Shown here: positions 1 to 64,000 of the stretch, in pieces | Layout: every line of letters starts with the position of its first letter | How positions within the stretch are numbered: position 1 is the first letter of the stretch | Virus record (IMG/VR): IMGVR_UViG_3300038443_000660 | Coordinates: 2,082 to 66,081 of that record | Source of the DNA: a virus | Taxonomy: Duplodnaviria > Heunggongvirae > Uroviricota > Caudoviricetes | Length of the DNA stretch: 64,000 bases | Direction: 5' to 3' (one strand) | Notes under the pieces: model-generated | The model's input: the letters and a program-made list of their open reading frames with translations, nothing else | Told to the model about the DNA's origin: nothing | Databases searched by the model: none | Translations under genes and position numbers: made by a program

Positions 1-1641
1 AGAACCTTTATCACCAGATACTGGAAATCCTGTTAATCTGGCATCATTATTTCTAGTAATTTCTGGTTGAAATAGATTGCCATTTAATCCAACTGCATTA
101 TGGTGAGTAGAAGGCTTTCCTGTATATCCACCATATGGTAATGAACCGGAAGCATCAGCGAAGCCCCTGCTAAATCCGGCATTTGATGCTGTTGCATTTC
201 CCGTATAAAATTGCTTTGCGGTTGCTAGACGTTTTGCCGTCTCACCTTGCGAATCATCATATCTTTCATATGCTTTCATAGCTAAGTTTGCTTGTTCAAT
301 GCTTGTGGCATTTCTAAGCATATTATTGGCTCTACTTTCAGTAGTGTTCAATTCATGAAAGAAAAAGTCGATTTGTTTCGATGCTGACCCTTGAGCGCCA
401 TAATTAATCATACTTTGTCGCCTATCATTCCATTGAAAAATACCTTCGGCGGCACTCCCTTTATCATTCGGATTAAACCCACCGGGATCAAAACCAGATT
501 CATGAAAAGCATGGGCTTTAGCGGCGGCTATTGCATAATCATTATATCCACGTTTACGCATTTCTGATTCTAATAAAGCTTCTGTCTCTTTTCTAGTTGT
601 AGGCTCATTTGCTGTAGTAGTCGAATCGACGTTATTGTTAGCTGATGGAGTTGTTTGTGCATTCGAAGTTCGAACATCTTTTAGTCCGGGTTTTCCGGGA
701 TACCATCCAGCTTGCTTGATTGCATTGACAAACCATCCAGCTTTGGCCCCATTCCAAACACGTCCAGAACCGGTATCAATATGAATGAATGAATTATACA
801 ACCCAAATCCGACAAAGCCACATTGAACAGCCGTTTGCGCAAATCTAGCTAGATTAGCTTGTGATGAACCGCCTATAGATGCATAGGATACGTCAAAAGC
901 CCGCCCCTTCATGTGTTGGGAATTTTTTGCACCGCCAACAGAAGCATTATAAGCTGGTGTTCTATAGGCCGAATTGATACCGGGATTCCTACCAAAACGT
1001 CTACCCAATTCTTCCAAGGCCAATGCAGAGGCATAATGGATAAACAATGAATGATTCGAATCCTTACACGCCAAACCATAATCACCAAGCGCTGGTGTTG
1101 GTTTATAAACTTTAAGTGGCCAGTTAGGAATATTTTGCTTAGTCAAATGTGAACCATCGTCGGCAATCACGGAACCACCAGAAGGGTTGGCCATTGCCAT
1201 AGGCGAGAAACCATCGCCATAAGCTGCATTCGTATTTGGACCAACCGCATCACCAGAATAAAGGCTAGACGTTCCACGATATCCAGCACCAGAATTACCG
1301 ATAAATGAAGCTGGATTTGAAACATCATGAATTCGAGGAATCGCACCCAAAATGACAGGGAATTGTGCCGTATCCCCATCAATGAAAATAGCAAATACCC
1401 ATGAGTCTGGCTTTAGATAATTTGGAGAAAATCCAACGCCAGAAGTTGAAGCGGATGATTGCAACACTTGCGACCACGGCAAATCAATAGTTGGTATTTT
1501 TGATTTGTCGGCTGTATGATATCCAAAATATCTGGCTTTTACTCGTCCAAGAGTGAGTGGATCACTCACATCCTCCACGACTCCTATAGCAAAAACTGTA
1601 TTTTTACCAATGAAATCGTTAAGATTATCTAATGTGTTCAA
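1..1641 (-). CDS. gp5: Baseplate hub/tail spike gp5-like protein (runs off left edge): gp5 OB-fold, then M15 Zn-peptidase, then phage tail lysozyme domain
   Basis: Hand translation from TTG at 1641 (TTGA overlap with upstream stop): GVVEDVSDPLTLGRVKARYFGYH...LPWSQV (gp5 N-term); SAYRTPAYNASVGGAKNSQHMKGRAFD...FIHIDTG (peptidase M15); ESGFDP...GIFQW...QIDFFFHEL...YERY (Phage_lysozyme2-like). Absent from the ORF track because truncated. Confidence 0.9.
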   Translation of the reverse strand, partial: MNTLDNLNDFIGKNTVFAIGVVEDVSDPLTLGRVKARYFGYHTADKSKIPTIDLPWSQVLQSSASTSGVGFSPNYLKPDSWVFAIFIDGDTAQFPVILGAIPRIHDVSNPASFIGNSGAGYRGTSSLYSGDAVGPNTNAAYGDGFSPMAMANPSGGSVIADDGSHLTKQNIPNWPLKVYKPTPALGDYGLACKDSNHSLFIHYASALALEELGRRFGRNPGINSAYRTPAYNASVGGAKNSQHMKGRAFDVSYASIGGSSQANLARFAQTAVQCGFVGFGLYNSFIHIDTGSGRVWNGAKAGWFVNAIKQAGWYPGKPGLKDVRTSNAQTTPSANNNVDSTTTANEPTTRKETEALLESEMRKRGYNDYAIAAAKAHAFHESGFDPGGFNPNDKGSAAEGIFQWNDRRQSMINYGAQGSASKQIDFFFHELNTTESRANNMLRNATSIEQANLAMKAYERYDDSQGETAKRLATAKQFYTGNATASNAGFSRGFADASGSLPYGGYTGKPSTHHNAVGLNGNLFQPEITRNNDARLTGFPVSGDKGS

Positions 1642-3032
1642 ACCTTTTCTCCATTAGAGTTAGGCCATACGGCTGAAACTTCTTTCGGTTCATTACCTTC
1701 TGGCAATGATTCGGTGTTCATATTCGTATCCATTTCATTTTCGTAGTTGTTTTTAATACAAGTCATGGAAATATTGTATCCAGAGCCTGTATAAACATGT
1801 CTGACAGACATAACCAAATATTTACCAGAAACAAGTTTATGAACATTTCGAATAATGTCATCAGTTCCACCAAATTCAGGAAATTCCAATTTAATGATAT
1901 CACCGGCTTTCCTATCTGTGTCGCCGGGTATTGAGATATCTACCATAATGTTATCCATTACCCCCATGGAACCACGAAACAGATGATAAAAATCTGGTTT
2001 CTGGTCTTTGTCTACACCAGAACCTGTTATGTTTGTTATTTGTAGTGTTTCTAGTGAACTTTTTTCTGAAATGTAGTTGTTGTTATCAGAAATAAACTTG
2101 CCGTTAGTTCCCAGATGATTAAGCTTATTAAAGTCTGTCAAGTAATCATATTCATATTTATTGAATTCAGAGTAGATTGGGTCGATGAATTGAGCAACAT
2201 TTTCCCAACCACCAAGTACACCAGCCTTGTCGGCAGAAAACAATGATGTGAATTCATATGAATTGATTTTAGATAATTCAAACGGTTTCGCACTTTGTCT
2301 TGACGCTCCACCAGATGGTGTATCGGATGCGCCGTCTCTAGGAGAGTTGTTCGGCTTCCAATTCTTAGGTGCTGAATAATAAGAGTCCAACGCCTTGCCC
2401 ATTATCAATTCGTCAATCGTTTTGAATACAAAGTTTGACGTGTTCTCGTAGTATACGAAGTTTGAAGCAATATACTTGTCGGATTTCGCTTCCTTGCATA
2501 GAAATTCTATAGCTTTCGTTGGCCGCATAGATGGAATAACAATAGTTCTAGCACCTTCTGTAGAGCCTGCATCCAACTCTTTTTGTGATTGAAGTATGGT
2601 TGAATGAATTTCTTTAACCATATCTGTTATCGTCTTAGACCGAAACGATTGTGATATCTTGGTCCTGAAATTAATGAAATATTCCGGCGAGGCTAGATGT
2701 ATAATGTATTGTGCTTCTCTGGCATGTGTAGTGTTACGCATGTTTTCAATAGAAACAACACGCAAATTCAAATCAATTGTTCTAAGAACGGCTGAATGTG
2801 GTGTCTTGAATTTGATATTGACGGTTTCCTGCCCCACAATTGGCAAAACCGACATAAGGGACAGAGTATCCTTAATCGACAATGAAGCGGTAATAAACGG
2901 TTCTACTATCGATTCATAGATAGAAAACTCCTGAACGATAGGGAACAAATTTATGGATTCGTTAGATATTTCAGATTTGAGTAATATTTGCTCTATCTTT
3001 ATAGAGCCTGATGGAAAATCAGTTTCTGCCAT
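1638..3032 (-). CDS. Baseplate hub protein, gp27/late-control-D-like
   Basis: 464 aa between gp53 and gp5; N-term IYESIVEPFITASLSIKD and C-term IPGDTDRKAGDIIKL...SGKYLVMSVRH typical of hub proteins. Confidence 0.65.
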   Translation of the reverse strand: MAETDFPSGSIKIEQILLKSEISNESINLFPIVQEFSIYESIVEPFITASLSIKDTLSLMSVLPIVGQETVNIKFKTPHSAVLRTIDLNLRVVSIENMRNTTHAREAQYIIHLASPEYFINFRTKISQSFRSKTITDMVKEIHSTILQSQKELDAGSTEGARTIVIPSMRPTKAIEFLCKEAKSDKYIASNFVYYENTSNFVFKTIDELIMGKALDSYYSAPKNWKPNNSPRDGASDTPSGGASRQSAKPFELSKINSYEFTSLFSADKAGVLGGWENVAQFIDPIYSEFNKYEYDYLTDFNKLNHLGTNGKFISDNNNYISEKSSLETLQITNITGSGVDKDQKPDFYHLFRGSMGVMDNIMVDISIPGDTDRKAGDIIKLEFPEFGGTDDIIRNVHKLVSGKYLVMSVRHVYTGSGYNISMTCIKNNYENEMDTNMNTESLPEGNEPKEVSAVWPNSNGEKV

Positions 3033-3584
3033 TTATTGTGCGAATATGTTTTTGATTTCAGTTTCTATCTTCGGAATGTACATCTTTTTGATTAGTGAAA
3101 TTCGGCGTCTGTTTTCGTTTCTATCCATTTCATAGTCATATGCATAGACCATTCTTTTTTCTTCTAATGGAAGTTTAAGGAATGCTGTTTTGTCTATTTG
3201 CAATTCCTTGGCAGGAACAATAGAGCCATCCGAAAATACTTCTTTATTCTGGATAATTCTATAATATGCGTATTCAGTCTGCATAGCAGTTTGGGTTGAA
3301 CCATAAGTTTTTACTATATATTCATCAAATTCATTGGTTGACATCGGCCAATCGTAATAAGGGTCAAGCATCATATTTGTGAGTAGAATCAATTCAGACA
3401 ATTCAGGTCTTTTGTAATATTTATCAGCCACCACGAACGGCTTTTCACCATCTGATATGATGTAATCATCAAAGACCTTGGAATAGCGATATATTAATTC
3501 CCTGACTCTGTAGCGAACCATGATATTCGTTGCCATAGAGCCACTATACATTGTTTTTGGAAATGGTGAGAAAAACGTTGCCAT
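3033..3584 (-). CDS. gp53: Baseplate wedge protein gp53
   Basis: FFSPFPK...YIISDGEKP...VADKYY...ILLTN...DPYYDWPM...KTYGS. Confidence 0.88.
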   Translation of the reverse strand: MATFFSPFPKTMYSGSMATNIMVRYRVRELIYRYSKVFDDYIISDGEKPFVVADKYYKRPELSELILLTNMMLDPYYDWPMSTNEFDEYIVKTYGSTQTAMQTEYAYYRIIQNKEVFSDGSIVPAKELQIDKTAFLKLPLEEKRMVYAYDYEMDRNENRRRISLIKKMYIPKIETEIKNIFAQ

Positions 3585-3587
3585 GTC

Positions 3588-4481
3588 TTAGAAACCATCC
3601 TTGACAATATCTTCTCTGGTGAGGATAGCCACTTCTTGGAATGATAAATCTAATTGAGTCGAGAAAGGAATTTCACCAGATGATGAACTAAAGTAAGACT
3701 TGGTTCCTTCACCGTGGTAATCAACGTTCATATTAGTCAATACACATGTGGCAAATTTGAATCGATAGGTGGTATCCGGCAAATCTATGTGCCAAACATC
3801 TGGATATTTGAATAGGTTGTTGTTGAGATTTTCTTCAAAGTTTGGGTGCATTCCAACTTTGAATTCACGAATTATATTTTTAATCGTGTTGGCTTCCTTC
3901 AAGTTTGAAGGAATTAGTTTGTACGAGAAGTTGAATTGTCTGAATTCGGGGGATGAATAAACCATTGCTTGAAATGGGTTAACGGCGACACCTGCCGCTC
4001 TTGACAATGTAGAATAACCGGTAAGTTTTTGACCAAAATCAACTGCGGCGGCTTGAAGAAGATTGGTCACACTATCGCTACCGGGCTTAAATTTTTCGAT
4101 TATAGAACCGACTCGATCCTTAAATCCATCTGTAGATTTAGTTTTTTTCCATTCGTCATATCCTTCCGCTGCCGCATCCATAGCCATGTGACTTATAGCA
4201 CCCATATCTTCGGAATTCCATGTTGCACCATAGGACGTGCCTAACGATACCGGTACAGGCAAAGCAATTTGCGCTCCGGTAGCTTTCTGGGTTGAATCTG
4301 ATTTCAAATCGTTTCTGGAATATTCATATCGCCTGAAATAGATGACGTGTTTCCATTCGGTCGTGAGTGACCCCGGAAACGTGAACGTGTCACCAACTGT
4401 GTCCAATCCATTAACAACATCATCTCTGGTCGTTATCGGAATGGTTATTTTATCAGGAGTTTTTTCGTATGATTCAGCCAT
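3588..4481 (-). CDS. gp48: Baseplate tail-tube cap gp48
   Basis: IALPVP...SYGATW...NPFQAMVYSSPEFRQFNFSYKLIPSN...YPDVW...CVLTNMNVDY; start moved to ATG 4481, downstream of a late promoter. Confidence 0.85.
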   Translation of the reverse strand: MAESYEKTPDKITIPITTRDDVVNGLDTVGDTFTFPGSLTTEWKHVIYFRRYEYSRNDLKSDSTQKATGAQIALPVPVSLGTSYGATWNSEDMGAISHMAMDAAAEGYDEWKKTKSTDGFKDRVGSIIEKFKPGSDSVTNLLQAAAVDFGQKLTGYSTLSRAAGVAVNPFQAMVYSSPEFRQFNFSYKLIPSNLKEANTIKNIIREFKVGMHPNFEENLNNNLFKYPDVWHIDLPDTTYRFKFATCVLTNMNVDYHGEGTKSYFSSSSGEIPFSTQLDLSFQEVAILTREDIVKDGF

Positions 4482-4492
4482 ATTTGATGTTC

Positions 4493-4500
4493 TATAAATA
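4493..4500 (+). promoter_or_regulatory. T4-type late promoter TATAAATA for gp4
   Basis: Exact TATAAATA 30 nt upstream of the gp4 ATG. Confidence 0.8.
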
Positions 4501-4517
4501 GCAATAGTGTACATTAC

Positions 4518-4525
4518 TATTTATG
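4518..4525 (-). promoter_or_regulatory. Late promoter variant CATAAATA for the gp48-gp53-hub-gp5 operon
   Basis: CATAAATA on minus strand 37 nt upstream of the gp48 ATG; overlapping divergent pair with the gp4 promoter. Confidence 0.65.
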
Positions 4526-4530
4526 AATAA

Positions 4531-5016
4531 ATGGCCAAAGAATTTAATCTACCACCAAACAAAAATGGACGATTCAAACAAGGTTATTTCAAACCAACGA
4601 ATCCAAAAAAATATGTCGGGGATATCAACTCGATTGTATATCGGTCCAGATTGGAACTTCGATTCTATAAATTTTTCGATTTGAGTTCGAATGTTCTTTC
4701 TTGGGCTTGTGAAGAATTCAAAGTCGAATATTTCTCACAGCTTGACGGTAAAGTGCATCGATATTTTCCAGATGCAATTATCAAAATCAGAACAAGGGGC
4801 GGTAAGGAAAAGGTTGTTATGATAGAAATCAAGCCCAAAGCACAATGCTTTGAGCCTAAAAAGCCCAAGAATGCTAATTCGAAACGTTACATCAGCGAAG
4901 TCATGACATATCAGAAAAACCAAGACAAATGGCAATCTGCCACAAAATTTTGTAAATCAAAAGGGATGGATTTCATGGTTCTTCATGAGGACTTTTTGAA
5001 GTCTTTTTCTGATTAA
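4531..5016 (+). CDS. gp4: Head completion protein gp4 (TnsA-like nuclease fold)
   Basis: FKQGYFKPTNPKKYVGD...IVYRSRLE...YFSQLDGKVHRYFPD...IEIKPKAQ...NQDKW. Confidence 0.92.
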   Translation: MAKEFNLPPNKNGRFKQGYFKPTNPKKYVGDINSIVYRSRLELRFYKFFDLSSNVLSWACEEFKVEYFSQLDGKVHRYFPDAIIKIRTRGGKEKVVMIEIKPKAQCFEPKKPKNANSKRYISEVMTYQKNQDKWQSATKFCKSKGMDFMVLHEDFLKSFSD

Positions 5017-5330
5017 TTCAACTTCATACCAGAAGATTGTAAAAAATCTGTTAGTTCATTTGAATATAAAAGCCATGGATTCTTTTTCTTTACGAGTGCT
5101 TGAAAGTGGCTATTATAAGTCACTTCATTAAATGAATTCATTAGTCGGCGGCGGGCGTCGTGCGGAACACCTAGCCTGTGAATTTCGTTAATAGCGTTCA
5201 CACGCTGTCTATGCGTTTCAACATTCTTTTTAAGTAAATTTTTAAGTCTTAGTCGGGCAACGAACATAACAACTTGCAATAAGATAAAAAGGACTGCACA
5301 GCTAACAGACACATAAAGTGGTATATTCAT
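5013..5330 (-). CDS. Hypothetical protein with N-terminal TM helix
   Basis: 105 aa, hydrophobic N-term, stacked with neighbours. Confidence 0.55.
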   Translation of the reverse strand: MNIPLYVSVSCAVLFILLQVVMFVARLRLKNLLKKNVETHRQRVNAINEIHRLGVPHDARRRLMNSFNEVTYNSHFQALVKKKNPWLLYSNELTDFLQSSGMKLN

Positions 5331-5524
5331 TGGTGTAGTTCCTTATATACATTAATTGATGCGGCAGTCATTGCTACGGTATACAATCCTACAAATAGAA
5401 TAGGCCATATGAAAAGGTCAAAAATGCCCTTTTCATACATGATGCCTGATAAGACTAGAAAAATGATATTAAAACCAACAGATGTAGCTACTAAAAATAC
5501 CGCTGAAAATTCTTTCGGACTCAT
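5327..5524 (-). CDS. Small two-TM membrane protein
   Basis: 65 aa, two hydrophobic segments, ATGA-type overlaps. Confidence 0.55.
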   Translation of the reverse strand: MSPKEFSAVFLVATSVGFNIIFLVLSGIMYEKGIFDLFIWPILFVGLYTVAMTAASINVYKELHQ

Positions 5525-5907
5525 TTCATTTCAATCCATTCTTCTTCTGTATAATCTGATGTATAATGAACTCCGTTCATCTTAAAATTGTACTTAGGAC
5601 CAGTTGAGATAATCGAGTCCATTTCCTCTTTGTATATGGGTCTGTAAAACCCTAGATCGATAAGGACCGTCCTGACAAATTTCAACTGGTTTTGATAATC
5701 TCTCTTGAACTTTGGTTCTGGATTGTCAGAGATATAATCTTCTAAAACACGCTGATAATCAAATATGGCGTCTAGTTCATCGTAGGGTCTGCCATCCTCA
5801 TGATAGCTATCGTCTTCCCGGTCCAATTCCATGTAGTATGAAATTTCGGAACGAAACGGTTGAGTGTCAACAAGCCTAATGGTGTTAGTTGCTGACTCAC
5901 GATTCAT
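5521..5907 (-). CDS. Hypothetical protein
   Basis: 128 aa acidic ORF in stacked operon. Confidence 0.6.
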   Translation of the reverse strand: MNRESATNTIRLVDTQPFRSEISYYMELDREDDSYHEDGRPYDELDAIFDYQRVLEDYISDNPEPKFKRDYQNQLKFVRTVLIDLGFYRPIYKEEMDSIISTGPKYNFKMNGVHYTSDYTEEEWIEMK

Positions 5908-5910
5908 AGT

Positions 5911-6375
5911 TTATTCCTCTTTCGATTGCCATGCGTCATTCATGATAGTGTAATCGATAACCTTTAGAAGAACCGAGTCGAAATCGTCATCTGGAATTTT
6001 ACTCAATTCCTTGGCAAATTCCTTTTCATTTTCCGAAAACTCGTAACCTGCCGGGAATGAGAAACAACCGCCATTGTCTCCATCACCCCAACCAACTTCA
6101 AAAATACCAGCCCTAAAAATGGTCATCTGGGTATCACTGGTTGGCTGAGTCCAATACAGTCGAAGGAATTTGTTCCTTCCACCATATAAAGTTGCCCGCT
6201 GGTGATAGGCAAGCGGATTTTTCGTATGATGGACGATATTGTATTCTCGACCGTCACACATCATAAACTTTGTAACTTCGTTATTATACTTATCCTTCGT
6301 ATCTCGAATCTTCACCATACACAATGGGATTACACCGATATGACGAGACATAAGTTCAACATAACCAAAAGACAT
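5911..6375 (-). CDS. Hypothetical protein
   Basis: 154 aa, GGAG SD upstream, follows a sigma70 promoter. Confidence 0.65.
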   Translation of the reverse strand: MSFGYVELMSRHIGVIPLCMVKIRDTKDKYNNEVTKFMMCDGREYNIVHHTKNPLAYHQRATLYGGRNKFLRLYWTQPTSDTQMTIFRAGIFEVGWGDGDNGGCFSFPAGYEFSENEKEFAKELSKIPDDDFDSVLLKVIDYTIMNDAWQSKEE

Positions 6376-6409
6376 TCTTTAAAATTCTCCTATCACAATT
6401 CATATTTGT

Positions 6410-6452
6410 ATGGTATCACATCACAGGAAATTGTCAAGTAAAAACCTGTCAA
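6410..6452 (-). promoter_or_regulatory. Sigma70-type early promoter with duplicated -35 (TTTTACTTGACA x2)
   Basis: TTGACA(6437-6432)-N16-TACCAT; second TTGACA 15 nt upstream. Confidence 0.6.
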
Positions 6453-6580
6453 GTAAAATCTTCAAACTAATCAAAATATTTGTTAAGTAATATCAACACT
6501 TTACAAGATACAAGATAGGTGCGACAATCTGTCATATAGCCAAGATATCAATGTTTTGGTATGGTCTTCTTTATGCCGTT

Positions 6581-7070
6581 TTAACAAACGGCCTCACTTC
6601 GTTCAGCAATTTGTTAATATTCCTTCGGAATAGATATCCAATCAATAATAACAAAATATAGAATCAAATAACAAAACCTATTGAATCTAGGTAAACCATG
6701 AATCTAGCAATCAGTTATCAATAACAACAAATATTACATGTTTATTGAATTTCCATTCGCATTCGCTCATTCCAATTCAATAAATCTTCGATTAGTTATA
6801 CTTTATCTTCACTAACGTTCAGATAAAGTCTTTCAGATGTTCAAATTGTATTTTGGTAAAGATTCTGTAGAGAATATTGTGAGATTGTTATTGACAATAT
6901 AAAAATAGTAATCTATAGTGTAAAGGAGTAAATAATTTAAGATTCTTGTAAAGATTTCTTACAATAATTGAAAATTATATAAGTGCGCAAGCACTCTGTT
7001 ATTCTCACGCATAAAATAATATTTTATAGATGGCTTTCACTCACTTCGTTCGTTCAAACCATCTATAAAA
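6581..7070 (-). repeat. Four inverted-repeat hairpins with related tandem-GA cores in a 720-bp ORF-free gap; candidate origin or ssDNA signal
   Basis: Stems 6581-6617, 6741-6784, 6800-6829, 7022-7070; minus-strand cores GA-AC-GAA-GT-GA, GA-GC-GAAT-GC-GA, GA-AC-GTTA-GT-GA, GA-AC-GA-AC-GAA-GT-GA-GT-GA. Confidence 0.75.
6891..6919 (+). promoter_or_regulatory. Near-consensus sigma70 promoter with no convincing downstream gene
   Basis: TTGACA-N17-TATAGT. Confidence 0.55.
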
Positions 7071-7097
7071 CTTTCAGATTACAGTATAAAGACCAGA

Positions 7098-7466
7098 TTA
7101 ATAGTTTACCAGCTTTTTCAAACCATAATCTTCGCTCATATAATCCGGTTGCTCGGATGGCGTCGGAATAACAGGTTCCGGCTTCTTGACGATAGCGAGT
7201 TCGGCTTTCTTTTGCGCCTTGTCAAAAGCCCAAATAGGTTCAGCCTCGTCATCCTCATTAGTATGTTCGGATTGTTCAATTCCAGAAGCAATAATAATGT
7301 CATTAACCTTGACGTTCCAAAATGCAGTTTCGGAGTCGGGAGAATCGACAATCACCGCTTCGATAATATCGCCCGGTATCATCATACCGTTGTGAAATTT
7401 ATCAGGGAACTTATCTCGAAAAATTCCGTGTTCAACTTCGTTGCGTTCGTAAAAGTACCATTTCAT
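7098..7466 (-). CDS. Hypothetical protein
   Basis: 122 aa; TTGACT-N16-CATAAT upstream (7534-7507). Confidence 0.65.
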   Translation of the reverse strand: MKWYFYERNEVEHGIFRDKFPDKFHNGMMIPGDIIEAVIVDSPDSETAFWNVKVNDIIIASGIEQSEHTNEDDEAEPIWAFDKAQKKAELAIVKKPEPVIPTPSEQPDYMSEDYGLKKLVNY

Positions 7467-7555
7467 TTGTATATCACCCTATACCATTACATTTATAATG
7501 CAGCGCATTATGCACAGTTTCTTAATCGAGTCAAGTCCCTGATTCGGGATTTTCG

Positions 7556-7563
7556 CATAAATA
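7556..7563 (+). promoter_or_regulatory. Late promoter variant CATAAATA for gp54-gp26-gp51-gp29
   Basis: 35 nt upstream of the gp54 ATG. Confidence 0.65.
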
Positions 7564-7597
7564 CTAGTGAGTTATCCATCATTAGTAATAATAGAAA

Positions 7598-8134
7598 ATG
7601 CCGTTTGATATTTCCGCTTTCCAGTCACAACTTAATATTTCCGGTGTCGCCAAAACATCAAATTATGAAGTCAGGGTATTTGGACCAGACTCTGATGTCA
7701 GTTCACAGCGTGACCTAACATATCGTTGTGCATCTGTCAATATACCGGGAAGACGTGTATTGACAACGGAAATAACCGATTTCAGTCTACCACGATTTGC
7801 CGGTTATTCTTCTTCTGTCTCTGATGTGAATATGACTATTATTCTATCAGAAGATTTGAGAGAGAAGATTTACTTTGAAAAGTGGTTAGATAAAATCACT
7901 GGAAATTATCGAGTTCAAACATCTGATACTATGTTCGATTTGGCGTTCTACGATGATTATGCCAAAGGTTCGACAATGGAGATATATCAATTCAATGACA
8001 ACGGCGAACAAACAAGAATACATTCGTTGCTGGAATTGTTCCCATACGATATTTCAGACATTACTACGGCATGGGATGATAACTCAATCATGTACTTAGA
8101 CGTTTCATTCAAATACAGGTTTTATAGAAATTAA
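7598..8134 (+). CDS. gp54: Baseplate tail-tube initiator gp54 (gp19-like fold)
   Basis: FDISAFQSQLN.SGVAKTSNYEV...CASVNIPGR...KIYFEKWLD...FPYDISDI...W...LDVSFKYR. Confidence 0.8.
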   Translation: MPFDISAFQSQLNISGVAKTSNYEVRVFGPDSDVSSQRDLTYRCASVNIPGRRVLTTEITDFSLPRFAGYSSSVSDVNMTIILSEDLREKIYFEKWLDKITGNYRVQTSDTMFDLAFYDDYAKGSTMEIYQFNDNGEQTRIHSLLELFPYDISDITTAWDDNSIMYLDVSFKYRFYRN

Positions 8135-8137
8135 TAT

Positions 8138-8839
8138 ATGTTACCAGAATTAGCTTTCCCTACATACACCACCAATCTCATATCAGACAATAAAGAGATT
8201 GAATATCGTCCGTGGCTTGCCAAGGAACAAAAGATATTATTGATGGCCTTGGAATCTCGTGACATGAAAGATGTCACTGATGCGGTCTTAAATATCCTCA
8301 AATCATGTATCTTGACAGACATTGATATCAAGAAATTGCCGTCTTTCGACATTCAACACATTTTCTTATGCTTAAGAAAAGTTTCTGTATCAGAAGTGGT
8401 TGAAGTTAAGTTGAAATGTGATTGCGGTACAGAAGAAAAACCGCATTTTAATGCTCTCAAACTCAATTTGAATAATGTGAGAACGGAAATTCCAGAAGGT
8501 CACACACGAAAGATTAAGCTGAATGATACGATTGGTGTAATCATGAGATATCCGAATGAAGACATGATTGCAGACCTTGAAAAAGAAGATACAGAAGTGG
8601 CTTTCTCTGTTATCGCCAGATGTATCGAGTCCGTGTTTGATGAAGAAACTGTTTATTCCGATTTTACCGAAGCAGAAATGAACAAATGGATTGGTAATCT
8701 CAATTCAGAACAGATGCTAAAAATTGTAGACTTCTTCAAGAATGCACCTAAGCTTGTGATGGATGTCAAGTATAAATGCACAAATTGTCAGAAAGAGAGT
8801 GAATACAGGCTAGAGGGCCTGTCTGATTTTTTTATGTAG
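8138..8839 (+). CDS. gp26: Baseplate hub assembly protein gp26
   Basis: LPELAFPTY...IEYRPWLAKEQKILLMA...FDIQHIFLCLRKVSVSE...CDC...IGVIMRYP...CTNC...LEGLSDFF. Confidence 0.92.
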   Translation: MLPELAFPTYTTNLISDNKEIEYRPWLAKEQKILLMALESRDMKDVTDAVLNILKSCILTDIDIKKLPSFDIQHIFLCLRKVSVSEVVEVKLKCDCGTEEKPHFNALKLNLNNVRTEIPEGHTRKIKLNDTIGVIMRYPNEDMIADLEKEDTEVAFSVIARCIESVFDEETVYSDFTEAEMNKWIGNLNSEQMLKIVDFFKNAPKLVMDVKYKCTNCQKESEYRLEGLSDFFM

Positions 8840-8841
8840 GC

Positions 8842-9018
8842 ATGATTCATGATTCCATGGAAAACTACATGATGCAAAACTTTTACCTGATGATAGATTA
8901 CCATCAGGATATGAATTATTGGGATAACATGCTTCCATTTGAGCGTGAAATATATCTTACCTTGCTAACAAACAAAATAGAAAAAGAAAATGAGCAACGA
9001 AGACAACAACAGCAATAG
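8842..9018 (+). CDS. gp51: Baseplate hub assembly catalyst gp51-like (58 aa, below ORF-track cutoff)
   Basis: Hand translation MIHDSMENYMMQNFYLMIDYHQDMNYWDNMLPFEREIYLTLLTNKIEKENEQRRQQQQ; ENMxPxEREIY motif and position after gp26. Confidence 0.82.
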   Translation: MIHDSMENYMMQNFYLMIDYHQDMNYWDNMLPFEREIYLTLLTNKIEKENEQRRQQQQ

Positions 9019-11002
9019 TAAATCAGAAAAGATTACTTTACCATCTCCACCTTTGACTGTGTGGGGACGGGATAGATTGCTTGACCAGCAAGAGTCTAAT
9101 AATGGCTCTCACACTTCTGATAAAGAAGCTTTGGCAGAAGAATTACGTAAGCAAAACAAAGAAGCTGTTCGTGAAATACTGGACGAGAATAAGGAAATAT
9201 TTTCTGATATTGTAGACCAATTTAAAGTCTATAGGGATTCGATGAAAAAATCCAATGAGAACTTTTTGGTAAAATTTGGCAAGATTATTGTATCCGATAT
9301 GCAAAAAAAGGCCACTGCATCATTGGTGCAAATGGCAGAAAATAATGATGAACAGATTGATGTTGCCGAAGAAACCAATCTGCGACTTAGACATATCAAT
9401 AACACTTTGAATAGACTTATTTCCCAAGTTATGGAATCTAATAAAATCTTGGAAAAGGGTGAAGAACGAGAAGAACAGAACGACAAAGAAGATAAACGGA
9501 AGAAAAAGAATAAAAAGGAAGATGAAACCGAAGAAAAGCGAGTAGGAAAGCTATATAAAATGATTTTCGGTAAAACACCCGCCGAAATCAGAGAAGAAAA
9601 AAATGCAGAATCTAAAGCCAAAGCTGGCCAAAGAGTCGGTGGATTACTTGGTGTTGGTGGTCTTGTTGAATCTGTTTTGGGCAGTCTTATCAAGTATGGT
9701 GCCTTGGCTGGTGTGGCAGGAACTATTCTAGGACAGGAAAATGTCGGTAAGCTGTTGGATAAGTTGTATCCTGTAGTTCTTGAATTGGTTGATAAAGTAT
9801 ATACAAATTTGTTAGAACCTATTCTTGTTCGTATGAAAGATGGATTGCTAAAATTAATGAAGGAAACTACCGACTCTTTAGGTAAATCATTACTTGGAGT
9901 TGATAGTTTATCTGAAAAGGTATCATCGTTTAATGATACACTAACAAGTATGGATACTGATAAGGATGGCCTTTTAGAAGGCGGCGAAATTATGGAATGG
10001 CTTGCAGGACGAGCAAAAAAGGCAGTAGAAGAAAATTTGTACAGAAAGCCTAAGAATAAGAATGATATCATAAATCTTTTTACCAAGACTCGTGAAGAAC
10101 GTTTGAAAGAACTTGAAGAAGAAAAAAACTTTCAAAAATATTTTGGAGACAAAGGCGAAAATGTTCATCAAGGGCCAGCGCTTAGAGGTCCATATAAAGG
10201 TAAAAATCATAGGCTAGAAGAATATAATCTGCAAAAATATTTTGGCACTGATGGAGAAAAGGTAACACAAGGTGGAACATCTAGAGCAAGTCATATAAAA
10301 CATGATTTGACTTCTGAATATACAACATTGCCCGAAAACAGAACTTATGAAGTACAGCCGGTATCGCCTTTCTTTGATGAACGTGTTGCTAAGGCACAAA
10401 TGGAATATGAAATCAGACAAGAATTTTTGAAAAAGCAATTGGCTAATAACGAAAAAAATACTGGAAAACAGATTAGCGCTGATTCATTACCTCCACCACC
10501 ACAGCAAAAAACACCACCAGATGCGACTCCTCAATACTCTCGTACTTGGGGAGATGTTTTCGATTCAATAAAACCAAGTGAAGAAACGATGAAAACTATG
10601 GGTATATTGACAGTAGCTACCCTTGCTTTTGCTGCATTAAAAAATCCTTCATTGGCATCGAAGCTACTAGGTGCTGGTCTTTTGGGGGCCACGATGGGCG
10701 AAGCATCGGCTTCTGAAAAGAGAAATGCCGTAACATCGATGTTTGGCCCAACGGTCCACGTTCAATCACAAGAGGAAGAAATTGGTAGTTATATCGGTGG
10801 GTTAGTCAAACCTCCTATTTCCGATAAAACAATCAAGATGAAAAAATCATCCGACCTTAATACTTCCAAAGGTTCGTCCCCTATTATCATCAACAAAAAT
10901 GATAATTCCAGAACTTCTATTAATTCTGTGAATAGTTCTGGCGGCGGGCGAGGTAATGACCTTCCCAGAACGAGAAATTCTCGACCAGCTTTCGGCAATT
11001 AG
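8990..11002 (+). CDS. Putative gp29-like baseplate hub/tape-measure protein
   Basis: 670 aa, helical and charged with Gly/Leu hydrophobic stretches, directly after gp26-gp51; assigned by synteny and composition. Confidence 0.55.
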   Translation: MSNEDNNSNSKSEKITLPSPPLTVWGRDRLLDQQESNNGSHTSDKEALAEELRKQNKEAVREILDENKEIFSDIVDQFKVYRDSMKKSNENFLVKFGKIIVSDMQKKATASLVQMAENNDEQIDVAEETNLRLRHINNTLNRLISQVMESNKILEKGEEREEQNDKEDKRKKKNKKEDETEEKRVGKLYKMIFGKTPAEIREEKNAESKAKAGQRVGGLLGVGGLVESVLGSLIKYGALAGVAGTILGQENVGKLLDKLYPVVLELVDKVYTNLLEPILVRMKDGLLKLMKETTDSLGKSLLGVDSLSEKVSSFNDTLTSMDTDKDGLLEGGEIMEWLAGRAKKAVEENLYRKPKNKNDIINLFTKTREERLKELEEEKNFQKYFGDKGENVHQGPALRGPYKGKNHRLEEYNLQKYFGTDGEKVTQGGTSRASHIKHDLTSEYTTLPENRTYEVQPVSPFFDERVAKAQMEYEIRQEFLKKQLANNEKNTGKQISADSLPPPPQQKTPPDATPQYSRTWGDVFDSIKPSEETMKTMGILTVATLAFAALKNPSLASKLLGAGLLGATMGEASASEKRNAVTSMFGPTVHVQSQEEEIGSYIGGLVKPPISDKTIKMKKSSDLNTSKGSSPIIINKNDNSRTSINSVNSSGGGRGNDLPRTRNSRPAFGN

Positions 11003-11008
11003 TATTAG

Positions 11009-11015
11009 CTAAATA
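11009..11015 (+). promoter_or_regulatory. Late promoter variant CTAAATA for gp2-terL
   Basis: Immediately upstream of the gp2 ATG. Confidence 0.45.
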
Positions 11016-11020
11016 CTTGT

Positions 11021-11641
11021 ATGAGTTCAAAAACTATACAACGAATTATGGAAGATGCGATTCGAAAGAATCAACTTTTCACAAGAAATGAAGAATCTAG
11101 GCGCTGGTTTTACGAGCGTACTAGGCGTACCAACATTAATTCTGCCCAATTTATTCGTGAATATGACCAATCTGATATGAGAACTACTTCTCAAATACAA
11201 ATTGGCTGTATGTATTGTTTTTTGTATGACCCTAAATGGAAAGATGAACTTCCGTATTACGATAGATTTCCATTGATTTTTATTACTGATACATGGGTTG
11301 ATAAAAGTGGAAAAGCACATTTCGCAGGCATCAATATGCATTACCTCCCTTATAAGCAACGTGCCGCTTTGATGGATGCTTTACTTGATTTGCAAAATAA
11401 TACGACAATACTTTCAAATAAGAAACTGTTGATTTCATATGGTATTATGAAAAAGGCAGCAACATCAAAATGGTTTGCTCCTACATATAAACGATATTTG
11501 AAAAACCATGTTAGATCGAGATTAGTCAAGATTCCATATGAAGAATGGATAATTGCTTCACTCATGCCCGTAGCAGAATTTTCTAAAGCTTCTCAAAAAG
11601 ATGTGTGGAAGGATTCGTTAAAGAAGACTAAAGGTAGATAG
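11021..11641 (+). CDS. gp2: DNA end-protector protein gp2
   Basis: IGCMYCFLYDPKWKDELPYYDRFPLIF...GINMHYLP...KRYLKNHVRS...W..A..MP. Confidence 0.92.
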   Translation: MSSKTIQRIMEDAIRKNQLFTRNEESRRWFYERTRRTNINSAQFIREYDQSDMRTTSQIQIGCMYCFLYDPKWKDELPYYDRFPLIFITDTWVDKSGKAHFAGINMHYLPYKQRAALMDALLDLQNNTTILSNKKLLISYGIMKKAATSKWFAPTYKRYLKNHVRSRLVKIPYEEWIIASLMPVAEFSKASQKDVWKDSLKKTKGR

Positions 11642-11646
11642 TATAA

Positions 11647-12036
11647 ATGGCATATAATGGTATTCCTTATCTTAGAGGACCGAATGAAGCGATAGATTAT
11701 GACTTAACCATGCGTGAAGAACTTCGTAAATGTGCGAAGTCATACAAATACTTTGTTGAAAATTACATTAAAATTGACGACAATTCTGGTTCTCTTAAGG
11801 TAATTCAGCTTTACGATTATCAAAAAAATCTTCTAAACATCGTCCATAACAATAAAATGACCGTCTGTAAGTTCCCTCGGCAATGCGGTAAGTGCTTGAA
11901 ATATAACACTAATTTGGAATTAAAAAATACCGGGGAAATTCATAAATTAGATGAATCGCTAAATAGAAATGAAACAATAACCATTTCTATTGGAGATTTA
12001 TTTGAACAAGCAAAGGCTGCATATAAGAAAGTGTAA
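11647..12036 (+). CDS. gp17: Terminase large subunit, N-extein (82 aa) fused to split-intein N-fragment
   Basis: ELRKCAKSYKYFVENY...LYDYQK...KFPRQCGK followed by intein block A CLKYNT, then TAA. Confidence 0.92.
   Translation: MAYNGIPYLRGPNEAIDYDLTMREELRKCAKSYKYFVENYIKIDDNSGSLKVIQLYDYQKNLLNIVHNNKMTVCKFPRQCGKCLKYNTNLELKNTGEIHKLDESLNRNETITISIGDLFEQAKAAYKKV
11893..12033 (+). mobile_element. Split intein N-fragment (47 aa)
   Basis: Begins at Cys right after Walker A GK; ends ITISIGDLFEQ, resembling atypical TerL IntN fragments. Confidence 0.88.
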
Positions 12037-12805
12037 GATATGTGACGTAGTGTTTGATGCACATCGAAAATTACAAATTATTTGTACGAATCCAGAATGT
12101 CGTCGTCAATTTAATTTGAATAACATTGCAGACAAAGTGAAACAAAAAAATAACAAGAAATTTGAAAATTCTATAAAGGATGAAGATTATGTTGAATGTT
12201 TATATTGTGGATTAAAGGCGAGAGATTTAACGAAACATATTTTTAATATACATAAAATTCCTGTTTGTGAATATACGGGAAAAACAAGGTGTGACAATTA
12301 TTTAAATAAACAGTCAGAAAGAATAAGGGGAAATAAAAATCCTGCTTACAATCATGGGGGAAAACTTTCACCGTTTTCGAAAAAGTTCATATACGCTGAC
12401 ACGGTAGATTTATCTTCGATTTATAATGTGGGGTCTATTAGTTCTAAAATTGAGCGACAATTTTCAAGAAGATTAAGCAGTGTCCTTCCCAATATACAGA
12501 AACAGTTCTTTTTAAAGATAGATACTGGATTTTTTATATATGACATTAAGTATTGTAATAAAATCATCGAGTTCAATGGTGATTATTGGCATATGAATCC
12601 AAATAAATATCCGGCGAAAACTATTTTTAGACATATTTCTAAAAGTGACGAAGTTATATTGGCAGAAGATGTGTGGAAAAAGGATAAAGTTAAAATACAA
12701 GTTGCGAAAACTAATGGGTATGAAGTTATGATTGTGTGGGAACACGATTATCGTAAAAATAAAGAAGAAACTATAAAGAAATGCTTAAACTTTCTGACAG
12801 CATAG
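12002..12805 (+). mobile_element. Free-standing Vsr-like (PD-(D/E)xK) homing endonuclease with N-terminal Zn-finger motifs
   Basis: CKIC..CTNPEC, CLYC...H...H; C-term YDIKY..KIIEFNGDYWH...D..K...A...GYEV..VWEHD; GGAG-6nt-TTG at 12002; lies in the +1 frame relative to both terL halves. Confidence 0.85.
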
Positions 12806-13149
12806 AACGAAAATTTGTCGAATCTTATCCTTGTGAAGTAGATGTTAAAACTGACACAGGATGGGAAAAATCAGTAATGATTCATAAAACCATACCTTAT
12901 GAAGTGTGGGAACTTCATTTAGAAGATGGAAAAATGTTGGAATGTGCAGATGACCATATCGTTTTTACTGAAAATTTAGAAGAAGTTTTTGTCAAAAATC
13001 TTCATGAAACTGCTTACGTAATGACAGAAGATGGTCCCAAAATGGTAACTTCTGTTAAGAATACAGGCAAATATGAAAATATGTACGATTTAGAATTAAA
13101 TGATGGTTCGTTTCATAGATATTATACAAACGGTATTCTTTCCCATAAT
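12781..13149 (+). mobile_element. Split intein C-fragment (123 aa)
   Basis: Block B CADDHIV, block F MYDLEL, block G YYTNGILSHN followed by Thr+1. Confidence 0.92.
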
Positions 13150-14496
13150 ACAACCTCTATGGCCTGTTATATTGTGTGGTGTATTATTTTTCGTAAAAGA
13201 TACAAGGTTGGTGTTGCTGCCGATAAGGACGAGACGGCGCTGGAAATTATCGACCGTATCAAGACTGCATATGAAGGGCTTCCATACTGGATGCAGCAAG
13301 GCGTCAAAAAATGGGACGCTCACAAGGTTCTGTTGGAAAATGGTTCTAAGGTGGATGCTTCTGCTACTACCAAGAAAACGTTCCGTGGTAAAACATACAA
13401 TTTAGTTCTTCTAGACGAATTTGCGTTCGTGGACCAGAACATCGCTGACCCTTTTTTTACTTCAATTTACCCTACGGTTTCCAAGTCTGACCCAACCATT
13501 CCGATTCCATTACAGACAAAGATGGTTATCATCTCTACTCCTAATGGATTGAACCACTTTCATAAATTATATGATGATGCTGATAAAGGAAAATCTGATT
13601 TCAAGGCTGTTGAAATTAGATGGAATGATGTTCCCGGTCGTGACGATAAATTTAAAGAAGCTACGTTAAGAAATATTGGCGAAGATCGGTGGGAACAAGA
13701 ATACAACGGCAGCTTTCTTGGTTCGTCCACTTCTCTTGTCCCTGCATCTAAACTGAAAACGTTGGTATTTTCAGAACCAAGGGAATCATTACAAGATATC
13801 TCTATCTGGAAACCACCAGTACAAGGACATACTTATTTTATTTCCTGTGACGTATGCCAAGGTAAGGGATTGGACTATCACGCCGCTTCTGTTATTGACA
13901 TTACCGCTGTCCCATATGAAGTGGTAGCCAATTTTCATAACAATACGTTGGATACGATGATGTATCCATCTGTAATATTTGAGTTGGCTAAGAAATATAA
14001 TGAGGCTTTTGTGCTAATCGAGTTGAATAACAATGGTAAGCAAGTTTCGGATATTCTATACTATGAATTAGAATATGAAAATGTTCTATCAACCATGACT
14101 AGAGGTAGAGCCGGTCAAGTTTTGACGGTTGAATCATCGACCGCTAAAGGCGTTACTATGACCAAACCGGTCAAATCGACCGGTTGTTCCAATTTGAAAT
14201 CGTTGATTATGTCTGACCAACTTATCTTGAATGATCACAAATATTTGAAAGAATTGTCAACATTCTCCATTCAAGGTGGACAATACAAGGCCGAAAACGG
14301 TTCTCATGACGATATGGTTATGAGTCTAGTCACATTTTCATGGGCGACTACAGAAACATATTTTGCTGACCTTCTGGATGTCAATATTCGTCAAGAATTG
14401 TTCGAACAAAGAATCAAGCAACTTGAGGAAGATTTGATTCCTTTTGGTGTTCTTGGCAACATGGCGGCGGAAGACGAAGACGAATTGATGTTCTAA
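12781..14496 (+). CDS. gp17: Split-intein C-fragment (123 aa) fused to terminase large subunit C-extein
   Basis: ...ILSHN/TTSMACY...RGKTYNLVLLDEFAF...IISTPNGLNHF...WEQEYNGSF...DVCQGKGLDY...HDDMVMSL. Confidence 0.95.
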   Translation: MLKLSDSIERKFVESYPCEVDVKTDTGWEKSVMIHKTIPYEVWELHLEDGKMLECADDHIVFTENLEEVFVKNLHETAYVMTEDGPKMVTSVKNTGKYENMYDLELNDGSFHRYYTNGILSHNTTSMACYIVWCIIFRKRYKVGVAADKDETALEIIDRIKTAYEGLPYWMQQGVKKWDAHKVLLENGSKVDASATTKKTFRGKTYNLVLLDEFAFVDQNIADPFFTSIYPTVSKSDPTIPIPLQTKMVIISTPNGLNHFHKLYDDADKGKSDFKAVEIRWNDVPGRDDKFKEATLRNIGEDRWEQEYNGSFLGSSTSLVPASKLKTLVFSEPRESLQDISIWKPPVQGHTYFISCDVCQGKGLDYHAASVIDITAVPYEVVANFHNNTLDTMMYPSVIFELAKKYNEAFVLIELNNNGKQVSDILYYELEYENVLSTMTRGRAGQVLTVESSTAKGVTMTKPVKSTGCSNLKSLIMSDQLILNDHKYLKELSTFSIQGGQYKAENGSHDDMVMSLVTFSWATTETYFADLLDVNIRQELFEQRIKQLEEDLIPFGVLGNMAAEDEDELMF

Positions 14497-14675
14497 TTGA
14501 ACCAAGTCACTCTTGCCATCAACACGGATTTATCCGTATCTTTCATGGCTTCCGCTTTCTTTTCCGTAGGACCATGCCAGTGGAACGTGTATTCCATTTT
14601 GTTCTTGTTTAGATAGTAGATAAGATTATCAAGCTTTTCAATATTCTTATTGGTGAAGGTTCGAATCTGGTGCAT
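14493..14675 (-). CDS. Hypothetical protein
   Basis: 60 aa, convergent with terL. Confidence 0.5.
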   Translation of the reverse strand: MHQIRTFTNKNIEKLDNLIYYLNKNKMEYTFHWHGPTEKKAEAMKDTDKSVLMARVTWFN

Positions 14676-15069
14676 TTTGACCTGTATTGATTATAGCTAC
14701 GGTTTTAGTGCCTGCATTATTGTAGGCAGCAAATTTTTCAAAGAATAGTCCCGAAAATGTAGCCATTTGGGCTACAAAGAATGATTTTATCGTTATATCT
14801 TCAAAGGGACAATCATCGTCAACCATTATTCCTATAGCAGTATTATCTTCATCTTGCAATGAAAAAAATGTAAAATCAATGTCTTTTTGAATAGAATTAC
14901 AGTTCTTTATAGTTCCGAGAATACCTTTTTCGATTATAGGAACTACACGGTCATCTTTGCCAGAATATTCGGCAATGATAATTACTCGCTTGTTATTGTA
15001 CTGTTGTAGAGTTTTCATGTATTTGGTATTGCTTTTATTTGTTTTCTTAGGCATATACTTGCACTCCAA
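14647..15069 (-). CDS. Hypothetical protein
   Basis: 140 aa; start uncertain. Confidence 0.55.
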   Translation of the reverse strand: MECKYMPKKTNKSNTKYMKTLQQYNNKRVIIIAEYSGKDDRVVPIIEKGILGTIKNCNSIQKDIDFTFFSLQDEDNTAIGIMVDDDCPFEDITIKSFFVAQMATFSGLFFEKFAAYNNAGTKTVAIINTGQNAPDSNLHQ

Positions 15070-15091
15070 TGCGAGTTGTACTAATTACTAT

Positions 15092-15763
15092 TTATTGGTT
15101 ATATAATTCCTGATATTTGACTCGTAACTTAGCAAAATCTAAGAGTTTATCTTTAGTTGAACCACGAAAAACTTGAAGTTCACCAAATTCGTCCACGATT
15201 AAAATACGATATTTTCTAATGGGTATACCGGTTCGTTCGAACCACATTCGGGCGTATACACATGCCTGCATTCTGTAATTTTCGATATATTTTTCTTTCT
15301 TGGGCTTAGTTGTACCCTTGTAGTCCACAATTTCTAGTTCATCAAAATAACCAATCAAATCCGTTCGTCCAGCAACTTTAAGGGTTGATGACCACAATGG
15401 TGTTTCAATGCAAACCGCATTTTTCATATTTTGTGACAGATGCGCTTTAAGAGGATTGAATAACGACCGGTAGAAGTGAGATGGTGGAATGACTTCCTTA
15501 CCAGCAACGTGGTCCTCCATCATTTGATGGATGATATTACCCCTATCGGCAGCACGTTTCTTGATAAATTCTGCCCTTTCTTCTCCCTCACGCTTTTTCC
15601 ATTTTTCAATAGCTTCCTTGGAATTCAAGGATAATACTGTTGTAACTGATGGAAACTTACCATCGGGAGAAAGATAAAATCGTTGACCATTCTCATGCAC
15701 AGTCTCAATATCAGGTAGAGACTGTGCAGCTTCCAATACATGTTGGAAATCTATAGTAGACAT
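15092..15763 (-). CDS. PD-(D/E)xK exonuclease (Cas4/lambda-exonuclease-like)
   Basis: FPSVTTVL...W...RGNIIH...AGRTDLIG...IVDYKGT...Y..QACVYA. Confidence 0.85.
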   Translation of the reverse strand: MSTIDFQHVLEAAQSLPDIETVHENGQRFYLSPDGKFPSVTTVLSLNSKEAIEKWKKREGEERAEFIKKRAADRGNIIHQMMEDHVAGKEVIPPSHFYRSLFNPLKAHLSQNMKNAVCIETPLWSSTLKVAGRTDLIGYFDELEIVDYKGTTKPKKEKYIENYRMQACVYARMWFERTGIPIRKYRILIVDEFGELQVFRGSTKDKLLDFAKLRVKYQELYNQ

Positions 15764-15780
15764 ATTATACTTTCGTGTAT

Positions 15781-16569
15781 TTAGTTAGTGCCTATTTCAG
15801 ATTCAGCGATAATGTACTCACGAACAAATCCGCTTCTTACAATATCATCAATCGTAAATTTTACTCTATACACAGATTCCATTTTTTGCAAGATTTGTTT
15901 TAATCTAGAAAACCCGGATTGTTCTTTGTATCGTTCCGAAGTCAAGTCATCCTGAAAAGAGTCACCACAAATAATGACTTTGCAATTTTCACCAACTCTG
16001 GTCAAAACAGTATTAATTTCGGACATTGCCAAATTTTGCGCTTCATCCAAGATAATGATACAATCCCGAAATGTAGTTCCTCTAAGGAATGACGTTGGCT
16101 GAAACTCGATAACTTTTTGCTTGGTCAAAACTTCGTAAGCATCCGCCCGTCCAAATAATTCAGAACAAATCGAGATGTAGGGTGCTTCGAATACTTTTGT
16201 TTTTTCCTTTGCAGACCCCGGCATAAAGCCGATATCTCGTGAACTAACAGCGGACCTTACGATAATTAATTGTTTATATTCAGTTTTTTTGGATAAAATG
16301 GTTTTGAGTGACAGATATAATGCTAGAAATGATTTGCCGGTTCCGGGAGAACCTTCCAAGAAAAGATTGTAATCTTTCTTGTATGCATCAAATACTTTGC
16401 GCTGATTATCTGTCTTTGGTGTTACTTCATTTGGTAGGGAAAACTGTATAAATTGCGGTGTTTCTTCTCTCTTTTTTGATTTAGAACCATTCGGTCCTCG
16501 TTTGACTGTCTTTTTATATTTTTTCGTTTCTAGACTTGCTTCGTCAAAGAAATCTTGGATGCTCTGCAA
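15781..16569 (-). CDS. phoH: PhoH family ATPase
   Basis: PKTDNQ...GSPGTGKSFLA...RSAV...GFMPG...LRGTTF...ILDEAQN...TRVGENCKVIICGD..Q.D. Confidence 0.95.
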   Translation of the reverse strand: MQSIQDFFDEASLETKKYKKTVKRGPNGSKSKKREETPQFIQFSLPNEVTPKTDNQRKVFDAYKKDYNLFLEGSPGTGKSFLALYLSLKTILSKKTEYKQLIIVRSAVSSRDIGFMPGSAKEKTKVFEAPYISICSELFGRADAYEVLTKQKVIEFQPTSFLRGTTFRDCIIILDEAQNLAMSEINTVLTRVGENCKVIICGDSFQDDLTSERYKEQSGFSRLKQILQKMESVYRVKFTIDDIVRSGFVREYIIAESEIGTN

Positions 16570-16638
16570 TTTATAAATGTTCCCCTATTGTTTTTATTGT
16601 TGGTTGTGCTTTTGGGATAGATTAGATGGTTCTATGTA

Positions 16639-16884
16639 CTAAATTTCACCAAGGTTGTTCGACTTCGGAATAGTAGAACCGTAGTTGTTCTCTCTGATGC
16701 GGTTCAGCATGTTCTTGAAGCCGTTATCGACCTTAATTCCACCAATCCCGGAAATCATGGTCATGTTTGTTAAAACTTGTCTTAACTCTTTATGTTGTTC
16801 AACATATTCTTGGTGTTCAGAGAGGGATAATTCAATAGTATGTTCTTCGCCAGTTTCGATATTTTCAAATGTGTAGAACGGCAT
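16639..16884 (-). CDS. FmdB-like small protein commonly upstream of phoH in T4-like phages
   Basis: MPFYTFENIETGEE...GFKNMLNRI. Confidence 0.6.
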   Translation of the reverse strand: MPFYTFENIETGEEHTIELSLSEHQEYVEQHKELRQVLTNMTMISGIGGIKVDNGFKNMLNRIRENNYGSTIPKSNNLGEI

Positions 16885-16927
16885 TAATTTTCCTAATTTG
16901 TTGTATTCTCTTACTATTATTTATGTT

Positions 16928-17533
16928 TTATGACCAGTCAACCCAAGATGGAATTCTATTAGGTGAGAACATTCTATCAGAAGAATTGTAGATAAAGTTT
17001 CCAGCTTTTATGTTCATACCATCCAATACCACTTCGAAAACAAAACATCTGTTTACTTTATCGGCAAAAACGGCATCACTTTCGAGTGAATACACGTTGG
17101 CGTTGTCTTTATCTGAACACAAAATTTTATTAGTTCCGGTTGTACTATTCCCCATAGCGCCAACAATTTTAAAATGACAAAGGAAATGAAACACGTAATT
17201 TGATATATCAATCAAACTTTTATCGTCTTGTTTATTATTTCTGGCAAACTTTATCAAATCACAATAACCAAATAAATTCGTGATTTTGACAATCGGCAAT
17301 AATGCAGCAGATTTCGAAAGAACAAAATGTTTCTTTCCATCATAATCAGCATCAAGTTCATTATCAAATGATAGAAAAAAAGCGCCTTCTGTATCTTCGG
17401 TGCCAGCCAAGGTTTTTTTGGAAGCATTCATCAATTCCAATGTAGGAAATTGACCATCGAATGACAGAACAGTAAATGTTTTATCATCCGGGATGTCCCA
17501 TTGGTTAAGTCTTTTGATTACGGATTTACTCAT
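16928..17533 (-). CDS. Hypothetical protein
   Basis: 201 aa, ends RIPSWVDWS. Confidence 0.6.
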   Translation of the reverse strand: MSKSVIKRLNQWDIPDDKTFTVLSFDGQFPTLELMNASKKTLAGTEDTEGAFFLSFDNELDADYDGKKHFVLSKSAALLPIVKITNLFGYCDLIKFARNNKQDDKSLIDISNYVFHFLCHFKIVGAMGNSTTGTNKILCSDKDNANVYSLESDAVFADKVNRCFVFEVVLDGMNIKAGNFIYNSSDRMFSPNRIPSWVDWS

Positions 17534-18069
17534 TATTCACACCATGAGGGGATTTTATATATTGTGTTGGTGGTTGTGTTGGCAATTATACGAACCAGAT
17601 TCGTTTGGTTTTTATCAAAATCAAAAGACCATTCCATGACTATACAGTCACCATCTTGAAACGGTAGGTTTATTTGTTCATGATTGTTTTCAACTCTTAT
17701 TTTAATCGCTCTGTTATTTACATCTTTAAAGTAATAATTCAAAGAAGATGACCCAGAAATTAAAACACGTCTATGTGATTTCAAATGTACCAACATATGA
17801 ATTGGTCTATCTAACTCTAAATTACATACATTGTTTATTATTTCTTTCTTAGATAATACTTGAAGCAATAATGATTCTTTTAAAATAAAATGATTCCAAG
17901 TGTTATGTGTTCTTACAGCATACGTATCTTTCAATTCCTTAGCATGGATAAAATCCTTAACCATTGGTTTGGAAGGATATTTGGGCAAGAACGCTGTATC
18001 TAAATAAAACGATATTTTCTTGTTGAGCGGTATCATAGTAATCGGTGGACGCATATTATAAATACTCAT
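17533..18069 (-). CDS. Hypothetical protein
   Basis: 178 aa, ends KIPSWCE. Confidence 0.6.
   Translation of the reverse strand: MSIYNMRPPITMIPLNKKISFYLDTAFLPKYPSKPMVKDFIHAKELKDTYAVRTHNTWNHFILKESLLLQVLSKKEIINNVCNLELDRPIHMLVHLKSHRRVLISGSSSLNYYFKDVNNRAIKIRVENNHEQINLPFQDGDCIVMEWSFDFDKNQTNLVRIIANTTTNTIYKIPSWCE
18057..18064 (+). promoter_or_regulatory. Late promoter TATAAATA for the SleB-like hydrolase
   Basis: Exact motif 44 nt upstream of ATG. Confidence 0.7.
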
Positions 18070-18107
18070 AGAAATGTTTTATATAATCATAAAGGGAAAT
18101 ATTAAAA

Positions 18108-18566
18108 ATGTCAACCCCAATATCAGCCGCTGATTTAGATGCGGTGGTCAGAACTATTTACGGTGAAGCTAGAGGCGAATCTGAAAAAGGAATGATCGCT
18201 GTAGCATATGTAATCAAGAATCGTACAGAAGACAAGCGTTGGCCTTCATCACCAGAAAAAGTTGTCAAACAAAAATATCAATTTTCATCATGGAATGCAA
18301 ATGATGCTAATCTGAAAGTGATTACGTCTCTGTCTCCAAATTCGGCTTTCTATAAGAACATTGCCAATATCGTCAAATCGGTATGGGCCGGTTCGGTAAC
18401 AGACCCCACAAATGGTTCGGTATATTATTTTGCCCCTGCTGGAATGCCCGGACGCAAGGCCCCAAAGTGGTGGCCAGACGCTGTAGCGGAATCCAAGGGA
18501 CAAATTCAAATCGGCAATCATTTCTTTGCTGGTAAGGTAAATACCGCAACTACATCAAAGAAATAA
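18108..18566 (+). CDS. SleB/Hydrolase_2 cell-wall hydrolase, possible endolysin
   Basis: RTIYGEARGES.KGMIAVAYVIKNR...YQFSSW...DPTNGSVYY...IGNHFF. Confidence 0.92.
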   Translation: MSTPISAADLDAVVRTIYGEARGESEKGMIAVAYVIKNRTEDKRWPSSPEKVVKQKYQFSSWNANDANLKVITSLSPNSAFYKNIANIVKSVWAGSVTDPTNGSVYYFAPAGMPGRKAPKWWPDAVAESKGQIQIGNHFFAGKVNTATTSKK

Positions 18567-18567
18567 G

Positions 18568-18596
18568 TTGATTTTCTTTTTGTTTTCATATACAAT
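18568..18596 (+). promoter_or_regulatory. Sigma70-type promoter
   Basis: TTGATT-N17-TACAAT upstream of DUF550. Confidence 0.5.
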
Positions 18597-18627
18597 TACC
18601 TATTCAACGTAACACTGGAATAGAAAT

Positions 18628-18993
18628 ATGAATGAAACGGAAAAGCTTATAAATTATATTGATGAACAATACGATATAGTGATTACTGGTGAATTTATAG
18701 ATTTGGTTAAGAATTGGTCTATCAAAACATTTGGTCCCGGCCAACGGACACAAGGTATTCTAGATCATATCAAGAAAGAAGTTAAAGAAGTAGAGCAAAA
18801 TCCATTGGACCTTGAAGAATGGATTGATATCATGCTCTTGGCCATGAATGGAGCGCAGCGGCTAGGTTACACTGGAAATGATATAATCGACTGTCTACAA
18901 CGAAAGGTGTTGGAGAATTGTCAAAGGTCATGGCCAGATTGGAAGACAGCCAACACAGGCGAGGCAATCACTCACATTAAGACAGATGAATAG
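18628..18993 (+). CDS. DUF550 family all-alpha dNTP pyrophosphohydrolase
   Basis: WS..TFGPGQRT.GILDHIKKEVKEV...P.DLEEWID...LA..GA.R.G...K...N..R.WPDW. Confidence 0.85.
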   Translation: MNETEKLINYIDEQYDIVITGEFIDLVKNWSIKTFGPGQRTQGILDHIKKEVKEVEQNPLDLEEWIDIMLLAMNGAQRLGYTGNDIIDCLQRKVLENCQRSWPDWKTANTGEAITHIKTDE

Positions 18994-19741
18994 TTTTAAA
19001 AATTTTTTAACAGAATCGCAATCATCAGATGAAGCACACAGATTAGGTCTTTTTTACTTTGGTTTTGGTAAATACGGCAAGGATGGCCGTGTAACTCATT
19101 ATGTGAAGAATAATCAATTAGTTCCATTCAATCCAAAGAACAAAAATTCAATGGGTGATTCGGAAGTAACTGACAAGTCGCTTAAGAAGCTTCATACAGA
19201 TGAATCAAAGCGGGTGTTCCGGGGCGAACCTATTTTGATTCAATCTGACATATCAAAACAAACCACTGGCGCTATCGGGGAACATGTCGTGGTTGCCTAC
19301 CTGAAAATGATAGGCAACGCCGATGCTGCCCCTATGAATTCAAGGCAGGCCAATTTTCCTGTCGATTTGATATGTGACCACATTTTGGTTGAATGTAAAT
19401 CAGGCTTGGTTTCTAATTCCAAGAAAGCACAACACTGGCGGGCCACAATTGGTCAACCCGGTAAGAAAGAAACCGAATGGCTTAAGACCGCATCCAAGGA
19501 AGAAAAAGCCGCATGGAACGCCAGAAAAAATGAAGAAATCATGGAACGCAAATATGGTGTTCTGAAAGAAATGACCCAAAAATATGGTGTTCCAATCAAG
19601 GCCAAGACGATAACGACCATCATCAACCCGGATACTCATACTGTTGACATATTCGTGTTTGATGATTTCCATCAAACGATTAAATGGAATTCGCAAATGG
19701 CTAAGGACGCTTACGTAGGGACATTCTCGTATGAAACTTGA
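18986..19741 (+). CDS. Putative PD-(D/E)xK nuclease with N-terminal capsid-targeting-like sequence
   Basis: MNSFKNFLTE start; GAIGE...NFPVDL...LVECKSG. Confidence 0.6.
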   Translation: MNSFKNFLTESQSSDEAHRLGLFYFGFGKYGKDGRVTHYVKNNQLVPFNPKNKNSMGDSEVTDKSLKKLHTDESKRVFRGEPILIQSDISKQTTGAIGEHVVVAYLKMIGNADAAPMNSRQANFPVDLICDHILVECKSGLVSNSKKAQHWRATIGQPGKKETEWLKTASKEEKAAWNARKNEEIMERKYGVLKEMTQKYGVPIKAKTITTIINPDTHTVDIFVFDDFHQTIKWNSQMAKDAYVGTFSYET

Positions 19742-19931
19742 TATACCAATTCCAGTTCAGAAAGAATTCCAGAAAAATTTGGACAACCATATCAAGGGTT
19801 TGCGAAAAGATATGATTGCCCATTTGAATGAAATCGAGAAAGACAGACTTCATATTGATTCGAAGTCTGTCCATCATATTGATGCTTCTGGCGATTCGGA
19901 AACTAAACCCGATTTCGATGATAGCATCTAG
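19731..19931 (+). CDS. Hypothetical protein
   Basis: 66 aa, overlaps upstream stop. Confidence 0.5.
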   Translation: MKLDIPIPVQKEFQKNLDNHIKGLRKDMIAHLNEIEKDRLHIDSKSVHHIDASGDSETKPDFDDSI

Positions 19932-20128
19932 TTTTGTTCTGGTGGAAAATACTCAAAGGAGTCAATTGTACTTCCTTGGACCCATCGTTCTACCCCATCT
20001 TCACGCTGAACAAGGTAATCCATTTTGGGCTGAAAATGTGAGAGACAATTATCATGTCGTCTCTCACCAATAATTTTATACGTATGTGTAGCGTCCTTGA
20101 TTGTTCCATCGATTTCATAAAATTTCAT
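19928..20128 (-). CDS. Hypothetical protein
   Basis: 66 aa, stacked operon. Confidence 0.55.
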   Translation of the reverse strand: MKFYEIDGTIKDATHTYKIIGERRHDNCLSHFQPKMDYLVQREDGVERWVQGSTIDSFEYFPPEQN

Positions 20129-20727
20129 GGCAAATCTTTCGTATTATATGGGATAATCACGTCATCCATGGCAACGGTCATTTCTTTACCATCAACCATA
20201 ATACCAATTTTTTGCCAATCGTCAATGTCATGGTGAATCATATATTTTTTGACAACATCTACTAACCGGCCATTAAAGATAACCTGTGAATTGACAACTT
20301 GTCCTGAATATACGACATGAATGCCGTTTTCTTTCAAACCCGGAACCATGGAGATATCATCATCCAATCCGATTTGTGAAATTGATACGGTATCAATTTC
20401 AGCATCGATGTGTTTCATCACAAGATTACGAACTTCGTTAATTGGAACAATCCAAAAATATTTCGTGTTGTTTTTTCTGGCCGACTGATAGGTAATGGCA
20501 AGTGGCTGGTCTTTAAAGAACACAGCTTCATAGCCAACCCATGTATCGGTACAAAGCCATTGGGCGATAGGACAGATATAGAACCCCTTTTCCACCAAAC
20601 TACCAGAATTAATCCAATAGAATGATTCCAGATTCAATTCGATGAAAAATGATTCCGGGAGAAGTTCATATTTAAGGTCATCTGTAGTAGGTTTTTTAAG
20701 CTGTTCAAGTAGTTCACGGATTTTCAT
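20125..20727 (-). CDS. Hypothetical phage protein
   Basis: 200 aa, WLCTDTWVG motif. Confidence 0.65.
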   Translation of the reverse strand: MKIRELLEQLKKPTTDDLKYELLPESFFIELNLESFYWINSGSLVEKGFYICPIAQWLCTDTWVGYEAVFFKDQPLAITYQSARKNNTKYFWIVPINEVRNLVMKHIDAEIDTVSISQIGLDDDISMVPGLKENGIHVVYSGQVVNSQVIFNGRLVDVVKKYMIHHDIDDWQKIGIMVDGKEMTVAMDDVIIPYNTKDLP

Positions 20728-20731
20728 AATT

Positions 20732-21223
20732 TTAGCCTTTCAATGCTTCAAAGAAATTTTCAACCTTGGCATCAGCCATCTTGGCCCATTTCTGGTCATT
20801 CAAAGATGGATTTTCGGTCTTGACTGTTTCGTATGCATCGTTCCAGTTGAATGCATACTGATAATGCACAAGCTTCTTTACCCAATCAACAAAGAACGTG
20901 GAAAACAACTCGTACTTTCGAGCATGTTCCATGTTTTCTTTGTAACCCGGCATGTTATTGCCAAGCCACTCAAAAGTCAAAACCTTGCCGTCTGGATTGA
21001 CCAAATCCCATTCCTGATTTGTCACATTCCATACCGGCTTGTACCAAGGAAATTTCTTGGTTTCATGTCGCTTGTCATGAGAATGAGAAAACAAATCATC
21101 CTCGTCAAAGCGAAACTTCTTTCGATCAAAGAGTGTATCCTTCGCCATATTTTTCTTCCAATTCAGATACCCTATTTTCCAATTCTGTGATTCGCCTATG
21201 TGCATGTTCACATACAACATCAA
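20732..21223 (-). CDS. Hypothetical protein
   Basis: 163 aa, stacked operon. Confidence 0.6.
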   Translation of the reverse strand: MMLYVNMHIGESQNWKIGYLNWKKNMAKDTLFDRKKFRFDEDDLFSHSHDKRHETKKFPWYKPVWNVTNQEWDLVNPDGKVLTFEWLGNNMPGYKENMEHARKYELFSTFFVDWVKKLVHYQYAFNWNDAYETVKTENPSLNDQKWAKMADAKVENFFEALKG

Positions 21224-21696
21224 ACATGAGCATATCCCTTCTGCCGCTCTGCAACCATGGCATGATAAATGGCGGCGTCATCGACAGACATTTCAGCCTG
21301 CCCGTTATTACCAACGTGCTTGTACCACTTGCCATCGTAACCACGGAAGATGGAAGTCCGCTCCATCGTCTCACAATCGATTCGAGTGTCGAAGTGGAAC
21401 GTATCACCATCGCTGGAATACTCAACGTACATGAGTTCGTCGGGCGACATGTAATCATCGCTCTCGACCGACCAATCAAGCACGTACTCACGATAGTAAT
21501 TGTCGTTGCACTCGATACCGGCAGCAGCGATAAGGCCGCTTACCTGCTTATCGAGATTGTCGCAGTCGGGAATAAAGTTGAAGAAGTGGTAATATTCGCC
21601 ATTCTTACCCTTCCAACGCTGCGGGCACTCACCCTTACCATCCCAATCATGGGCACCGTAGTTCTCGTAAATCTGGGTCGAAACAACAAGCTTCAT
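21220..21696 (-). CDS. Hypothetical early protein
   Basis: 158 aa, TQIYENYGAHDWDGKGECPQRWK; first gene after an early promoter; GC-richer than flanks. Confidence 0.7.
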   Translation of the reverse strand: MKLVVSTQIYENYGAHDWDGKGECPQRWKGKNGEYYHFFNFIPDCDNLDKQVSGLIAAAGIECNDNYYREYVLDWSVESDDYMSPDELMYVEYSSDGDTFHFDTRIDCETMERTSIFRGYDGKWYKHVGNNGQAEMSVDDAAIYHAMVAERQKGYAHV

Positions 21697-21731
21697 TTGT
21701 ATAAAACCTTCTAGAACGAACCTTCATTTAC

Positions 21732-21759
21732 ATAATACAAAAATGTAGAAGAATGTCAA
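21732..21759 (-). promoter_or_regulatory. Early promoter with TCTACA spacer motif
   Basis: TTGACA-ttcttctacatttttg-TATTAT. Confidence 0.7.
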
Positions 21760-21762
21760 CAC

Positions 21763-22320
21763 CTATTTTCGCTTTCCATGAACATAGGCTTTATGTCCCT
21801 GTAACGAATACAAAATCTTATAATTGTTAACTTCTCTGTCTTTCAGAATTTTAGGAGTGACAGAATCCATGATGTATTTCTTGATTTTAAGGACGGCATG
21901 GAATTCGTTGTTTTCGTTCTTGACGACAAGCATTTGCATATCATCGATATCAACACCAATCTGATAAAGCATTGCCATTTTCAAGAAAACAAAATCCTCA
22001 CAATCTCCATATTTCAACATTGCGGTTTCATACGGAGTCGCCCAATAATCTTTGGCATCGGTTCGATACTCAATGTGCGAGTTGACAAAGGCATTGACGA
22101 AACCGATTTTGGAAACAACCGTTCTGTTCGACAGGCTCTTGATGGTGTCGCAATCGAAGAACTTGGAACAATCAAAGTTAGGAAAGGTTTTGAGAATTTC
22201 TTCCCATCGGTCAATAGTCGGAACATCGATAGGAATAGGGACTGTGTTATAAGTAATTGCAGCGTTGGCTTGGAATGTGAACGCTGCAATCATGATTGTG
22301 GTAAGCAATCTCTTTCTCAT
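21763..22320 (-). CDS. Transglutaminase-like cysteine peptidase (BTLCP/LapG family) with signal peptide
   Basis: VNAFVN..I.Y.TD..DYWATPYE...GDCEDF...K...HAVL...MD; hydrophobic N-term ending ANA. Confidence 0.88.
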   Translation of the reverse strand: MRKRLLTTIMIAAFTFQANAAITYNTVPIPIDVPTIDRWEEILKTFPNFDCSKFFDCDTIKSLSNRTVVSKIGFVNAFVNSHIEYRTDAKDYWATPYETAMLKYGDCEDFVFLKMAMLYQIGVDIDDMQMLVVKNENNEFHAVLKIKKYIMDSVTPKILKDREVNNYKILYSLQGHKAYVHGKRK

Positions 22321-22364
22321 ACTGCCTATATAGTACAGTATTATAGAATAGTCAATCTTTAAGT

Positions 22365-22934
22365 TTAAACAAAAGAAATTTTGACATTATCAGCATCAAC
22401 GTACCGAAACGTGTTTTCTTCATATTGTTTAGGATATACGAAAATGAACGATACATGTTTATGCTTTTTGGCAAACCAGCTTAAGTACTTAATTCTATTG
22501 ACACAATCATTTACCGTCGCTCTGGTTTCTGGACCGTAACCATGTGTTCCATCAAACACATTACCCATATTCATGATAGAATCATCAAATAAGAAGTCAA
22601 ACCCCAAACAAAATAGTTGGCTATATCCATGGTCGATGGCAAGTTCCATTGCCACCATGCCAGCGTTTTGACATCTGCGAACGGGAGAATATTCGGCAGG
22701 CTCAAAACGCTTGTGAAGTGGCGGTACAAAGAAATTATATTGTGGTAATCTATCCGACAAAATTTCTTTAATCATCTTGTCGTCAATAGCTACAAGCCAG
22801 TTTATTTTCTCTGAACGATATATGCCGTTACAACCGTAAAGCGGGCCTTGTTTCCTGAAATAATCTAAATCGAAATGTGTTCTGGAATTTCCATTACCTA
22901 AAATCGTTGCGCTATTCGTCGGAATCGGTGTCAT
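22365..22934 (-). CDS. Conserved Rossmann-like protein (MptE/DUF115/sialyltransferase-like fold)
   Basis: ILGNGNSR...YGCN.IYR...LVAID...AG..A..LA...G...LFCLGFD. Confidence 0.5.
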   Translation of the reverse strand: MTPIPTNSATILGNGNSRTHFDLDYFRKQGPLYGCNGIYRSEKINWLVAIDDKMIKEILSDRLPQYNFFVPPLHKRFEPAEYSPVRRCQNAGMVAMELAIDHGYSQLFCLGFDFLFDDSIMNMGNVFDGTHGYGPETRATVNDCVNRIKYLSWFAKKHKHVSFIFVYPKQYEENTFRYVDADNVKISFV

Positions 22935-23076
22935 GATAATTGTCGTCGCCTAGATGATTGATTTGCTCTTGTTTTTGTTTACGTTTCTCACGGATATCAT
23001 TCTTCTTTTTTATATGCAAATCGATGTAATCATCATCTTCGTAATCATCTCTTGAACGCTTAAATGACTTTCCCAT
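22912..23076 (-). CDS. Small charged protein (54 aa, not in ORF track)
   Basis: Hand translation MGKSFKRSRDDYEDDDYIDLHIKKKNDIREKRKQKQEQINHLGDDNYHDTDSDE fills the gap between neighbours. Confidence 0.55.
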   Translation of the reverse strand: MGKSFKRSRDDYEDDDYIDLHIKKKNDIREKRKQKQEQINHLGDDNYHDTDSDE

Positions 23077-23082
23077 TGTAGT

Positions 23083-23733
23083 TTACTTTGTCTTAGGCTT
23101 TCTAGTTTTTTTGGTTTTAACTGGCTTTGATTCATTGATATCGCCAACCGGAGTGACAGGCTTGTTTGTGATATCATCAAGCACTGGTGATTCTTCGCCA
23201 TAATTTCCGAATGTTTCCAATGACAGTTCGAATGTTGTTCCGGTTGGCGCTGATGCGTTTTTTGATTTAGCTACCTCTACCTTTTCAGGAATAGGCTCTC
23301 CCCAATTTGCAACCAAAGCTGGAAATGCTTCTGCAATCAAACTTCTGGTTATAGATTTGAATGGCAGCTTTCTATTATCCTTGATAAAGACAATAAGCTT
23401 AGCATCGTCTTGGTCGATTGTTTCCATGAAGGAAACAAACATTGATTCTCGTTTATTCGCAGGAAGGTTTGAATATGGTCCGGTTGAATTAAAATGTTGA
23501 AACAGGCGGAAATCTTGCCAAACTCTATTTCTGACCAACCGAACATCATCCGTTACAGGCTTGTACGGAGGACAGCCTTCCGGCAATAACCATTTGACAT
23601 TGGAATCAAAGACATATGTCAAAAACAACTGTAGATGTGGACTGTTGTTTTTATGCAGGACTGCAATTTTGTCTGCTTTAGTTTTGGCTGATTCTACTTC
23701 CGTAAATAATTCTGTTAGTGTGGGTAGCGCCAT
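23083..23733 (-). CDS. Conserved T4-like phage protein (DUF6433-like)
   Basis: TKADKIAVL...FDSNVKWLLPEG.PPYKP...KRESMFVSFMETID..DAKL. Confidence 0.7.
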   Translation of the reverse strand: MALPTLTELFTEVESAKTKADKIAVLHKNNSPHLQLFLTYVFDSNVKWLLPEGCPPYKPVTDDVRLVRNRVWQDFRLFQHFNSTGPYSNLPANKRESMFVSFMETIDQDDAKLIVFIKDNRKLPFKSITRSLIAEAFPALVANWGEPIPEKVEVAKSKNASAPTGTTFELSLETFGNYGEESPVLDDITNKPVTPVGDINESKPVKTKKTRKPKTK

Positions 23734-23942
23734 TATGCCAATCTTTCGACTCTAGTTGAACCAAAAACCATATCCATGGTTGGGATGTATATAACTAAAC
23801 CGACCTTCGATAAATCTCTAGTCTTTTCCTTGATTTTATTTGCATATTCTTCACTTTGAACAATACTAGCGTTGGATATTCCAATATAAACTATGTATAG
23901 CTGTATACCGGAGTTAGAGTTGCATGAGCAATTAGTGTTCAT
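23733..23942 (-). CDS. 69-aa portal-clip-like mini-protein, paralog 2
   Basis: Start moved to ATG 23942; YIVYIGISN...FGSTRVER; paralogous to 24372-24581. Confidence 0.65.
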   Translation of the reverse strand: MNTNCSCNSNSGIQLYIVYIGISNASIVQSEEYANKIKEKTRDLSKVGLVIYIPTMDMVFGSTRVERLA

Positions 23943-23958
23943 TTTTAGGTTTCTCTTT

Positions 23959-24375
23959 TTATACTGTGTCGATACAAAGAACATTAATGTTTTTTGCTTG
24001 TGTTTTTTTCTTTAACATATCGAGGGTCACATTCGAATACATGATATTATCACAAATAATCCATTCTACATTTACACCATCGTATTTTCTATTCATGTAA
24101 CTTTGAACAGAAGATGTAAGAATATTTGGTGTAACTAATTTTTCTTTAATGAATTCACTCTGGATTCTTTTTGCGGTGTCTGTGTTATATGTCAGGAACA
24201 ACACAGTACCATTTCTTGCTTTTTCGGTAGCAAAAGATTTCAGAAATGTAGTTACTCCAATTTGTCTAGGTAATTTATATGACCAAAAGGTTTGACCATA
24301 ATTTTCTTTTTCCCAAATAATCTTGTTTTGGATAGCAGAAAAAATATCTACTACTCTATCTTTTACAACTATCAT
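23959..24375 (-). CDS. Stand-alone terminase-ATPase-like domain with degenerate Walker A and B
   Basis: KLPRQIGVTT vs this phage's TerL KFPRQCGKTT; YDGVNVEWIICDN vs FRGKTYNLVLLDE; VLCIDT vs MVIIST. Confidence 0.72.
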   Translation of the reverse strand: MIVVKDRVVDIFSAIQNKIIWEKENYGQTFWSYKLPRQIGVTTFLKSFATEKARNGTVLFLTYNTDTAKRIQSEFIKEKLVTPNILTSSVQSYMNRKYDGVNVEWIICDNIMYSNVTLDMLKKKTQAKNINVLCIDTV

Positions 24376-24581
24376 ATTCTTTCAATCCTTACCGCACCGA
24401 AATCTAATCCGGCAGTTGAAACAAAAGTCACATTGTTATCTTTGGTGAAATCTGTTAATTCAGTTTTTACTTCATTTTTTAGTGCTTCTCTAGCATCCCT
24501 ACCATGTGTATTACCAACACCTATATACACAATATATTTTGGTATTTCATAAGTGGCAGTGCAATTACAATCAGAATTCAT
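24372..24581 (-). CDS. 69-aa portal-clip-like mini-protein, paralog 1
   Basis: KYIVYIGVGN...A.E.L...FGAVRIERI; resembles the gp20 clip segment (YIDVGN-type motif plus helix). Confidence 0.65.
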   Translation of the reverse strand: MNSDCNCTATYEIPKYIVYIGVGNTHGRDAREALKNEVKTELTDFTKDNNVTFVSTAGLDFGAVRIERI

Positions 24582-25419
24582 TTATATCTTCCATTAGGTT
24601 TCTAAGGCTGTTGTCCATGAAATATTTCATTAATTTCATGCCACGTTTGCCGGTTACTTGTTTGTTTTTGAATGCATTATGAATGTTTTCAGCAATATCA
24701 TCAGGAATTTTGAATAGAGAAATCAAACGTTCATTTCTGTAATAATTCTCTAGGATTTCGTCCTGAAACACATGTTCAGGAACGGAAATAGACCATTCTC
24801 TGACTTTAGCTTCTGTCAATCTTTTTTGTCTCTTGCCGGATACAACAAAAGTATCATCGTCCGATAAGACGTTAGGAATACCATCCGACTGATCGCCACG
24901 TAAAATATGTTCAATCAAGAATGTATCTGGATTATCGCACTTGACTATTGACGACATGTTGGGTGAGTACATCGCAACACCGGGAATTTTTTGGAGTTGC
25001 TTGAAATCCTTGTCGTTCGACACAATCATGTGTGGTCCCGGTTCACGAATAGCGATAACGCCAATGATATCATCAGCTTCTACATTATCGACTTTTATAA
25101 CCTTATATGGAAAGTTAAGTTCAATCTCTACTTGAATGGTATCGATAATTTCAAAGAGACTGGACCAATCAAGCGTTGATTCCTTCCTCGCCGCCTTGCG
25201 AGACGCCTTGTAATAAGGAAAAATGTCTTTGCGCCAATATTTCTTGGAATCGACACACAGAATAATTTCGCCGTATTCAGAATAGAATTTCTTGCGGACT
25301 GAACGGATGATATTCAGTATTAAATGGCGGGCGTAATTTTTATCAATGGACACATTCTTGGTTGAAGCCAGCACACACGATGCCACGGCAACAGCCGAAT
25401 AATCTACTAGGATAGCCAT
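24571..25419 (-). CDS. rnh: T4-type RNase H / 5'-3' exonuclease
   Basis: ILVDYS...WRKDIFPYYKA.RK...EADDIIG...IVSNDKDFKQLQ...ILRGD.SDGIPN. Confidence 0.95.
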   Translation of the reverse strand: MAILVDYSAVAVASCVLASTKNVSIDKNYARHLILNIIRSVRKKFYSEYGEIILCVDSKKYWRKDIFPYYKASRKAARKESTLDWSSLFEIIDTIQVEIELNFPYKVIKVDNVEADDIIGVIAIREPGPHMIVSNDKDFKQLQKIPGVAMYSPNMSSIVKCDNPDTFLIEHILRGDQSDGIPNVLSDDDTFVVSGKRQKRLTEAKVREWSISVPEHVFQDEILENYYRNERLISLFKIPDDIAENIHNAFKNKQVTGKRGMKLMKYFMDNSLRNLMEDINEF

Positions 25420-25422
25420 ATG

Positions 25423-25743
25423 CTAACTTTCTGTTTCTTTATTTTCCTCGTTATCACGCTGACTAATAAAATCAGAAACATCGTCAATGTAGTCTTGGCA
25501 ATAATGATATTCGTCAATGTTACGAAGTAATGCAGATGTAAAAAACTGTTCAACATAGGAAAAATCTGTAATAAAATCATCATTAGGAACAAAGCCGTGA
25601 CTAACGAGATTACGGATTAATTGAGTCATGTAATGAGTAGTAATCAGTTCTACATCATCACTTGTGATTTCAGTTTTATCTTTGACATCCAAAGACATGG
25701 TTTTGAGTAGAGGAAATACCTTAATATTCTTTTTGTCGCTCAT
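25423..25743 (-). CDS. Conserved hypothetical protein
   Basis: 106 aa between the 370-aa gene and rnh. Confidence 0.65.
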   Translation of the reverse strand: MSDKKNIKVFPLLKTMSLDVKDKTEITSDDVELITTHYMTQLIRNLVSHGFVPNDDFITDFSYVEQFFTSALLRNIDEYHYCQDYIDDVSDFISQRDNEENKETES

Positions 25744-25751
25744 ATCTATAT

Positions 25752-26864
25752 TTAGCCAAATGTTAGTAGAAGGATTTGATTTTTGTTGATTCTACCAGAG
25801 TCAATTTTTCCTTCTACTGTAGACAATCTTGATATGATTTTGGGAATCTCTCGCCTAGTGCCCTTCAATATTAACGGTAACACTTCATGCGGTTTCCTTA
25901 ATGTTTTTTCGACTGATTTTGATAAGTCAACATTCAACAGCGTCGAGCCTTTGATTGAAAACTTCTTTCCATCCTCGGCAAAGTAATGACTGATTTTTCT
26001 CGTTTTGGTATTAAAAGTAAGCAACTGTGAAGCATCCAGAATCTTGGCTGGTGCAAGGCTGGTAATCGACAATGAATTATCGACCGCCTGATATTTCAAC
26101 CCTTTGATGATATTCTCGATTTTTGGTTGACGCTTCTTTCTTGGTGCCTTTGCTCTTTTTCGGTTATTAACGATGGAATCAGCACCGGAAATAAATGTAG
26201 ATACAAAATCAAGCACTTTTTTAATTTGCGGCTTGGTGTAGCACGAGTAAGCTTCCTTGATTTGGGCATCCTTGTTCTTGGTTGTAGATGCAATTTCCAA
26301 TTCTTCCTTAATTGGAGTGTAGTAGGCACTGATAATGTTCAGAGATTGCATCGACAGGCTATTGGTCTTAGCCCATGTGTCGAACTTGAATTCGGATGAA
26401 AAAGTTGCGTAGAAATTATCTAGTTGTTCGTCCAATTCCGATATAAACCACAGATTGCGATAACTGTTGGTTTTTTCCTTTACGGATTCGGCGGCTTCTG
26501 TCTGTTCAACAAAATCAACTATTTTTTGTAGATTTGTTTCGAAATATTGAACGACATGTTCAGGGAGTGAACATTTACGTTGCAACAATCTGGCAATCCA
26601 GCCAATGGTAGTAGGCACCTTATGTGATGGAGCCTTTTTGAATGACTTTAATCGAGGGTCGTTAACCGATTTAAGGTAGGATTCAACAAAGGTAATCGCT
26701 GTTTTTAAATCATTGAAATAATTGTAGTAATTGAATACTTTAATAACTTCCATTTCGGTCCTGAATGTTGATTCAGGAACCGGTTCTTTGCCCATGTATT
26801 TTTCGTATACGGCTTTAGGTGTTTTTGGCTTTACAACTTTAACTTTAGTCTTTACTGATAGCAT
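25752..26864 (-). CDS. Conserved T4-like phage protein of unknown function
   Basis: 370 aa; FNYYNYF...KILDA.QL.TFNTKTRK...KGSTL...S..KTLRKP...GRIN...ILL. Confidence 0.75.
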   Translation of the reverse strand: MLSVKTKVKVVKPKTPKAVYEKYMGKEPVPESTFRTEMEVIKVFNYYNYFNDLKTAITFVESYLKSVNDPRLKSFKKAPSHKVPTTIGWIARLLQRKCSLPEHVVQYFETNLQKIVDFVEQTEAAESVKEKTNSYRNLWFISELDEQLDNFYATFSSEFKFDTWAKTNSLSMQSLNIISAYYTPIKEELEIASTTKNKDAQIKEAYSCYTKPQIKKVLDFVSTFISGADSIVNNRKRAKAPRKKRQPKIENIIKGLKYQAVDNSLSITSLAPAKILDASQLLTFNTKTRKISHYFAEDGKKFSIKGSTLLNVDLSKSVEKTLRKPHEVLPLILKGTRREIPKIISRLSTVEGKIDSGRINKNQILLLTFG

Positions 26865-27063
26865 TAATTTGTAACGATTCTACTTGCTAAATATACCTTA
26901 AGAAGAAGTATTAATTGTTTTTAAGTGTTCTCTAATTATTTTGTTTATATACCATTCTTGTTCGACATACCAATATCCATTTCCTGAACATCTTGTTCGA
27001 AAATGCATGATTATATCATTTGTGATTTTTTCAGAAATATTATCTATATTCATTTTTGGTCCT

Positions 27064-27663
27064 ATGAAATATTGTACTTATTTGACTATTTATAGTGGAA
27101 ACAAGCTTCCACCCTTTTATATCGGTTCTACTGTAACCAGTAACGTAATCAATAAAAATTACCATGGTTCTGTAACTTCTAAAAAATATTCCGTTATATG
27201 GAAATCTGAATTAAAGAATAACCCATTAGCATTCAAAACTAAAATAATTGCTTATCATGAATCATTAGATAAGGCAAGAGAAAATGAATCAAAATTACAA
27301 AGAGCATTCAATGTAATACAAAATCCGATGTATATCAATTTGAATATTAGTGGTATTAAATTTCCAAAAAATCTTTGTGGTATAAACAATCATTTTTACG
27401 GAAAGCATCATTCAGATGAAACAAAACGCATATTGTCTATATCATCTAGAAATAGATTATTACGATCTAATCCGATGAATAATCCAGAATATAGAAAACG
27501 AGTCTCACAAGCTAAATCGTTGAATTGGATAGTTACATTTCCTGACGGAAGTAGTTCTATAGTAAATAATTTATATTCGTTTTGTAAATCTCACAATATA
27601 AATATGAGTAATTTAACTATACATGGAAAATCTAAGGGATTTTCTGTCACGAGAGTATTATAA
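27064..27663 (+). mobile_element. GIY-YIG (Seg-like) homing endonuclease with NUMOD3-like motif
   Basis: YCTYLTIY...FYIGS...YHGS...E..LQ; NHFYGKHHSDETKR; likely start ATG 27064; CTAAATA at 26887-26893. Confidence 0.82.
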
Positions 27664-27733
27664 ATGATAATTACGTTCGTTTACGAAGTGTTGGATAACT
27701 TTATCGGTTAGAATATCAGATTCACGGTTAATG

Positions 27734-28258
27734 TCAATTGTTATTGTAGTCGTATTCATGTATGAAAACCTTTCCAGAATATTTATCGATGTTTTTAACG
27801 AAAATTGCGAGAACGTCATCTTTATCTAGATTGCCATTACCACAACCCGGCCATGGAAACGACACTGATGTTATATTTCTTTTGTTCAGTTGTTCAAAAG
27901 CAATCGGCAGATTTCTTTCTATATATTCCAACTTCGAATTGTTCCTCCAATGAATTTTTGTTGGGAAAAACATTATATATTTTGGGTTAAACAATGCCGA
28001 TATATGAATAAATTTTGGTTTTAGGAGCGTTGGTGAGCCTCTAGCCAATATTCTCTTTGAATACAAATTGAACAGTTCGCATTCTTTTGGGTATTTATTG
28101 GCAAATTTGAGTGCGACTCCTTTTCCCATCACGCCAACTGAATTTGTGGTGTTTACAATGCATTGGGTATTGGACTTAAACAAATCCTTTTTAACTATCT
28201 TTAGGTTGTTATACATAATCGAACCATCATTTTCTTCCGCTTTTTCGTTCATAATCAT
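27734..28258 (-). CDS. DarG-like macrodomain ADP-ribosyl hydrolase
   Basis: IVNTTNSVGVMGKGVAL...FPTKIHWR..S.LEYIE..L...SVSFPWPGCGNGNL. Confidence 0.88.
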   Translation of the reverse strand: MIMNEKAEENDGSIMYNNLKIVKKDLFKSNTQCIVNTTNSVGVMGKGVALKFANKYPKECELFNLYSKRILARGSPTLLKPKFIHISALFNPKYIMFFPTKIHWRNNSKLEYIERNLPIAFEQLNKRNITSVSFPWPGCGNGNLDKDDVLAIFVKNIDKYSGKVFIHEYDYNNN

Positions 28259-28445
28259 GTACTGTCGAAAATGCCCAAACTAAAGCCGCTGTAAACAATA
28301 TTACACCAATAAAAGGTAACAATGCATTACCGATATACAAAATGTATCCTACAATCAAAAACCCTGTAATAAGGACAGATGACAGAAAAACCACAGCAGT
28401 GTAATATTTTATCGTATCAATCATGTGTTTTCGGCTTCCTGTCAA
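28227..28445 (-). CDS. Small two-TM membrane protein
   Basis: 72 aa, two hydrophobic helices. Confidence 0.55.
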   Translation of the reverse strand: MTGSRKHMIDTIKYYTAVVFLSSVLITGFLIVGYILYIGNALLPFIGVILFTAALVWAFSTVHDYERKSGRK

Positions 28446-28860
28446 ATCGTTTTTCTCTGGTGGACATTATTTCTTTAGCTTCCTGATGGATTTGTTTAGT
28501 TCGCATTTCCATGAACCAGTTTTCGACAAATCCCGGTATGTCATAATCAGAATTTCCGACAAATGTTTCTCTATACAAATGCTCCATTTGCTTGTGAGAA
28601 ACGACTTTACCACCGATTACATTAGCAGAAGACCCCGGTTCCGAGTTTGGTTCATACCAGCCGGTTTTCTTTTCGATTTCAGTTAATTCTTTTGATTCGT
28701 CATATGGACCTATTTCGGATGCAAAACAGTTCTCACAATGATATGGCCCGCATTGCGTGTAACCAACACCGATATCAACAAAATCGGCCCGACAAGGGAA
28801 GCTGCAATAAGGACAGTTCTCTATTGGTTCTTGTTCGCCGTAACAGTAACCACCGGACAT
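28417..28860 (-). CDS. Cys-rich hypothetical protein
   Basis: CPYC...C.ADFVDIGVG..QCGPYHC.NC. Confidence 0.65.
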   Translation of the reverse strand: MSGGYCYGEQEPIENCPYCSFPCRADFVDIGVGYTQCGPYHCENCFASEIGPYDESKELTEIEKKTGWYEPNSEPGSSANVIGGKVVSHKQMEHLYRETFVGNSDYDIPGFVENWFMEMRTKQIHQEAKEIMSTREKRFDRKPKTHD

Positions 28861-28877
28861 GATAGACTTTCTATGAT

Positions 28878-28953
28878 TGGAGTTCCGTCCCGGATTCGAA
28901 CCGGGTTAAACTGGTTTTGCAGACCAGTACATAAACCATCCTGTCCACGGAAC
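28878..28953 (-). tRNA. trnC: tRNA-Cys(GCA)
   Basis: GTTCCGT/ACGGAAC acceptor, U73, encoded CCA, CTGGT-CTGCAAA-ACCAG, T-loop TTCGAAT; G at position 8. Confidence 0.92.
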
Positions 28954-28962
28954 ATATTCTAT

Positions 28963-29934
28963 TTATAGCGTGTCAAGCAATTTCTTCCACTGGTCAACAC
29001 GAGAATCCATATTATAGTGAGCGTTAGCAAATTTTTGCTGATAAATCAAGTTTTCTTTAACTCTATCCGCATGTATATTGTCGATAACGCCCATGAGAAC
29101 AGTCGCAAATCGGTTTGCGTGTTCGTTAATATCTTCTGTCCATCGATACATGTAGCCATATGTGAACAAAGTCTCTGGCAACGCACCATAATCGGGGGCG
29201 ACAATAGCCAATCCTGCCGACATAGCTTCTATAGCCGCAATACAACTTGTTTCTTCATGGATGCAAGGATATGCAAATATATCGGCACTCCTAAGCGCCT
29301 GTCTCACTCTATCGTTGGAAACGTCGCCGTGATAATTAATATTCGGATGATTCCTACAAGTTTCAAACAAGTGTTCGTATGGTCTATCTCGTTCTTTCCA
29401 GCCGTAAATATTGAACGATGAATATACGTCCAACGTTACGTTGGGTCGTATTTTAGAAATTTCTAAAAATACAGGAATGAGAATTTCCAAGCCACGATGC
29501 GGTGTTGTATGATAAATTAATCTAACATTATCTGAAACTGAACGTTCACCTTCGATAGGATATATCGCATTTTTCATGACGGAAGAATTCTTATATGGTA
29601 CACCAAGTCCTTTATTGTATGTATTAAATTGATAATTGGACACAAAGGCTAAATGTGCGAATTTATCTCTAGATTCTGGATTTGCCAGATGCGCTGATTC
29701 TGGGTCATCCCAAGTATCATTCAAGATTAGAATATGTTTCTTTTCTGGAATGAGTTTTCGGACTCTGGACGAAATGAATTGAAATCTGTCGGAATACTCC
29801 GCCCCTAATCTGGTCATTAAACGGTTATACATGAGTTCAGAACCGCCCCATGCATTTTTGCCCAATCCAGTATATTCATCGAACGGGTCAAGACTAGAAG
29901 CAGTTTTGGCATTATCTATGATGTTATATTCCAT
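28963..29934 (-). CDS. GT-B (family 1/4) glycosyltransferase
   Basis: WGGSE...YHTTPHRGLEIL...ADIFAYPC...ETSCIAAIEAMSAG...GALPET. Confidence 0.9.
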   Translation of the reverse strand: MEYNIIDNAKTASSLDPFDEYTGLGKNAWGGSELMYNRLMTRLGAEYSDRFQFISSRVRKLIPEKKHILILNDTWDDPESAHLANPESRDKFAHLAFVSNYQFNTYNKGLGVPYKNSSVMKNAIYPIEGERSVSDNVRLIYHTTPHRGLEILIPVFLEISKIRPNVTLDVYSSFNIYGWKERDRPYEHLFETCRNHPNINYHGDVSNDRVRQALRSADIFAYPCIHEETSCIAAIEAMSAGLAIVAPDYGALPETLFTYGYMYRWTEDINEHANRFATVLMGVIDNIHADRVKENLIYQQKFANAHYNMDSRVDQWKKLLDTL

Positions 29935-29980
29935 GTTTTCTTTTTCTTATGAGTTGAACTAATAACTATATATCAATAAT

Positions 29981-30010
29981 AGAGAAAAGGCGAGATTTTT
30001 CTCGCCTTTC
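29981..30010 (-). terminator. Rho-independent terminator after Nampt
   Basis: 10-bp stem AAAGGCGAGA/TCTCGCCTTT, 4-nt loop, T-rich tail on minus strand. Confidence 0.75.
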
Positions 30011-30021
30011 AATGTTTTGCT

Positions 30022-31410
30022 TTAGATTTTGGTATTTTGCCGAACTTCGTCTAAAGTCCATGTTTTAAGAATATCGCCATTCTTAAAAACAGTCACGAGT
30101 TTGTTTTCATCATAGCCTAATGTATCTTCTGGGATTGATTTGTATCCGTCTTCATAAATGACGGCAATTCTACCAGCCTTAGACGCTTTTGATGGATCGG
30201 TTTTTGGGTTTTTGTTGATTGGTTCCCAACCATTACCAAAATCAATGGCGTTTGCCTTTTGTGCATACTTTAGTGAATCACGATTAAGCTGCTGTAACAA
30301 AGCCCCGCCCATTCCAAAGACGATATTTGAGGCAGACCAGCCATTGTTTTCATAGTTGTCTAGAATTGCATTGATTGATTCTAAACCAACACCATCACCT
30401 TGAATAATTCCAACATGAGGGTCAAGAACTTTGAAACCCTTGGAATTTTCGGTAAATCCAAATTTTTCACCAAGAATTTCAATAACTTGTAAAGTAACTT
30501 TTACCGGATCGCCGGAATCAGGACGAACCACTAGCTTTTTATTGAGACGATTTAACCTGTCGATGACTAGTTTAGACCCAAAGATGTTTCGAACAGCGTT
30601 TTCCATATCGTATGAATCGCATACGATAGAAAACATTGCACCAGACATACGAGTCATGTTGTGGTATGCTTCTGCTTCACCATTATTCTCGTGGCCCCAA
30701 GCGGTCACGGTAGAATGTTCCATAGCAGGAATAGAAAATCCTGCCATATCAGAATGGTAATATTCTCGGCCAGCGATCAATGCGGGAACGGTATCTGTGC
30801 CCATGAAGTTCGCCAAATGCGCCATGCCACCAATCTTGGCGGATTCATAAGATGATGCACCACGACAACCAAAATCGTGAAGCTTGAAACTGATTTCTGC
30901 ATCAGGATCATCAGCCGTTTTTTCCAGAAAAGTGTAAATATTTCTCTTGATTTCTCTGGAAAGAGTGGCGACGGTTGACGGATACCATACACTTCGAAGT
31001 AGCGCCGTTTCGACATATGAAGTCAACCAATGAAAACCGGGAATAGTATTCTTGATTTGAACCTGTGGAGTTCTGATAGGAATCACTGTTCCTTCTGGTA
31101 GAGCCTGAATTTCAAGAGGAAGATATCCAAGTTTTGCGACCGCTTTCCAGCCATTAACATTGAACGGCAAACCGTGTTGTTTAGCTAGTTCGAATGTATA
31201 ATCAATTTTTTCTTCTGTAATTTCTTCTTGCAACTTATGCAAGAACATTTGCAGTCCAAAATGAACTACTTCTGGTTCATATTTGAAAGGATGGGCGAAG
31301 CCTCGGCTTTCGATATATGACGAAATAAATTTCGTTTCTGGTGGATACTGTAAATAGTGTCCTAATTTATAGCTGTCACCGAACAAAATTGATTCTGAAA
31401 AATTTTGCAT
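30022..31410 (-). CDS. nadV: Nicotinamide phosphoribosyltransferase (Nampt)
   Basis: DSYKLGHYLQYP...LHDFGCRG...NFMGTDT...SIPAMEHS...VVRPDSGDP...IIQGDG...FGMGGALLQ.LNRD...KTDPSKASK.GR. Confidence 0.96.
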   Translation of the reverse strand: MQNFSESILFGDSYKLGHYLQYPPETKFISSYIESRGFAHPFKYEPEVVHFGLQMFLHKLQEEITEEKIDYTFELAKQHGLPFNVNGWKAVAKLGYLPLEIQALPEGTVIPIRTPQVQIKNTIPGFHWLTSYVETALLRSVWYPSTVATLSREIKRNIYTFLEKTADDPDAEISFKLHDFGCRGASSYESAKIGGMAHLANFMGTDTVPALIAGREYYHSDMAGFSIPAMEHSTVTAWGHENNGEAEAYHNMTRMSGAMFSIVCDSYDMENAVRNIFGSKLVIDRLNRLNKKLVVRPDSGDPVKVTLQVIEILGEKFGFTENSKGFKVLDPHVGIIQGDGVGLESINAILDNYENNGWSASNIVFGMGGALLQQLNRDSLKYAQKANAIDFGNGWEPINKNPKTDPSKASKAGRIAVIYEDGYKSIPEDTLGYDENKLVTVFKNGDILKTWTLDEVRQNTKI

Positions 31411-31448
31411 GTTTGTTTACTCCTATTTGGGATTAATATTGGTCTATC

Positions 31449-31706
31449 CTAGATTTCACGCATCTTTACAGTGATAACTTCTACTTCATTAAAACTTGAT
31501 TTATCGTGAAGAATATCATCTGTTTCGTATCTAATGTTCACCGATGTAACATTAAAGTGTTGAATTTTATTGGTGTCATGGTTCATTAAAGAAACTTCTG
31601 CACCAATACAAGGAACTACTGGTAATGAATATTGGTGTTCCATCAATATTTCTTTACAGATGTCACGTCCATTATAAAATCTGATAACTTTCCTGCCGTA
31701 TTTCAT
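31449..31706 (-). CDS. Hypothetical protein inside the NAD salvage locus
   Basis: 85 aa. Confidence 0.55.
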   Translation of the reverse strand: MKYGRKVIRFYNGRDICKEILMEHQYSLPVVPCIGAEVSLMNHDTNKIQHFNVTSVNIRYETDDILHDKSSFNEVEVITVKMREI

Positions 31707-31716
31707 GTGAAAATCC

Positions 31717-32742
31717 TTACATTAACCCAAATTGGTCTAGTAAGTCCCAATGATCTTCAAACATTTCCGAACACATGGTCTTTACTTTGGACAATTCAAC
31801 CCATTCTGCATGTTTTGCATCATCTGAACCTTTAACGGATGGTAACGGACCATCTGGAAATTTAATCAATGCAACGTGAGATATGGTTCGCCCTCGTTGG
31901 CTTCTATCTGGTCTATCGGCAACAAACCATTTTTCGATGGAGCCTTTAAGCTTTGGATAGCGAACACCAATTTTGGTTTCTTCTATCAATTCTCTAAGAA
32001 CGCCTTCCTCAACATATTCATGATTGTTCAAGAAACCACCGGGAAGCGCCCACAACCCTTCACCGGGCATTCCACCACGCTTTACCAGTAACACATGCCC
32101 AGATTGAACAACTACGGCATCGGTAGTCACAAAAATTGGAGGGTACGGCAAAGATTCAAATTGTTTCTTATACTTAATAATATGAAAGTGTTCCTTTTTG
32201 GGCACGTCAACGTTTTTAGAATTTAAGGCTTGTTCAACTTCATGTTTATGCGATGAAGAAACAAACCATTCATTCATAATCGGTTTATTTTCATAGACAG
32301 CCGTGCGAATATCAGTAGCATTAATGTTGTATTGGCACGGAACCTCAAGCAAATCCCATTGTGGAAATTTTTTAAGATAGTATGAAGAATGGTCCTTTGA
32401 ATGGCCGATGATACCAATCTTTGTTGGTCCAGCCCGCCACGTTGAATGAACAACAGTATTGACAATAGATTGGATTTGAGTTTCCCACCGAATGTCAGAA
32501 TACGCATAATCATTGCATGGCATGATTACGATTCGTGCCAAATCTGTTTCTGGGAATGCGGAAGCAATGATTTGCCTTCGTTCTTCGAAAGATAATGGGT
32601 TTTTTGCGGTTCTAGGGCGATTGGCAGAACCTACGATGATAATCACCTTTTCGGATTTGTCCAATGCTTTCTTGACTACATCGTAGTGACCAGCATGAAA
32701 AGGGGAAAATCTGCCAATAAAGGTAAGGAAGTTGTATTCCAT
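31717..32742 (-). CDS. natV: Bifunctional NMN adenylyltransferase / Nudix ADP-ribose pyrophosphatase (NadM-Nudix, NatV-like)
   Basis: FIGRFSPFHAGH...GSAN..RTAKNP...GHSKD.SSYYL..FPQW...INATDIR; Nudix WALPGGF...E...RELIEET; start ATG 32742 with GGAG SD. Confidence 0.95.
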   Translation of the reverse strand: MEYNFLTFIGRFSPFHAGHYDVVKKALDKSEKVIIIVGSANRPRTAKNPLSFEERRQIIASAFPETDLARIVIMPCNDYAYSDIRWETQIQSIVNTVVHSTWRAGPTKIGIIGHSKDHSSYYLKKFPQWDLLEVPCQYNINATDIRTAVYENKPIMNEWFVSSSHKHEVEQALNSKNVDVPKKEHFHIIKYKKQFESLPYPPIFVTTDAVVVQSGHVLLVKRGGMPGEGLWALPGGFLNNHEYVEEGVLRELIEETKIGVRYPKLKGSIEKWFVADRPDRSQRGRTISHVALIKFPDGPLPSVKGSDDAKHAEWVELSKVKTMCSEMFEDHWDLLDQFGLM

Positions 32743-32807
32743 GTTTTGTAATCTCCTATTTGGGAGTTGAATGAGTGGTCTATCCACTCACTATTATTTA
32801 GCTAAAA

Positions 32808-33143
32808 TCATTCACCATAAAAATATTTCTTGACTTCTCTAAACAAATTTTCTGATTCCCATTTTCCCATGTTAGGAGAGCCAACTTCAATAAACCATGC
32901 TTGTAGAGCATCATGTAAGCTTCTGGGAATGACATTGACGGCATTAGTCGTTTTCTGTTTAGCAACCCGATCCAAAACTTGTTCTACAGTAATAGAACCA
33001 TATATGAAATCTATCAAGAAATCTTCATGTTCTTTTCCGACGATGGAAACAGATTTCAACAATAATTCTTCCATAATGGTATCTGTTGTTTCGGCAAGTT
33101 TCTTGATTGAGTGTAATTCTTCAATATTTTCTGGTGTAAGCAT
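32808..33143 (-). CDS. Hypothetical protein
   Basis: 111 aa. Confidence 0.6.
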   Translation of the reverse strand: MLTPENIEELHSIKKLAETTDTIMEELLLKSVSIVGKEHEDFLIDFIYGSITVEQVLDRVAKQKTTNAVNVIPRSLHDALQAWFIEVGSPNMGKWESENLFREVKKYFYGE

Positions 33144-33181
33144 TTCTGTATCCTAATTCTTCCAATTCAATGACTTGATTT

Positions 33182-33502
33182 TCATGGGGCTATACCTGCA
33201 TCATATTCATATTCATCTTGTTCCATCACCGCTACCCAATCCAGATACTCTTGTGAAGGTTCTCCGGTAGAAACTCTATATTCTTGATAACCATTATCCC
33301 ATATAGCCAATTTTATTTCAACTGGTGTATCCATTAAAATTCTAGCTACTTGATCAAGCACCCACGCTTTATGGTGTTCACCATGAATTTGGCCGTAATG
33401 TTCAATAAAATACATCACCCATTGCCGTTTGTCAAATTCCTTGAACATTCCATCATTGTTATCTATTGGAAATTCTCCAATATAACCTTTCATCCAATAC
33501 AA
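33182..33502 (-). CDS. Hypothetical phage protein
   Basis: YGQIHGEHHKAWVLDQVARIL. Confidence 0.65.
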   Translation of the reverse strand: MYWMKGYIGEFPIDNNDGMFKEFDKRQWVMYFIEHYGQIHGEHHKAWVLDQVARILMDTPVEIKLAIWDNGYQEYRVSTGEPSQEYLDWVAVMEQDEYEYDAGIAP

Positions 33503-34110
33503 CCTTTAATGTCTTGCCAACTTAATACGTTAAATGTAAATGACAAAATATCATCATCACCCATATTATATGGTTGCGGTATCAAATAACAATTTTCAGG
33601 TTTAAACCCAACTTCGATTGCATCTTTAATATTTTTTACAGAATCCTCTATGAAAATAGAATTTTTATTCTGTTTTGATAACCATTCTTTCTTTGATGAA
33701 TGTAAAGGCAATGATACAATTTCCTGAAAAACAGGACCAAAGACATTCATCAAGTTTTCTTCTCTGGATTTCATAGCTTCGAAATCAGTAGTATACGAAG
33801 ATACAATCGTTATCTTATAACCAGCCTTATGTAGTTCCTTGATAGAATCGACTGCACCCGGAATAGGTGGAAGTTTTTTAAGCATGTATGATTGATTGAA
33901 CAATTCAGAAAGTCTAAGAGAAAATTGTTCTGTATAATACGGCGTGGCAGGAACATAGCCCGGAATTTTAATCAATTTACTCATATCATATTCGGTAGGA
34001 TCATCAGATTTCAAAAATCCAAAATTATCAATCCAATCGATGAATGTTGATCGCCAATTCAATAAACAGCCATCAACATCGCAAATGATTCTTTGTTCTT
34101 GACTGTTCAT
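33490..34110 (-). CDS. HAD-superfamily 5'(3')-nucleotidase-like phosphatase
   Basis: ICDVDGCLLNW...LPPIPGA...IVSS...FIEDSVKN. Confidence 0.8.
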   Translation of the reverse strand: MNSQEQRIICDVDGCLLNWRSTFIDWIDNFGFLKSDDPTEYDMSKLIKIPGYVPATPYYTEQFSLRLSELFNQSYMLKKLPPIPGAVDSIKELHKAGYKITIVSSYTTDFEAMKSREENLMNVFGPVFQEIVSLPLHSSKKEWLSKQNKNSIFIEDSVKNIKDAIEVGFKPENCYLIPQPYNMGDDDILSFTFNVLSWQDIKGCIG

Positions 34111-34880
34111 TTATTATTATCTTTTTCTATGCCCAATTTCCAAGGATGTTTTGTGACATTTTCATATTTTTCTTCATCAGAATAAATATTTTTCGGATCA
34201 CCAGATGGCCCGATTCGCATATCCATATCTTCAATTAAAACTTTTACAGAATGATAAACGTGATCTTCATCCCGTCTGATTTCAAATTCTTCGTCTGTTT
34301 CGTCCTTGTTACGGATAGCCCGCCAGTTTTCCGTTTCAACTTTAATCATATCTCTGACATGATTCATGTCTCTGGACAGAATATAGGATTTCTTGATTGT
34401 CGAAACGATACCTTCATCAATGCGGCGAAGGTCCAGAACGTCACAATAAAATTCATAATCACACCCCCATATGGTCGATGCATTGAAGGCAAACGGAACA
34501 AAATGAAGATCGTCTAAGCTGATATCATAGGACTCGTCAATGTCATAATCCGAGACAGTGAACCTATGTTCTTTTCCATTAAGTTCAAAACTGTCGAAAA
34601 TGTAGCATGGAACATATGTCGAAACATTGGTGTGTTCTGCATAATATTTTGGTTCCAAATTTGAATAGTAATTTGTGAACACAATTTCATGCTTTTCAAC
34701 GTCCCAAATCTTGATATCGGAATATCTATCATTCCAGAAAGCATACCACTTTCCAGAAGCAGATTTGAACGGATAAAAATTGTTATATCGAGGTTGACCG
34801 AACTTTTCCTTGATTGGTTGAAAAAGTTCGTCAATCTTCTTAAAAGAATATCCCCAAGACGGGGATTCATAATCAGACAT
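34107..34880 (-). CDS. Hypothetical protein (257 aa)
   Basis: Start moved to ATG 34880; the upstream in-frame extension is tRNA sequence. Confidence 0.65.
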   Translation of the reverse strand: MSDYESPSWGYSFKKIDELFQPIKEKFGQPRYNNFYPFKSASGKWYAFWNDRYSDIKIWDVEKHEIVFTNYYSNLEPKYYAEHTNVSTYVPCYIFDSFELNGKEHRFTVSDYDIDESYDISLDDLHFVPFAFNASTIWGCDYEFYCDVLDLRRIDEGIVSTIKKSYILSRDMNHVRDMIKVETENWRAIRNKDETDEEFEIRRDEDHVYHSVKVLIEDMDMRIGPSGDPKNIYSDEEKYENVTKHPWKLGIEKDNNK

Positions 34881-34902
34881 GAGAGATTTTCTTTCTAAAA
34901 TT

Positions 34903-34978
34903 TGGTGGAGAATACCGGACTCAAACCGGTCAGGCCAAGACTTTGCAAAAGTCTTCCGGGTAACTCTGCCCATTCCCC
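34903..34978 (-). tRNA. trnA: tRNA-Ala(UGC)
   Basis: GGGGAAT/ATTCTCC with G3:U70 identity pair, A73, CCA; AGACT-TTTGCAA-AGTCT. Confidence 0.92.
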
Positions 34979-34984
34979 ATTTAG

Positions 34985-35060
34985 TGGTCCGTAGTGAAGG
35001 TTCCGCCCCTTCATTTCTGACGCCACAAGCCAGCGTGTTAACTGTTATCACTAACTACGG
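34985..35060 (-). tRNA. trnH: tRNA-His(GUG), alphaproteobacterial type (no G-1, A73), atypical T-loop
   Basis: CCGTAGT/ACTACGG, A73, CCA; CTGGC-TTGTGGC-GTCAG; T-arm GAAGG-GGCGGAA-CCTTC. Confidence 0.82.
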
Positions 35061-35112
35061 ATGATGGTGTCCTTTGTCCTCGGACGCAGAAAACATAATA
35101 AAATCAAATAGT

Positions 35113-35201
35113 TGGATCGAGAGGCAGGAATCGAACCTGCGCCGAGTTAACGGATACTGGTGCCAAAGGCCAGCGGCTCTACCATCGTCGCCTACTCTCG
35201 A
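35113..35201 (-). tRNA. 89-nt tRNA with long variable arm and apparent UUG (Gln) anticodon
   Basis: TCGAGAG/CTCTCGA, U73, CCA; D-arm GGC-GACGATGGTAGA-GCC; CTGGC-CTTTGGC-ACCAG; 16-nt V region with CCG/CGG stem; GCAGG-TTCGATT-CCTGC. Confidence 0.8.
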
Positions 35202-35210
35202 ATACAATAT

Positions 35211-35241
35211 TATTTATACAAAACTTCAAATAGGTTGTCAA
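35211..35241 (-). promoter_or_regulatory. Overlapping sigma70 and late promoter for the tRNA cluster
   Basis: TTGACA-N17-TATAAA whose -10 is part of TATAAATA (35218-35211), 10 nt from the first tRNA. Confidence 0.7.
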
Positions 35242-35244
35242 CTA

Positions 35245-35484
35245 TTATTTCTTACACACAACTTCTGAATTTAATGTCACTGAATAGCTTTCAGCATCAT
35301 TCAACACCGTTCCAACAGCCGTACAAATATCATTAATCCCTGTGTTTGGAAACTGATTTACGCTGGTGTCATGTTCGATTTCTTTCGGCGGGTTAACCTC
35401 GTCCATCCCATGCATGACAGCTTGAACCATGCCGAACACAAATAATGTAAATAGAACAATGATAGTAGCCCGTCGATTACTCAT
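35245..35484 (-). CDS. Small protein with N-terminal TM/signal segment
   Basis: 79 aa. Confidence 0.55.
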   Translation of the reverse strand: MSNRRATIIVLFTLFVFGMVQAVMHGMDEVNPPKEIEHDTSVNQFPNTGINDICTAVGTVLNDAESYSVTLNSEVVCKK

Positions 35485-35690
35485 GATATAATCACCGAAT
35501 TTCCCTTGTGACCCAATGTGGCTTCCTTCTGTAATTTCACAGAAGACACGCTAGATGTAGAATCTTTGTATTCACCATCAGCATAATGAACAGTGGCCGT
35601 CATTGGCATTTTCTTGAGCCATATGATTAGTTCATAAACAGTCATTCGTTTACTTTCTGTGTCCAGTTTTAAATGCTCTCTTGGTAGCAT
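35481..35690 (-). CDS. Hypothetical protein
   Basis: 69 aa, MTVYELIIWLKKMP. Confidence 0.55.
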   Translation of the reverse strand: MLPREHLKLDTESKRMTVYELIIWLKKMPMTATVHYADGEYKDSTSSVSSVKLQKEATLGHKGNSVIIS

Positions 35691-36120
35691 CTTTCATGTT
35701 GATAAGATGTTCCAATGTGATGTTGTTTTTCTCTGCATATGCTTCGATAGCACCAATCAAATCGGATAATTCTATCAAGGCCATAACAGGGTTGTTTTGT
35801 TCAACAGAATCCATGAATTCTTCGAATTCTTCTTGAATCTTTGACGGTTCACCAAGAATACCCTTTTGGATGATTTTCTTGTGATAGCCTTGTGACTGAT
35901 TTTCCATAGCATCGTCAATCATAGAACCAAGTTGTTTCAAATCTTCTGTGTAATTTGTTGTACCAGAACTACCCGGTTCATGTGCGCCGCAGCATTCACA
36001 AATTCCTTTAATATAGCGACCTTTACGACAGAGATAACAGAGTGTCGAGTCACATGTCGTAAAAAAAGTTGCCGGATATTCGAAGCCGGGACCACCAATT
36101 TTGTTGTTATATTTTGTCAT
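35650..36120 (-). CDS. Zn-ribbon plus MazG-like all-alpha NTP pyrophosphatase
   Basis: CYLC...CECC; KIQEEFEEF.D...Q.N.VMALIELSDLIGAIEAY. Confidence 0.7.
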   Translation of the reverse strand: MTKYNNKIGGPGFEYPATFFTTCDSTLCYLCRKGRYIKGICECCGAHEPGSSGTTNYTEDLKQLGSMIDDAMENQSQGYHKKIIQKGILGEPSKIQEEFEEFMDSVEQNNPVMALIELSDLIGAIEAYAEKNNITLEHLINMKDATKRAFKTGHRK

Positions 36121-36686
36121 AGAATTGCTCTTGAAAATCTTGGTTCCGCCAATCCAGTCCCATTAATCCATGTTACAAGCTTATTTGATCGAATTCCATA
36201 GGAACCTAATTCAATTCCATTATATTCGATGTCATATCCAATATCGGTCTGAACTTTTTTCAAAAGTTCTGTCTTTGGAACATAACGGTCAAAAAACGAC
36301 ATCGCTGTATTGATAATCTGGTGTAAATTATCCTTCACATATGCGGAATTTTTATTCCAGTTAGAAGTAAAATCAAAGAAAATCAACTCGTTTTTGAGAA
36401 AATATTTTGTATGGTACATATCAAAATCATCATTACGCATACAAGGCGTAATTGTCTGATATTTACCAGATGGAAGGAATCCTTTGTTGATTAGATAAAG
36501 AAATGACTGTTCACCAGAGCCGACAAAAACTTTCTCTTTTCCATTCTTGATTACATGATGCATATGAACTTCTGGTGGAGTGGTGATATATGCAATATCT
36601 TTTGTAACCAGCCATGGTGCTTCAATAGGAGCAAACCATTCTGAATAATAATCGACGGAATCCTGTAAGAGTTTATAGTTTATCAT
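36117..36686 (-). CDS. Stand-alone class II aminoacyl-tRNA synthetase (SerRS-like) catalytic core
   Basis: Motif1 F.PIEAPW; VGSGEQ; motif2 TPCMRND...YFLKNELI; motif3 WINGTGLAEPR; no tRNA-binding arm (189 aa). Confidence 0.75.
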   Translation of the reverse strand: MINYKLLQDSVDYYSEWFAPIEAPWLVTKDIAYITTPPEVHMHHVIKNGKEKVFVGSGEQSFLYLINKGFLPSGKYQTITPCMRNDDFDMYHTKYFLKNELIFFDFTSNWNKNSAYVKDNLHQIINTAMSFFDRYVPKTELLKKVQTDIGYDIEYNGIELGSYGIRSNKLVTWINGTGLAEPRFSRAIL

Positions 36687-36896
36687 TTACCATTTCTTTC
36701 CTCGATATTCAATATTCGAACATCGGTGTTGTTCAATATCATGAGAGATTTCACCAGATGCTAACCACTCTAAGGTGAAAATATTTTCACCTTCGTCATT
36801 GAGTCTAATACCTATAATTTTTCCTCGACGATTATTGGCCCCAAAAATTTTATCATTTTCTTGAATTAATTTTGGATGCACGTCACTCAATTTCAT
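36687..36896 (-). CDS. Hypothetical protein
   Basis: 69 aa. Confidence 0.5.
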   Translation of the reverse strand: MKLSDVHPKLIQENDKIFGANNRRGKIIGIRLNDEGENIFTLEWLASGEISHDIEQHRCSNIEYRGKKW

Positions 36897-37072
36897 TTGG
36901 TTTCATCCAAAACTTGTTGGCCATATGCAGTTAACACATGACCTTGTAAAAGTCCACGTTTATTCAAGCTAACAACAACTTTTCTGGTCGCACCATTGTT
37001 ACCAGTGCCAACAATGATGTGTCCATTTTTAGCTTGTTCAAGAATTCTCTTTTCGGCTTTGGTCAACTTCAT
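36893..37072 (-). CDS. Small wHTH-like protein (59 aa, not in ORF track)
   Basis: MKLTKAEKRILEQ...SLNKRGLL...LTAYG; ATGA overlap with next gene. Confidence 0.5.
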   Translation of the reverse strand: MKLTKAEKRILEQAKNGHIIVGTGNNGATRKVVVSLNKRGLLQGHVLTAYGQQVLDETK

Positions 37073-37316
37073 TTGCTAATTTTCTGCCTTTATCAGTGAG
37101 AGCAAAGGACGGCATTCCATCACAGGATGGCCAATATGAGCCTGTTTTCCTACTCACGATTAAACCATCTTTTTCCATAAGACGGAGTCGAAATCGAAAG
37201 AACCAAAAATCATGGTCAATTACATTTGGTTCACAACGAAGACCATCGATACGTTGCATATACCCTTCTGGTACATTTGCCAAGGCCGCAAGAATGATAT
37301 TTCGAAACTTTGACAT
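37038..37316 (-). CDS. Small wHTH-like protein
   Basis: LMEKDGLI...FALTDKGRK. Confidence 0.55.
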   Translation of the reverse strand: MSKFRNIILAALANVPEGYMQRIDGLRCEPNVIDHDFWFFRFRLRLMEKDGLIVSRKTGSYWPSCDGMPSFALTDKGRKLANEVDQSRKENS

Positions 37317-37348
37317 ATTTAAGTCCTACGTTTTCTAGATATAGGAAC

Positions 37349-37366
37349 GGCGGGAATTACCCCGCC
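37349..37366 (-). terminator. GC-rich hairpin, possible terminator
   Basis: GGCGGG/CCCGCC stem, 6-nt loop, weak U-tract. Confidence 0.35.
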
Positions 37367-37381
37367 ATCGCCATAATGTTT

Positions 37382-37975
37382 TTATGCGTAACTGGTTTCC
37401 TGTAGAATCTTGTGCATCTGGGTATCAACACACCAATGCATGTTCCAACCCGCCTCGCCGGTCACGTCCTTATCACCAAGAGGACGTTCGATGTAACCAA
37501 GGCGACCAATCGATTCCTTGACCTTCTCGGCTTCGAAATTGTCGCCAAACTTCTCGACCAGCTTGTCAATAGCTTCGATCATGTGTTCCTTGGAAACTTC
37601 CCGATGAGTGAACACATAATCCACAGAAAAGTGAACCATCTTGGCACCTTCCGGCAGTTCAACCGTGGAAGAAGGAACTACACCCATGGAACCTTCCGTG
37701 CCGGAAGTCGAACCATGAACCACCGTACCATCGGCCAGCATGACTGACGACTTGGAATACTTCATGTCAATCATACCATCAAAACCGGAACCTTCGAACG
37801 GCTTGACAACACGATCAACCTCGTTGGCGGTAGGACCATTCTCCCATCGAACATCAATCGAGGAACCACCAGAATAAATCGAGGAACGAACATAAAACTT
37901 GGTTCCGGGAAACTTGGCCTTGAGAGCCTTACGGATCATCTTGGCAGTCTCAACAGTTCCGACATATTCAGTCAT
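37382..37975 (-). CDS. LPD29 (large polyvalent protein-associated domain 29) protein
   Basis: TAKMIRKALKAKFPGTKF.VRS..YSGGSSIDVRW..GPT...V...F.G..FDGMID.KY. Confidence 0.8.
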   Translation of the reverse strand: MTEYVGTVETAKMIRKALKAKFPGTKFYVRSSIYSGGSSIDVRWENGPTANEVDRVVKPFEGSGFDGMIDMKYSKSSVMLADGTVVHGSTSGTEGSMGVVPSSTVELPEGAKMVHFSVDYVFTHREVSKEHMIEAIDKLVEKFGDNFEAEKVKESIGRLGYIERPLGDKDVTGEAGWNMHWCVDTQMHKILQETSYA

Positions 37976-38004
37976 TTATGTTTCCTTTCACAATCTATAA
38001 TTTC

Positions 38005-38032
38005 ATAATATAGAAAATTTCGAAAATGTCAA
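38005..38032 (-). promoter_or_regulatory. Early promoter
   Basis: TTGACA-N16-TATTAT. Confidence 0.7.
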
Positions 38033-38063
38033 GCATTAATTTTATTCACTAATTCCCTAATCA

Positions 38064-38071
38064 TATAAATA
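38064..38071 (+). promoter_or_regulatory. Late promoter TATAAATA for head-spike cassette 1
   Basis: Exact motif, then GGAG SD and ATG 38094. Confidence 0.8.
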
Positions 38072-38093
38072 AGGACGATAAGGAGACAAATAT

Positions 38094-38372
38094 ATGACCG
38101 ATAGATTTCAGCACCAGAAAAGTCAACTGGAATCCGCAGCGCAAGATGGTTTCGTAGTTGTTCCAAATGATACAACTGTTTTTGACCAACCAACTCGTGC
38201 AATTTACGTTGGGCAGGCTGGTGATTTAACTGTCAAAATGCTTGGTTATGATGGTGTAACTCACAACACTTTGACGTTCACCGCAGTATCAGCCGGAACG
38301 GTTATTCCGATTCGTGTTATCGCTGTAACAGCAACCGGCACTACAGCGGATTTAATTCTGGGATTATTTTAA
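38094..38372 (+). CDS. Head-spike base protein, RcGTA Rcc01079/GhsA family
   Basis: DGFVVVPND.T.F.QPTRAIYVG.AGDL.V...VSAGTVIPIRV..V.ATGTTA..I.GL. Confidence 0.82.
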   Translation: MTDRFQHQKSQLESAAQDGFVVVPNDTTVFDQPTRAIYVGQAGDLTVKMLGYDGVTHNTLTFTAVSAGTVIPIRVIAVTATGTTADLILGLF

Positions 38373-38376
38373 CAAT

Positions 38377-39990
38377 ATGCAACTTGGTTTTGGATTAGGT
38401 GTCACACAATCGAAGATAGGTCCGCACGGTCCATTCGTCCCGCCTATCCCGAAAACGGTCACTCGTAATGCTGTTCGCATACTCACACCGGGCAATGGAC
38501 TTGGGACCAGCAGAGTGGCAGGAACGGGCGCTCTTTATACCTATTCCGGTACTTACGTCAATGAATCCGGCAAAGTTATGGATGTGGGAAGTTTAGTTTT
38601 CGCTGGCTGGTATCTTAGTTCATCAGGCACATCGGCAACACTAAATGATGTATCGGTTACAGCGAATATTGAATATCCGGTTGGTGGAACCACTACTGAT
38701 ATGAAAATTTCTGATAACACTACAATTGTTATTCCCAATGACGGATTGATTAAAACTGACAATATTACATTAGCCACACCAATACCGGCAGGTGCAACGT
38801 TTAAAGTAAACGTATCATCTACTGTGCCAAGCGGTCAAAATAGATTAGCAAACAATGGTCTTGCTGGTGTCCTCACAACTACCACGACAGAAGGTTTGAA
38901 ACGAGAAATGTTGTTTGCCATTGGCGACAGCATTATGTCACAAGACCAACGCTATACGGTTTATTTGTCGGCTACCGGGAAATGTCCAGCGGCGCAATGT
39001 TCAATTGGCGGCACCATGGCGCAAACCTATGCTCCAAATTTCGCTGGTAAACAACTGCAATTGATGAAAATGCTCGGCACAACTCGAATTGTTTGCAATT
39101 TTGCAACTAATGATTTTGGTGCAGGTCGTTCATTGGCTGACATAAAAGCCGATCTAGCGACCATGCGTGATGCGGCCAGAGCGGAAGGAATCAAATTTAC
39201 TCAATGTACCAATACACCGCAATCAAGCCGTATTGGCATTCCCGCATCTTCTCTTACGTCATCAGGAAATATAGCTACAGCAATTGTTCCTGATTCGTCA
39301 AGTTTCACTGTAGGAGAAGCAATTTCTATCGGCGGTGCTTCCCCGGCTGAATATGCTACTCACCTTGTCGTGAGTGAGATTCCGGATTCGACTACTGTCA
39401 AATTTTTGTTCAACGGTTCTGCAACCCCGACAGCTACTGGAACTATTCTACTTTATATGAGAAATTATGGTAGTAGAAAACACCAGACAGAAAAAAGCGG
39501 TGCGTATATTCGTGGTTCGTCATCATCTCGTGCGCAATTGAATGCTTGGATACGTTCTGGTGAATTTGATGGTTATCTAGAATGGGCGGATGAATTAGAA
39601 ATAACTCGTGACGATGGCCTTTGGGCTGTTGGTGGTGAAAAACCAAAGCTTTTGGCAGCACAAGAAATTGTGGTCCAATCTGGCTTTACAAATTCGACAA
39701 GATTTCAATCAAATTATTCTCGTGGTTCAAATACTATTTCAGGCGGTATGATAATCTGGACATCAGGCTTGAATATTGGCCTGTCACGAGTCGGCAATGG
39801 TAACACAGGTGGAGACATAACCGTCACCGGGTCATTACCAAATCTTCCGCAAGTTGGCGATACAGCAATTGCTTATCCGGGAGCCATGACAGCCACCACG
39901 GACGGTATTCACCCGTCACTTGCCGTTGGCGGTGGTGGTCAAGTTATCTTGGTTGACGCTACTAAAGCTTGGATTGACTCGCTGCTTTAA
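38377..39990 (+). CDS. Head-spike fibre (GhsB-like LGFGLG N-terminus) carrying an SGNH/GDSL esterase
   Basis: MQLGFGLG; AIGDSI (block I), GGT (II), FATND (III), DGIHP (V). Confidence 0.75.
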   Translation: MQLGFGLGVTQSKIGPHGPFVPPIPKTVTRNAVRILTPGNGLGTSRVAGTGALYTYSGTYVNESGKVMDVGSLVFAGWYLSSSGTSATLNDVSVTANIEYPVGGTTTDMKISDNTTIVIPNDGLIKTDNITLATPIPAGATFKVNVSSTVPSGQNRLANNGLAGVLTTTTTEGLKREMLFAIGDSIMSQDQRYTVYLSATGKCPAAQCSIGGTMAQTYAPNFAGKQLQLMKMLGTTRIVCNFATNDFGAGRSLADIKADLATMRDAARAEGIKFTQCTNTPQSSRIGIPASSLTSSGNIATAIVPDSSSFTVGEAISIGGASPAEYATHLVVSEIPDSTTVKFLFNGSATPTATGTILLYMRNYGSRKHQTEKSGAYIRGSSSSRAQLNAWIRSGEFDGYLEWADELEITRDDGLWAVGGEKPKLLAAQEIVVQSGFTNSTRFQSNYSRGSNTISGGMIIWTSGLNIGLSRVGNGNTGGDITVTGSLPNLPQVGDTAIAYPGAMTATTDGIHPSLAVGGGGQVILVDATKAWIDSLL

Positions 39991-40211
39991 TCCTTCGGAA
40001 AAACATCAACGATAAATTGACCAGCCGTACCGGGTTTGCCGTTACATTCTGTTCGATATCCCAAGTCGTTAAGAACCAAGGCTAACTGTTCAGTTCGGTC
40101 CCTTCGACCAAGAGTCGGAATAACCCACACAGAACCATCTCGCCAGCGCCTAACAGAGTATTCGAAACCGATATCACCAATTTCTTTCCGAAGTTTTCGT
40201 GCGTCTATCAT
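39987..40211 (-). CDS. Hypothetical protein
   Basis: 74 aa. Confidence 0.55.
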   Translation of the reverse strand: MIDARKLRKEIGDIGFEYSVRRWRDGSVWVIPTLGRRDRTEQLALVLNDLGYRTECNGKPGTAGQFIVDVFPKD

Positions 40212-40263
40212 TTTTATCCATCCTTGTATTCAACTATCAGGATCGTCACCGTCCACATAAAAT

Positions 40264-40803
40264 TTAGTCACCATTTTCACCCTTCTTAAACACGGCAACG
40301 AAGGCATTTGCCATGCCAGAGAAACCGGTATCCTTGCGACCACCAGTCGTAATCTTTGCACAAGCGGGAAACCACCGGCTTTCCTCATGGAGTCCAAGCT
40401 TCTTCTGAATCCGGCTCTTGCCGATGTAACAGGTAGGCACCCACTTGCGACCACGCTTTTCAGCCTCGTCATCGGGAAGCCGCCACATTTCCTTTTGCGG
40501 ATTGTTCCACTGGTCAGGGCGATACTTGTCAGCGAAGCTGTAAACCTTAGTGGCTAGAACATTCCCATTCTCGTCACAAAGGACGGGAAACTGTGCATAA
40601 CCACCATTTTTCAGGAGTGCAATTTCCTTTCGGTCCTTATCAGCCCCAATCTGGCTTGCCCACTGCGATACAAAACCATCGGTGTCACACCGTTCAAACG
40701 AATCAGCGGCAGACTGGCGCTTACGGGCAGCTTCCTTTTCCAGATATGCAATCTGTTCAAGCTGTTCAGCAGTCGGGGCGGGGGCTTCATTCAAGTAAGT
40801 CAT
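40264..40803 (-). CDS. Hypothetical early protein
   Basis: Start ATG 40803; RQSAADSFERCDTDGFVSQWA; GC-richer. Confidence 0.7.
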   Translation of the reverse strand: MTYLNEAPAPTAEQLEQIAYLEKEAARKRQSAADSFERCDTDGFVSQWASQIGADKDRKEIALLKNGGYAQFPVLCDENGNVLATKVYSFADKYRPDQWNNPQKEMWRLPDDEAEKRGRKWVPTCYIGKSRIQKKLGLHEESRWFPACAKITTGGRKDTGFSGMANAFVAVFKKGENGD

Positions 40804-40826
40804 AACAAATTCTCCGTTCGATTTAT

Positions 40827-40854
40827 ATAATATCGAATTGTAGAAGAATGTCAA
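40827..40854 (-). promoter_or_regulatory. Early promoter with TCTACA spacer motif
   Basis: TTGACA-ttcttctacaattcga-TATTAT. Confidence 0.7.
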
Positions 40855-40863
40855 TCCTTATTT

Positions 40864-41250
40864 TCAAAAATTACCATAACCATCGATATGTTTATATCGA
40901 TCACCAGAAAATCCAATATCAAAATAGAACTTATCGACAATGGTCACACCGTCAGCACGGTTCGATGGTTCATCGTCATAAGTGCCGACATATTCACCGG
41001 TAAGACGACTAAAGCGAAACCCTGCATGTTTACCAAGAGTTTTGACGACAAAATCTTCCGCAAAATAATCCTTGGATGCCTGATCCTTCAAATATACCAC
41101 CAATTCTCCCATGTAAGAAGACCCAACAGAACCGATACCAATGATTCGGTTATCCTTGAGAAAATACACGTCATCCATGCGGTTATCGGGAATAGCCGGA
41201 TGCTTGATATAATCAGAATCGATTTCAATATCAAGAACGAGCATACGCAT
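40864..41250 (-). CDS. Hypothetical protein
   Basis: 128 aa. Confidence 0.6.
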   Translation of the reverse strand: MRMLVLDIEIDSDYIKHPAIPDNRMDDVYFLKDNRIIGIGSVGSSYMGELVVYLKDQASKDYFAEDFVVKTLGKHAGFRFSRLTGEYVGTYDDEPSNRADGVTIVDKFYFDIGFSGDRYKHIDGYGNF

Positions 41251-41501
41251 ATTTAATTTCCTTTCACCATTTCATCAAAATCAATCATTTCCTGCAAAGC
41301 AATTTCAGTAGATACAGGTTCCAGACCCCATGCATCGGATTGATCACCAAATGCTGAACACGAATATCCACCCCGATATAGTAATCAGAGAAGATCATCA
41401 TTCCTTCCGCTTCCAAACATAATGAACCGTTCCAAATACAATTACAAATACGAGAATTTGGTAGAGCGGCATAAGAATGTGTACCATATTGCTATGTTCC
41501 T

Positions 41502-41822
41502 TTACTCTACCCGATCATGGATTGGAACAGCACCATAAAACGGATGACCACACATTTCCTCTACCGTCTTTGCAAAGCGACTATCAGAAGAATAGAGGAA
41601 GTTTCCGCCCATCATGAACCATGACTTTTTAACACCATCGGGAACGACCGGATGGACCACGACATTTCCCACATGAACGTCGAGGCGAACAGCAGGACAA
41701 CGGTCAGTCGGTTCAAAAGGGCCGGGAACATTTATCACGACAACGTTATCATACTTGCTCGACACACCACCGTTAGTGCAGTCGGAACCGGGACGACGAA
41801 GAACAGAAGCGAACATTCCCAT
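41502..41822 (-). CDS. Hypothetical protein, paralog of 43019-43345
   Basis: MGMFASVLR...DCTNGGVSSKY...WFMMGGNFLYSSDSRF...GAVPIHDRVE. Confidence 0.75.
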   Translation of the reverse strand: MGMFASVLRRPGSDCTNGGVSSKYDNVVVINVPGPFEPTDRCPAVRLDVHVGNVVVHPVVPDGVKKSWFMMGGNFLYSSDSRFAKTVEEMCGHPFYGAVPIHDRVE

Positions 41823-41853
41823 ATTTGTAATCCCTTCTCTCAATCTCGGTTTT

Positions 41854-41882
41854 AATATAATCGAAAAATGTAAAGGCGTCAA
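41854..41882 (-). promoter_or_regulatory. Early promoter
   Basis: TTGACG-N17-TATATT. Confidence 0.55.
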
Positions 41883-41894
41883 GTCCAAAATTCA

Positions 41895-41902
41895 TATAAA
41901 TA
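41895..41902 (+). promoter_or_regulatory. Late promoter TATAAATA for head-spike cassette 2
   Basis: Exact motif in the same tcaTATAAATAa context as 38064. Confidence 0.8.
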
Positions 41903-41944
41903 AAATGCAGAAATATTAACATTTACTAATGGAATTTTTAAAAT

Positions 41945-42208
41945 ATGACAGATAAGTTTCACAAGCAAGTCAATACGTTAGATTCTATTTTGACCGATGG
42001 ATTTGTGATAACGCCGTCTGACACAACAGAATTTTCGCAACCTACCAGAGTTCTTTATATCGGCAACACCGGAAACATTACGGTTGTAATGATTTCAGGG
42101 ACTAGTTTAACTTTTACTAATGTTGCATCTGGTCAAATTTTACCTTTTCGTGTTTCCAAGGTAATGGCTACTGGCACAACAGCATCCAATATCATTGGCA
42201 TGTTTTAA
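41945..42208 (+). CDS. Head-spike base protein, Rcc01079/GhsA family (second copy)
   Basis: DGFVITPSDT..F.QPTRVLYIG.TGNI.V...VASGQILPFRV.KV.ATGTTA.NI.GM. Confidence 0.82.
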   Translation: MTDKFHKQVNTLDSILTDGFVITPSDTTEFSQPTRVLYIGNTGNITVVMISGTSLTFTNVASGQILPFRVSKVMATGTTASNIIGMF

Positions 42209-42220
42209 TGTTTTATAAAC

Positions 42221-43012
42221 ATGTTCAGGTCGTTATTATTTAAGACTACTTTTTTATATCCAAGTGTCAATAATTCTTTGTTTTCTGGTGGTGAACAAGG
42301 GACGTGGTTAGACCCATCTGATTTATTATCGATGTTTGAAGATGCAGCCGGAACTATACCAGTTACAACAGATGGGCAGCCGGTAGGATTGATTAAAGAT
42401 AAATCTGGTAGAAACAACCATGCTTCACAAAGTGTTGAGGCGTCTAGACCAATCTATAGAACAAATGGTTCGCTTCGTTGGCTATCTTGTAACGGAATTA
42501 ATCAATATCTGGTTATTCAGAATATGGATTTGACCAGTACCGATAAGGTAACTGCCATTGTGGGGGCCTATAAAGCAAATGATGAAACTTCCATTGTCTA
42601 TGAATTTTCACCAAATTGGAATTTTAACGCTGGCAGTTTTGCACAAACCAATGCCGCCGATCCACAATTTTGGACAGCTTCCGCACGAGGGACCACATTC
42701 AGTTCGTTAGCGCAAGTAGCGTACACAACCCAAACCGCACCGGATACGGCTGTAATCACCGCCATGCATGACATTGCCGGGAGCCGATCAAGAGTGCGTC
42801 GGAACGGAGTGTTTGGTGTTGACGGCTCTGGTGATAAGGGAACGGGAAATTTTGGCAATTACCCGTTGCACATAGGTATTCGAGCGGACAATTCTCTGCC
42901 GTTTAACGGAAATTTGTATGGTTTAATTATTCGAGGCGCATCGACGGATGAAGCACAATTGGCATCCGTCGAAACATGGATGGCCGAAAAGACAGGCGTA
43001 GCGATTACGTAA
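42221..43012 (+). CDS. Putative head-spike fibre, lectin/LamG-like beta-sandwich
   Basis: LFSGGEQGTWLDPSDL..MF.D.AGT.PVT.DGQPVG.I.DKSG..NHA.Q...RP; ends F.G..YG.IIRG...E.W. Confidence 0.65.
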   Translation: MFRSLLFKTTFLYPSVNNSLFSGGEQGTWLDPSDLLSMFEDAAGTIPVTTDGQPVGLIKDKSGRNNHASQSVEASRPIYRTNGSLRWLSCNGINQYLVIQNMDLTSTDKVTAIVGAYKANDETSIVYEFSPNWNFNAGSFAQTNAADPQFWTASARGTTFSSLAQVAYTTQTAPDTAVITAMHDIAGSRSRVRRNGVFGVDGSGDKGTGNFGNYPLHIGIRADNSLPFNGNLYGLIIRGASTDEAQLASVETWMAEKTGVAIT

Positions 43013-43018
43013 AGCGTT

Positions 43019-43345
43019 TTATTCTACCCTGTCATGGATTGGAATAGCACCGTAAAACTTGTGGCCTAGCATTTCTTCAAGCGTTTCTCTGAAACGGCTA
43101 TCAGAAGTATACAGGAAATTTCCGCCAAACATGAACCACGGCTTATATTCGCTGTCATTTACCACCGGCTTTGCGATAACATTACCATAGCACAGTTCAA
43201 GCTGAACCGCAGGATATTTGTCATCTGGTTTGAAGGGGCCGGGAACATTGACAATGACAACCGTGCTGTACTTCGAAGAAAGACCGTCATTGGTGCAATC
43301 ACCAAGAGGGTTACGAAAAACAGAAGCAAGCATTCCCATTATCAA
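43019..43345 (-). CDS. Hypothetical protein, paralog of 41502-41822
   Basis: MGMLASVFR...DCTNDGLSSKY...WFMFGGNFLYTSDSRF...GAIPIHDRVE. Confidence 0.75.
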   Translation of the reverse strand: MIMGMLASVFRNPLGDCTNDGLSSKYSTVVIVNVPGPFKPDDKYPAVQLELCYGNVIAKPVVNDSEYKPWFMFGGNFLYTSDSRFRETLEEMLGHKFYGAIPIHDRVE

Positions 43346-43542
43346 TACTCCATATATCCAGCAGCGTTTGCCATGACCTCATAATGAGTCGGAGCCATCG
43401 GATCAACTACTTCGTCGGGATGCGAATTGTAGTAATCGTATTCGTTATACTCAAGAAGACCATAGTCATAACCAGAATCGTCGTAAAAATCATAGTAATC
43501 GTAATCATAGTCATCCTCGGCGTAGTACCACATGGTGGACAT
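43342..43542 (-). CDS. Tyr/Asp-rich acidic 66-aa early protein
   Basis: 16 Tyr, 17 Asp+Glu, no Lys or Arg; GAGG SD; first gene after a promoter. Confidence 0.7.
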   Translation of the reverse strand: MSTMWYYAEDDYDYDYYDFYDDSGYDYGLLEYNEYDYYNSHPDEVVDPMAPTHYEVMANAAGYMEY

Positions 43543-43570
43543 GATTCAATTCCTCTCAATCACAATTATG

Positions 43571-43598
43571 AATATAATCAGATTTTGTAGAATGTCAA
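43571..43598 (-). promoter_or_regulatory. Early promoter with TCTACA spacer motif
   Basis: TTGACA-ttctacaaaatctgat-TATATT. Confidence 0.6.
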
Positions 43599-43607
43599 GC
43601 ACCAATT

Positions 43608-44483
43608 TTAATAATCAAAAAAACAACCACAACTCGCTTTCACATCAAACCCGATACGGCCAATGATTTGAACACGACCGTTCATAGCTTCTGATAATGC
43701 TTGATAAATTTCGCTTTTCCTGTCGGTTTCTTCACCATATCTAGAATCATATGGATTGTATGCGATAATATTGAAATTCAAATCATCCAAACCATGATAT
43801 TTTATGAAACCAATCAGTTCCTTGATATCATCTTCGGAATCGTTTTGTCCTTTGATGAAAGCTGAATGAAGAACTACTTGACCGCCATATTCTCGATAAT
43901 TGTTAATTATCTGTGCAGCGGAATCTACAGCCATGGCCTTGGGTAGCCATTTCTTTCTAAATTTAGTGGATGGTGAATATAATGACCAATATAACTTCGT
44001 GTTATCATCAATCAAAGAATACAAATTTTGTACATTAATATCATTAGGAATAATAGATGAAATATTAAAATTGATATCAGTAAATCCATACGTTTGACAG
44101 ATATCTACTAATGCTTTGTTAAGTTCATAATAATCATACTTGAATTCTGGATTATTCAGTGGTTCACCACGAGCCATGAAATTCAAATTTATGGTTTCTT
44201 CATCACCTGTTCGGTCATTATTCCACCAATAGTCCAACACTTTGTATAACTGAAATTCATATAAATCTCGGCTAACCGGAATATTGCCAGTTTGACCAGT
44301 TGCGGTCAAATGACAAAATCTGCATGAAAGATTACAACCATTGAAGGAAGACAGATAAACAATGACTTGCTTATCCGTCCGTCGAACATAACGACATTCT
44401 ATGAATGAATTGTCTAAATTAATTATGAAATTAACTGAACGGTCAATCTCTGACTTCTGTATCAATACTTTTGGTTCTATCAT
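43608..44483 (-). CDS. RlmN/Cfr-like radical SAM methyltransferase (divergent)
   Basis: IECRY...YLSSFNGCNLSCRFC...NFMARGEPL...WSLYS...FNII.YNP...ASCGCF. Confidence 0.8.
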   Translation of the reverse strand: MIEPKVLIQKSEIDRSVNFIINLDNSFIECRYVRRTDKQVIVYLSSFNGCNLSCRFCHLTATGQTGNIPVSRDLYEFQLYKVLDYWWNNDRTGDEETINLNFMARGEPLNNPEFKYDYYELNKALVDICQTYGFTDINFNISSIIPNDINVQNLYSLIDDNTKLYWSLYSPSTKFRKKWLPKAMAVDSAAQIINNYREYGGQVVLHSAFIKGQNDSEDDIKELIGFIKYHGLDDLNFNIIAYNPYDSRYGEETDRKSEIYQALSEAMNGRVQIIGRIGFDVKASCGCFFDY

Positions 44484-44976
44484 CGATTATTAAAACTCTC
44501 TTAATCCCAAACCTTCCATTCTTAAATTTCATTTCACCGGGTTTGATAGGGTTGTTGTGGCCAGCCTTGCGGGCTTCCGTGACCGAACGAAATAGGCCAA
44601 TATCCACGGCGATATGAGCCGTTGTCGCTTTTGGGTCCAAGGTAGACATATGTATTGTGATCGGAAACGGTATAGGAACACCGTTTCGAACGGTTTCCCA
44701 AAACTTTCCAGAAAACCTTTCAAGATTCGAATTATTTTTTCGTTTCAGATTTTCGAACCATTCGATTTCTTCTGGCGTCTTTTCTGCGATGGTTCGGTCA
44801 GCAAAGGCTTCACGCATCTGTGCCGCCTTTTGCTTTCCGATTACATCACCATGTATCTTGATGAATTCGTCAAGTTCACGCCTTTTTGATTTACGAACCT
44901 CTATTGCTCTGTCAGCCAACTTGGTAGCATCATCGAGCAATGACACAAGTTTTTGGTGTTCTTCAAGCAAATTCAT
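44443..44976 (-). CDS. Hypothetical protein, C-terminus faintly S4-like
   Basis: IGLFRSVTEARK. Confidence 0.55.
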   Translation of the reverse strand: MNLLEEHQKLVSLLDDATKLADRAIEVRKSKRRELDEFIKIHGDVIGKQKAAQMREAFADRTIAEKTPEEIEWFENLKRKNNSNLERFSGKFWETVRNGVPIPFPITIHMSTLDPKATTAHIAVDIGLFRSVTEARKAGHNNPIKPGEMKFKNGRFGIKRVLIIDDRTKSIDTEVRD

Positions 44977-44994
44977 TTTTATGTTCCGATAATC

Positions 44995-45186
44995 TTAATT
45001 GAGTACCCTTCCGTATACAGGGAACGCCTTAAGATCATCGTAATATTCATTAATCATCTGATTAAACTTTGACGCCAAAATTGCATGATGCTGTGATAGA
45101 TTCAAGTCACCATCATTATGTGCGATGTTGCTCATCGTCGTGTGTTCATTTACCTTGCGTTCAAGTCTAATAATCATAGTTTCCAT
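44995..45186 (-). CDS. Hypothetical protein
   Basis: 63 aa. Confidence 0.5.
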   Translation of the reverse strand: METMIIRLERKVNEHTTMSNIAHNDGDLNLSQHHAILASKFNQMINEYYDDLKAFPVYGRVLN

Positions 45187-45269
45187 AATATAAAATCCTC
45201 TATCACTTCGGCAGAACTATCGCATAAATTATCCAAGTAAACATGCAAAAGAAGTAACTTGTCATGTTT

Positions 45270-45677
45270 TTATTTTTTGACTGATAGAATATCCTTTACC
45301 AATTCAGGATTTTCCTCTATCATTTTCAACAGCTTCTTCTGTTCTCGTGTTTGCTTTTGTGCAGCCCTTTTAGCAGCAGCTTCTTCTCGCCGCTTTCGGT
45401 CTTCGGCCTTACGCTGTTCCACCGCCTTAGCCGTGTCGGTTATCATTTTCTTGATACCTTCGATTCGAATCGAAGGTTTAACATCATCCTTGGATACAAG
45501 AACTAGTGTATCATTAGGATACCTTTCTCGATTCAGCATATAGAGATTAGATTTGATGAATTTAAATTCATCATCAGTGACAGTTTCCCAATCTGATACA
45601 CCTTCACCAAGACGAATTTCATAATCGTCATAAGTATTCAAACGGGTACTATGAATGACAAAGATTTTTATTTGCAT
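45270..45677 (-). CDS. Hypothetical protein with C-terminal coiled coil
   Basis: 135 aa. Confidence 0.6.
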   Translation of the reverse strand: MQIKIFVIHSTRLNTYDDYEIRLGEGVSDWETVTDDEFKFIKSNLYMLNRERYPNDTLVLVSKDDVKPSIRIEGIKKMITDTAKAVEQRKAEDRKRREEAAAKRAAQKQTREQKKLLKMIEENPELVKDILSVKK

Positions 45678-45678
45678 T

Positions 45679-45930
45679 TTATTCCGCTATTGCTAGTTCA
45701 ACAACTTCAAGATGCCCATAATAACCATCGTTTTCCGGCAGAGCGGGGCTAATAGATGAAATGATTAAATTATTGACAACAGATTCAACATCTTCTCTAC
45801 GCATCATTACCCAAACAGCAGATATGGTTTTGTTCAGATAATAACGGATACCGTAATCAGTATCTTCGTAACTATCACAACCAAGCAATCTACCTGAACG
45901 AGTGTCACGAATCGCATACAGGCTCACCAC
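45679..45930 (-). CDS. Hypothetical protein, paralog of next ORF
   Basis: LYAIRDTRSGRLLG...LEVVEL. Confidence 0.6.
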   Translation of the reverse strand: MVSLYAIRDTRSGRLLGCDSYEDTDYGIRYYLNKTISAVWVMMRREDVESVVNNLIISSISPALPENDGYYGHLEVVELAIAE

Positions 45931-46178
45931 GGCAATACTCCAATTTCTACAACTTCAAGTTCACCAACGAACCGATTCAACGGACTAGTGAACCATGCAT
46001 TGTACCATTCACCGGGGTCATTAGCTACCTTTTCGGCAATCTCTTTCTTCTGAACTACCCACACGTTGTCGATAGATTCCGTTAACGAAAATTCTACATC
46101 AGCACATTCACCACCGTATAGTGGTGCTGAATAGAAACCCATCAAATTTCCGGTTTTCTTGTGACGGAGAGCGTACAT
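45924..46178 (-). CDS. Hypothetical protein
   Basis: Start ATG 46178; MYALRHKKTGNLMG...LEVVEI. Confidence 0.6.
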   Translation of the reverse strand: MYALRHKKTGNLMGFYSAPLYGGECADVEFSLTESIDNVWVVQKKEIAEKVANDPGEWYNAWFTSPLNRFVGELEVVEIGVLPW

Positions 46179-46179
46179 A

Positions 46180-46380
46180 TCAGATATCCTGACCAGCATA
46201 GACCCAATTGGTGAAATCACGATAGACGATATTGCAGTCACCGAAACCACCATTCACGAAATCGGAAGCAACACAAGCGGTAACGGTCGGATTAACCAGA
46301 ACATCAGCCTTGGGTGCATCGTTATGGGCAGCGACAACAGCGAGGGCGGCAACAGCGGCAACAACCAGAAGCTTCTTCAT
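46180..46380 (-). CDS. Small secreted protein
   Basis: MKKLLVVAAVAALAVVAAH signal peptide; first gene after an early promoter at 46413-46441. Confidence 0.6.
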   Translation of the reverse strand: MKKLLVVAAVAALAVVAAHNDAPKADVLVNPTVTACVASDFVNGGFGDCNIVYRDFTNWVYAGQDI

Positions 46381-46456
46381 CGAATTACCCTTCCTTCTCA
46401 ATTCCTACAATCTTTATATAATAGAAAAATGTAGAAGTCAATGGGCAAACCAAATT

Positions 46457-47005
46457 TTAATGGTGAGAAACTTCAATAGGAATCTTGTCCGCTTTAGCCT
46501 TCAAATCCGTGTACGAGATTGGCACCGGACCAATCGAATCCACACCAACATCAAATGCTCTAGCGTTCAATCCCTTGTATTGCGGCTTACCATGAACATG
46601 ACCGAACGCCAGAATCGAACCGTGGTGAGCGGAATCCCATTGTCCAGCAATGATTGGATAATGACAAAGAACGACTTTCTGTGAACCAAACTTTTGGAGT
46701 TTGTATCCAGAAACCGAAGTCCATGGTAGACTCATGGTGGCCGTGTGATCATGATTACCAAGAATCAGGTGCTTTTCCTTACCATTGAATGCATGGAAAA
46801 TTTCCCGCATCTGTCTATCATTCAAGGAAAATGCAAAATCTCCCAAGAAATACCAGATATCATCCTTGGTCACGACAGAGTTATGAGCCTTAATCAAGGA
46901 TTCTGTCATTTCATCCAGTGATGCATATGGACGAGTAGCGGGACAGAACTTAATGATATTTTTGTGACCGTGGTGATGGTCAGACGAATAAAATGTTTCA
47001 GTCAT
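46457..47005 (-). CDS. Calcineurin-like metallophosphoesterase
   Basis: SDHHHGH...LGDFAF...LGNHD...CHYP...GHVH...FDVGVD. Confidence 0.9.
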   Translation of the reverse strand: MTETFYSSDHHHGHKNIIKFCPATRPYASLDEMTESLIKAHNSVVTKDDIWYFLGDFAFSLNDRQMREIFHAFNGKEKHLILGNHDHTATMSLPWTSVSGYKLQKFGSQKVVLCHYPIIAGQWDSAHHGSILAFGHVHGKPQYKGLNARAFDVGVDSIGPVPISYTDLKAKADKIPIEVSHH

Positions 47006-47522
47006 TTTCAAACTCAAATAATTTCTTCATAGAAGTGTAATCAACAATCAAATCGAAGTTTTCATCATAGGTTGGAACTCTAAATTGGTCAAGCATATTT
47101 TTCAGGATATGTTCCGGGATCGTCTTGCCGGGACGACTCTTCAATCTTCGTTCCCATTCTTCCTTATCTGGTGTTTTGAGAACAAATGCTATCTTCGCAT
47201 AGTCATTCGGGAACCGACGAAGCTTTTTGTCACGAATCTTTGCAGTCAAATTCGTTTGGTCCCAAATCACAGGAAGATTATTTTTGATAGCGTGATTAAT
47301 CACTCCGTCCATATAGACGTGAGCATCATCAACGACATTTGGAACGAGAAACGCTTCATTATAGGTGATATTGTGTTTTTCTGCATATGCTTCGATATAA
47401 TCGTCAGAAGATACGACAATGATATTCGGAATCTTTTCCTTGATAGCATTGATAATAGTCGTTTTTCCCGAAGCTGGAAGCCCAACCATCATCAATACAT
47501 ATTTTTTTGAATCTAAAAACAT
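46998..47522 (-). CDS. P-loop polynucleotide kinase-like protein (AAA_33)
   Basis: MVGLPASGKTT...SSDD...WDQTNL...R...R.GK.IP. Confidence 0.82.
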   Translation of the reverse strand: MFLDSKKYVLMMVGLPASGKTTIINAIKEKIPNIIVVSSDDYIEAYAEKHNITYNEAFLVPNVVDDAHVYMDGVINHAIKNNLPVIWDQTNLTAKIRDKKLRRFPNDYAKIAFVLKTPDKEEWERRLKSRPGKTIPEHILKNMLDQFRVPTYDENFDLIVDYTSMKKLFEFEND

Positions 47523-47566
47523 GATTTTTATCTACTCTCAATTTATATCGTTGTCAATACTGTTTA

Positions 47567-47878
47567 TTAATCATTATTTCCAACTAATTTCCATTCTTGC
47601 TCAATCCAAGCGATTCCTCTATTTGCTGTTCCAACCAGTTTGTCAGTTTTAGCAGACCTTAATATTTCGACAGCTTTTCCGAACATGACATGATAATTTT
47701 CATCAGCCGCAGCGATCAATTCTATTTGAACTTGTCTAGGTGTTTTGGACCAATAAGTAAGTTTGGAGTTTGGTCGGGAAAAATATTCGTCAATGACTGC
47801 AATCAACAGAAATACAGATTTAGGCTGTTGATATTGTTTGCTTTTTGGGTCCATTTTATATGTTTCGCTTTCCCTCAA
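47567..47878 (-). CDS. Hypothetical protein
   Basis: 103 aa. Confidence 0.5.
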   Translation of the reverse strand: MRESETYKMDPKSKQYQQPKSVFLLIAVIDEYFSRPNSKLTYWSKTPRQVQIELIAAADENYHVMFGKAVEILRSAKTDKLVGTANRGIAWIEQEWKLVGNND

Positions 47879-48956
47879 AAAATTCGATAGCTACACCGAA
47901 ACGAGGAATGCCATCAGGTGTTTTCTGGAAATATCGAATGGTTACATCAGAATGATTGCCGATATATTTTTTCTTTTCTTGCAATAATTTTCTGGTGAAT
48001 TCTTGTGTTCCTCGAATACCAGCCGATGCTATTCGGTCATCCGGCATTCTATAATTGACAGATTTTGCATATCCCGCCCAATTTCCTTCACCTTCAATAA
48101 TATCATCGATTTCGAATTCTTCGGTAATGAATTCTTTTCGCTTAATCAAAAACTTAGAACGTTTCTTGATTTCATAGACGCCATTATATCTAATGATTTG
48201 ACCTTCATAACCGTTTTCAAGCAACCAATTATACTCTCTATCCAATTCGATTTGATTTTGTACCATGACTGTTCTGACTAGTTTTAAAACATCCGAAGGG
48301 TAAATGTTATTCACCAACCAAATGTTTCTTTGGTCAAATTCAAGCTTAGTATCCACTATGTCATAGATATGATATTGAATTTTCAAAGATTGTTCGATAT
48401 CTTGTTGAGTAGGCTTGGTTTTGCGAACACAAGACGAAATTTCGTTGAAATTATCTCTATAATCGTGGTTGTACAACTCGCCGTCCAGAATTAAATCTGG
48501 ATACAACTGAAATAACGGTAACAAAGCAACTTCGACATGTGGAACAGAAACATATTGCTGACCTTTGCGAGTGAATAATCCATCTTTGGTTGCGATACAA
48601 CGATGCCCGTCTAGCTTAGGTTGTGAATATGCCGGAAACTTGATAGGTAAAACGTCTTCATACGTTTTCGCCAGCATTGGTTCAATATATTTCTTGGTTT
48701 GAATGTCATCTATACTCGTATGATATCCACCCCGATTCAGCTTCTTTTCATACAGAGCATTTGCTTCGGCAATCGCTTGCTGTTCAGGTGTCGTCTCATT
48801 GACTTTGCCAACATTTTTGGCTTTCATCAATTTCCAACCGGATTCAACCTTCTCGCCATCAAGTAGGCCGGAAACGTTTCTGATTTTATTGCCGTCAACT
48901 TCAACCCACCAGACACGAACACCACCGTTTGTGTCCAGTTTGTATAATTCATGCAT
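47856..48956 (-). CDS. lig: ATP-dependent DNA ligase (compact type)
   Basis: PMLAK...QPKLDGHRC...LDGELY...YDIV...EGQIIR...KRSKFLIK.K. Confidence 0.93.
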   Translation of the reverse strand: MHELYKLDTNGGVRVWWVEVDGNKIRNVSGLLDGEKVESGWKLMKAKNVGKVNETTPEQQAIAEANALYEKKLNRGGYHTSIDDIQTKKYIEPMLAKTYEDVLPIKFPAYSQPKLDGHRCIATKDGLFTRKGQQYVSVPHVEVALLPLFQLYPDLILDGELYNHDYRDNFNEISSCVRKTKPTQQDIEQSLKIQYHIYDIVDTKLEFDQRNIWLVNNIYPSDVLKLVRTVMVQNQIELDREYNWLLENGYEGQIIRYNGVYEIKKRSKFLIKRKEFITEEFEIDDIIEGEGNWAGYAKSVNYRMPDDRIASAGIRGTQEFTRKLLQEKKKYIGNHSDVTIRYFQKTPDGIPRFGVAIEFFEGKRNI

Positions 48957-48977
48957 TTTTAGAATGGTAATAGTCCT

Positions 48978-49325
48978 TTATATAATCAAGAATTGAGGAT
49001 AAAGCAATAGGATAATCAAGAAAATCTTGGTTCCAACATGCATTGCTTGGTCTATGTTATATGAAATTTTACCTTCACATTTGGAAACATCGATCAAAAA
49101 GTGAAAGACAAACTCGATTCCAGTGCATAAAAAGCTGCCGGTAATCAGGAATACAAATCCAGCATGAATACCGCAGTGAGCCGCCATTGCTTGATACCAA
49201 GGAACACCAGCAATCGGATTTGCTAGATTTTTGGCTCTAGCTAGAAAATCGCCTTGAAGTGGATAATCAGCAAGAAAATGGCCAAATGTTAGTAATATGA
49301 AAAGTGTCAAGTAGTATGTGATCAT
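48978..49325 (-). CDS. DUF3307 family membrane protein
   Basis: GHFLADYPLQ..F.A..K...H...HFLID..K...DQAMH. Confidence 0.78.
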   Translation of the reverse strand: MITYYLTLFILLTFGHFLADYPLQGDFLARAKNLANPIAGVPWYQAMAAHCGIHAGFVFLITGSFLCTGIEFVFHFLIDVSKCEGKISYNIDQAMHVGTKIFLIILLLYPQFLII

Positions 49326-49344
49326 TTTTTAATTTCCGTGATGT

Positions 49345-49662
49345 TCATTCGTCACAAGTGTGGTTTTGATAATATTCTGGTAGCCACCAACCAACAAAAC
49401 CACCATAGGTAATAAAACCGTATTTCTGATTTGTGTCATCGCTTTTACTGATACAATATCCCGACACTTTCCAGCCATCTTTGAGAAGCATCTGTAACTT
49501 CTTTTGACCAATGTCATAAATTACATTACATGCCTCACGTTCAATAAAAAGCGATTCACATAGTTCTTTCAACGCAACATCTTGGGCATCGATTTTCTTT
49601 TGCATAAGTTCGATTTTGACCGTCAACATGTCAATGATATTGGTTTCGATATTTTCACTCAT
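49345..49662 (-). CDS. Hypothetical protein
   Basis: 105 aa. Confidence 0.55.
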   Translation of the reverse strand: MSENIETNIIDMLTVKIELMQKKIDAQDVALKELCESLFIEREACNVIYDIGQKKLQMLLKDGWKVSGYCISKSDDTNQKYGFITYGGFVGWWLPEYYQNHTCDE

Positions 49663-49739
49663 AGAATTTCCTATTCACTAGTATCTTCACATTCTGTAGA
49701 CCAGAAAATGTTTCCGTCTTTGTTTCGCAGTTCCATATT

Positions 49740-50033
49740 CTATCCTTTATTTTTTAGCAGTTGTAACACCTTCTGATCCGGGTCCAATTCCAGTTCATAA
49801 GTATACGAATACTCAATCTTATCTGAATGATCATTGACGTGAGAATGTTTTGTGATTGTTATTCTCACTAATTTGTTATGAAATTTCTTTTGGAACTTGT
49901 CTGTCCCAATATAGAATAAATTCTTTTCTAGGCTATCAAATGGTATCAAACGCCAGTAAAATGTAATATCCGTAAGAACTTCTTGGATTTCAGCAGCAAA
50001 ATCTGCCGAAACCCATACATATACATTAGTCAA
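49740..50033 (-). CDS. Hypothetical protein
   Basis: 97 aa. Confidence 0.55.
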   Translation of the reverse strand: MTNVYVWVSADFAAEIQEVLTDITFYWRLIPFDSLEKNLFYIGTDKFQKKFHNKLVRITITKHSHVNDHSDKIEYSYTYELELDPDQKVLQLLKNKG

Positions 50034-50034
50034 A

Positions 50035-50928
50035 TTACTTTATTCCTCTATATTTAATCAACAGTTTTTCTAAATCATCCAGAACCATTTCGGTTGAAGC
50101 TTCCATCTTGATAGCATCTTGCAATGTGCCATAGTGGTGCTCTAGGCAGTTGAGTAACAACGCCTTGATTTTAGCTTCATCTGGTTTAAGTTGTAATGCA
50201 GATGACACATATAATTCTTCCAATGTCTTTTCTTTTTCAACAAAGAAATTTTCAACTTGTTCTAATGTCCACTCACCACGACGGATAGATTTCAACTGTT
50301 CACGATTCTTTTCCAAATCTAAATCATGTTCAACTAAAATTTGAATACATTCTGATATTAAACGAACTAAATGCATGGCGTATTTAGTCGAATATCCAAA
50401 TTCTTCAATATCTTTTGCTCTTTTTTCGTTAGCGTAATTTACTTTATTTCGAATTTTTGAATTTTGCATGTATGCATATCCCTTTAGGGTATGATACAAT
50501 TTTTTTGACAAAAATATCTTACGGTTTTCTCGAATCATTTCACCAATTTCAGTGGAATGAAGAATGCATCGTCTCGGAACAAACATGGAGTCGATAATGT
50601 TTGGAGAAGCATTCATCGCTAAATGAAAATATTTGATTATAGAATATACTGAAAAATCATATTCTTTACTGGAATCTGGATCGATACAATGATGTTCCTG
50701 CCAAACGCCGAAACGTTGTTTCTGATTCCCAAAGTCAGGTATTTCCCCCGCAAGATGCGGAAATGCTTCCATTTTGCGGGGGATGCAAACACCATACACA
50801 TCAATATCAGATTGGTTAGAAGCGCATCCATATGCTTCTGAACCCATCATACAAAGAAGTACGGTATTATTTATGAGCCATGTCGGTGGTGTAATAATAT
50901 TCTTTTTATGTAATTTTTCGAGTATCAA
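50035..50928 (-). CDS. Pol-beta superfamily nucleotidyltransferase (RlaP/YcgL-like)
   Basis: GSEAYG...SDIDVYGV...NASPNII...FLSK...KGYA...KYAMHLVRL...L.SIRRGE. Confidence 0.85.
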   Translation of the reverse strand: MILEKLHKKNIITPPTWLINNTVLLCMMGSEAYGCASNQSDIDVYGVCIPRKMEAFPHLAGEIPDFGNQKQRFGVWQEHHCIDPDSSKEYDFSVYSIIKYFHLAMNASPNIIDSMFVPRRCILHSTEIGEMIRENRKIFLSKKLYHTLKGYAYMQNSKIRNKVNYANEKRAKDIEEFGYSTKYAMHLVRLISECIQILVEHDLDLEKNREQLKSIRRGEWTLEQVENFFVEKEKTLEELYVSSALQLKPDEAKIKALLLNCLEHHYGTLQDAIKMEASTEMVLDDLEKLLIKYRGIK

Positions 50929-50985
50929 TTATTTTTCTCGCTAAATATATTGGTATGCAAAATTCAATTCAAGGTACAACGAATA

Positions 50986-51630
50986 ATGGCTATTATATAT
51001 AAGGCAAAAAATAAAGTCAACCAAAAAGTGTATATTGGATTTACAAAAAAATCATTAGCCCGAAGAATATGGGAACACAACAATGACGCCCTTCGAACTG
51101 ATAGAAATAACAATACAAAATTTTACAATGCTATAAGAAAATATGGTATTGATGCATTTAATTTTGAAATTTTACTTGAAAGTAATGATGCAAATTTTCT
51201 GTTAAACCATGAAGAAAATAGACTTATTAAGGAATATGATTCTATAAAACAAGGATACAATACGTGCTCTGGTGGTCAGGGAAAAATTGGGTGTATCCCA
51301 TGGAACAAAAATGGGCACCATTCAATAGAAACGAGAGAAAAAATTCGACTGAAAGCAATAGGAAGAAAACAAACGAAAGAGACTATAAGAAAGAGAGTAG
51401 AAAAAACTACAGGAATGAAACGCTCAAATGACACAAAAATCAAAATGGCGGGGTTGTGGGGTGTTCAGTTTCCAAATGGAGACAAAAAAGAAATCATTAA
51501 TTTATCTGATTTTTGTAAATGTAATGAATTGACATTAAGTTGTATGATTAATGTTGCCAATGGCAAAAGAAAACATCACAAAAATTTTGTTTGCTGGCGA
51601 ATAAAATTATCCGTTCAATCAAGATTGTAA
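50986..51630 (+). mobile_element. GIY-YIG homing endonuclease
   Basis: IIYKAKNKVNQKVYIGFT...R...H...NAIRKYG...F.F...E...I..YDS...GYN; CTAAATA at 50941-50947. Confidence 0.88.
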
Positions 51631-51635
51631 ATTAT

Positions 51636-51941
51636 TCAGTGGGCTTCAATCCAAGCGACCTTCTTTCCGTTCCAATTATCATCAAGCTTCCTATCCGCCC
51701 AATCGTATAGAGCATTCATGATGTAATTGAAATCGTCAAGTTCAGCATCTTCATCTGCCGCTAGACTTTCGAATTCTTCGATGATGTCTAGCTTTTCGTT
51801 ATCAATGTCCTCGATGTTGAATTCCCGAATAACCTTAAGCTTCTCGGCAACAGCCTTTGCGACTTCCGCCACACTCTTGGTTCCTTCATCATATCCGGCG
51901 AATTCTTGAACCAGATTAATCGTTCTCTGCCAATTTGCCAT
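51636..51941 (-). CDS. Hypothetical acidic protein
   Basis: 101 aa. Confidence 0.65.
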   Translation of the reverse strand: MANWQRTINLVQEFAGYDEGTKSVAEVAKAVAEKLKVIREFNIEDIDNEKLDIIEEFESLAADEDAELDDFNYIMNALYDWADRKLDDNWNGKKVAWIEAH

Positions 51942-51955
51942 TTTATTTTACTCCA

Positions 51956-52219
51956 TTATCCTGCTAACATTTCCATAGCTGTTTCCATCGAAAGCTGGTG
52001 CTCGTCATAGGTCACTCGTTCACCATCATACGGATGTTCAAACGAAATTGTATATCCATTTTTGCGCTGAAACCAGAGTGCGGCATATGCATCGGCAGCG
52101 ACTTGAAGCGCATTCTTTAACATCGGCTTCATATTGCCATATGCATATTCAGCATCGATATATAGCGTCTCTGCTACATTATCGGGAGACACGGCCAGAA
52201 CTGAAATTTTCTTATCCAC
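51956..52219 (-). CDS. Hypothetical protein
   Basis: 87 aa. Confidence 0.55.
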   Translation of the reverse strand: MDKKISVLAVSPDNVAETLYIDAEYAYGNMKPMLKNALQVAADAYAALWFQRKNGYTISFEHPYDGERVTYDEHQLSMETAMEMLAG

Positions 52220-52377
52220 GATTCGCTCCTATTGACCGGGAACCTGCCCAGAATTCATGAAATGCAGAAACACAATGACACAAAGACCGATGACAATAAA
52301 TCGGAATGTGGGTGACATGGACATGGCAATGACGAACAGCATCAACATGATACCGAACAGAAATAGTGCAGAAAACA

Positions 52378-52566
52378 TCAATGCACCCTTCCATGATAAT
52401 ACTCGAATTCGTCGGCCCCCCGCTCCAATGCCTCCATATTGGTCCAGTAGGCATCTTCTTCATCGGTCACGACCGGCGCTGTATCGAAAGCCAGAAGGTA
52501 ATCCTTCGCAAACGCAAGATATTCGTGATAATCAACCACTGCTGCATCGTGCGGGAAATGTGTCAT
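52378..52566 (-). CDS. Small acidic early protein
   Basis: Start ATG 52566, downstream of TTGACA at 52624-52619. Confidence 0.55.
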   Translation of the reverse strand: MTHFPHDAAVVDYHEYLAFAKDYLLAFDTAPVVTDEEDAYWTNMEALERGADEFEYYHGRVH

Positions 52567-52629
52567 AACCAAACCCCTTTCTTCTCTACATATACACATT
52601 ATAGAGAAGAAAGGAATTTGTCAATACTT

Positions 52630-53037
52630 TTATTTTGGACAAACCGTATAATCAAACATGTCCACTTCTGTTGGTGTGAAATTTGGATACTTTATCATTG
52701 CATATGAAATGACAGAATCCATTATCATTTCAATACCAACAACCATATGGTCGGATTCATCGAAATGCCCCTGATATCCTTGTTGCCCGGTCATGTATGG
52801 TTTGAATTTTTCTTTAATCAGGTCGAACATGGGAATATCCAATGTTTCCAGATATCGAAATGGGCCTGACCAATTATTGCCAAAACCATTGTTATGGAAA
52901 TCATGATAGATGCGTGAAATCGCCCGAATGGCTTCTAATTCCACATAACCGGTTTTGCCGTAGCGTGGAATCATGTCGAACAATTTATTGTACTGTTCTT
53001 GATAAATTCCATTATGGTTCCAGTAGCTAAGTTCCAT
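52630..53037 (-). CDS. Hypothetical phage protein
   Basis: SYWNHNG.YQ...IP..G...E.IRA...IYHDFHNNG.GNN. Confidence 0.65.
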   Translation of the reverse strand: MELSYWNHNGIYQEQYNKLFDMIPRYGKTGYVELEAIRAISRIYHDFHNNGFGNNWSGPFRYLETLDIPMFDLIKEKFKPYMTGQQGYQGHFDESDHMVVGIEMIMDSVISYAMIKYPNFTPTEVDMFDYTVCPK

Positions 53038-53198
53038 GATTTCGTCCTCTCACCAGCCGAATGAATATTGTTCAGTTTATCTCAATATCCGTGGCTGCAA
53101 AGCTTGGTCATCAGGTTATGGTGTTTTCCTTCGATTGAGTGCCAGAATCGGAACGAATGGAGGAAGTGACATACCAATAATAGCGAATATGTACGTCA

Positions 53199-53513
53199 TT
53201 ATTTTTCGGTCATAATCCTTTGGTAACGTTGGGTTTGCCTGTCATAACTCTTTTTGAGTTCTTCATAGTTGAACTTATATCTTTTCAACTCTCGTTCTAA
53301 ATCATTTATACGAGAAACCAAAACTTCGTTATCATCTTTTTCGGCGTTAGATGATACTCTGTATTCAGTTGCCAATTCCAAAAGATTTTTATTCTTGCGT
53401 GATAGTTCAGTCAAAATTTCGGCAAGGCGAAGCCACCATGAATATTCACCATCCTGTGATAACTCACGGCATTTATCGATATATCGTTGAATTTCAGTCA
53501 AATTTAAATTCAA
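53199..53513 (-). CDS. Coiled-coil hypothetical protein
   Basis: 104 aa. Confidence 0.55.
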   Translation of the reverse strand: MNLNLTEIQRYIDKCRELSQDGEYSWWLRLAEILTELSRKNKNLLELATEYRVSSNAEKDDNEVLVSRINDLERELKRYKFNYEELKKSYDRQTQRYQRIMTEK

Positions 53514-53844
53514 GAGATTTTCTTTCTTCTGCTGTCATCAATCTTACATCGATGATACGACATTTTAAAGTAGTTCCAAAATCTTTTTCAATTGTCATAC
53601 TGTCCATGTCACCAATGTAAAACTCACCAGCGTATTTAAATTCAAGAAAATCTTCCGGCCAGTTTACTCCATCTTTATCATCAAAATAAACCGTTTCATC
53701 AACTCTACGAGCGATTACGGCATATTCCGTTTTTGTCCACACCAATGGAGTTACGATGTAAAGGTCTAGACCATCATCATCGATATACAAATCGGCTAAT
53801 GGACCATCATACCAATAAAGGTTTTTGATATAGCGAAGTTTCAT
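53494..53844 (-). CDS. Hypothetical protein
   Basis: LYWYDGPL. Confidence 0.6.
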   Translation of the reverse strand: MKLRYIKNLYWYDGPLADLYIDDDGLDLYIVTPLVWTKTEYAVIARRVDETVYFDDKDGVNWPEDFLEFKYAGEFYIGDMDSMTIEKDFGTTLKCRIIDVRLMTAEERKSLEFKFD

Positions 53845-54272
53845 TATAGATATTCCAATTGTCTAATCAACCGGTCAATTTCACGATTATCTGTTGACGA
53901 ATTGATACGTTCAACCAAAACCTTGTTACCCGCAAGCGCTTTATCTTCTGTAAAATTCCAGATATAAACAGGATTCCAGTGAAGTAGGATATCAACATGC
54001 GGATCGAAATTTTTATTGAAGCATTCGATACCAGCGTTGATAACATCTTCTCGTTCGAAAAATCGAATTGTATTCTCACCAATAGGCCAATCAAATTTAT
54101 CCCAATCACGAGGATCAAGAAGTTTATTCATCATGTCATGATGCTTTTTCTCGATTTTATATGTCAGTTCGTATTTTTTGGAATAATCCGCAGAACGAAC
54201 AGAACCATAAAAATGTATGGCACCTATTGAGATACCACAATATGAAGTGATTTTAAGAATGGCATATGTCAT
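53844..54272 (-). CDS. Hypothetical protein
   Basis: 142 aa. Confidence 0.6.
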   Translation of the reverse strand: MTYAILKITSYCGISIGAIHFYGSVRSADYSKKYELTYKIEKKHHDMMNKLLDPRDWDKFDWPIGENTIRFFEREDVINAGIECFNKNFDPHVDILLHWNPVYIWNFTEDKALAGNKVLVERINSSTDNREIDRLIRQLEYL

Positions 54273-54526
54273 GTTAAATGTCCGACATAGGATACACGAT
54301 ATTCATCAAAATCTTCGATTGTTGCCAAGCGAACATCATCGATACCATAGCTGAAATACACGATACCATTTTTCGGATCGTGACCACCTTTCAGAACAGA
54401 GCCAGCCAAAACGTCGAGAACATTGGGCTGTTCTTTGTGGATAACACCCAATGTATTTTCATTCAGGACAACATAGGTTCTGTCAAGAGAATAATTATCA
54501 TACTGTGCCATTTTATCCGTTCCCAC
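54269..54526 (-). CDS. Hypothetical protein
   Basis: VLNENTLG...LAGSVLKGG. Confidence 0.6.
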   Translation of the reverse strand: MGTDKMAQYDNYSLDRTYVVLNENTLGVIHKEQPNVLDVLAGSVLKGGHDPKNGIVYFSYGIDDVRLATIEDFDEYRVSYVGHLT

Positions 54527-54546
54527 TCATGAAATGTAGAAGAATG

Positions 54547-54840
54547 TCAGCCCTTGTGTAAGACCTTCTTATATTCATAAGCATGATTTTCACGATGCCA
54601 TGCTAGAACCGCTTCAAATTCCTTGACAGTTTCGGTAAGACCTTCTGCCGTAAATTCATCGATAAGAACCTGACAGGTGTCTCCCCAATGCTTAAGCCAA
54701 GCCAGCCATTCTGGAACATCGACTAGGTTCTTAAGAACCGTCTTATCCCGGTCACGAATAGCCGTATTCATACCTTCAACGTCAAACGTCTTTTCAGCAC
54801 GTTCCGTCACCATCGTAATGTAACTAATTCGAGCGCTCAT
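54547..54840 (-). CDS. Hypothetical protein
   Basis: 97 aa. Confidence 0.6.
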   Translation of the reverse strand: MSARISYITMVTERAEKTFDVEGMNTAIRDRDKTVLKNLVDVPEWLAWLKHWGDTCQVLIDEFTAEGLTETVKEFEAVLAWHRENHAYEYKKVLHKG

Positions 54841-55046
54841 TAATATTCATCCTCGTCAATAGCCTCGTCGGCTTCGTAGTTGGGATTCGTCAAAACATCG
54901 TAACGATATTTCTTCATCTTTTCAGAATGACAAGAGGAACATGTCCGACAAAGCGGAATATTCCTCGCATCATATTGCCAATGAGAACCTTTTCCAGAAC
55001 CACAAGGACAAGGTGTAACACGAAAAGACATATCGTTTTCCTTCAT
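54840..55046 (-). CDS. Small Zn-binding protein
   Basis: CPCGSG...LC..C..C. Confidence 0.6.
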   Translation of the reverse strand: MKENDMSFRVTPCPCGSGKGSHWQYDARNIPLCRTCSSCHSEKMKKYRYDVLTNPNYEADEAIDEDEY

Positions 55047-55056
55047 TTCTATGCAT

Positions 55057-55084
55057 ATAATACAGAAATGTAGAAAAGAGTCAA
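55057..55084 (-). promoter_or_regulatory. Early promoter with TCTACA spacer motif
   Basis: TTGACT-cttttctacatttctg-TATTAT. Confidence 0.65.
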
Positions 55085-55443
55085 GTTTTAATTTCGGTCA
55101 TGCTGGCGGCGATTGCTGCCCGCATTTTCTTTCTTGCACTATCAAGTTCAGCAATAGTGTATGTCTTATCTGGTCCATAAAATGCATCAAGTGCTGCATC
55201 AACGTTAAGTTCGGTGATGAAAGCATTTGGTAAGCCATGCAACATATGTTCAACCATAGCCTTTGCTTCGGTATAATCAAACAGATTAGTTCCTACAGGC
55301 TTATAAACATGTTCATAAGGCGTAGCTTTATTGGAATATTGCTGAAAACTAATGCCGCCATCTGGACTAAACGTATTAGGGATTTTCCATTGCAAAAATC
55401 GTTGAACCATATATTCGATTTGTTCGTTAGTTGCGCCGTTCAT
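55081..55443 (-). CDS. Hypothetical protein
   Basis: MVQRFLQW.IP..FSPDGGISF...P.GTNLF...A.AMV.HM. Confidence 0.65.
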   Translation of the reverse strand: MNGATNEQIEYMVQRFLQWKIPNTFSPDGGISFQQYSNKATPYEHVYKPVGTNLFDYTEAKAMVEHMLHGLPNAFITELNVDAALDAFYGPDKTYTIAELDSARKKMRAAIAASMTEIKT

Positions 55444-55453
55444 GTGAATTTCC

Positions 55454-55732
55454 TTATGGATTAAATGTGATTTCGCCAGTTACGGTATCCCGTCGCCTGC
55501 CGCTCGCAGGATGACGATGCCAATTAACCGGATCGCCGTTTCCGTCCCATGCCTCCATCGCTTCGATAGCCATGGCTTCGGTCGCAAAGCAATATCGATC
55601 TTCATAACCCCATTCGCTGATATCGATATGCATGGTCCAATGATACAAAAGGCGATGAACACCACAGATGCGACCATCGGACAATGTTCGCATCGCAGTG
55701 TAATATTTTGTGATTTCGGGTGACAATTCCAT
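55454..55732 (-). CDS. Hypothetical protein
   Basis: GYEDRYCF...W.G.GDP..WHRHP.SGRRR. Confidence 0.65.
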   Translation of the reverse strand: MELSPEITKYYTAMRTLSDGRICGVHRLLYHWTMHIDISEWGYEDRYCFATEAMAIEAMEAWDGNGDPVNWHRHPASGRRRDTVTGEITFNP

Positions 55733-55863
55733 CTGTTTACTATTTATCCATATATAGGGAAATTACAGCTTTACCAGCATCAGAGATTTCCATTGGCTTC
55801 ATTGATGGTGGTCCGGGGCGAATCGATATTTGTTTATCAATGCTTTAAGTTCAGGTGACACCA

Positions 55864-56052
55864 TTAAATTCCTTCACCACATTCATTAGTTGGCATCCGC
55901 ATCCTTACGAGATATTCGAGGCACCATTCAGGTGTTTTTTCGTTTGTAAATACACCAGAAGGGCCGAATGAAAGCATAAGCGGCTCTTTCCCCATTGATT
56001 CACGAATCAGTTCAGACAATTCTTTTTCGGAAATGTGAATTTTCTTTTTCAT
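55864..56052 (-). CDS. Hypothetical protein
   Basis: Likely start ATG 56052. Confidence 0.45.
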   Translation of the reverse strand: MKKKIHISEKELSELIRESMGKEPLMLSFGPSGVFTNEKTPEWCLEYLVRMRMPTNECGEGI

Positions 56053-56269
56053 ATGTAATTTTCCCATGATGAATTTGAGCGCCATATTTCGCACTAGACA
56101 AAGCCAAATATAAACCATCAAAAGGATTGGATGAACCAAATGTTGTTAGTTTATACGGCTGCACTGTTCCAACGTGACGAGTTATCATATATTCAATATC
56201 TGGTGACAGAGACGCTTTATAACGGTCCCCGTCCTTTACCCATTCTAGTCGCTTGGTGAGTTTATTCAT
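56012..56269 (-). CDS. Hypothetical protein
   Basis: 85 aa. Confidence 0.5.
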   Translation of the reverse strand: MNKLTKRLEWVKDGDRYKASLSPDIEYMITRHVGTVQPYKLTTFGSSNPFDGLYLALSSAKYGAQIHHGKITYEKENSHFRKRIV

Positions 56270-56271
56270 CG

Positions 56272-56628
56272 CTACTCCACTTCATCAAAGCCGAAAGTGG
56301 CAACTCGATAAACCTTGCCGTTGATTTCGAAATCATCACCAATCATGGACGAGCGATGGCCCCAAACCTTACCGGTTCCATCGACAAAGCGAGGTTCGAC
56401 AACCTCGACATTCGGGTTATAATCAGGATTGTCAACCATCATGCTCGGATTGAAATTGAAATAATCCGACATGGTTTCTCCACCGGACCACGAACCATCG
56501 ATATTCTGCGTCCAACGATAAGCATATTCAAGTGCTGCTTCTGGCGAAAGGTCATCCTTGACGTTCACAGTCGCAACGTGGCAACGGACCTTCTCATTCC
56601 AGTTAGGATAATAAACCTTGACCTTCAT
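56272..56628 (-). CDS. Hypothetical protein (RSxMxGD motif)
   Basis: LEYAYRWTQNIDGSWS...RSSMIGD...F. Confidence 0.65.
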   Translation of the reverse strand: MKVKVYYPNWNEKVRCHVATVNVKDDLSPEAALEYAYRWTQNIDGSWSGGETMSDYFNFNPSMMVDNPDYNPNVEVVEPRFVDGTGKVWGHRSSMIGDDFEINGKVYRVATFGFDEVE

Positions 56629-56629
56629 T

Positions 56630-56866
56630 TTAGCACCCTCTCATAAACGAATACGGTTCAATTCCAAATAGTTTCTCAACTCGTGCCATCTGTTCAGACA
56701 TAACGGCCCGATACTGTTCCTTGACAGGTTCCGGCCAATCTTCATCGGCAAGCCGCTGAAATGCAAGGCCCATTGCAGAAACAAGTTCCTCTTGGCAATA
56801 TTCCTTGATTTCGGTCTTACTCACATATTTCTGGCGCATTTCCCGTCTCCGGTCTTCCATCATCAT
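56630..56866 (-). CDS. Hypothetical early protein
   Basis: 78 aa after TTGACA at 56904-56899. Confidence 0.6.
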   Translation of the reverse strand: MMMEDRRREMRQKYVSKTEIKEYCQEELVSAMGLAFQRLADEDWPEPVKEQYRAVMSEQMARVEKLFGIEPYSFMRGC

Positions 56867-56900
56867 TCATATATATTTCTATAATATAGAAACGAAAATG

Positions 56901-57098
56901 TCAAGAAATTTTTTTCAATGGTTTAACAATCTTACGGGCTTTTACAGAAAGATTTCTGGATGCTTTGTACACTGTGTTTTTTTCGAAGAAAAATTCACCG
57001 ATTTCTGGTTGTCTGAAATCTACAACTTCGAATGTCCATCTTCCCGGCAGAAAGGGAAACCATACGGCCTTTTCTTTTTCCATTACTCTACCACGCAT
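56901..57098 (-). CDS. Hypothetical protein
   Basis: 65 aa. Confidence 0.45.
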   Translation of the reverse strand: MRGRVMEKEKAVWFPFLPGRWTFEVVDFRQPEIGEFFFEKNTVYKASRNLSVKARKIVKPLKKIS

Positions 57099-57523
57099 TC
57101 AACATCGTCAAAAGCGCACCAGCACCAGTAACCGCCAGCACCAGCCCAATGAATATGACCAGCACGAATCTTTACCGGCGAATGAGACAGGTCAACGTAT
57201 CCATTATCAACGTTATGAACAGTGACGGTCTGCCGACGAGTCGAAACTCGTTCCTTATGGCCGGGGCGATAGCTGTAAACCGTGGCACCCTTGCGAACCA
57301 CAACCTTCTGGCCTCGCTTGATTTCCAAGGAATGGAACATGCCGATATTGGCCAGTTCGGAAATTCCATGGTCCATCATATATTCAGCACAGGCATAAGC
57401 CTCGTGATATTCCCTGTAAAAAGAGATTTTACGACGCCCATCGGAAGTTTCGTCGCCATGAAATTCTCGATACTGCTTTTCAGCGGCTTCACCAATCTCA
57501 ATCAGACGAGCAACAGTGAACAT
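57083..57523 (-). CDS. Hypothetical early protein
   Basis: 146 aa after TTGACA at 57580-57575; GC-richer. Confidence 0.65.
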   Translation of the reverse strand: MFTVARLIEIGEAAEKQYREFHGDETSDGRRKISFYREYHEAYACAEYMMDHGISELANIGMFHSLEIKRGQKVVVRKGATVYSYRPGHKERVSTRRQTVTVHNVDNGYVDLSHSPVKIRAGHIHWAGAGGYWCWCAFDDVECVVE

Positions 57524-57576
57524 TTCTAATTCCTCTTTCTTCCTACATTTTTAAATTATAGAAATTTGAAAGAATG

Positions 57577-58335
57577 TCAAGTGGCAATCGAAGAAAAAAG
57601 TTCTGCAACATGATTAGCATTGTCTAAGGAATAGGGAGAACGAATATCAGCCGTCAATCGGCCAACAACGATAAGTCCAACACCAGCAACTTTTTCATTG
57701 ATCGATTTGACCAATGAAGACCCAGAACGTTTTAATCTGACTTCAACATTGATTTCGCCCTTGAATTCTGGTATGGGTAAGTTCAACGGATTTTTACCAA
57801 GATAAAACAAACCTTTACCTTCAATTTGCATATAATAACAACCGGAACATTTTGAATTGTAGTGGTTGACGATAAGCTGTTCGGTAAATGGAATTTTTTT
57901 CGCTATTGGAATGAGTAAGCCATTTTTCTTGGCTTCGACCCACGACTGTTTTGTTACCCGAAATGGGATTTCGGTAATTTCTTTTTGAAATGAATGAGAG
58001 TTTCGTAAAAATTCCAGAAGATCGCCAATGAAATTTTTAATGGGTAACAAAGCATTTTCTGTTACCATATCAACGAATGATTTGTCTAAGTGAGATTTTG
58101 CAGGATAAAAGGTTCCCATCTTTTCATCATACTTGAATGATGTTTCTCCAAATTGGGAACCTTTCCCTTTGACTTCGATATTTGTCTGTCCGAAATTTGT
58201 ATTCAATTTTAAGTCAACTTCATGAGAATTAAAATTTCCCAATCCGTCATCTTTTTCTAAAAGATTTGGTAAAACTGAATTTATTGTCGTTTTCACAAAA
58301 TTTTCATAAAGTATTCCGTTATTTGTAATTTCCAT
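57577..58335 (-). CDS. Putative PD-(D/E)xK restriction-like endonuclease
   Basis: G..YE..V...VDL...NIEVK. Confidence 0.55.
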   Translation of the reverse strand: MEITNNGILYENFVKTTINSVLPNLLEKDDGLGNFNSHEVDLKLNTNFGQTNIEVKGKGSQFGETSFKYDEKMGTFYPAKSHLDKSFVDMVTENALLPIKNFIGDLLEFLRNSHSFQKEITEIPFRVTKQSWVEAKKNGLLIPIAKKIPFTEQLIVNHYNSKCSGCYYMQIEGKGLFYLGKNPLNLPIPEFKGEINVEVRLKRSGSSLVKSINEKVAGVGLIVVGRLTADIRSPYSLDNANHVAELFSSIAT

Positions 58336-58360
58336 GTGACTCCTTCAAAGAGGGAGTCAC
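58336..58360 (-). promoter_or_regulatory. Hairpin sequestering the Shine-Dalgarno of the putative nuclease
   Basis: GTGACTCC-CTCTTTGAA-GGAGTCAC directly followed by ATG. Confidence 0.7.
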
Positions 58361-58384
58361 CCATTTTTTACATTAGTTCGTTCA

Positions 58385-59551
58385 TTAGTTCATATGAAGT
58401 TTTTTGAATTCTTCATATTGCTTGTTCTGAAAGGTGTGTTTTCGTACCCTTCTAAGCAATGTTTCTCTTAAATCATTCCCTGCAAAAAGAGAGAAAATGA
58501 TTGGTACATCAGTATTTGTAAATTTTTGCGAAATCTCTGTGGCGAACTTTTTCTTATCACCAGAAGATAGTTTGTAAGCGGTATCGAATAATTCTCTGTA
58601 TTTGTATTCCTGATTCTGGATTGTTTCCCAGAACCATTTTTCAACTTCGTTAACTTTTTCCAAATCTTCCTTGAATAACAATCCCTTCAAGTCATCAATC
58701 TTTTCATCAATGATGGCTTGAATTATGTTTCGTTCGGACTCAGCATTCTCTTTCGAGCGATGAAATAGACAATATTCCTCGGATTTGATTTTGACCATAT
58801 GACCGGAATCAAAACGAACGACATATCCTTCAATGCTAAGTTCTTTCCGAACAGATTCAATAAAACGGGTGAAACCCTCTTTTTCAATTAAATTTCTGTT
58901 AAATGATTTTACAACTGGTATATTAAATCTGTTTCCAATTTCTTGGAAATCGAGATATTCACCAGTTAAATTACACCTTACAGCAGTAAGTAATAATGTG
59001 TCAACAGAATAATCTAATACTATTCTGTTTTTATTAGAACACCATTCGAAAATTGGAGTATATCCATTATCATAGCAGAAGAATGACAGTTTGTTATACT
59101 GTTCATTGGCGTCAGCAAAGTTATGTGCATTGATTGCAACATCGGTGATGCCCATTTTTGTCCCATAGAACAATTCGTCGCCCAATATGACAGGGCGAAC
59201 CATGGAACCATCTTCCTTAGCCAAAATCTGGTAAGGTTGCGAAAAATCTAAACTATATGCTTGTGTTTCTTCTTTTTCATTGACATTGAAGAATTTATGA
59301 AAGCTTCTGGACATGATGTCACCTTTAGGGGTGAACATCAGTCCTCGGCACTCACGTCTTAATGCTCGATACAATGATTCTTGTTCCAAAATGCCCGGTT
59401 CATTGGGATTTTCGAATGTATCTGGTTTAGAAACCACGTATTGAATGACGATGTAATCTTTTTTATCTGCTACAATGAATTCTTCTTTATCTTTGATAGC
59501 AGGAAGAACATCATCAATAGATTTGATGATGGGAAACTTATAAAAATTCAT
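58385..59551 (-). CDS. rnlA: RNA ligase 1 (T4 Rnl1/RnlA family)
   Basis: RECRGL...SRSFHKFFNVNE...KEDGSMV...IFEW...NRIVLDY...LTAVR...EGYVV...VKIKSEEY. Confidence 0.92.
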   Translation of the reverse strand: MNFYKFPIIKSIDDVLPAIKDKEEFIVADKKDYIVIQYVVSKPDTFENPNEPGILEQESLYRALRRECRGLMFTPKGDIMSRSFHKFFNVNEKEETQAYSLDFSQPYQILAKEDGSMVRPVILGDELFYGTKMGITDVAINAHNFADANEQYNKLSFFCYDNGYTPIFEWCSNKNRIVLDYSVDTLLLTAVRCNLTGEYLDFQEIGNRFNIPVVKSFNRNLIEKEGFTRFIESVRKELSIEGYVVRFDSGHMVKIKSEEYCLFHRSKENAESERNIIQAIIDEKIDDLKGLLFKEDLEKVNEVEKWFWETIQNQEYKYRELFDTAYKLSSGDKKKFATEISQKFTNTDVPIIFSLFAGNDLRETLLRRVRKHTFQNKQYEEFKKLHMN

Positions 59552-59853
59552 TAATTGTATTCGACTAGAGAACCAGTTTCTGCAATGATAATAAGACGCA
59601 TCAAGTCAAGGAATGTTGGAGCGTACAGAGAATTGGTTCTATCGTCATCGGATGGTTCTTTAAGATTCAGCGCCCAATGCATAGACCAAAGTTCGTTTGT
59701 ATCAATCGCTTCTCTGTACTTTTCTTCTGATTCCCATTCCTTATCGTTGTAAATGAAATCTGTCTCAAACATTTCTTTGACAGAATAATTATTGGCTTTA
59801 TGCCAATTGTGCATAATGGATAGATCGGTATGATTAGGTAAAATTACTGACAA
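59551..59853 (-). CDS. Hypothetical protein
   Basis: 100 aa. Confidence 0.6.
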   Translation of the reverse strand: MSVILPNHTDLSIMHNWHKANNYSVKEMFETDFIYNDKEWESEEKYREAIDTNELWSMHWALNLKEPSDDDRTNSLYAPTFLDLMRLIIIAETGSLVEYN

Positions 59854-59932
59854 TCTTTGATTTCCTATAAGTGTAAATAAGTATCATACACCTATATATC
59901 AAAGATTGTCAAGTTTTTTAGTTATAGTTCTA

Positions 59933-60343
59933 TCAACTTTCCATTAATGCAGCATTTTTATAGAAATAGAATTCTGCATTATTAACATAATGGAATACGT
60001 TAGAAAAATTCTGTGCATCCACATTATTTACATAATCAGCATTTGGCTGCATTGCGGATTGAGGAACATTTTTCTTCAACCATTCCGTGATTACGTCATA
60101 ATCGACGGCAACGGACGTAGGATACCAGAACAAAATCTTATGCCCTTTGATTATTGCGGTCATGAGAGAAATATAAATGGGTTTATCGCCAATCTCCCCC
60201 ACATGACGGATATAACCAGAACGTGTTTCAATCCATTCATATTTTTCATGATAATCACGCCAGAGACAATTCTGTTCAAAAGTATTCGCCTCTACCGTTC
60301 CGATAATTCCATCCAGATATTCCTTGATATGTGCATCAGTCAT
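59933..60343 (-). CDS. Hypothetical protein
   Basis: Start ATG 60343; VEANTFEQ..LW. Confidence 0.65.
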   Translation of the reverse strand: MTDAHIKEYLDGIIGTVEANTFEQNCLWRDYHEKYEWIETRSGYIRHVGEIGDKPIYISLMTAIIKGHKILFWYPTSVAVDYDVITEWLKKNVPQSAMQPNADYVNNVDAQNFSNVFHYVNNAEFYFYKNAALMES

Positions 60344-60686
60344 TCTTATGTCCTCCCTTTGCGAGAGCGGCCAGTGTGCAGCGCATCTCGGCACAGTCGT
60401 CAAACATACCTGCATTCACCGCATCTGGTGGGAGATTGGTGTTTTCCTTAACGATTTTCCGTGCCGCCTCTACCGTCCGCTCTGGGGCGGTGACGGGACG
60501 ACCCTGCACCACGCTTTCACGAACGTGAAGGCGGATATACTCTTGATACTTCGCAATGATTTTACGGGCGAGGTCTGGCGTAAAGTCATTGTCGTCATCT
60601 GGCAAATCGGGTAGCCCAAACATAGCAAAATCCTTTTTAATCAGCAACTTGCAGCACTCATAGTACATCCACCTTTTTATATTCAT
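60336..60686 (-). CDS. Hypothetical protein
   Basis: 116 aa. Confidence 0.5.
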   Translation of the reverse strand: MNIKRWMYYECCKLLIKKDFAMFGLPDLPDDDNDFTPDLARKIIAKYQEYIRLHVRESVVQGRPVTAPERTVEAARKIVKENTNLPPDAVNAGMFDDCAEMRCTLAALAKGGHKND

Positions 60687-61077
60687 ACGAACCGTTTTTC
60701 ATGTCACGCCAGAAACCGATACAGCCCTGTACAACATGACCGAATGCTTCCTTATCGAGAATATCATAATCAAGTTGAGTGAAAAACTCTTTATTCAATT
60801 CATCGTATTTATTTGTCAGATTTTCATAGATGAAGTTTTGGTCATTTCGAAAATCTTTGTCAATTTTTACCATACGGTCATGAAATCCAAGTTCCTTATA
60901 CTTCTTTTTAATCCAAGTATGAAGTTTGGAATCCTTTGCTTGTTCATTGCAAAGTTCGATGATTCGTTTTGCACGTTCTTCATCATCAGAATTAACTACA
61001 CAAATGATAGACGTGTAACCGTGATCATCATAATCACCGTCATCTTCAAAATAAACCACAAACATATCATTCTCCAT
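60658..61077 (-). CDS. Hypothetical protein
   Basis: 139 aa. Confidence 0.6.
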   Translation of the reverse strand: MENDMFVVYFEDDGDYDDHGYTSIICVVNSDDEERAKRIIELCNEQAKDSKLHTWIKKKYKELGFHDRMVKIDKDFRNDQNFIYENLTNKYDELNKEFFTQLDYDILDKEAFGHVVQGCIGFWRDMKNGSYEYKKVDVL

Positions 61078-61315
61078 CAGGAACTAGATTATCATTTTCA
61101 TCATAATGATAAGAATTATCAAAAACGAAATGGTCGCACGAGGATGTGTATATAACGTAGGAATATCCAGATACATATTCCATAGCATCATTCCAATCCT
61201 TTACTGGATTTCCAGTATCGAATTTGACGACTTCATTGTCACAAGAAATCGTAACGGCTCGATAGGAGTTATCGACTCCTTCATCATAATCAATAGAAAC
61301 AAATCGAAGCTTCAT
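61067..61315 (-). CDS. Hypothetical protein
   Basis: 82 aa. Confidence 0.55.
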   Translation of the reverse strand: MKLRFVSIDYDEGVDNSYRAVTISCDNEVVKFDTGNPVKDWNDAMEYVSGYSYVIYTSSCDHFVFDNSYHYDENDNLVPDGE

Positions 61316-61566
61316 TTCATTTCTTTCTTGAGTTCATCAAAAACCGATTGAAATTTTCTTCCCGTCTTAATGGCACAATGCTCTTTTATCTTTTCGGACA
61401 ATTCCAAAGCATGTTCAATTTCAAGTTCGATTTCTTGCCATTGATGATTACCAAGATATATTGCGATAGTTATGCGTTCACCACCGCAATCAAGATAATT
61501 ATACCGATGCACATTGATTTGTGTCGGTTCACCGTGCCTGTCGGTCGAATAAACAGCATGAGACAT
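61312..61566 (-). CDS. Hypothetical protein
   Basis: 84 aa. Confidence 0.55.
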   Translation of the reverse strand: MSHAVYSTDRHGEPTQINVHRYNYLDCGGERITIAIYLGNHQWQEIELEIEHALELSEKIKEHCAIKTGRKFQSVFDELKKEMK

Positions 61567-61719
61567 TTACTTGTCTTTCTCGTTCTCGGCATCGTCCTTC
61601 TCAAAAGGACCGTCCAGATACCGGAAATCGGTAACGTCATCATCATTGATGGTTCGCTGATCACGGATTAGCTGCTTGAGAATCTTATCTCGCTTCTTTT
61701 TAGCCTCTTTCCGAGTCAT
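61567..61719 (-). CDS. Small charged early protein (50 aa, not in ORF track)
   Basis: GGAG SD; MTRKEAKKKRDKILKQLIRDQRTINDDDVTDFRYLDGPFEKDDAENEKDK; TTGACA at 61786-61781. Confidence 0.55.
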   Translation of the reverse strand: MTRKEAKKKRDKILKQLIRDQRTINDDDVTDFRYLDGPFEKDDAENEKDK

Positions 61720-61792
61720 TTCTCCAAACTCCAAACACGCACTTCATTCGCAAATTCTATATATAACAAAAATATAGACATGTCAAGAGCAT

Positions 61793-63046
61793 TTACATAT
61801 TTGCAGTTTGTTGTCTTGGTGAATATGGAATTGTAACAAACTCGTCCGTTGGGAACATCTTCTTAAGATTTTTGATTTTTTCATCTGCCTCTTGTGGAGT
61901 GAAACCGATTCTTTTACCAGCAGTTTTAAATGCAAAACCAATCTTTCCGCCATGTCGTCTATGAATAGTAACCAAGCCTGAATCTTTCTTTCCAGTCTCT
62001 GGTTTGCCCGGTCGCTTATGACCAAATGACTGATTACCAGATTTATTCATGCTGGAATTACCCATGGACCGATTTCTATCAACAAATTGTCCATTACGGT
62101 CGTTTTGACCATTATTATCCATATCGTTATCGATAGGTTGTTGTGTCGGAACACCAGCTTTCATTAGGCCATCCTTGGCCCCGTCGATATAATGTTGACC
62201 AGCTTCCATTTGCTTGTGAAGTTCTGAATCTTTAGGGATATTGTCCTTAATCCAAGAAAAAAGCTTACCACGAATATCCTTAGCCTTGGCAATCGGTCGT
62301 CCCTGTCTTTTGACAGTCATGTATGTGAAACCAGCAATGTTGAAATCAGCTTTTTTACCGTCTTTTAGCTTTTTTGTGTGTTTTTCAGCGACATTCGGTG
62401 ATTCGGAATATCTAATGGTTTGATTGTGATTATTCAGAACCACATTAATGTCACCATCAACACCATCGGGAACGTTTCCATTTAGAATGGAATGCATGGT
62501 TTCAGCCGCCCCTTCATGGGTTTTCAAAAGAATGTCACTTGGTACAACTCTTTTTCTGTCTTGGTTTGCTTTCACGGCTAAATGATAATCGGTCAAAATC
62601 CATGTGATATGAATATTTTCTTTTTTGTATCCGGCAGCTAATAGCGCAGGCATGACTTCTTCAATGTCTCCCGTATCCTTTAAGGTTACGTCAAACATGA
62701 TGTTTGGAAGCCTGTCTTTTGCATGATTGTTCAAAAGCAAATCTAGCGTCTTGTCTTTAATTTTGAATTTTTTAACAAATTCATGCAACTTAAACACGTC
62801 ATCTGGATTTTTTAAATTCAGATTGCGAATTTCTGGATATTTGTTTTTGAGGGTTGATAATTTCTGGAAACTCAATTTCCATTCGTCAACGTCACGAATC
62901 TTGAATTTGTGAGAATCCATGAAATTTTCTCTAGCATAGCCTTTCCCGGATGCGGCCCCACCAGCTAGAAAAATAACAGTCCCATATCGTGCATCATTAG
63001 AATATAATATCTGTTTCTCGGTCAAATACTGTTTAAAGTTTTTCAT
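61793..63046 (-). CDS. P-loop kinase-like protein with N-terminal capsid-targeting-like sequence
   Basis: MKNFKQYLTE; FLAGGAASGKG...DVDE...FDVT...ANQDRKRVVP; GATAAATA at 63082-63075. Confidence 0.65.
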   Translation of the reverse strand: MKNFKQYLTEKQILYSNDARYGTVIFLAGGAASGKGYARENFMDSHKFKIRDVDEWKLSFQKLSTLKNKYPEIRNLNLKNPDDVFKLHEFVKKFKIKDKTLDLLLNNHAKDRLPNIMFDVTLKDTGDIEEVMPALLAAGYKKENIHITWILTDYHLAVKANQDRKRVVPSDILLKTHEGAAETMHSILNGNVPDGVDGDINVVLNNHNQTIRYSESPNVAEKHTKKLKDGKKADFNIAGFTYMTVKRQGRPIAKAKDIRGKLFSWIKDNIPKDSELHKQMEAGQHYIDGAKDGLMKAGVPTQQPIDNDMDNNGQNDRNGQFVDRNRSMGNSSMNKSGNQSFGHKRPGKPETGKKDSGLVTIHRRHGGKIGFAFKTAGKRIGFTPQEADEKIKNLKKMFPTDEFVTIPYSPRQQTANM

Positions 63047-63118
63047 TTGTAGTCCGTGTTTCTCTATATAGTTCTATTTATCCTTTTTATGGTTTGTTTT
63101 CTCTTTCTTCGAAAACAG

Positions 63119-63152
63119 AAAAGGCTCTATCGATGTTTTGGTAGAGCCTTTT
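63119..63152 (-). terminator. Intrinsic terminator, possibly bidirectional
   Basis: AAAAGGCTCTA/TAGAGCCTTTT 11-bp stem, 12-nt loop. Confidence 0.65.
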
Positions 63153-63161
63153 AAAATATAT

Positions 63162-63512
63162 TTACATTTTCTGTAGACAAACTTTATCAGAACCTGATTT
63201 CTTGATTCCGATGTGAATTGCAGCTTGTTCAGATAGGTCGATTATTCTGTTTCCATAGAATGGACCACGGTCATTGATTGTTACCGTAACAGATTTTCCA
63301 TTCCGTTGATTTGTGACCTTTACTCTGGAACCGAATTTAAATCTTCGGTGTGCCGCCGTGAGTTTGTTTTTGTTGAATCTGGCACCAGATGCTGTTCGTT
63401 TTCCATGAAATTTAGAACCATACCAAGAGGCATGACCACAGTGTTTAGTTGCGGCCATAGAGGATTGTACTGGCAACATTGCTATTGCCAGCGCTAATGC
63501 TATTCTTTTCAT
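63162..63512 (-). CDS. rlpA: RlpA-like (DPBB) lytic transglycosylase with signal peptide
   Basis: GHASWYG.KFHGKRTASG..F....LTAAHR...FGS.V.VTN..NGKSV.V.INDRGPF...RIIDLS. Confidence 0.92.
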   Translation of the reverse strand: MKRIALALAIAMLPVQSSMAATKHCGHASWYGSKFHGKRTASGARFNKNKLTAAHRRFKFGSRVKVTNQRNGKSVTVTINDRGPFYGNRIIDLSEQAAIHIGIKKSGSDKVCLQKM

Positions 63513-63518
63513 TAATCA

Positions 63519-64000
63519 TTACACTACAAGTTTGGTTGAAATAAAACCATCATCTTTGACAACAGTCTGTATGAATTCCGGCTTAACCGAAGTGTTGCTT
63601 GTATCATACTTGACCGCAGTAAGACAACCACCAAAGACACATGCGGTGTCAATATTAATAGTATTTTTTGTGATTCCGATATTCTTTGATGGAGTATGAC
63701 CATGCGTCACATGATAACCATATGCGTAATCACCATCATATCCATTCATCTTTCTTTCCCACATTAAAGAAAATGGATTTGCATCCTCTACCTTGAGATA
63801 GGGAAAAATTCCAGCATGAACAAACAGATAGTGGTCGTACTGATAGAAGTACCTCAAAGAATTATAGAAACGAACATGCTCTTTTGGTAAAACGAAATCA
63901 TCGATATATGGTTCAAAACCGTATGATTCAACGGTTTGTACTCCACCATTATACAACCAATTGGTCTTATCATTCAGAAGCATATCTTCATGATTACCCA
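63519..64000 (-). CDS. Ser/Thr protein phosphatase (PPP metallophosphoesterase), starts beyond right edge
   Basis: GNHEDM at window edge; FVHAGI; HGHTP; INIDTACVFGG.LTA. Confidence 0.88.
   Translation of the reverse strand, partial: GNHEDMLLNDKTNWLYNGGVQTVESYGFEPYIDDFVLPKEHVRFYNSLRYFYQYDHYLFVHAGIFPYLKVEDANPFSLMWERKMNGYDGDYAYGYHVTHGHTPSKNIGITKNTINIDTACVFGGCLTAVKYDTSNTSVKPEFIQTVVKDDGFISTKLVV

Follow-up and report, generated by a model that had tools for sequence, protein, structure and literature searches.

GA-zipper hairpins in a duplicated non-coding module of a T4-type soil phage: members of a widespread intergenic family with a possible role as cassette-boundary punctuation

A non-coding gap in the 242-kb genome of a T4-type soil phage carries four hairpins whose inner structure, built on tandem G·A pairs, is available to one strand only. 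Sequence comparison places these hairpins in a very widespread, unnamed family found in many phages, phage-plasmids and bacterial genomes. Our best explanation, held at a probability of roughly 0.4, is that the hairpins act as REP-like or PeSL-like punctuation between expression cassettes. If this is true, one small, very stable hairpin design would be reused as an intergenic building block across T4-type phages, SSU5-type phage-plasmids and bacteria.

Four hairpins share a GA-zipper core on the minus strand

All coordinates are positions in the window, the 64,000-nt stretch of DNA that was analyzed, and the GA strand of all four hairpins is the minus strand. The first-pass annotation had described four inverted repeats of 8–12 bp with further structure on the minus strand only, and both observations held: the arms measure 12, 9, 11 and 8 bp in hairpins A to D, and the inner positions, which pair on the minus strand as tandem G·A pairs, 2-bp helices and G..A-closed loops, become C·T and T·C mismatches on the plus strand.

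Hairpin A, 7022–7070, minus strand: outer stem of 12 perfect bp (15 including one T·G) around a two-tier GA-zipper, interior GAAC-GAAC-GAA-GTGA-GTGA
Hairpin B, 6800–6829, minus strand: 9-bp outer stem, interior GAAC-GTTA-GTGA
Hairpin C, 6741–6784, minus strand: 11-bp outer stem, interior GGA-AT-GA-GC-GAAT-GC-GA-AT-GGA
Hairpin D, 6581–6617, minus strand: 8-bp outer stem, GAAC-GAA-GTGA core at 6594–6604
Alternative 7-bp hairpin, 6575–6592, minus strand: GCCGTTT-GTTA-AAACGGC, overlapping the 3′ arm of hairpin D and fully conserved in the second copy of the module (copy B, below)

The loops are GAA in hairpins A and D and GTTA in hairpin B, each closed by a C-G pair; the GAAT loop of hairpin C deviates from GNNA, and this hairpin also has a G·G at the center of each GGA/GGA triple. 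Hairpin D is the weakest of the four. A 3-bp GCT/GGC stem with a T·G closes its core, its middle section has T·G, T·C and T·G, its DNA z-score is −1.1, and the RNA minimum-energy fold of this stretch uses the 6575–6592 hairpin in its place.

With RNA parameters, the GA strand is more stable by 2–10 kcal/mol: hairpin A reaches −21.6 kcal/mol on the minus strand versus −11.4 kcal/mol on the plus strand (z = −8.2), hairpin B −11.8 versus −8.2 kcal/mol, and hairpin C −11.6 versus −9.6 kcal/mol. The full GA-zipper of hairpin A is the minimum-energy fold of its minus strand under these parameters. The DNA parameter set has no G·A bonuses, and the strand asymmetry computed with it is only ~1 kcal/mol. 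When the whole genome was scanned for hairpins that combine tandem GA with at least 10 Watson-Crick pairs, only hairpin B and its paralogue were returned; since Markov shuffles lead one to expect 0.1, these two exceed chance. The whole phage has ~7 hairpins of the GA type, all inside the two copies of the module. We rejected the GA hairpins as intrinsic terminators, as neither strand offers a consistent U-tract.

Outer stems covary around a nearly invariant core

Across 17 distinct hairpins, 84.5% of stem cells pair, compared with 56.6% in shuffles (0/500), and the covariation score is 0.665 compared with 0.13–0.18 for slid controls. Between the related contigs L074 and L111, both sides of a pair have changed and pairing is preserved. 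These comparisons indicate that the outer stems are selected for pairing. It had been proposed beforehand that structure rather than sequence is selected, with a lack of compensatory changes in relatives named among the findings that would speak against it; compensatory changes are present, and the proposal stands for the outer stems, which covary, but not for the interior, which is conserved as sequence. In the family design, the outer stem varies and covaries, whereas the GA-zipper core it encloses is nearly invariant. The core follows the formula (GA-RC)n - G(N)1-2A - (GY-GA)n, in which a loop with G..A closure is flanked by one or more GA-RC units and the matching GY-GA units. A wobble strand test (G·T versus A·C in the outer stems) had only 3 informative mismatches, split 1:2.

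The gap is one of two inverted copies of a non-coding module

The gap is one copy of a non-coding module of ~0.5 kb (~530 bp) that is present twice in the genome, in inverted orientation, at 8.9 kb and 161 kb. The copies are 69% identical (E = 7 × 10−51), the duplication is confined to the non-coding part, and the proteins flanking the two copies are unrelated. Against a background identity of 66%, the copies share exact blocks of 42, 41 and 27 nt. Hairpins B and D lie at the same relative positions in both, B inside the 42-nt block (6801–6842) and the core of D within the 41-nt block (6568–6608); hairpin C is missing from copy B, and the counterpart of hairpin A is a different hairpin with the same layout (GAGC-GATA-GCAA). 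The gap had been called the only long non-coding one, which is correct within the window but not genome-wide, where there are the second copy near 161 kb and other ORF-free blocks. The neighbors of the module are baseplate and tail genes along with small ORFs without a family match. GC content in the gap is 28.7%, versus 38.1% for the window, and 14 promoter-like sites were found where 8.2 are expected. Besides the GA hairpins, four elements stand out in and beside the gap.

Terminator-like hairpin, 6981–6996, minus strand: small GC-rich hairpin AGTGC-TTGC-GCACT with a T-rich tail
Promoter match, 6891–6919, plus strand: best sigma70-type match of the gap, rightward, TTGACA-N17-TATAGT (11/12), absent from copy B
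Identical block, 6684–6710, minus strand: 27 nt identical in both copies, with the direct repeat CTAGATTCA twice inside
Early-promoter cluster, 6410–6494, minus strand: sigma70-type elements recognized by promoter matches and a repeat family

The terminator-like hairpin falls within conserved blocks (6999–7014 and 6983–6994), overlaps a promoter-like ATAACA-N17-TATAAT at 6974–7002, and is kept in copy B through a compensatory change from A-T to G-C. RNA from the promoter match at 6891–6919 is predicted to carry the pyrimidine-strand version of hairpin A. The early-promoter cluster, composed of three repeated ACTTGACA/ACTTAACA boxes and a TTGACA-N16-TACCAT with an upstream TG, sits immediately upstream of a 154-aa ORF (5911–6375), and its counterpart at copy B also has TTGACA promoters.

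Contigs from four soil and rhizosphere runs showed double depth over 6801–6842 and yielded no new module variants, only assembly breaks at the exact shared 41- and 42-mers. One contig (L003) represents this same phage, its gap sequence being 100% identical. The nearest relatives, two contigs with ~50–54% hub identity (L004 and L005), are without the module at the syntenic place. A hub protein search found no close relatives of the phage in IMG/VR, and at blastn sensitivity the gap matched none of 50,697 phage records.

The pattern of identical blocks raises the reading that hairpins B, C and D are parts of a minus-strand RNA of ~340–390 nt, extending from the TATAAT block (6974–7002) to the 6575–6592 hairpin, with a paralogue at 161 kb. 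Conserved blocks at the ends and inside (B, the 27-nt block and D) with diverged linkers between them are typical of paralogous RNA genes, the T·G pairs of hairpins A and D form on the minus strand only, and RNA parameters strongly favor the GA strand. SSU5-type phage-plasmids, moreover, carry the same double hairpin at one edge of an intergenic region, which itself folds only moderately better than shuffles (z = −3.3). However, the promoter of such an RNA would have a weak −35 (ATAACA; ATAATA in copy B) and the RNA would end without a U-tract terminator, only two sequences bear on covariation outside the hairpins, and the hairpin family as a whole is orientation-independent. Rfam 15 gave only chance-level matches to the gap (E above 0.8) and none to the carrier loci. 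Overall, we regard a non-coding RNA as very unlikely.

Placement of the modules resembles promoter–stem-loop punctuation

Hairpin A begins 27 nt past the stop codon of an upstream 122-aa ORF, and its counterpart in copy B begins 25 nt past the stop of an unrelated gene. The terminator-like GC-rich hairpin comes next in both copies, and hairpin D, together with the 6575–6592 hairpin, lies ~90 nt upstream of the early-promoter cluster, again in the same order in copy B. PeSLs are laid out as a stem-loop with an early promoter behind it (PMC2839356). Each module copy occupies the interval from the end of one small gene to the early-promoter cluster of the next. Under the punctuation reading, it would mark that boundary, and the hairpins would fold in single-stranded nucleic acid, namely in a minus-strand transcript, in transiently unwound DNA, or in both. 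Once folded, we infer, they would stop or buffer upstream signals by blocking read-through and 3′ exonucleases, and the stretches of exact identity between the two module copies may serve recombination.

Several observations run against punctuation. The GA hairpins are without a proper U-tract; the hairpins of a distant T4-type phage (G001) lie downstream of outward promoters, between divergent genes, where early RNA carries the weaker pyrimidine version; and in tandem gene contexts of phages the GA strand is more often antisense (18:6), with divergent contexts not avoided. A plain exonuclease barrier also leaves unexplained why the 12–19-nt interior is letter-identical in phages whose baseplate proteins are only 23–28% identical.

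The closest known arrangement is that of PeSL cassettes, repeated intergenic units of T4-type genomes made of a stem-loop and a sigma70-type early promoter, which sit between the end of one gene and the start of the next and whose identical stretches can mediate recombination (PMC2839356; PMC4122927). They measure ~100 bp, occur in many copies per genome, often have polyG/polyC stems, and have terminator activity shown experimentally (PMC2839356; PMC4122927). Hairpin D with the promoter cluster, and hairpin A with the terminator-like hairpin, match this plan in a spacer between two genes. In contrast to PeSLs, which recur many times in hyperplastic regions and flank ORFans, the module described here measures ~0.5 kb, has two copies and is neighbored by baseplate and tail genes along with the small ORFs. 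It further differs in carrying four hairpins with AT-rich stems that share a GA-zipper core, a core also found far outside T4-type phages.

The hairpin core recurs in viruses, phage-plasmids and bacteria

The 19-nt interior of hairpin A has 102 exact matches in viral contigs. Both this core and the 12-nt core of hairpin B recur exactly in many unrelated viral contigs, where the outer stems differ and stay complementary, and the A core is present in SSU5-type phage-plasmids of 232 of 5,426 complete E. coli genomes (~4%). Hairpins of both the A and the D type stand 112–170 nt upstream of rnhA in the SSU5-type element. Neither the interior of hairpin C (no other exact copy) nor the 18-mer around the core of hairpin D (no match) recurred in viral contigs. 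The first-pass annotation had anticipated a structured, strand-asymmetric element that no feature list would name, and this is borne out: neither Rfam 15 nor the searchable literature contains the family, and no annotation names it. A literature search by sequence retrieved only unrelated primer and construct strings, apart from a Bpu consensus. We considered Flavo-1 as a model of the hairpin and rejected it, the single match (contig L262) being a Flavo-1 RNA copy that hosts the hairpin pair as a 96-nt insertion in its terminal loop.

A sister form of the hairpin is a high-copy intergenic repeat in distant bacteria, with 99, 55 and 86 copies per genome against 0 for a reversed-pattern control and with both strands equally represented. 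In one genome examined for placement, none of 58 copies lies inside an ORF, 55 of 57 face the 3′ end of a gene, convergent contexts number 22 and divergent ones 2, and orientation relative to genes shows no preference (19:14). Leading- and lagging-strand counts, from the same genome, are 20:18 and 29:26, without bias. This placement, intergenic, at 3′ ends, orientation-free and without strand bias, is the distribution of REP or terminator-zone elements. A search for neighbor genes shared by the bacterial copies gave none.

REP elements, which are strictly intergenic and consist of short imperfect palindromes, concentrate at gene 3′ ends and between convergent genes independently of orientation. 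The bacterial sister family resembles them in its intergenic placement, its facing of 3′ ends and its 55–99 copies per genome. The hairpins described here differ in having no GTAG tag and no adjoining Y1/RAYT gene: no GA core was found within 1.5 kb of a Y1 gene at any of 8 loci in three carrier bacteria, and the Y1/RAYT transposase family (PF01797) has no match in this phage. They differ also in that conservation of the GA core extends over phyla, phages and an organelle, whereas that of REPs stays within a lineage.

The organelle connection comes from the mitochondria of cycads and Ginkgo, whose short interspersed Bpu elements are described in PMC8297867 after Chaw et al. 2008. The 36-nt consensus given there folds as an outer stem followed by T-GA-GC-GTA-GC-GA-A, and its core, CTGAGCGTAGCGAAG, also occurs among the bacterial sister copies. 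Bpu differs in being an organellar element of ~500 copies with, in the same account, AAGG terminal direct repeats, none of which flank hairpins A–D. The likeness may reflect common descent or convergence on a stable fold.

These distributions bear on a further reading, that the hairpins are selfish or neutral mobile mini-palindromes (REP-, MITE- or Bpu-like) residing in tolerant AT-rich spacers without a phage function, the invariant core being what a mobilizing activity requires. The high copy number and strand equality of the bacterial form would be expected of such elements, as would the insertion into the Flavo-1 RNA copy, the presence of hairpin C in only one module copy, and the mobility described for Bpu, which has the same layout (PMC8297867). 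Bacterial copies face 3′ ends and avoid divergent promoter regions, as if harmful insertions had been purged, and the same core in phages with such divergent proteins fits horizontal spread. Set against this, the search for a mobilizing enzyme among Y1/RAYT genes found none in the phage or beside the bacterial cores, no target-site duplications were seen, and hairpins B and D occupy matching positions inside identical 41–42-nt blocks that reach beyond the hairpins, which looks like module conservation or gene conversion rather than independent insertions. We judge the selfish reading possible, if somewhat unlikely.

Conservation of the core reaches well past that of the carriers' proteins, so something must preserve it, whether a reading protein, a copying mechanism or the physics of the fold. 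A less conservative proposal starts from a core that is unchanged to the letter in unrelated phages, phage-plasmids and distant bacterial phyla, and holds that the GA-zipper hairpin is the recognition element of a system that copies, moves or processes it across domains, and that large phages have co-opted it as a swappable boundary between promoter/terminator cassettes. We consider this proposal doubtful. If true, the hairpin would represent a structured repeat of a new class, one that has a dedicated reader and is analogous, though unrelated, to the REP–RAYT system. Identification of a reader would account for a frequent kind of ‘empty’ spacer in the genomes of phages and bacteria and would also inform how cassettes of phage genes are insulated and shuffled. 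SSU5-type elements in laboratory E. coli make the question experimentally tractable; the soil phage has no cultured host.

Loop chemistry and the question of a replication origin

The first-pass annotation had inferred a replication origin, primase or packaging signal, or a structured ssDNA/ncRNA element, and had noted that C(GNA)G triloops and tandem GA pairs are exceptionally stable in single-stranded DNA and occur in phage and plasmid priming signals. The stated chemistry is correct: according to the review PMC13037366, C(GNA)G and GNNA mini-hairpins, GTTA loops included, are documented at the complementary-strand origins of G4, St-1 and alpha3, at RSF1010 ssiA and at N4 early promoters. 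As in d(GCGNAGC)/d(GCGNNAGC), the loops are of the GNA or GNNA type, with a sheared G·A and a closing C-G pair, and GTTA is accepted (PMC13037366); sister cores contain GCGAAGC, GCGTAGC and GCGCAGC exactly. That GNA and GNNA loops interchange freely is more in keeping with mini-hairpins of DNA than with RNA (PMC13037366), which counts against the punctuation reading. The second closing pair, however, is A-T in hairpins A, B and D (ACG..AGT), and GC-GC closing pairs occur only in hairpin C, in the copy-B counterpart of hairpin A and in sister cores elsewhere. The hairpins differ further in being extended by tandem G·A pairs and a long outer stem, and in belonging to an interspersed family, the known mini-hairpins being single functional sites in ssDNA replicons or N4.

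An origin reading would have the duplicated module serve as one of several origins, with promoter-driven unwinding exposing the minus strand and the GA mini-hairpins staying free of SSB to recruit a primase or helicase loader. The loop and G·A chemistry is that of the documented priming sites, of which St-1 and alpha3 have a GTTA loop (PMC13037366), and the gap is AT-rich with an excess of promoter-like sites. Both module copies lie one gene from a switch in gene orientation from minus to plus, and the 161-kb copy is at the global minimum of cumulative GC skew. Skew minima also coincide with at least 3 of the 5 units of phage G001, all of which are symmetric around their centers. T4 itself has several origins, which we count in favor of this reading.

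Skew minima in T4-type phages are, however, equally explained by divergent transcription, and the polarity of the GA strand relative to the switch point is opposite in the two phages: it is the coding strand and reads outward in this phage (G000), and in G001 it serves the neighboring promoters as template and reads inward. In SSU5-type phage-plasmids the GA strand is antisense to both neighboring genes. The cores of hairpins A, B and D are closed by A-T plus C-G, and two G-C pairs are called essential for extreme stability (PMC13037366). The bacterial sister family, at up to ~100 copies per genome, shows no leading/lagging-strand bias and sits almost entirely at gene 3′ ends. A fork-direction-specific ssDNA signal should not show such strand and orientation behavior, and neither it nor an origin, primase or packaging signal gains support from these data, apart from the module's position near switches in gene orientation. 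We accordingly hold an origin to be unlikely. MotA (PF09114) and AsiA (PF09010) have no match in the genome, a weak point against an origin, as control genomes are silent too.

Origins of the T4 oriF/oriG type pair a middle promoter that depends on MotA with a downstream DNA-unwinding element, at which an R-loop forms. In the conserved block of the module, a TGCTT lies upstream of the TATAAT, nearer to the −10 than the spacing of T4 middle promoters.

Four hairpins with tandem G·A interiors

The phage contig (242,456 bp, from a soil and rhizosphere metagenome) is complete as judged by its terminal repeat and belongs to a T4-type myovirus, in which gp53-, gp48- and gp26-like baseplate genes and a tail-tube gene surround an AT-rich non-coding gap (28.7% GC vs 38.1% for the whole window). 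No family match was found for either ORF bordering this gap. The first-pass annotation had called it the only long non-coding gap; no ORF-free stretch in the window is longer, but the genome has further ORF-free blocks. Those of 475–509 bp outside the window lie at genome 68,178–68,686 and 124,038–124,512. All four annotated inverted repeats were recovered where they had been placed, with minus-strand interiors matching their description:

6376–7097: gap, between two minus-strand ORFs of 154 aa and 122 aa
7022–7070, minus: hairpin A, interior GAAC-GAAC-GAA-GTGA-GTGA
6800–6829, minus: hairpin B, interior GAAC-GTTA-GTGA
6741–6784, minus: hairpin C, interior GGA-AT-GA-GC-GAAT-GC-GA-AT-GGA
6581–6617, minus: hairpin D, interior GAAC-GAA-GTGA

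Within these interiors 5′-GA lies opposite 5′-GA, giving tandem G·A pairs that alternate with 2-bp Watson-Crick steps, and the plus strand carries C·T/T·C at the G·A positions. Under RNA energy parameters, which include tandem-GA terms, the minus strand of hairpin A folded at −21.6 kcal/mol and the plus strand at −11.4, the minimum-energy minus-strand fold being the whole zipper (z = −8.2); the corresponding values were −11.8 vs −8.2 for B and −11.6 vs −9.6 for C. DNA parameters gave little strand asymmetry, this set having no tandem-GA terms. Hairpin D was the weak one, its DNA fold being no better than shuffles (z = −1.1) and its stretch preferring an overlapping 7-bp hairpin at 6575–6592. 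A genome-wide scan for long hairpins with tandem GA returned only B and its paralogue, with 0.1 expected by chance.

The spacer is duplicated at a second locus

About 530 bp of the window (6515–7043) recur inverted at genome 160,952–161,424 (69% identity, E = 7e-51). Since the two copies have unrelated proteins on their flanks, the duplication involves only the spacer. The alignment consists of blocks of perfect identity on a 66% background:

6801–6842: 42 nt, around hairpin B
6568–6608: 41 nt, around hairpin D and the overlapping hairpin
6684–6710: 27 nt
16 nt and 12 nt: around a small GC-rich, terminator-like hairpin

The 41- and 42-mers are exactly where independent metagenome assemblies break, and these blocks lie at double depth. 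The small GC-rich hairpin shows an A-T to G-C compensatory change between copies. Hairpin C occurs in the window's copy only, and where the window's copy has A, the second copy carries another hairpin of like layout (GAGC-GATA-GCAA) that starts ~25 nt past the upstream gene's stop codon, as A does in the window. Both copies end in TTGACA-type promoters ahead of the next gene. Mid-gap, two overlapping promoter-like sites face apart, neither of which is kept in the second copy:

within 6891–6924, plus: TTGACA-N17-TATAGT
within 6891–6924, minus: TTTACA-N17-TATATT

We rank first, at a probability of roughly 40%, that the hairpins play a punctuation role like that of REP (bacterial intergenic palindromes) or PeSL (promoter-early stem-loop) cassettes. 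In the window a stop codon is followed by a GA hairpin and then, in turn, by the small terminator-like hairpin, a spacer with B (and C), D, an early-promoter cluster and the next gene. This ranking follows from the recurrence of the stop-codon-to-promoter order at the second locus with unrelated genes, from its match to T4-type composite terminator/promoter cassettes, which are built in that order (PMC2839356), and from bacterial relatives that occupy sites typical of REP/terminator-type elements.

Related hairpins in other phages and phage-plasmids

An 18-mer around the core of hairpin B was found in four other viral contigs, including G001, a complete 267-kb T4-type phage (IMGVR_UViG_3300045988_173416) whose baseplate proteins are only 23–28% identical to those of the window phage. 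G001 carries five quasi-palindromic units of ~600 bp each, in both orientations and mostly at gene-orientation switches (for example, L008:7380-8050):

62.9–63.5 kb: unit
132.6–133.0 kb: unit
162.6–163.2 kb: unit
190.4–191.0 kb: unit
across the contig ends: unit

Every unit contains a pair of sigma70-type promoters (TTGACT-N17-TATAAT or GATAAT) that are placed back to back and point outward. Downstream of each promoter come a leader and then two GA hairpins (GAAC-GTTA-GTGA and GAAC-GTA-GTGA), as well as a purine-rich tract; some arms show a compensatory change in the second hairpin, to GAGC-GTA-GCGA. The hairpins' GA strand runs inward.

A search with the 14-mer core yielded 108 viral matches, 20 of them inside outer stems of 5–13 bp, every stem different. 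In a set of 17 distinct hairpins, pairing was found in 84.5% of the stem cells vs 56.6% in shuffles (reached by 0 of 500), the covariation score was 0.665 vs 0.13–0.18 for slid controls, and positions not used in sequence selection formed their pair in 14–17 of the 17 sequences. Exact matches to A's 19-nt interior numbered 102 in viral contigs (<1 expected by chance), representing 43 distinct contexts, some expanded to (GAAC)n...(GTGA)n. In L301, L329, L350 and L384, the interior is expanded in microsatellite-like fashion, (GAAC)n-GAA-(GTGA)n, up to about five tiers, so slippage seems able to add further 4-nt GA-plus-2-bp units.

About 60 of the 102 matches are SSU5-type phage-plasmids, where a 585-bp spacer without annotation holds A-type and D-type hairpins side by side, 112–170 nt upstream of rnhA, the D-type (CCTC-GAAC-GAA-GTGA-GAGG) directly after a two-tier A-type. 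Among 5,426 complete E. coli genomes, 232 have this arrangement, as do 685 plasmid records. Examples are:

L398:3797-3850: pair in Salmonella phage SSU5 (NC_018843.1)
L399, record positions 90823–90880: pair in an E. coli plasmid (NZ_CP117002.1)

Bacterial copies and a mitochondrial likeness

In bacteria of distant phyla the core sits within GTCAT-yCT-core-AGr-ATC, with 99, 55 and 86 copies in three genomes and 0 for a reversed-pattern control. We classified the placement of 58 copies in one Clostridia-class genome. None of the 58 fell in an ORF, and neither a strand bias (gene-rich strand 20:18, G-rich strand 29:26) nor, in tandem contexts, a sense bias (19:14) was seen. Placement was nevertheless far from random, with 55 of 57 copies next to a gene 3′ end and with 22 convergent and 2 divergent contexts. 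REP or terminator-zone elements are distributed in this way, and the data speak against a signal that depends on a particular fork strand.

At L262:4015-4181, a Flavo-1 RNA copy (RF01705) scoring just over the gathering threshold carries a 96-nt insertion with a GTCAT-type GA hairpin in its terminal loop. The 36-nt Bpu element of cycad mitochondria has the hairpin layout of the GA family, with core CTGAGCGTAGCGAAG.

A selfish mini-palindrome with no function for the phage, which we rank second and consider rather unlikely, would account for the bacterial copy numbers, the Flavo-1 insertion, the indel of hairpin C between module copies and the Bpu analogy. It is weakened by B and D keeping their positions in both module copies and by the absence of any linked enzyme, no Y1/RAYT transposase gene having been found linked to the hairpins in the phage or in three carrier bacteria.

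REP-like repeats, PeSL cassettes and DNA mini-hairpins are already known as kinds. Rfam 15 held no model for the GA hairpins in phages, carrier loci or bacterial copies, and sequence searches of the open literature returned nothing on them beyond Bpu. Neither this particular GA-zipper family and its breadth nor its apparent use in pairs to bound large non-coding modules of T4-type phages is described in Rfam or the searchable papers.

Loop chemistry, polarity and position

Every loop type in the family (GAA, GTA, GCA, GTTA, GATA, GACA and others) has G..A and a C-G pair as its closure, and 3-nt and 4-nt loops replace one another freely. The DNA mini-hairpin rule fits such loops, with GTTA an accepted one, although A, B and D have A-T as their second pair, unlike the two G-C pairs deemed essential (PMC13037366). 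Outer-stem wobble pairs were too rare to discriminate strands. In both T4-type genomes, modules lie at, or one gene from, minus-to-plus gene-orientation switches that coincide with cumulative GC skew minima, a position that origins and divergent early-promoter hubs fit equally well.

This chemistry and position are suggestive of the replication origin or priming signal proposed in the first-pass annotation, which we nevertheless rank third and regard as doubtful, as polarity is inconsistent and the bacterial strand data are contrary. As for polarity, the GA strand is coding in the window, template with respect to the adjacent promoters in G001, and antisense to both neighbour genes in SSU5-type elements. 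In tandem phage contexts it is more often antisense (18:6, a soft figure given that many contexts are interrelated), and divergent contexts are not avoided. An RNA gene spanning B–D is possible but improbable, and, like the other three readings, including the preferred punctuation role, it leaves the invariance of the core across such distances unexplained.

Neighbouring genes

Amid the minus-strand baseplate genes, a 161-aa ORF on the opposite strand (4531–5016, plus) matches a TnsA-like endonuclease N-terminal domain (PF08722) and may encode a homing-type endonuclease; its gene also occurs at the syntenic place in L004, a relative of ~50% identity. Upstream of hairpin A, TATAAATG (7490–7497, minus) lies 24 nt upstream of the 122-aa ORF start and differs by one letter from the T4 late-promoter consensus TATAAATA, and the 122-aa ORF may therefore be a late gene.

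Follow-up and report, generated by a model that had tools for sequence, protein, structure and literature searches.

Fractured terminase genes and atypically split inteins

The split inteins gp41-1, gp41-8, IMPDH-1, and NrdJ-1 are divided at the canonical split site. They belong to the five fully assembled pairs given in the report on fractured genes by Dassa, London, Stoddard, Schueler-Furman, and Pietrokovski (2009; PMC2677866), in which a gp17-like terminase locus from Lake Gatun is included and Vsr-like endonucleases are placed in about half of the loci. In AceL-, GOS-, and Cat-TerL, the intein is split at position S2, i.e., after helix alpha-1, and the published range for the N-terminal half (IntN) of atypically split inteins is 15-37 aa (PMC13014065).

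Architecture of the terminase locus

Analysis of the window, the whole 64,000-nt stretch of IMG/VR record IMGVR_UViG_3300038443_000660 considered here, identified a large terminase subunit (TerL) gene that is very probably a genuine fractured gene, in which a mobile cassette separates two polypeptides that would be rejoined by trans-splicing (Table 1). The first-pass annotation had described a fractured TerL with an atypically split intein, comprising a 47-aa IntN and a 123-aa C-terminal half (IntC) with its catalytic blocks and its own Met, and all of these features were recovered at the same coordinates. The endonuclease ORF fills the gap between IntN and IntC, overlapping each of them, as in fractured genes, and the frame upstream of the IntC ATG is open for only 6 codons.

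Table 1. Features of the fractured terminase locus (window coordinates).
Feature	Position	Strand	Description
ORF1	11647-12036	+	129 aa = 82-aa TerL N-extein + 47-aa IntN, then TAA at 12034
TerL N-extein	11647-11892	+	82 aa; C-terminal ...KFPRQCGK = first half of Walker A
IntN	11893-12036	+	47 aa (Cys1 ... KKV) + TAA; Cys1 codon 11893-11895
IntN insertion	11944-11979	+	36 nt, 12 aa (about KLDESLNRNETI), in IntN beta-hairpin
RNA hairpin	11947-12005	+	23 pairs, 10-nt loop
Vsr-like (I-Bth0305I-type) free-standing homing endonuclease gene	12002-12805	+	Frame 2; 267 aa from TTG 12002
Endonuclease/IntC overlap	12781-12805	+	25 nt in two frames: KKCLNFLTA-stop / MLKLSDSI
ORF3	12781-14496	+	571 aa = 123-aa IntC + 448-aa TerL C-extein
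IntC	12781-13149	+	123 aa (MLKLSDSIERKF ... NGILSHN); blocks B, F, G
TerL C-extein	13150-14496	+	448 aa from Thr+1 (TTSMACY...); remaining ATPase domain + nuclease domain

Residues 3-82 of the N-extein aligned with residues 87-166 of T4 gp17 (3ezk), ending in ...RQLGK (E 2e-10), and the N-extein matched the terminase large subunit family phrog_5989 (1e-16). The C-extein aligned through its residues 1-412 with gp17 residues 167-566 (E 1.6e-67) and contained the Pfam domains Terminase_6N and Terminase_6C. The two exteins abut exactly between K166 and T167 of the gp17 Walker A motif with no residue lost or gained and together make 530 aa, which bore out the earlier proposal that splicing would restore PRQCGK-TT and an enzyme of that length. 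Three intein-free relatives (P0122, P0123, and P0126; 71-74% identity) carried PRQCGKTTSMA uninterrupted, and the same P-loop in relatives was either empty or held another intein. The GC content was 0.29-0.32 across the insert versus 0.38-0.45 in the C-extein, pointing to a foreign origin of the cassette.

The genome is that of a 242-kb soil/rhizosphere phage, and a single TerL was found in its complete sequence. DNA packaging should consequently depend on trans-splicing of the fractured TerL, as had been suggested from the locus itself. Neither the intein nor the endonuclease had a further copy in the genome, and the TerL matches in the phage GenBank collection were all distant, none coming from a relative with the fractured locus. 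A scan of 10900-14800 for sigma-70 promoters and terminators returned no more sites than shuffled sequences and none between the TerL halves. The ORF at 23959-24375 was considered as a dead terminase ATPase, an assignment unsupported at the BLASTP level against an intein-free TerL relative (E 11).

The intein halves

The IntN contained block A (CLKYNT) and the helix motif ISIGDLFEQ and ended in ...ISIGDLFEQAKAAYKKV before the TAA, while the IntC carried block B (CADDH; H59), block F (NMYDLEL; D103), and block G (SHN; H122 and N123) followed by Thr at +1. The position-1 nucleophile, catalytic blocks, +1 nucleophile, and clean extein junction are those of a class 1 intein (HINT domain). All residues invariant in the family (A56, D57, H59, D103, H122, and N123) were kept, and the Thr/Ser usual in block B of class 1 inteins is Ala throughout the whole family. 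Profile searches of the PDB with the IntC matched VidaL (2e-12), gp41-1 (5e-11), CatC (7e-9), and also NrdJ-1, with the CatC alignment running from its residues 12-16 onward and from IntC residues 16-19 onward. Each half is a translation unit of its own, with the IntN stopping between helix alpha-1 and block B and the IntC starting at its own ATG, which places the split at S2.

With 47 aa, the IntN exceeds the published 15-37 aa. An alignment with 36 family IntN sequences showed Cys1 to be invariant in all 37 and the IGxFY helix to be conserved; the excess length consisted of a 12-aa loop insertion, found in no other of the 37 sequences, and a short tail, the IntN being 35 aa without the insertion. 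The earlier suggestion that the 47/123 division marks something new was not upheld, as the split occupies the same S2 position as in AceL, GOS, and Cat and the family IntN vary from 31 to 77 aa.

The modeled IntN-IntC complex gave an ipSAE of 0.80 compared to 0.00 for the best control, a mark that 58 of 80 solved complexes attained, as did 2 of 110 mismatched pairs, and three runs shared at least 98% of contacts (partner pLDDT 71-73). Like complexes have already been solved (Cat, 6dsl), such that the model pass expresses likeness and is not proof of binding by this pair. Residues 1-11, 13, 28, and 33-44 of the IntN were predicted to dock on the IntC, with T28 the only insertion residue in the confident interface. 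The insertion probably forms a protruding loop, but the model leaves it largely unplaced and not demonstrably tolerated, and it could impair docking.

The homing endonuclease gene

The ATG start of related endonucleases aligns with TTG 12002, with TTG 11990 and GTG 12050 as alternative starts (267-271 aa from 12002/11990). The product combines an N-terminal CxxC...CxxxxC motif, a zinc finger of the Ros/MucR-like type, and a nuclease domain at the C-terminus (IIEFNGDYWH ... VWEHDY), with matches to Pfam ROS_MUCR (4e-4), MTES_1575 (5e-3), and phrog_22677 (2e-18), and it matched the gap ORFs of family loci by blastp down to 1e-30. Residues E194, G197, W200, H201, and E251 were conserved in 29 endonuclease sequences. 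No significant sequence match to I-Bth0305I or Vsr was found in the PDB, and the best folds for the predicted structure (pLDDT 81) were 3r3p (TMt 0.71) and Vsr 1cw0 (TMt 0.56), both at prob 1.0; the Foldseek E-values were weak (8.5e-3) because the query was the whole two-domain model. The predicted fold is thus a Vsr-type nuclease with its Glu ... Trp-His ... acidic motifs.

A central module of approximately 100-120 aa, present in 28 of 28 aligned relatives, is absent here. Given this loss and the non-ATG start, the endonuclease may be decaying, and in view of the TTG start, the hairpin described below, and the missing module, site-specific cleavage of the intein-less allele is a putative activity. 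The gene is tightly interlocked with the intein coding sequences: its start sits within the IGDLF helix codons of the IntN, the hairpin derives from the IntN insertion, and the IntC ATG is nested within Lys-Cys codons of the endonuclease. A similar overlap of approximately 22 nt and a KC(I/L)xFL end recurred in most family loci.

An RNA hairpin over the endonuclease start

In phage T4, RNA hairpins hide the starts of late and homing endonuclease genes (e.g., I-TevI, soc, and e). The hairpin identified here has an MFE of -19.5 kcal/mol (z -5.5), was equaled in stability by 0 of 200 shuffles, contains a perfect 10-nt inverted repeat (11962-11971 / 11982-11991), and is exceptional compared to the relatives (median z -0.95). 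Its 5' arm and most of its loop are the 36-nt IntN insertion, while its 3' arm spans a GGAG (11992-11995) and the endonuclease TTG (12002-12004). The hairpin might throttle or time endonuclease translation, a reading we hold as plausible but somewhat short of an even chance; if the endonuclease is decaying, the structure may be incidental. Few genes of the window (9 of 48) have a strong Shine-Dalgarno core, and the GGAG may therefore matter little in the host.

The heptamer CTAAATA in the 5' arm (11959-11965), which resembles TATAAATA, was rejected as a late promoter in the stem as it was not enriched in the window (9 versus 10.9 expected), and neither was TATAAATA itself (8 versus 6.2 expected); CTAAATA did occur ahead of five ORF starts, at distances of 3-15 nt. 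No RNA structure was found at the IntC start (z +0.95). The IntC leader is A-rich and open, as for most genes in the window.

The intein family in metagenomes

The family comprised at least 546 IMG/VR loci, with 511 cluster representatives at E<=1e-10. The split fell at the same place in 110 of the 145 best loci, the median IntN length was 37 aa, and the +1 residue was Thr or Ser without exception. Among the 80 best loci, approximately 66 had a credible IntN ORF upstream in which GK is followed by Cys1; roughly 50 of these had a same-strand gap ORF of about 1 kb ending some 22 nt beyond the IntC ATG, and most such ORFs encoded the same Vsr-like nuclease motif. Position S2 is also the site of the endonuclease gene in the family. 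No biochemical characterisation of the clade was found in the literature compared.

A tentative combined reading, to which we give rather less than even credence and somewhat less than to hairpin control alone, is that the insertion is the footprint of a 36-nt RNA element silencing or timing the endonuclease start, and that the intein is one member of a very large S2-split clade targeting the Walker A motif between GK and T/S. The hosts of this clade would be many phage ATPases (TerL, SbcC-like, ClpX-like, and DnaB), always with Thr/Ser at +1.

Proposed mechanism and alternative explanations

The cassette, in the order IntN, Vsr-like endonuclease gene, IntC, sits in the TerL Walker A codons between the Lys of GK and the Thr of TT. 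Two polypeptides would be made, N-extein-IntN and IntC-C-extein, and the short IntN would dock into a largely pre-formed IntC, completing the class 1 HINT fold. Trans-splicing would proceed through Cys1, the His of block B, the Asp of block F, the His-Asn pair at the IntC end, and Thr+1 to yield a TerL with an intact PRQCGKTT P-loop, while the insertion RNA would fold back on the endonuclease ribosome-binding region and TTG start.

Were splicing lost, the TerL fragments might be held non-covalently by IntN-IntC association, for which a precedent exists in the split NrdA of phage Aeh1, reported to be held together by mobile-element leftover sequences (PMC3045599), and with which the unique IntN insertion would agree. 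Phosphate binding at the P-loop, inside which the break falls, needs a continuous backbone, and the retention of all family catalytic residues likewise speaks for a working intein, which makes such an association very improbable. Synthesis of one precursor through two programmed frameshifts, which would make the intein splice in cis with the endonuclease embedded in it, would suit the shared frame of ORF1 and ORF3, the overlaps at both junctions, and the family variants with an endonuclease fused in frame to the IntC (L058) or a contiguous intein (L051 and L040). It would nevertheless take two separate shifts where no slippery site is evident, the first junction is covered by the hairpin, and the IntC ATG and endonuclease start are conserved as starts family-wide, and we regard it as the least probable of the alternatives. 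Frame 1 between the TerL halves contains approximately 37 stops of all three kinds, such that read-through or an alternative code could not join them either.

The locus is known from metagenomic contigs only, and contigs of the low-depth run X8 stop at 11895 and 12754, as might be expected of a dead gene in a phage that is defective or does not replicate, or of an assembly or sequencing artefact. Against this stand the direct terminal repeats and the 100% completeness rating of the genome, the 129-aa, 251/267-aa, and identical 571-aa proteins called together on 10 contigs, some of them from assemblies of other runs, three ORFs uninterrupted at a GC content of about 30%, and an architecture shared with hundreds of independent loci. 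In addition, two runs yielded Logan contigs (depth 43.5 and 52.2) that covered 11600-13300 without a single difference or gap, these being contigs and not raw reads, from samples flagged as possible window sources and hence not fully independent. The assembly error that the first-pass annotation had named as a possible refutation is therefore unlikely, and a dead gene or artefact of any kind is hardly credible.

With the fractured, trans-spliced TerL as the preferred reading, the locus offers a clean complete-genome example, though a routine one, of an essential packaging motor gene reliant on protein trans-splicing: the layout was published in 2009, terminase included, and is present in hundreds of metagenomic loci. 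The family supplies many natural short-IntN pairs and, if the clade reading is true, could yield splicing tools of this type free of the +1 Cys requirement; given an IntN that exceeds the family norm in length, the present pair is not an obvious engineering choice. If the hairpin reading is true, an intein tolerates a loop insertion to control its own endonuclease.

Comparison with known systems

The locus resembles the fractured genes of Dassa et al. (PMC2677866) in its phage setting, split-intein halves on two ORFs, same-strand free-standing homing endonuclease gene between them, overlapping reading frames, and hairpin ahead of the endonuclease ORF; unlike those pairs, it is split at S2 and the 5' arm of its hairpin lies inside the IntN coding sequence. 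I-Bth0305I (3r3p) and E. coli Vsr (1cw0) were the top fold matches to the endonuclease C-terminal domain and share with the whole endonuclease family an ExxGxxWH motif, whereas the protein described here has zinc-finger modules in its N-terminal half and lacks the central module that its relatives possess. As in T4, a homing endonuclease gene of a T4-like phage has its start codon and ribosome-binding region covered by a stem, but the in-stem CTAAATA lacks enrichment in the window and no in-stem promoter was shown.

The solved sequences closest to the family profile were VidaL (6vgv) and gp41-1 (6qaz), both phage-type mini-inteins, of which VidaL differs by an S1 split after beta-2 and a 16-aa IntN. 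The intein is like the naturally atypically split AceL-TerL, GOS-TerL, and the consensus Cat-TerL (6dsl) in having a TerL host, a short IntN, and a long IntC with blocks B, F, and G. Kinship with AceL/Cat is distant (E 1.8e-3 for the single sequence and 7e-9 for the profile), the IntN has 47 aa compared to 25, 37, and 30 aa in AceL, GOS, and Cat, respectively, and the +1 residue is Thr (Thr/Ser in the family) compared to Cys in all three. On its sequence features, the intein would work like AceL, GOS, and Cat but represents a different subfamily.

Architecture of the fractured terminase locus

Annotation of the TerL (large terminase) locus revealed three plus-strand ORFs coding for an N-extein with IntN, a Vsr-like homing endonuclease, and IntC with the C-extein, preceded by a DNA end protector gene. 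ORF1 and ORF3 lie in the same frame and are separated by approximately 37 stops of all three kinds, while the open frame upstream of the ORF3 ATG extends for only six codons; the first-pass annotation of a terminase fractured by a split intein was therefore correct.

Features of the TerL locus in the window
Feature	Position	Strand	Description
gp2-like DNA end protector gene	11021-11641	+	phrog_429, 2e-47; precedes the three ORFs
ORF1, 129 aa	11647-12036	+	TerL 82 aa to KFPRQCGK, then a Cys-initiated 47-aa peptide and TAA
ORF2, homing endonuclease	open 11990 to 12805, frame 2	+
ORF3, 571 aa	12781-14496	+	own ATG; 123 aa with CADDH, NMYDLEL, and SHN; then TTSMACY..., 448 aa

Alignment with the T4 large terminase gp17 (PDB 3ezk) matched N-extein residues 3-82 to gp17 residues 87-166, ending RQLGK, and C-extein residues 1-412 to gp17 residues 167-566, beginning TT. 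The break falls between the Walker A Lys and Thr with no residue lost or duplicated relative to gp17, and the related TerLs P0122, P0123, and P0126 (71-74% identity) carry an uninterrupted PRQCGKTTSMA. No second TerL was found in the 242,456-bp genome. A proposed "dead terminase ATPase" ORF (23959-24375, minus strand) gave no significant BLASTP match to an intein-free TerL relative (E 11), with which only a short PRQ.G.TT-like string aligned.

Authenticity of the locus

The possibility that the break was an assembly error was evaluated against contig records and sequencing runs. The source record is a 242,456-bp IMG/VR virus with direct terminal repeats rated 100% complete, and an identical ORF3 product is recorded on 10 contigs; on those listed, it is preceded by the same 129-aa and 251/267-aa genes. 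Seven soil or rhizosphere runs contained every sampled word of 11600-13300, and contigs from two of the seven covered this interval with no differences or gaps at depths of 43.5 and 52.2. An assembly artefact is unlikely, with the caveat that the evidence consists of contigs instead of raw reads and that the matching runs may include the source sample of the window. Overall, the TerL locus is very probably real and dependent on splicing. In the low-depth soil run X8 (3.6-4.8x), contigs broke off precisely at the Cys1 codon (11895) and picked up again at 12754, which is 27 nt short of the IntC start, with the exteins and IntC present; these breaks could result from low coverage or from a co-existing allele that differs in the IntN and endonuclease segment.

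Distribution and layout of the intein family

A search with IntC returned 519 clusters from a 90%-identity collection (length range 314-1000 aa), the host proteins being TerL, SbcC-like ATPases, ClpX-like AAA proteins, and DnaB helicases; in most of the 120 matches listed, the alignment pairs the first residue of the protein with IntC residue 1. An exhaustive library of 1.84 billion representatives yielded 846 proteins at E<=1e-3, of which 511 reached E<=1e-10. Among the best 145 newly returned representatives, IntC formed the protein N-terminus in 110 and the +1 residue was Thr in 90, Ser in 53, and never Cys. Among the residues invariant across the family are A56, D57, and H59 in block B, D103 in block F, and H122-N123 in block G, every one of which is retained in the window, and the family profile matched the solved inteins VidaL (2e-12), gp41-1 (5e-11), CatC (7e-9), and NrdJ-1 (5e-6).

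At least 546 family loci were identified in IMG/VR. Within the best 80, a credible ORF with a GK|C...stop ending lay upstream in approximately 66 (another three pattern matches, 15-16 aa long, were seemingly spurious or truncated), and IntN had a median length of 37 aa (range 31-77 aa). About 50 of these 80 loci had a gap of 0.86-1.6 kb holding a same-strand ORF that ran ~22 nt beyond the IntC ATG, eight had adjacent halves (gap <60 nt) and no endonuclease, and a few carried a contiguous intein or an in-frame endonuclease fusion. Most gap ORFs shared E[FY]xGxxWH ... VWExDY ... KC(I/L)xFL and matched the window ORF2 down to E 1e-30. In this family, therefore, the endonuclease occupies S2, the split position after helix alpha-1 and before block B. 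Individual members formed a graded series from contiguous to split forms, including a contiguous intein with a ~45-aa linker (L051:3473-5659), ~265-aa in-frame inserts at the S2 position (L040 and L043:2813-5659), and a Vsr-like endonuclease joined in frame to IntC (L058:2876-5974).

Homing endonuclease and RNA hairpin

ORF2 gave weak Pfam matches to a Ros/MucR zinc-finger and an MTES_1575 nuclease, and its AlphaFold model (mean pLDDT 81, nuclease domain >90) had I-Bth0305I (3r3p, TMt 0.71) and Vsr (1cw0) as best PDB folds. The conserved E194, G197, W200, H201, and E251 are retained, and a module of ~100-120 aa (CIEKYGEE...RQxKW) present in 28 of 28 aligned relatives is missing. The final codons overlap the IntC start, such that the IntC ATG takes its TG from the near-invariant Cys codon of KC(I/L)xFL.

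The endonuclease start lies within a predicted RNA hairpin (11947-12005) with a 23-pair stem and a 10-nt loop (MFE -19.5 kcal/mol, z -5.5; none of 200 shuffles as stable). A 36-nt IntN insertion (11944-11979) accounts for the 5' arm and the greater part of the loop, and the 3' arm is the region coding for the conserved IGDLF helix, including GGAG (11992-11995) and TTG 12002. The endonuclease ATG of relatives aligns with this TTG, and their IntN codons GGA GAx TTT TAT GAA read ...GGAGA...ATG when shifted one base. The equivalent region in 43 relatives had a median z of -0.95, with z < -2 in only 10. The insertion may throttle or time endonuclease translation, with the caveat that a strong Shine-Dalgarno core (GGAG, GAGG, or AGGA) precedes only 9 of 48 window genes. 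The TTG start, sequestering hairpin, and missing module suggest that the endonuclease may be attenuated or decaying, while a 267-codon frame remaining open in ~30% GC DNA speaks against a long-dead gene.

A promoter scan and heptamer counts gave no internal promoter in the hairpin or between the halves. Across the window, CTAAATA occurred 9 times against 10.9 expected and is thus not enriched. At 11009, 15778, 25749, 32795, and 50941 it precedes an ORF start, that of gp2 included, by 3-15 nt and in the right orientation, and it could belong to a late-promoter or start-site signal of this phage. The leaders of the 48 gene starts are A-rich, which together with the few Shine-Dalgarno cores and a GC of about 35% hints at a host making little use of Shine-Dalgarno pairing, such as Bacteroidota, and not a rhizobial one.

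IntN insertion and predicted docking

The long IntN had been taken as a possible sign of a new orthogonal pair. The split site is not new, being the S2 described for the AceL and GOS TerL (PMC13014065), and the extra length is due to an insertion of 12 residues (about KLDESLNRNETI) within the hairpin that separates CLKYNTNLELKNTGEI from ISIGDLFEQ, found in none of 36 aligned relatives and accompanied by a two-residue deletion; without the insertion IntN is 35 aa. In the modeled IntC-IntN complex, ipSAE was 0.80 compared to 0.00 for the best control, passing a mark that 58 of 80 solved complexes attained, as did 2 of 110 mismatched pairs, and three runs shared >=98% of contacts (partner pLDDT 71-73). 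IntC was predicted to contact IntN residues 1-11, 13, 28, and 33-44 and none from 14-27 or 29-32, with T28 as the sole contact from the insert. Because similar complexes are already solved, the modeled pass shows likeness to them, short of proof for binding by the window copy.

Intein turnover at the P-loop

The related TerL P0121 (L085:3701-5701) has exteins 98% identical to the window TerL and flanking DNA ~84-86% identical, and carries a different, contiguous, Pro-initiated intein of 139 aa inserted three residues upstream (PRQ|...SN|CGKTT). PDB 6bs8, the class 3 Mycobacterium smegmatis DnaB intein, is a homologue of this intein (1.4e-16). Close relatives thus have unrelated inteins in the same P-loop. 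P0125 carries an intein of the P0121 kind, in P0124 a LAGLIDADG-containing insert follows GK, and the P-loop is empty in three relatives.

Comparison with known systems

The arrangement and split type of the window locus are both already known. The arrangement is that of the fractured genes of Dassa et al. (2009; PMC2677866), who already listed a gp17-like terminase locus, and in its split type the locus matches AceL-, GOS-, and Cat-TerL. In contrast to these three, to which its similarity is only distant, the window intein belongs to another subfamily, uses a Thr+1 nucleophile, and carries the IntN insertion.

What the first reader, a model, noticed from the sequence alone, without database searches (positions are those of the whole stretch)
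23733..24581. Candidate packaging-motor decoy cassette: dead terminase ATPase between two portal-clip-like mini-proteins
Seen: three translationally stacked genes right after rnh. The middle 138-aa ORF aligns with this phage's own TerL ATPase at three motifs (KLPRQIGVTT vs KFPRQCGKTT; DGVNVEWIICDN vs RGKTYNLVLLDE; VLCIDT vs MVIIST). Its Walker A Lys is Val, its catalytic Glu is Asn, and it has no nuclease domain. Both flanking genes are 69-aa paralogs (MNxxCxC...YIVYIG..N...FG..R.ER) whose core recalls the T4-family gp20 portal clip segment (YIDVGN-type motif, helix, two strands). Known: Avs (STAND) defences are triggered by terminase ATPase and portal folds. Inference: the cassette encodes structural decoys of both triggers that titrate Avs-type sensors, or dominant-negative inhibitors of packaging by competing phages. 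I do not know of a described system with this architecture.
Basis: partly seen in the sequence, partly recalled or inferred. Interest (0 to 1): 0.88.

Follow-up and report, generated by a model that had tools for sequence, protein, structure and literature searches.

The report
Portal-clip-like mini-genes flanking a dead ATPase
In a 242-kb soil phage, two small sister genes that resemble the tip of the portal "clip", where the DNA-packaging motor docks, flank a gene for a motor-like ATPase domain without its catalytic residues; they look like mimics of packaging parts, but what they bind is untested.

Summary
The three stacked minus-strand genes after rnh are real. The two 69-aa proteins are paralogs (35% identity, E 3e-15).

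The portal-clip idea held up better than expected:
- The best local alignment of 69A and 69B covers the clip-tip G(N/Q)(L/M)P motif in 17 and 19 of 21 T4-type portals (shuffles average about 1).
- Profile against portal profile gives P 0.002 (0 of 400 shuffles).
- A single-copy homolog in a relative hits only the portal gene in a six-frame scan of phage ORM_20.
- Atlas shape searches rank portals first or fourth.
- The matched segment is T4 gp20 283-309, which overlaps a peptide known to bind gp17 and block packaging.

The cassette layout is unique to this phage. No test addresses Avs decoy or packaging inhibition. This scan has noted free-standing clip copies in other phages.

The parts
24372..24581 (-). 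69A: a 69-aa clip-like mini-protein. Its start overlaps the rnh stop by 11 nt. N-terminal MNSDCNC, then strand YIVYIG, tip VGN, a 19-residue helix and two strands.
   Evidence: ORF. Paralog of 69B, E 3e-15. AF2 model is beta-alpha-beta-beta with pLDDT 68.6. The Atlas shape search ranks a T4-like portal cluster first: TM 0.60, 57 residues aligned, rmsd 3.1. Its best local alignment covers the clip tip in 17 of 21 portals; 2 of 200 shuffles do as well.
23959..24375 (-). 138-aa pseudo-ATPase: a single RecA-like (ASCE) P-loop domain with LPRQIGVTT (Lys replaced by Val), WIICDN (Glu replaced by Asn) and a C-terminal CIDTV.
23733..23942 (-). 69B: the second 69-aa clip-like mini-protein. The true start is the ATG at 23942; the longer 83-aa frame is not supported. 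Its stop overlaps the DUF6433 start by 1 nt.
   Evidence: Both paralogs begin MN(S/T)(D/N)C(N/S)C. The Atlas's own model of 69B matches a Portal_T4 fragment cluster at TM 0.65. Its best local alignment covers the clip tip in 19 of 21 portals; 0 of 200 shuffles do as well.
24571..25419 (-). rnh (T4-type RNase H / 5'-3' exonuclease), the upstream anchor of the locus.
   Evidence: Pfam 5_3_exonuc_N at 4.5e-16 and RNaseH_C at 3.9e-12. It is 67% identical to the ortholog in relative G002.
23083..23733 (-). DUF6433 protein, the downstream anchor of the locus.
   Evidence: Pfam DUF6433 at 5.6e-23. It is 52% identical to the G002 ortholog, which in G002 directly follows the single 61-aa clip-like gene.
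14499..15763 (-). A cluster of PD-(D/E)XK nuclease, p115-like and p76-like genes, convergent on the TerL 3' end. In three relatives the pseudo-ATPase family gene sits in this cluster; here it is missing from it.
   Evidence: tblastn of the G002 cluster against the phage's own genome finds the nuclease (66% identity), p115 (48%) and p76 (42%) here. The pseudo-ATPase matches only at the rnh locus, at 28% identity. Layout in relatives.
11647..14496 (+). The phage's own TerL, used as the comparison partner. It is fractured inside Walker A (PRQCGK | TT) by a split intein with a free-standing endonuclease gene between the two pieces.
   Evidence: Translations. hhalign of the pseudo-ATPase family against spliced TerL and against a TerL N-domain alignment.

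Best explanation
This is a lineage-specific early-region arrangement, not a conserved system. An ancestral single small gene between rnh and DUF6433 is present here as two diverged copies (69A, 69B). A gene for a non-catalytic P-loop protein lies between them; in the closest relatives that gene sits next to TerL.

The small proteins are free-standing, fast-evolving relatives or mimics of the portal clip domain (strand, G-N/Q tip, helix, strand, strand). They keep the tip-and-helix segment that docks the large terminase in T4. Inferred: they most likely act without catalysis, as soluble competitors or adaptors at a surface that normally recognises the clip. Candidates are the terminase docking subdomain, the neck protein or a host sensor.

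The 138-aa protein keeps the phosphate-loop Arg and Gly, the Thr/Ser pair, the Walker B Asp and a C-terminal Asp, but has lost the Lys and the Glu. Inferred: it binds a ligand or a partner ATPase rather than hydrolysing ATP. Its link to the small proteins is shown only by position and translational stacking.
For: Genes and paralogy.

Ancestral state:
- Relative G002 (TerL 72% identical, rnh 67%, DUF6433 52%) has one 61-aa gene in the same slot.
- That gene is homologous to 69A/69B: hhalign P 6.6e-5 over 56 columns.

Clip likeness:
- The 69A+69B profile against a 21-portal alignment scores 26.7, P 0.0019, with 0 of 400 column shuffles as high. The reversed portal, TerL alignments and 530 ORFs of the phage's own genome all score 20 or less.
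- The best Smith-Waterman alignment covers the G(N/Q)(L/M)P tip in 17, 19 and 21 of 21 portals for 69A, 69B and the G002 homolog. Shuffles average about 1 of 21.
- In a six-frame scan of the ORM_20 genome, the G002 homolog's only hit is the portal gene, E 0.005. Smith-Waterman score 63 against 30.1 +/- 4.7 for shuffles, 0 of 2000 as high.
- Atlas shape searches place portal clusters at rank 1 (TM 0.60) and rank 8 for 69A, and at rank 4 (TM 0.65) for 69B.
- The matched segment, own portal 273-299, equals T4 gp20 283-309. This lies in the clip (279-358) and includes the tip residues N291, M292, R295 and K296 that contact gp17. It overlaps peptide 288-311, which binds gp17 and inhibits packaging (PMC4493910).

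Pseudo-ATPase: fold and family-wide loss of Lys and Glu with invariant P36, R37, G40, D109, I135 and D136.
Against: - The 69A model has only moderate confidence (pLDDT 68.6).
- There is no Pfam Portal_T4 hit.
- The last two strands show no similarity to the clip.
- 69A and 69B are not similar to their own phage's portal (P 0.96 and 0.78; hhalign E 0.38).
The G002/ORM_20 result and the shape searches are independent of that choice.
- The TerL affinity of the 138-aa protein is weak. The family profile's best PDB sequence matches are KtrA, a Rossmann-type protein (E 0.0014), and FtsY/SRP GTPases (E 0.003); no terminase appears. A full-length TerL alignment scores only 15.2.
- No binding partner is shown.
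Confidence: 0.42

Rival explanations
1. These are ordinary, unrelated early accessory genes. The 138-aa protein is a generic degenerate helicase-like or P-loop domain working in DNA metabolism. The 69-aa proteins are a small alpha/beta family of unknown role. The TerL and portal resemblances are short-motif coincidences, and adjacency reflects shuffling in a hyperplastic region.
For: - Structure searches put SF2 helicases, RadA/RecA and thymidine kinase ahead of terminases.
- Pfam and PDB profile hits are scattered over DnaA, AAA_14, SRP54/FtsY and ParA.
- The family's neighbours elsewhere are DNA-metabolism genes: a PD-(D/E)XK nuclease, a likely dCTP-deaminase/dUTPase-type gene (read by eye from the partial translation, not scanned), an SF2 helicase and RNase H.
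- The cassette is not conserved.
Against: All three small proteins independently align best to the clip tip in 17 to 21 of 21 portals. The unbiased ORM_20 genome scan hit only the portal. Portal clusters head two separate shape searches. TerL is the best of 530 ORFs of the phage's own genome for the pseudo-ATPase profile, and the family gene abuts TerL in three relatives.
Confidence: 0.33
2. One reading: the cassette supplies structural decoys of both Avs triggers, the terminase ATPase and the portal. They bind and titrate Avs-type STAND sensors without activating them.
For: Clip-tip likeness of 69A/69B. TerL-like motif order in a dead ATPase. Fast divergence of the small genes next to well-conserved neighbours fits an arms race. 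That Avs sensors recognise terminase and portal is established knowledge, cited from memory and not tested here.
Against: - No evidence on any sensor, and no PADLOC hit.
- The 138-aa protein lacks the nuclease domain and subdomain II, so it presents only part of the terminase surface.
- From general knowledge of STAND activation, ligand binding is what triggers Avs oligomerisation, so a binder would be expected to activate rather than to silence.
- The two parts are not linked in relatives.
Confidence: 0.07
3. The genes modulate packaging. The clip-like proteins occupy the portal-docking site of TerL, either of competing T4-like phages (exclusion at the packaging step) or of the phage's own split-intein TerL until proheads are ready. 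The pseudo-ATPase joins or caps a terminase ring as a dead subunit.
For: The free gp20 peptide 288-311 binds gp17 and inhibits packaging (PMC4493910), and the matched segment overlaps it. The family gene is TerL's immediate convergent neighbour in three relatives. The family consensus shares PRQxG, an RG before Walker B and hhhIDTxxG with TerL.
Against: The small proteins match foreign or consensus clips better than their own phage's clip, which does not fit self-regulation. The window's pseudo-ATPase has lost the Arg of the RG motif. No interaction evidence exists.
Confidence: 0.1

Closest known systems
Clip domain of T4-type portal proteins (T4 gp20 residues 279-358; Pfam PF07230) and the inhibitory gp20 peptide 288-311
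   Same: Same strand-tip-helix-strand-strand order. The hxhxxG(N/Q) tip followed by a helix of 18-19 residues aligns with gp20 283-309. This is the segment that contacts gp17, and as a free peptide it blocks packaging (PMC4493910).
   Different: Free-standing 61-69 aa proteins, not part of a 500-560 aa dodecameric portal. No Pfam hit. The last two strands are not detectably similar. An extra N-terminal CxC is present. They are expressed from the early region beside rnh. They are closer to foreign or consensus clips than to the resident portal.
N-terminal ATPase subdomain I of T4-type large terminase (gp17; Pfam PF03237 Terminase_6N)
   Different: Walker A Lys and catalytic Glu are absent in every family member. 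There is no subdomain II and no nuclease domain. No significant sequence score. Helicases score higher by fold.
RecA1 domain of SF2 helicases (NS3/DEAH, ResIII/DEAD)
   Different: A single domain without the second RecA domain. Motifs I and II are degenerate. Pfam ResIII reaches only E 0.14, in one member.
phrog_2586 (phage protein family of unknown function)
   Same: 7 of 10 family members hit it weakly, best E 1.3e-4, and the length is similar (166-position profile).
   Different: No function is annotated and the scores are marginal, so it names a neighbourhood and not a mechanism.
Free-standing portal-clip copies noted by this scan in other large phages (unchecked AI notes)
   Same: Small non-structural genes that resemble the clip tip, with the same proposed mimicry.
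   Different: Those are in other genomes, often fused to other domains or clearly copied from the resident portal. Here there are two paralogs flanking a pseudo-ATPase, with no likeness to the resident portal. No relatedness to those genes was tested.

Membership tests
T4-type terminase large subunit ATPase (PF03237 Terminase_6N) | Scores above the Pfam gathering threshold | tested here: not met
   No hit for the window protein. One family member reaches E 0.086, and another hits GpA_ATPase at E 0.049.
T4-type terminase large subunit ATPase (PF03237 Terminase_6N) | Walker A Lys and catalytic Glu after the Walker B Asp | tested here: not met
   Val43... in fact the Lys position is V, T or A, and the Glu position is N, T or S, in all 10 members.
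T4-type terminase large subunit ATPase (PF03237 Terminase_6N) | ASCE core fold superposable on gp17 subdomain I | tested here: met
T4-type terminase large subunit ATPase (PF03237 Terminase_6N) | Subdomain II (portal docking) and C-terminal nuclease domain | tested here: not met
   The protein ends at the C-motif strand, residue 138.
SF2 helicase (ResIII/DEAD) | Two RecA-like domains with intact motifs I and II | tested here: not met
Portal clip domain (T4 gp20 279-358, PF07230) | Strand - G(N/Q) tip - helix sequence signature | tested here: met
   hhalign P 0.0019, with 0 of 400 shuffles as high and all controls at 20 or less. The tip is covered in 17 and 19 of 21 portals. Numbering.
Portal clip domain (T4 gp20 279-358, PF07230) | Beta-alpha-beta-beta topology superposable on a portal clip | tested here: inconclusive
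   The AF2 topology fits, and Atlas portal clusters give TM 0.56-0.65. No solved portal is listed among the best PDB matches, and all Z are 5 or less.
Portal clip domain (T4 gp20 279-358, PF07230) | Similarity across the two C-terminal clip strands, and a Pfam hit | tested here: not met
   The C-terminal halves against portal 300-345 score 6.6 against a null of 7.9 +/- 2.0. No Pfam family at E up to 1.
Avs-type sensor decoy / anti-defence protein | Binds or blocks a defence sensor | not testable with these tools
   PADLOC gave no hit, but it models defence proteins rather than anti-defence ones. No sensor from the host is known.
Thioredoxin-like / KaiB / DinI small alpha-beta proteins | Clear fold match and, for thioredoxins, CxxC at the N-terminus of helix 1 | tested here: not met

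The most novel reading that the evidence does not exclude
The phage makes, early in infection, soluble mimics of the two halves of the packaging interface: two clip-tip proteins and a dead terminase-like ATPase core. They act together as decoys or competitive inhibitors, either blunting host sensors that read portal and terminase shapes, or blocking the terminase-portal docking of rival phages. Free-standing clip copies would then be a recurrent, undescribed class of phage mimic proteins.
Probability: 0.15. Interest if true: 0.85.

Novelty: new variant of a known kind. Interest (0 to 1): 0.64.

Why it matters
The portal clip tip is the docking point for the packaging motor and the neck. A free peptide of this segment is already known to bind T4 terminase and stop packaging.

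Natural, free-standing, fast-evolving clip-like proteins would be an undescribed way for phages to interfere with packaging or with immune sensing. That interference could target their own packaging, a rival's packaging, or the host's sensors. A family-wide catalytically dead P-loop domain beside them adds a second candidate mimic.

The proteins are small, so the idea can be tested directly at the bench. If it fails, the locus is still a clear example of gene shuffling and pseudoenzyme retention in a T4-like soil phage.

Tried and rejected
- Complex prediction of the 138-aa protein with 69B and 69A returned 'no answer' (score 0.03). It is not evidence either way.
- Sequencing runs: only soil and rhizosphere DNA holders were found and no RNA holder is listed. 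Laying contigs of four runs gave fragmentary cover and showed nothing about variants.
- Word-index protein searches found only the proteins themselves. Pattern scans of viral contigs for the 138-aa protein, the 69-aa pair and family alignments found nothing, or only the G002 group.
- blastn of the locus against the phage collection gave no match.
- PADLOC gave no hit.
- No solved portal appeared among the 50 listed PDB rows for the 69A model by Foldseek, VIA wide or VIA second look. No terminase appeared among Foldseek's 50 PDB rows for the 138-aa model.
- Own-portal comparisons were negative.
- I first assigned the matched portal segment to the wing/stem junction from memory. Alignment to T4 gp20 showed it lies in the clip, and I withdrew the first assignment.
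- DNA repeats, promoters and terminators around the cassette showed nothing above chance, so no sign of a mobile-element insertion was found.
- Literature searches for Avs decoys, terminase-like pseudoenzymes and inactive P-loop anti-defence proteins found nothing relevant.

Full report
**The locus.** The window comes from a 242,456-bp virus contig with direct terminal repeats. CheckV rates it complete. It was recovered from soil and rhizosphere metagenomes and has 38% GC.

All genes of the locus are on the minus strand:
- rnh, 24571-25419. Pfam 5_3_exonuc_N plus RNaseH_C.
- 69A, 24372-24581. Overlaps the rnh stop by 11 nt.
- The 138-aa gene, 23959-24375. ATGA overlap with 69A.
- 69B, 23733-23942. 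Preceded by a 16-nt gap.
- A DUF6433 gene, 23083-23733. TAATG overlap with 69B.

Independent gene callers give the same genes on 14 contigs from several samples. The "translationally stacked" description is correct.

**The 69-aa pair.** 69A and 69B are paralogs: 24 of 69 residues identical, E 3e-15. They share MNxxCxC, YIVYIG, N, and FG..R.ER. Neither has a Pfam, PHROG or PADLOC assignment. AlphaFold2 on the two-sequence alignment gives strand 16-21, helix 28-46, strand 51-56 and strand 64-68, at moderate confidence (pLDDT 68.6).

**The 138-aa protein.**
- AlphaFold2 gives a confident single alpha/beta domain (pLDDT 83.7, pTM 0.81).
- An exhaustive phmmer search of 1.84 billion representatives found five relatives of 135-146 aa (E 1e-5 to 5e-4). 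A profile search added two more.
- Relatives of this phage and Ochrobactrum phage ORM_20 carry further members.
- In all ten aligned members the Walker A Lys position is V, T or A, and the residue after the Walker B Asp is N, T or S. P36, R37, G40, D109, I135 and D136 are invariant.

This is therefore an old, selected, catalytically degenerate P-loop family and not a recent pseudogene. The conserved pocket residues suggest that it still binds something.

**Is it terminase-like?** Fold searches say it is a generic ASCE domain.
- Foldseek against the PDB lists Ski2, RadD, RadA/RecA and thymidine kinase.
- The Atlas and AFDB clusters agree with this picture.
- Sequence profiles scatter over DnaA, AAA_14, SRP54/FtsY and ParA, with two marginal terminase hits.

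Some evidence points the other way.
- The family profile's best non-self match among 530 ORFs of the phage's own genome is spliced TerL (score 28.6, P 0.0019). The TerL N-terminal piece ranks fourth.
- Against a 52-sequence TerL N-domain alignment, all motifs align in register: W/Y-Q, PRQxG, RG...hhhhD, hhh(S/D)T. The score is P 0.012, and 2 of 400 column shuffles reach it.
- The reversed alignment scores 18.7 and a full-length TerL alignment only 15.2.
- In three relatives the family gene is TerL's immediate convergent neighbour.

I rate TerL descent at roughly one in three. The protein lacks gp17 subdomain II, where the clip-contacting residues lie (PMC4493910), and it lacks the nuclease domain.

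**Is the pair clip-like?** The first tests were negative.
- There is no similarity to the phage's own portal (hhalign E 0.38; shuffle P 0.96 and 0.78; rank 145 by hmmsearch).

Three independent lines then pointed to the clip.
1. Synteny. In relative G002 (256 kb; TerL 72%, rnh 67% and DUF6433 52% identical) a single 61-aa gene sits between rnh and DUF6433. It is homologous to the pair (hhalign P 6.6e-5 over 56 columns). I ran a six-frame scan of the ORM_20 genome with this protein to look for more family members. Its only hit fell inside the annotated portal gene, E 0.005. The Smith-Waterman score is 63 against 30.1 +/- 4.7 for 2000 shuffles.
2. Profile and alignment statistics. I built an alignment of 21 T4-type portals.
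   - The 69A+69B profile matches it at own-portal residues 273-299 with score 26.7 and P 0.0019. None of 400 column shuffles reaches that score.
   - The reversed portal (13.8), the TerL alignments (12-15) and all 530 ORFs of the phage's own genome (20.0 or less) score lower.
   - The best local alignment of 69A, 69B and the G002 protein covers the G(N/Q)(L/M)P tip in 17, 19 and 21 of 21 portals. Shuffled sequences average about 1 of 21, and 2, 0 and 0 of 200 shuffles reach the observed count.
3. Shape searches. The Atlas ranks a T4-like portal cluster first for my 69A model (TM 0.60, 57 residues, rmsd 3.1) and a Phage_portal cluster eighth. The Atlas's own 69B model matches a Portal_T4 fragment cluster at TM 0.65. 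BFVD lists a portal at rank 5, not significantly.

**Where on the portal.** Alignment of this phage's portal to T4 gp20 gives T4 numbering = own + 10. The matched segment is therefore gp20 283-309. According to the T4 portal structure paper (PMC4493910):
- The clip is residues 279-358 and consists of three strands and helix alpha6.
- Its tip residues N291, M292, R295 and K296 contact gp17.
- A 24-residue peptide, 288-311, binds gp17 and inhibits packaging.

The strand-helix-strand-strand order of the small proteins fits that composition. The second half of the small proteins shows no sequence similarity to the rest of the clip.

**Architecture and evolution.** The three-gene layout is unique to this phage.
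- The G002 group has one small gene at the rnh locus. Its pseudo-ATPase sits in a cluster of PD-(D/E)XK nuclease, p115, p76 and p80 genes abutting TerL.
- Here the nuclease, p115 and p76 remain next to TerL, but p80 and the pseudo-ATPase are absent from that site. The copy at rnh is only 28% identical to G002's.
- No 69-aa-like neighbours were found at other family members. In L004, L007 and L008 the neighbours were compared by BLAST, and the three G002-group genomes carrying the family gene were scanned with the pair's profile. ORM_20 was scanned only with the G002 61-aa homolog, whose single hit was the portal gene; there the family gene follows an SF2 helicase and precedes a homing endonuclease.
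- The small genes diverge much faster than their neighbours.

**Mechanism.**
- Shown: gene structure, paralogy, family-wide loss of catalytic residues, clip-tip similarity, and non-conservation of the cassette.
- Inferred: the small proteins act as soluble clip surrogates that bind a clip partner, and the pseudo-ATPase binds a ligand or partner without hydrolysis.
- Not shown: any interaction, any link to Avs, or any effect on packaging. The complex prediction gave no verdict.

**Caveats.** The significant stretch is short. The G002/ORM_20 hit and the shape searches do not depend on that selection. One result is odd: the small proteins resemble foreign and consensus clips more than the resident portal.

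**Earlier notes in this scan.** Other agents have noted free-standing portal-clip copies in at least eight other phage genomes. Those notes are unchecked. I did not test any relatedness to them, and they do not raise my score.

Noticed in passing
window 11647-14496 (+); L117 4396-5979; L091 1920-3251: TerL is fractured inside Walker A (PRQCGK | TT) by a split intein, with a free-standing endonuclease ORF (11990-12805) between the pieces. Relative G003 has an intact 527-aa TerL. In G002 the TerL open frame starts just after Walker A, so it appears interrupted at the same site.
   Followed up: partly
window 14499-15763 (-); L091 41-1923; L007 2630-4420: A cluster of PD-(D/E)XK nuclease, p115 and p76 genes is conserved and convergent on TerL. 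In relatives and in an unrelated contig it also carries the pseudo-ATPase family gene. Here that gene and p80 are missing from the cluster.
   Followed up: partly
L093 2352-2537 versus portals (ORM_20 L126 637-2295; G002 L120): The single-copy 61-aa clip-like protein of G002 is much closer to the clip tip of the Ochrobactrum phage ORM_20 portal (Smith-Waterman 63) than to its own phage's portal (37). This is unexpected if it arose by duplication of the resident gene.
   Followed up: partly
window 24561-24581 and 23922-23942 (N-termini of 69A and 69B): Both paralogs begin MNxxCxC. This Cys pair is absent from the single-copy relative. It may be a shared metal or disulfide site if the two proteins pair.
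   Followed up: no
window 22912-23076 (-); L093 3221-3391: A 54-aa, highly charged ORF follows DUF6433 and is conserved in G002. Small basic/acidic ORFs of similar style follow rnh in other T4-like contigs, ahead of what look like sliding-clamp and clamp-loader genes (judged by eye from the translations, not scanned).
   Followed up: no
L124 3162-5941 (Ochrobactrum phage ORM_20): A cultured phage carries a pseudo-ATPase family member (ORM20_00237: FPRQSGATT, LIDN, AIDTI). It lies between an SF2 helicase (ResIII plus Helicase_C_2) and a homing endonuclease, which makes it a tractable system for genetics.
   Followed up: partly
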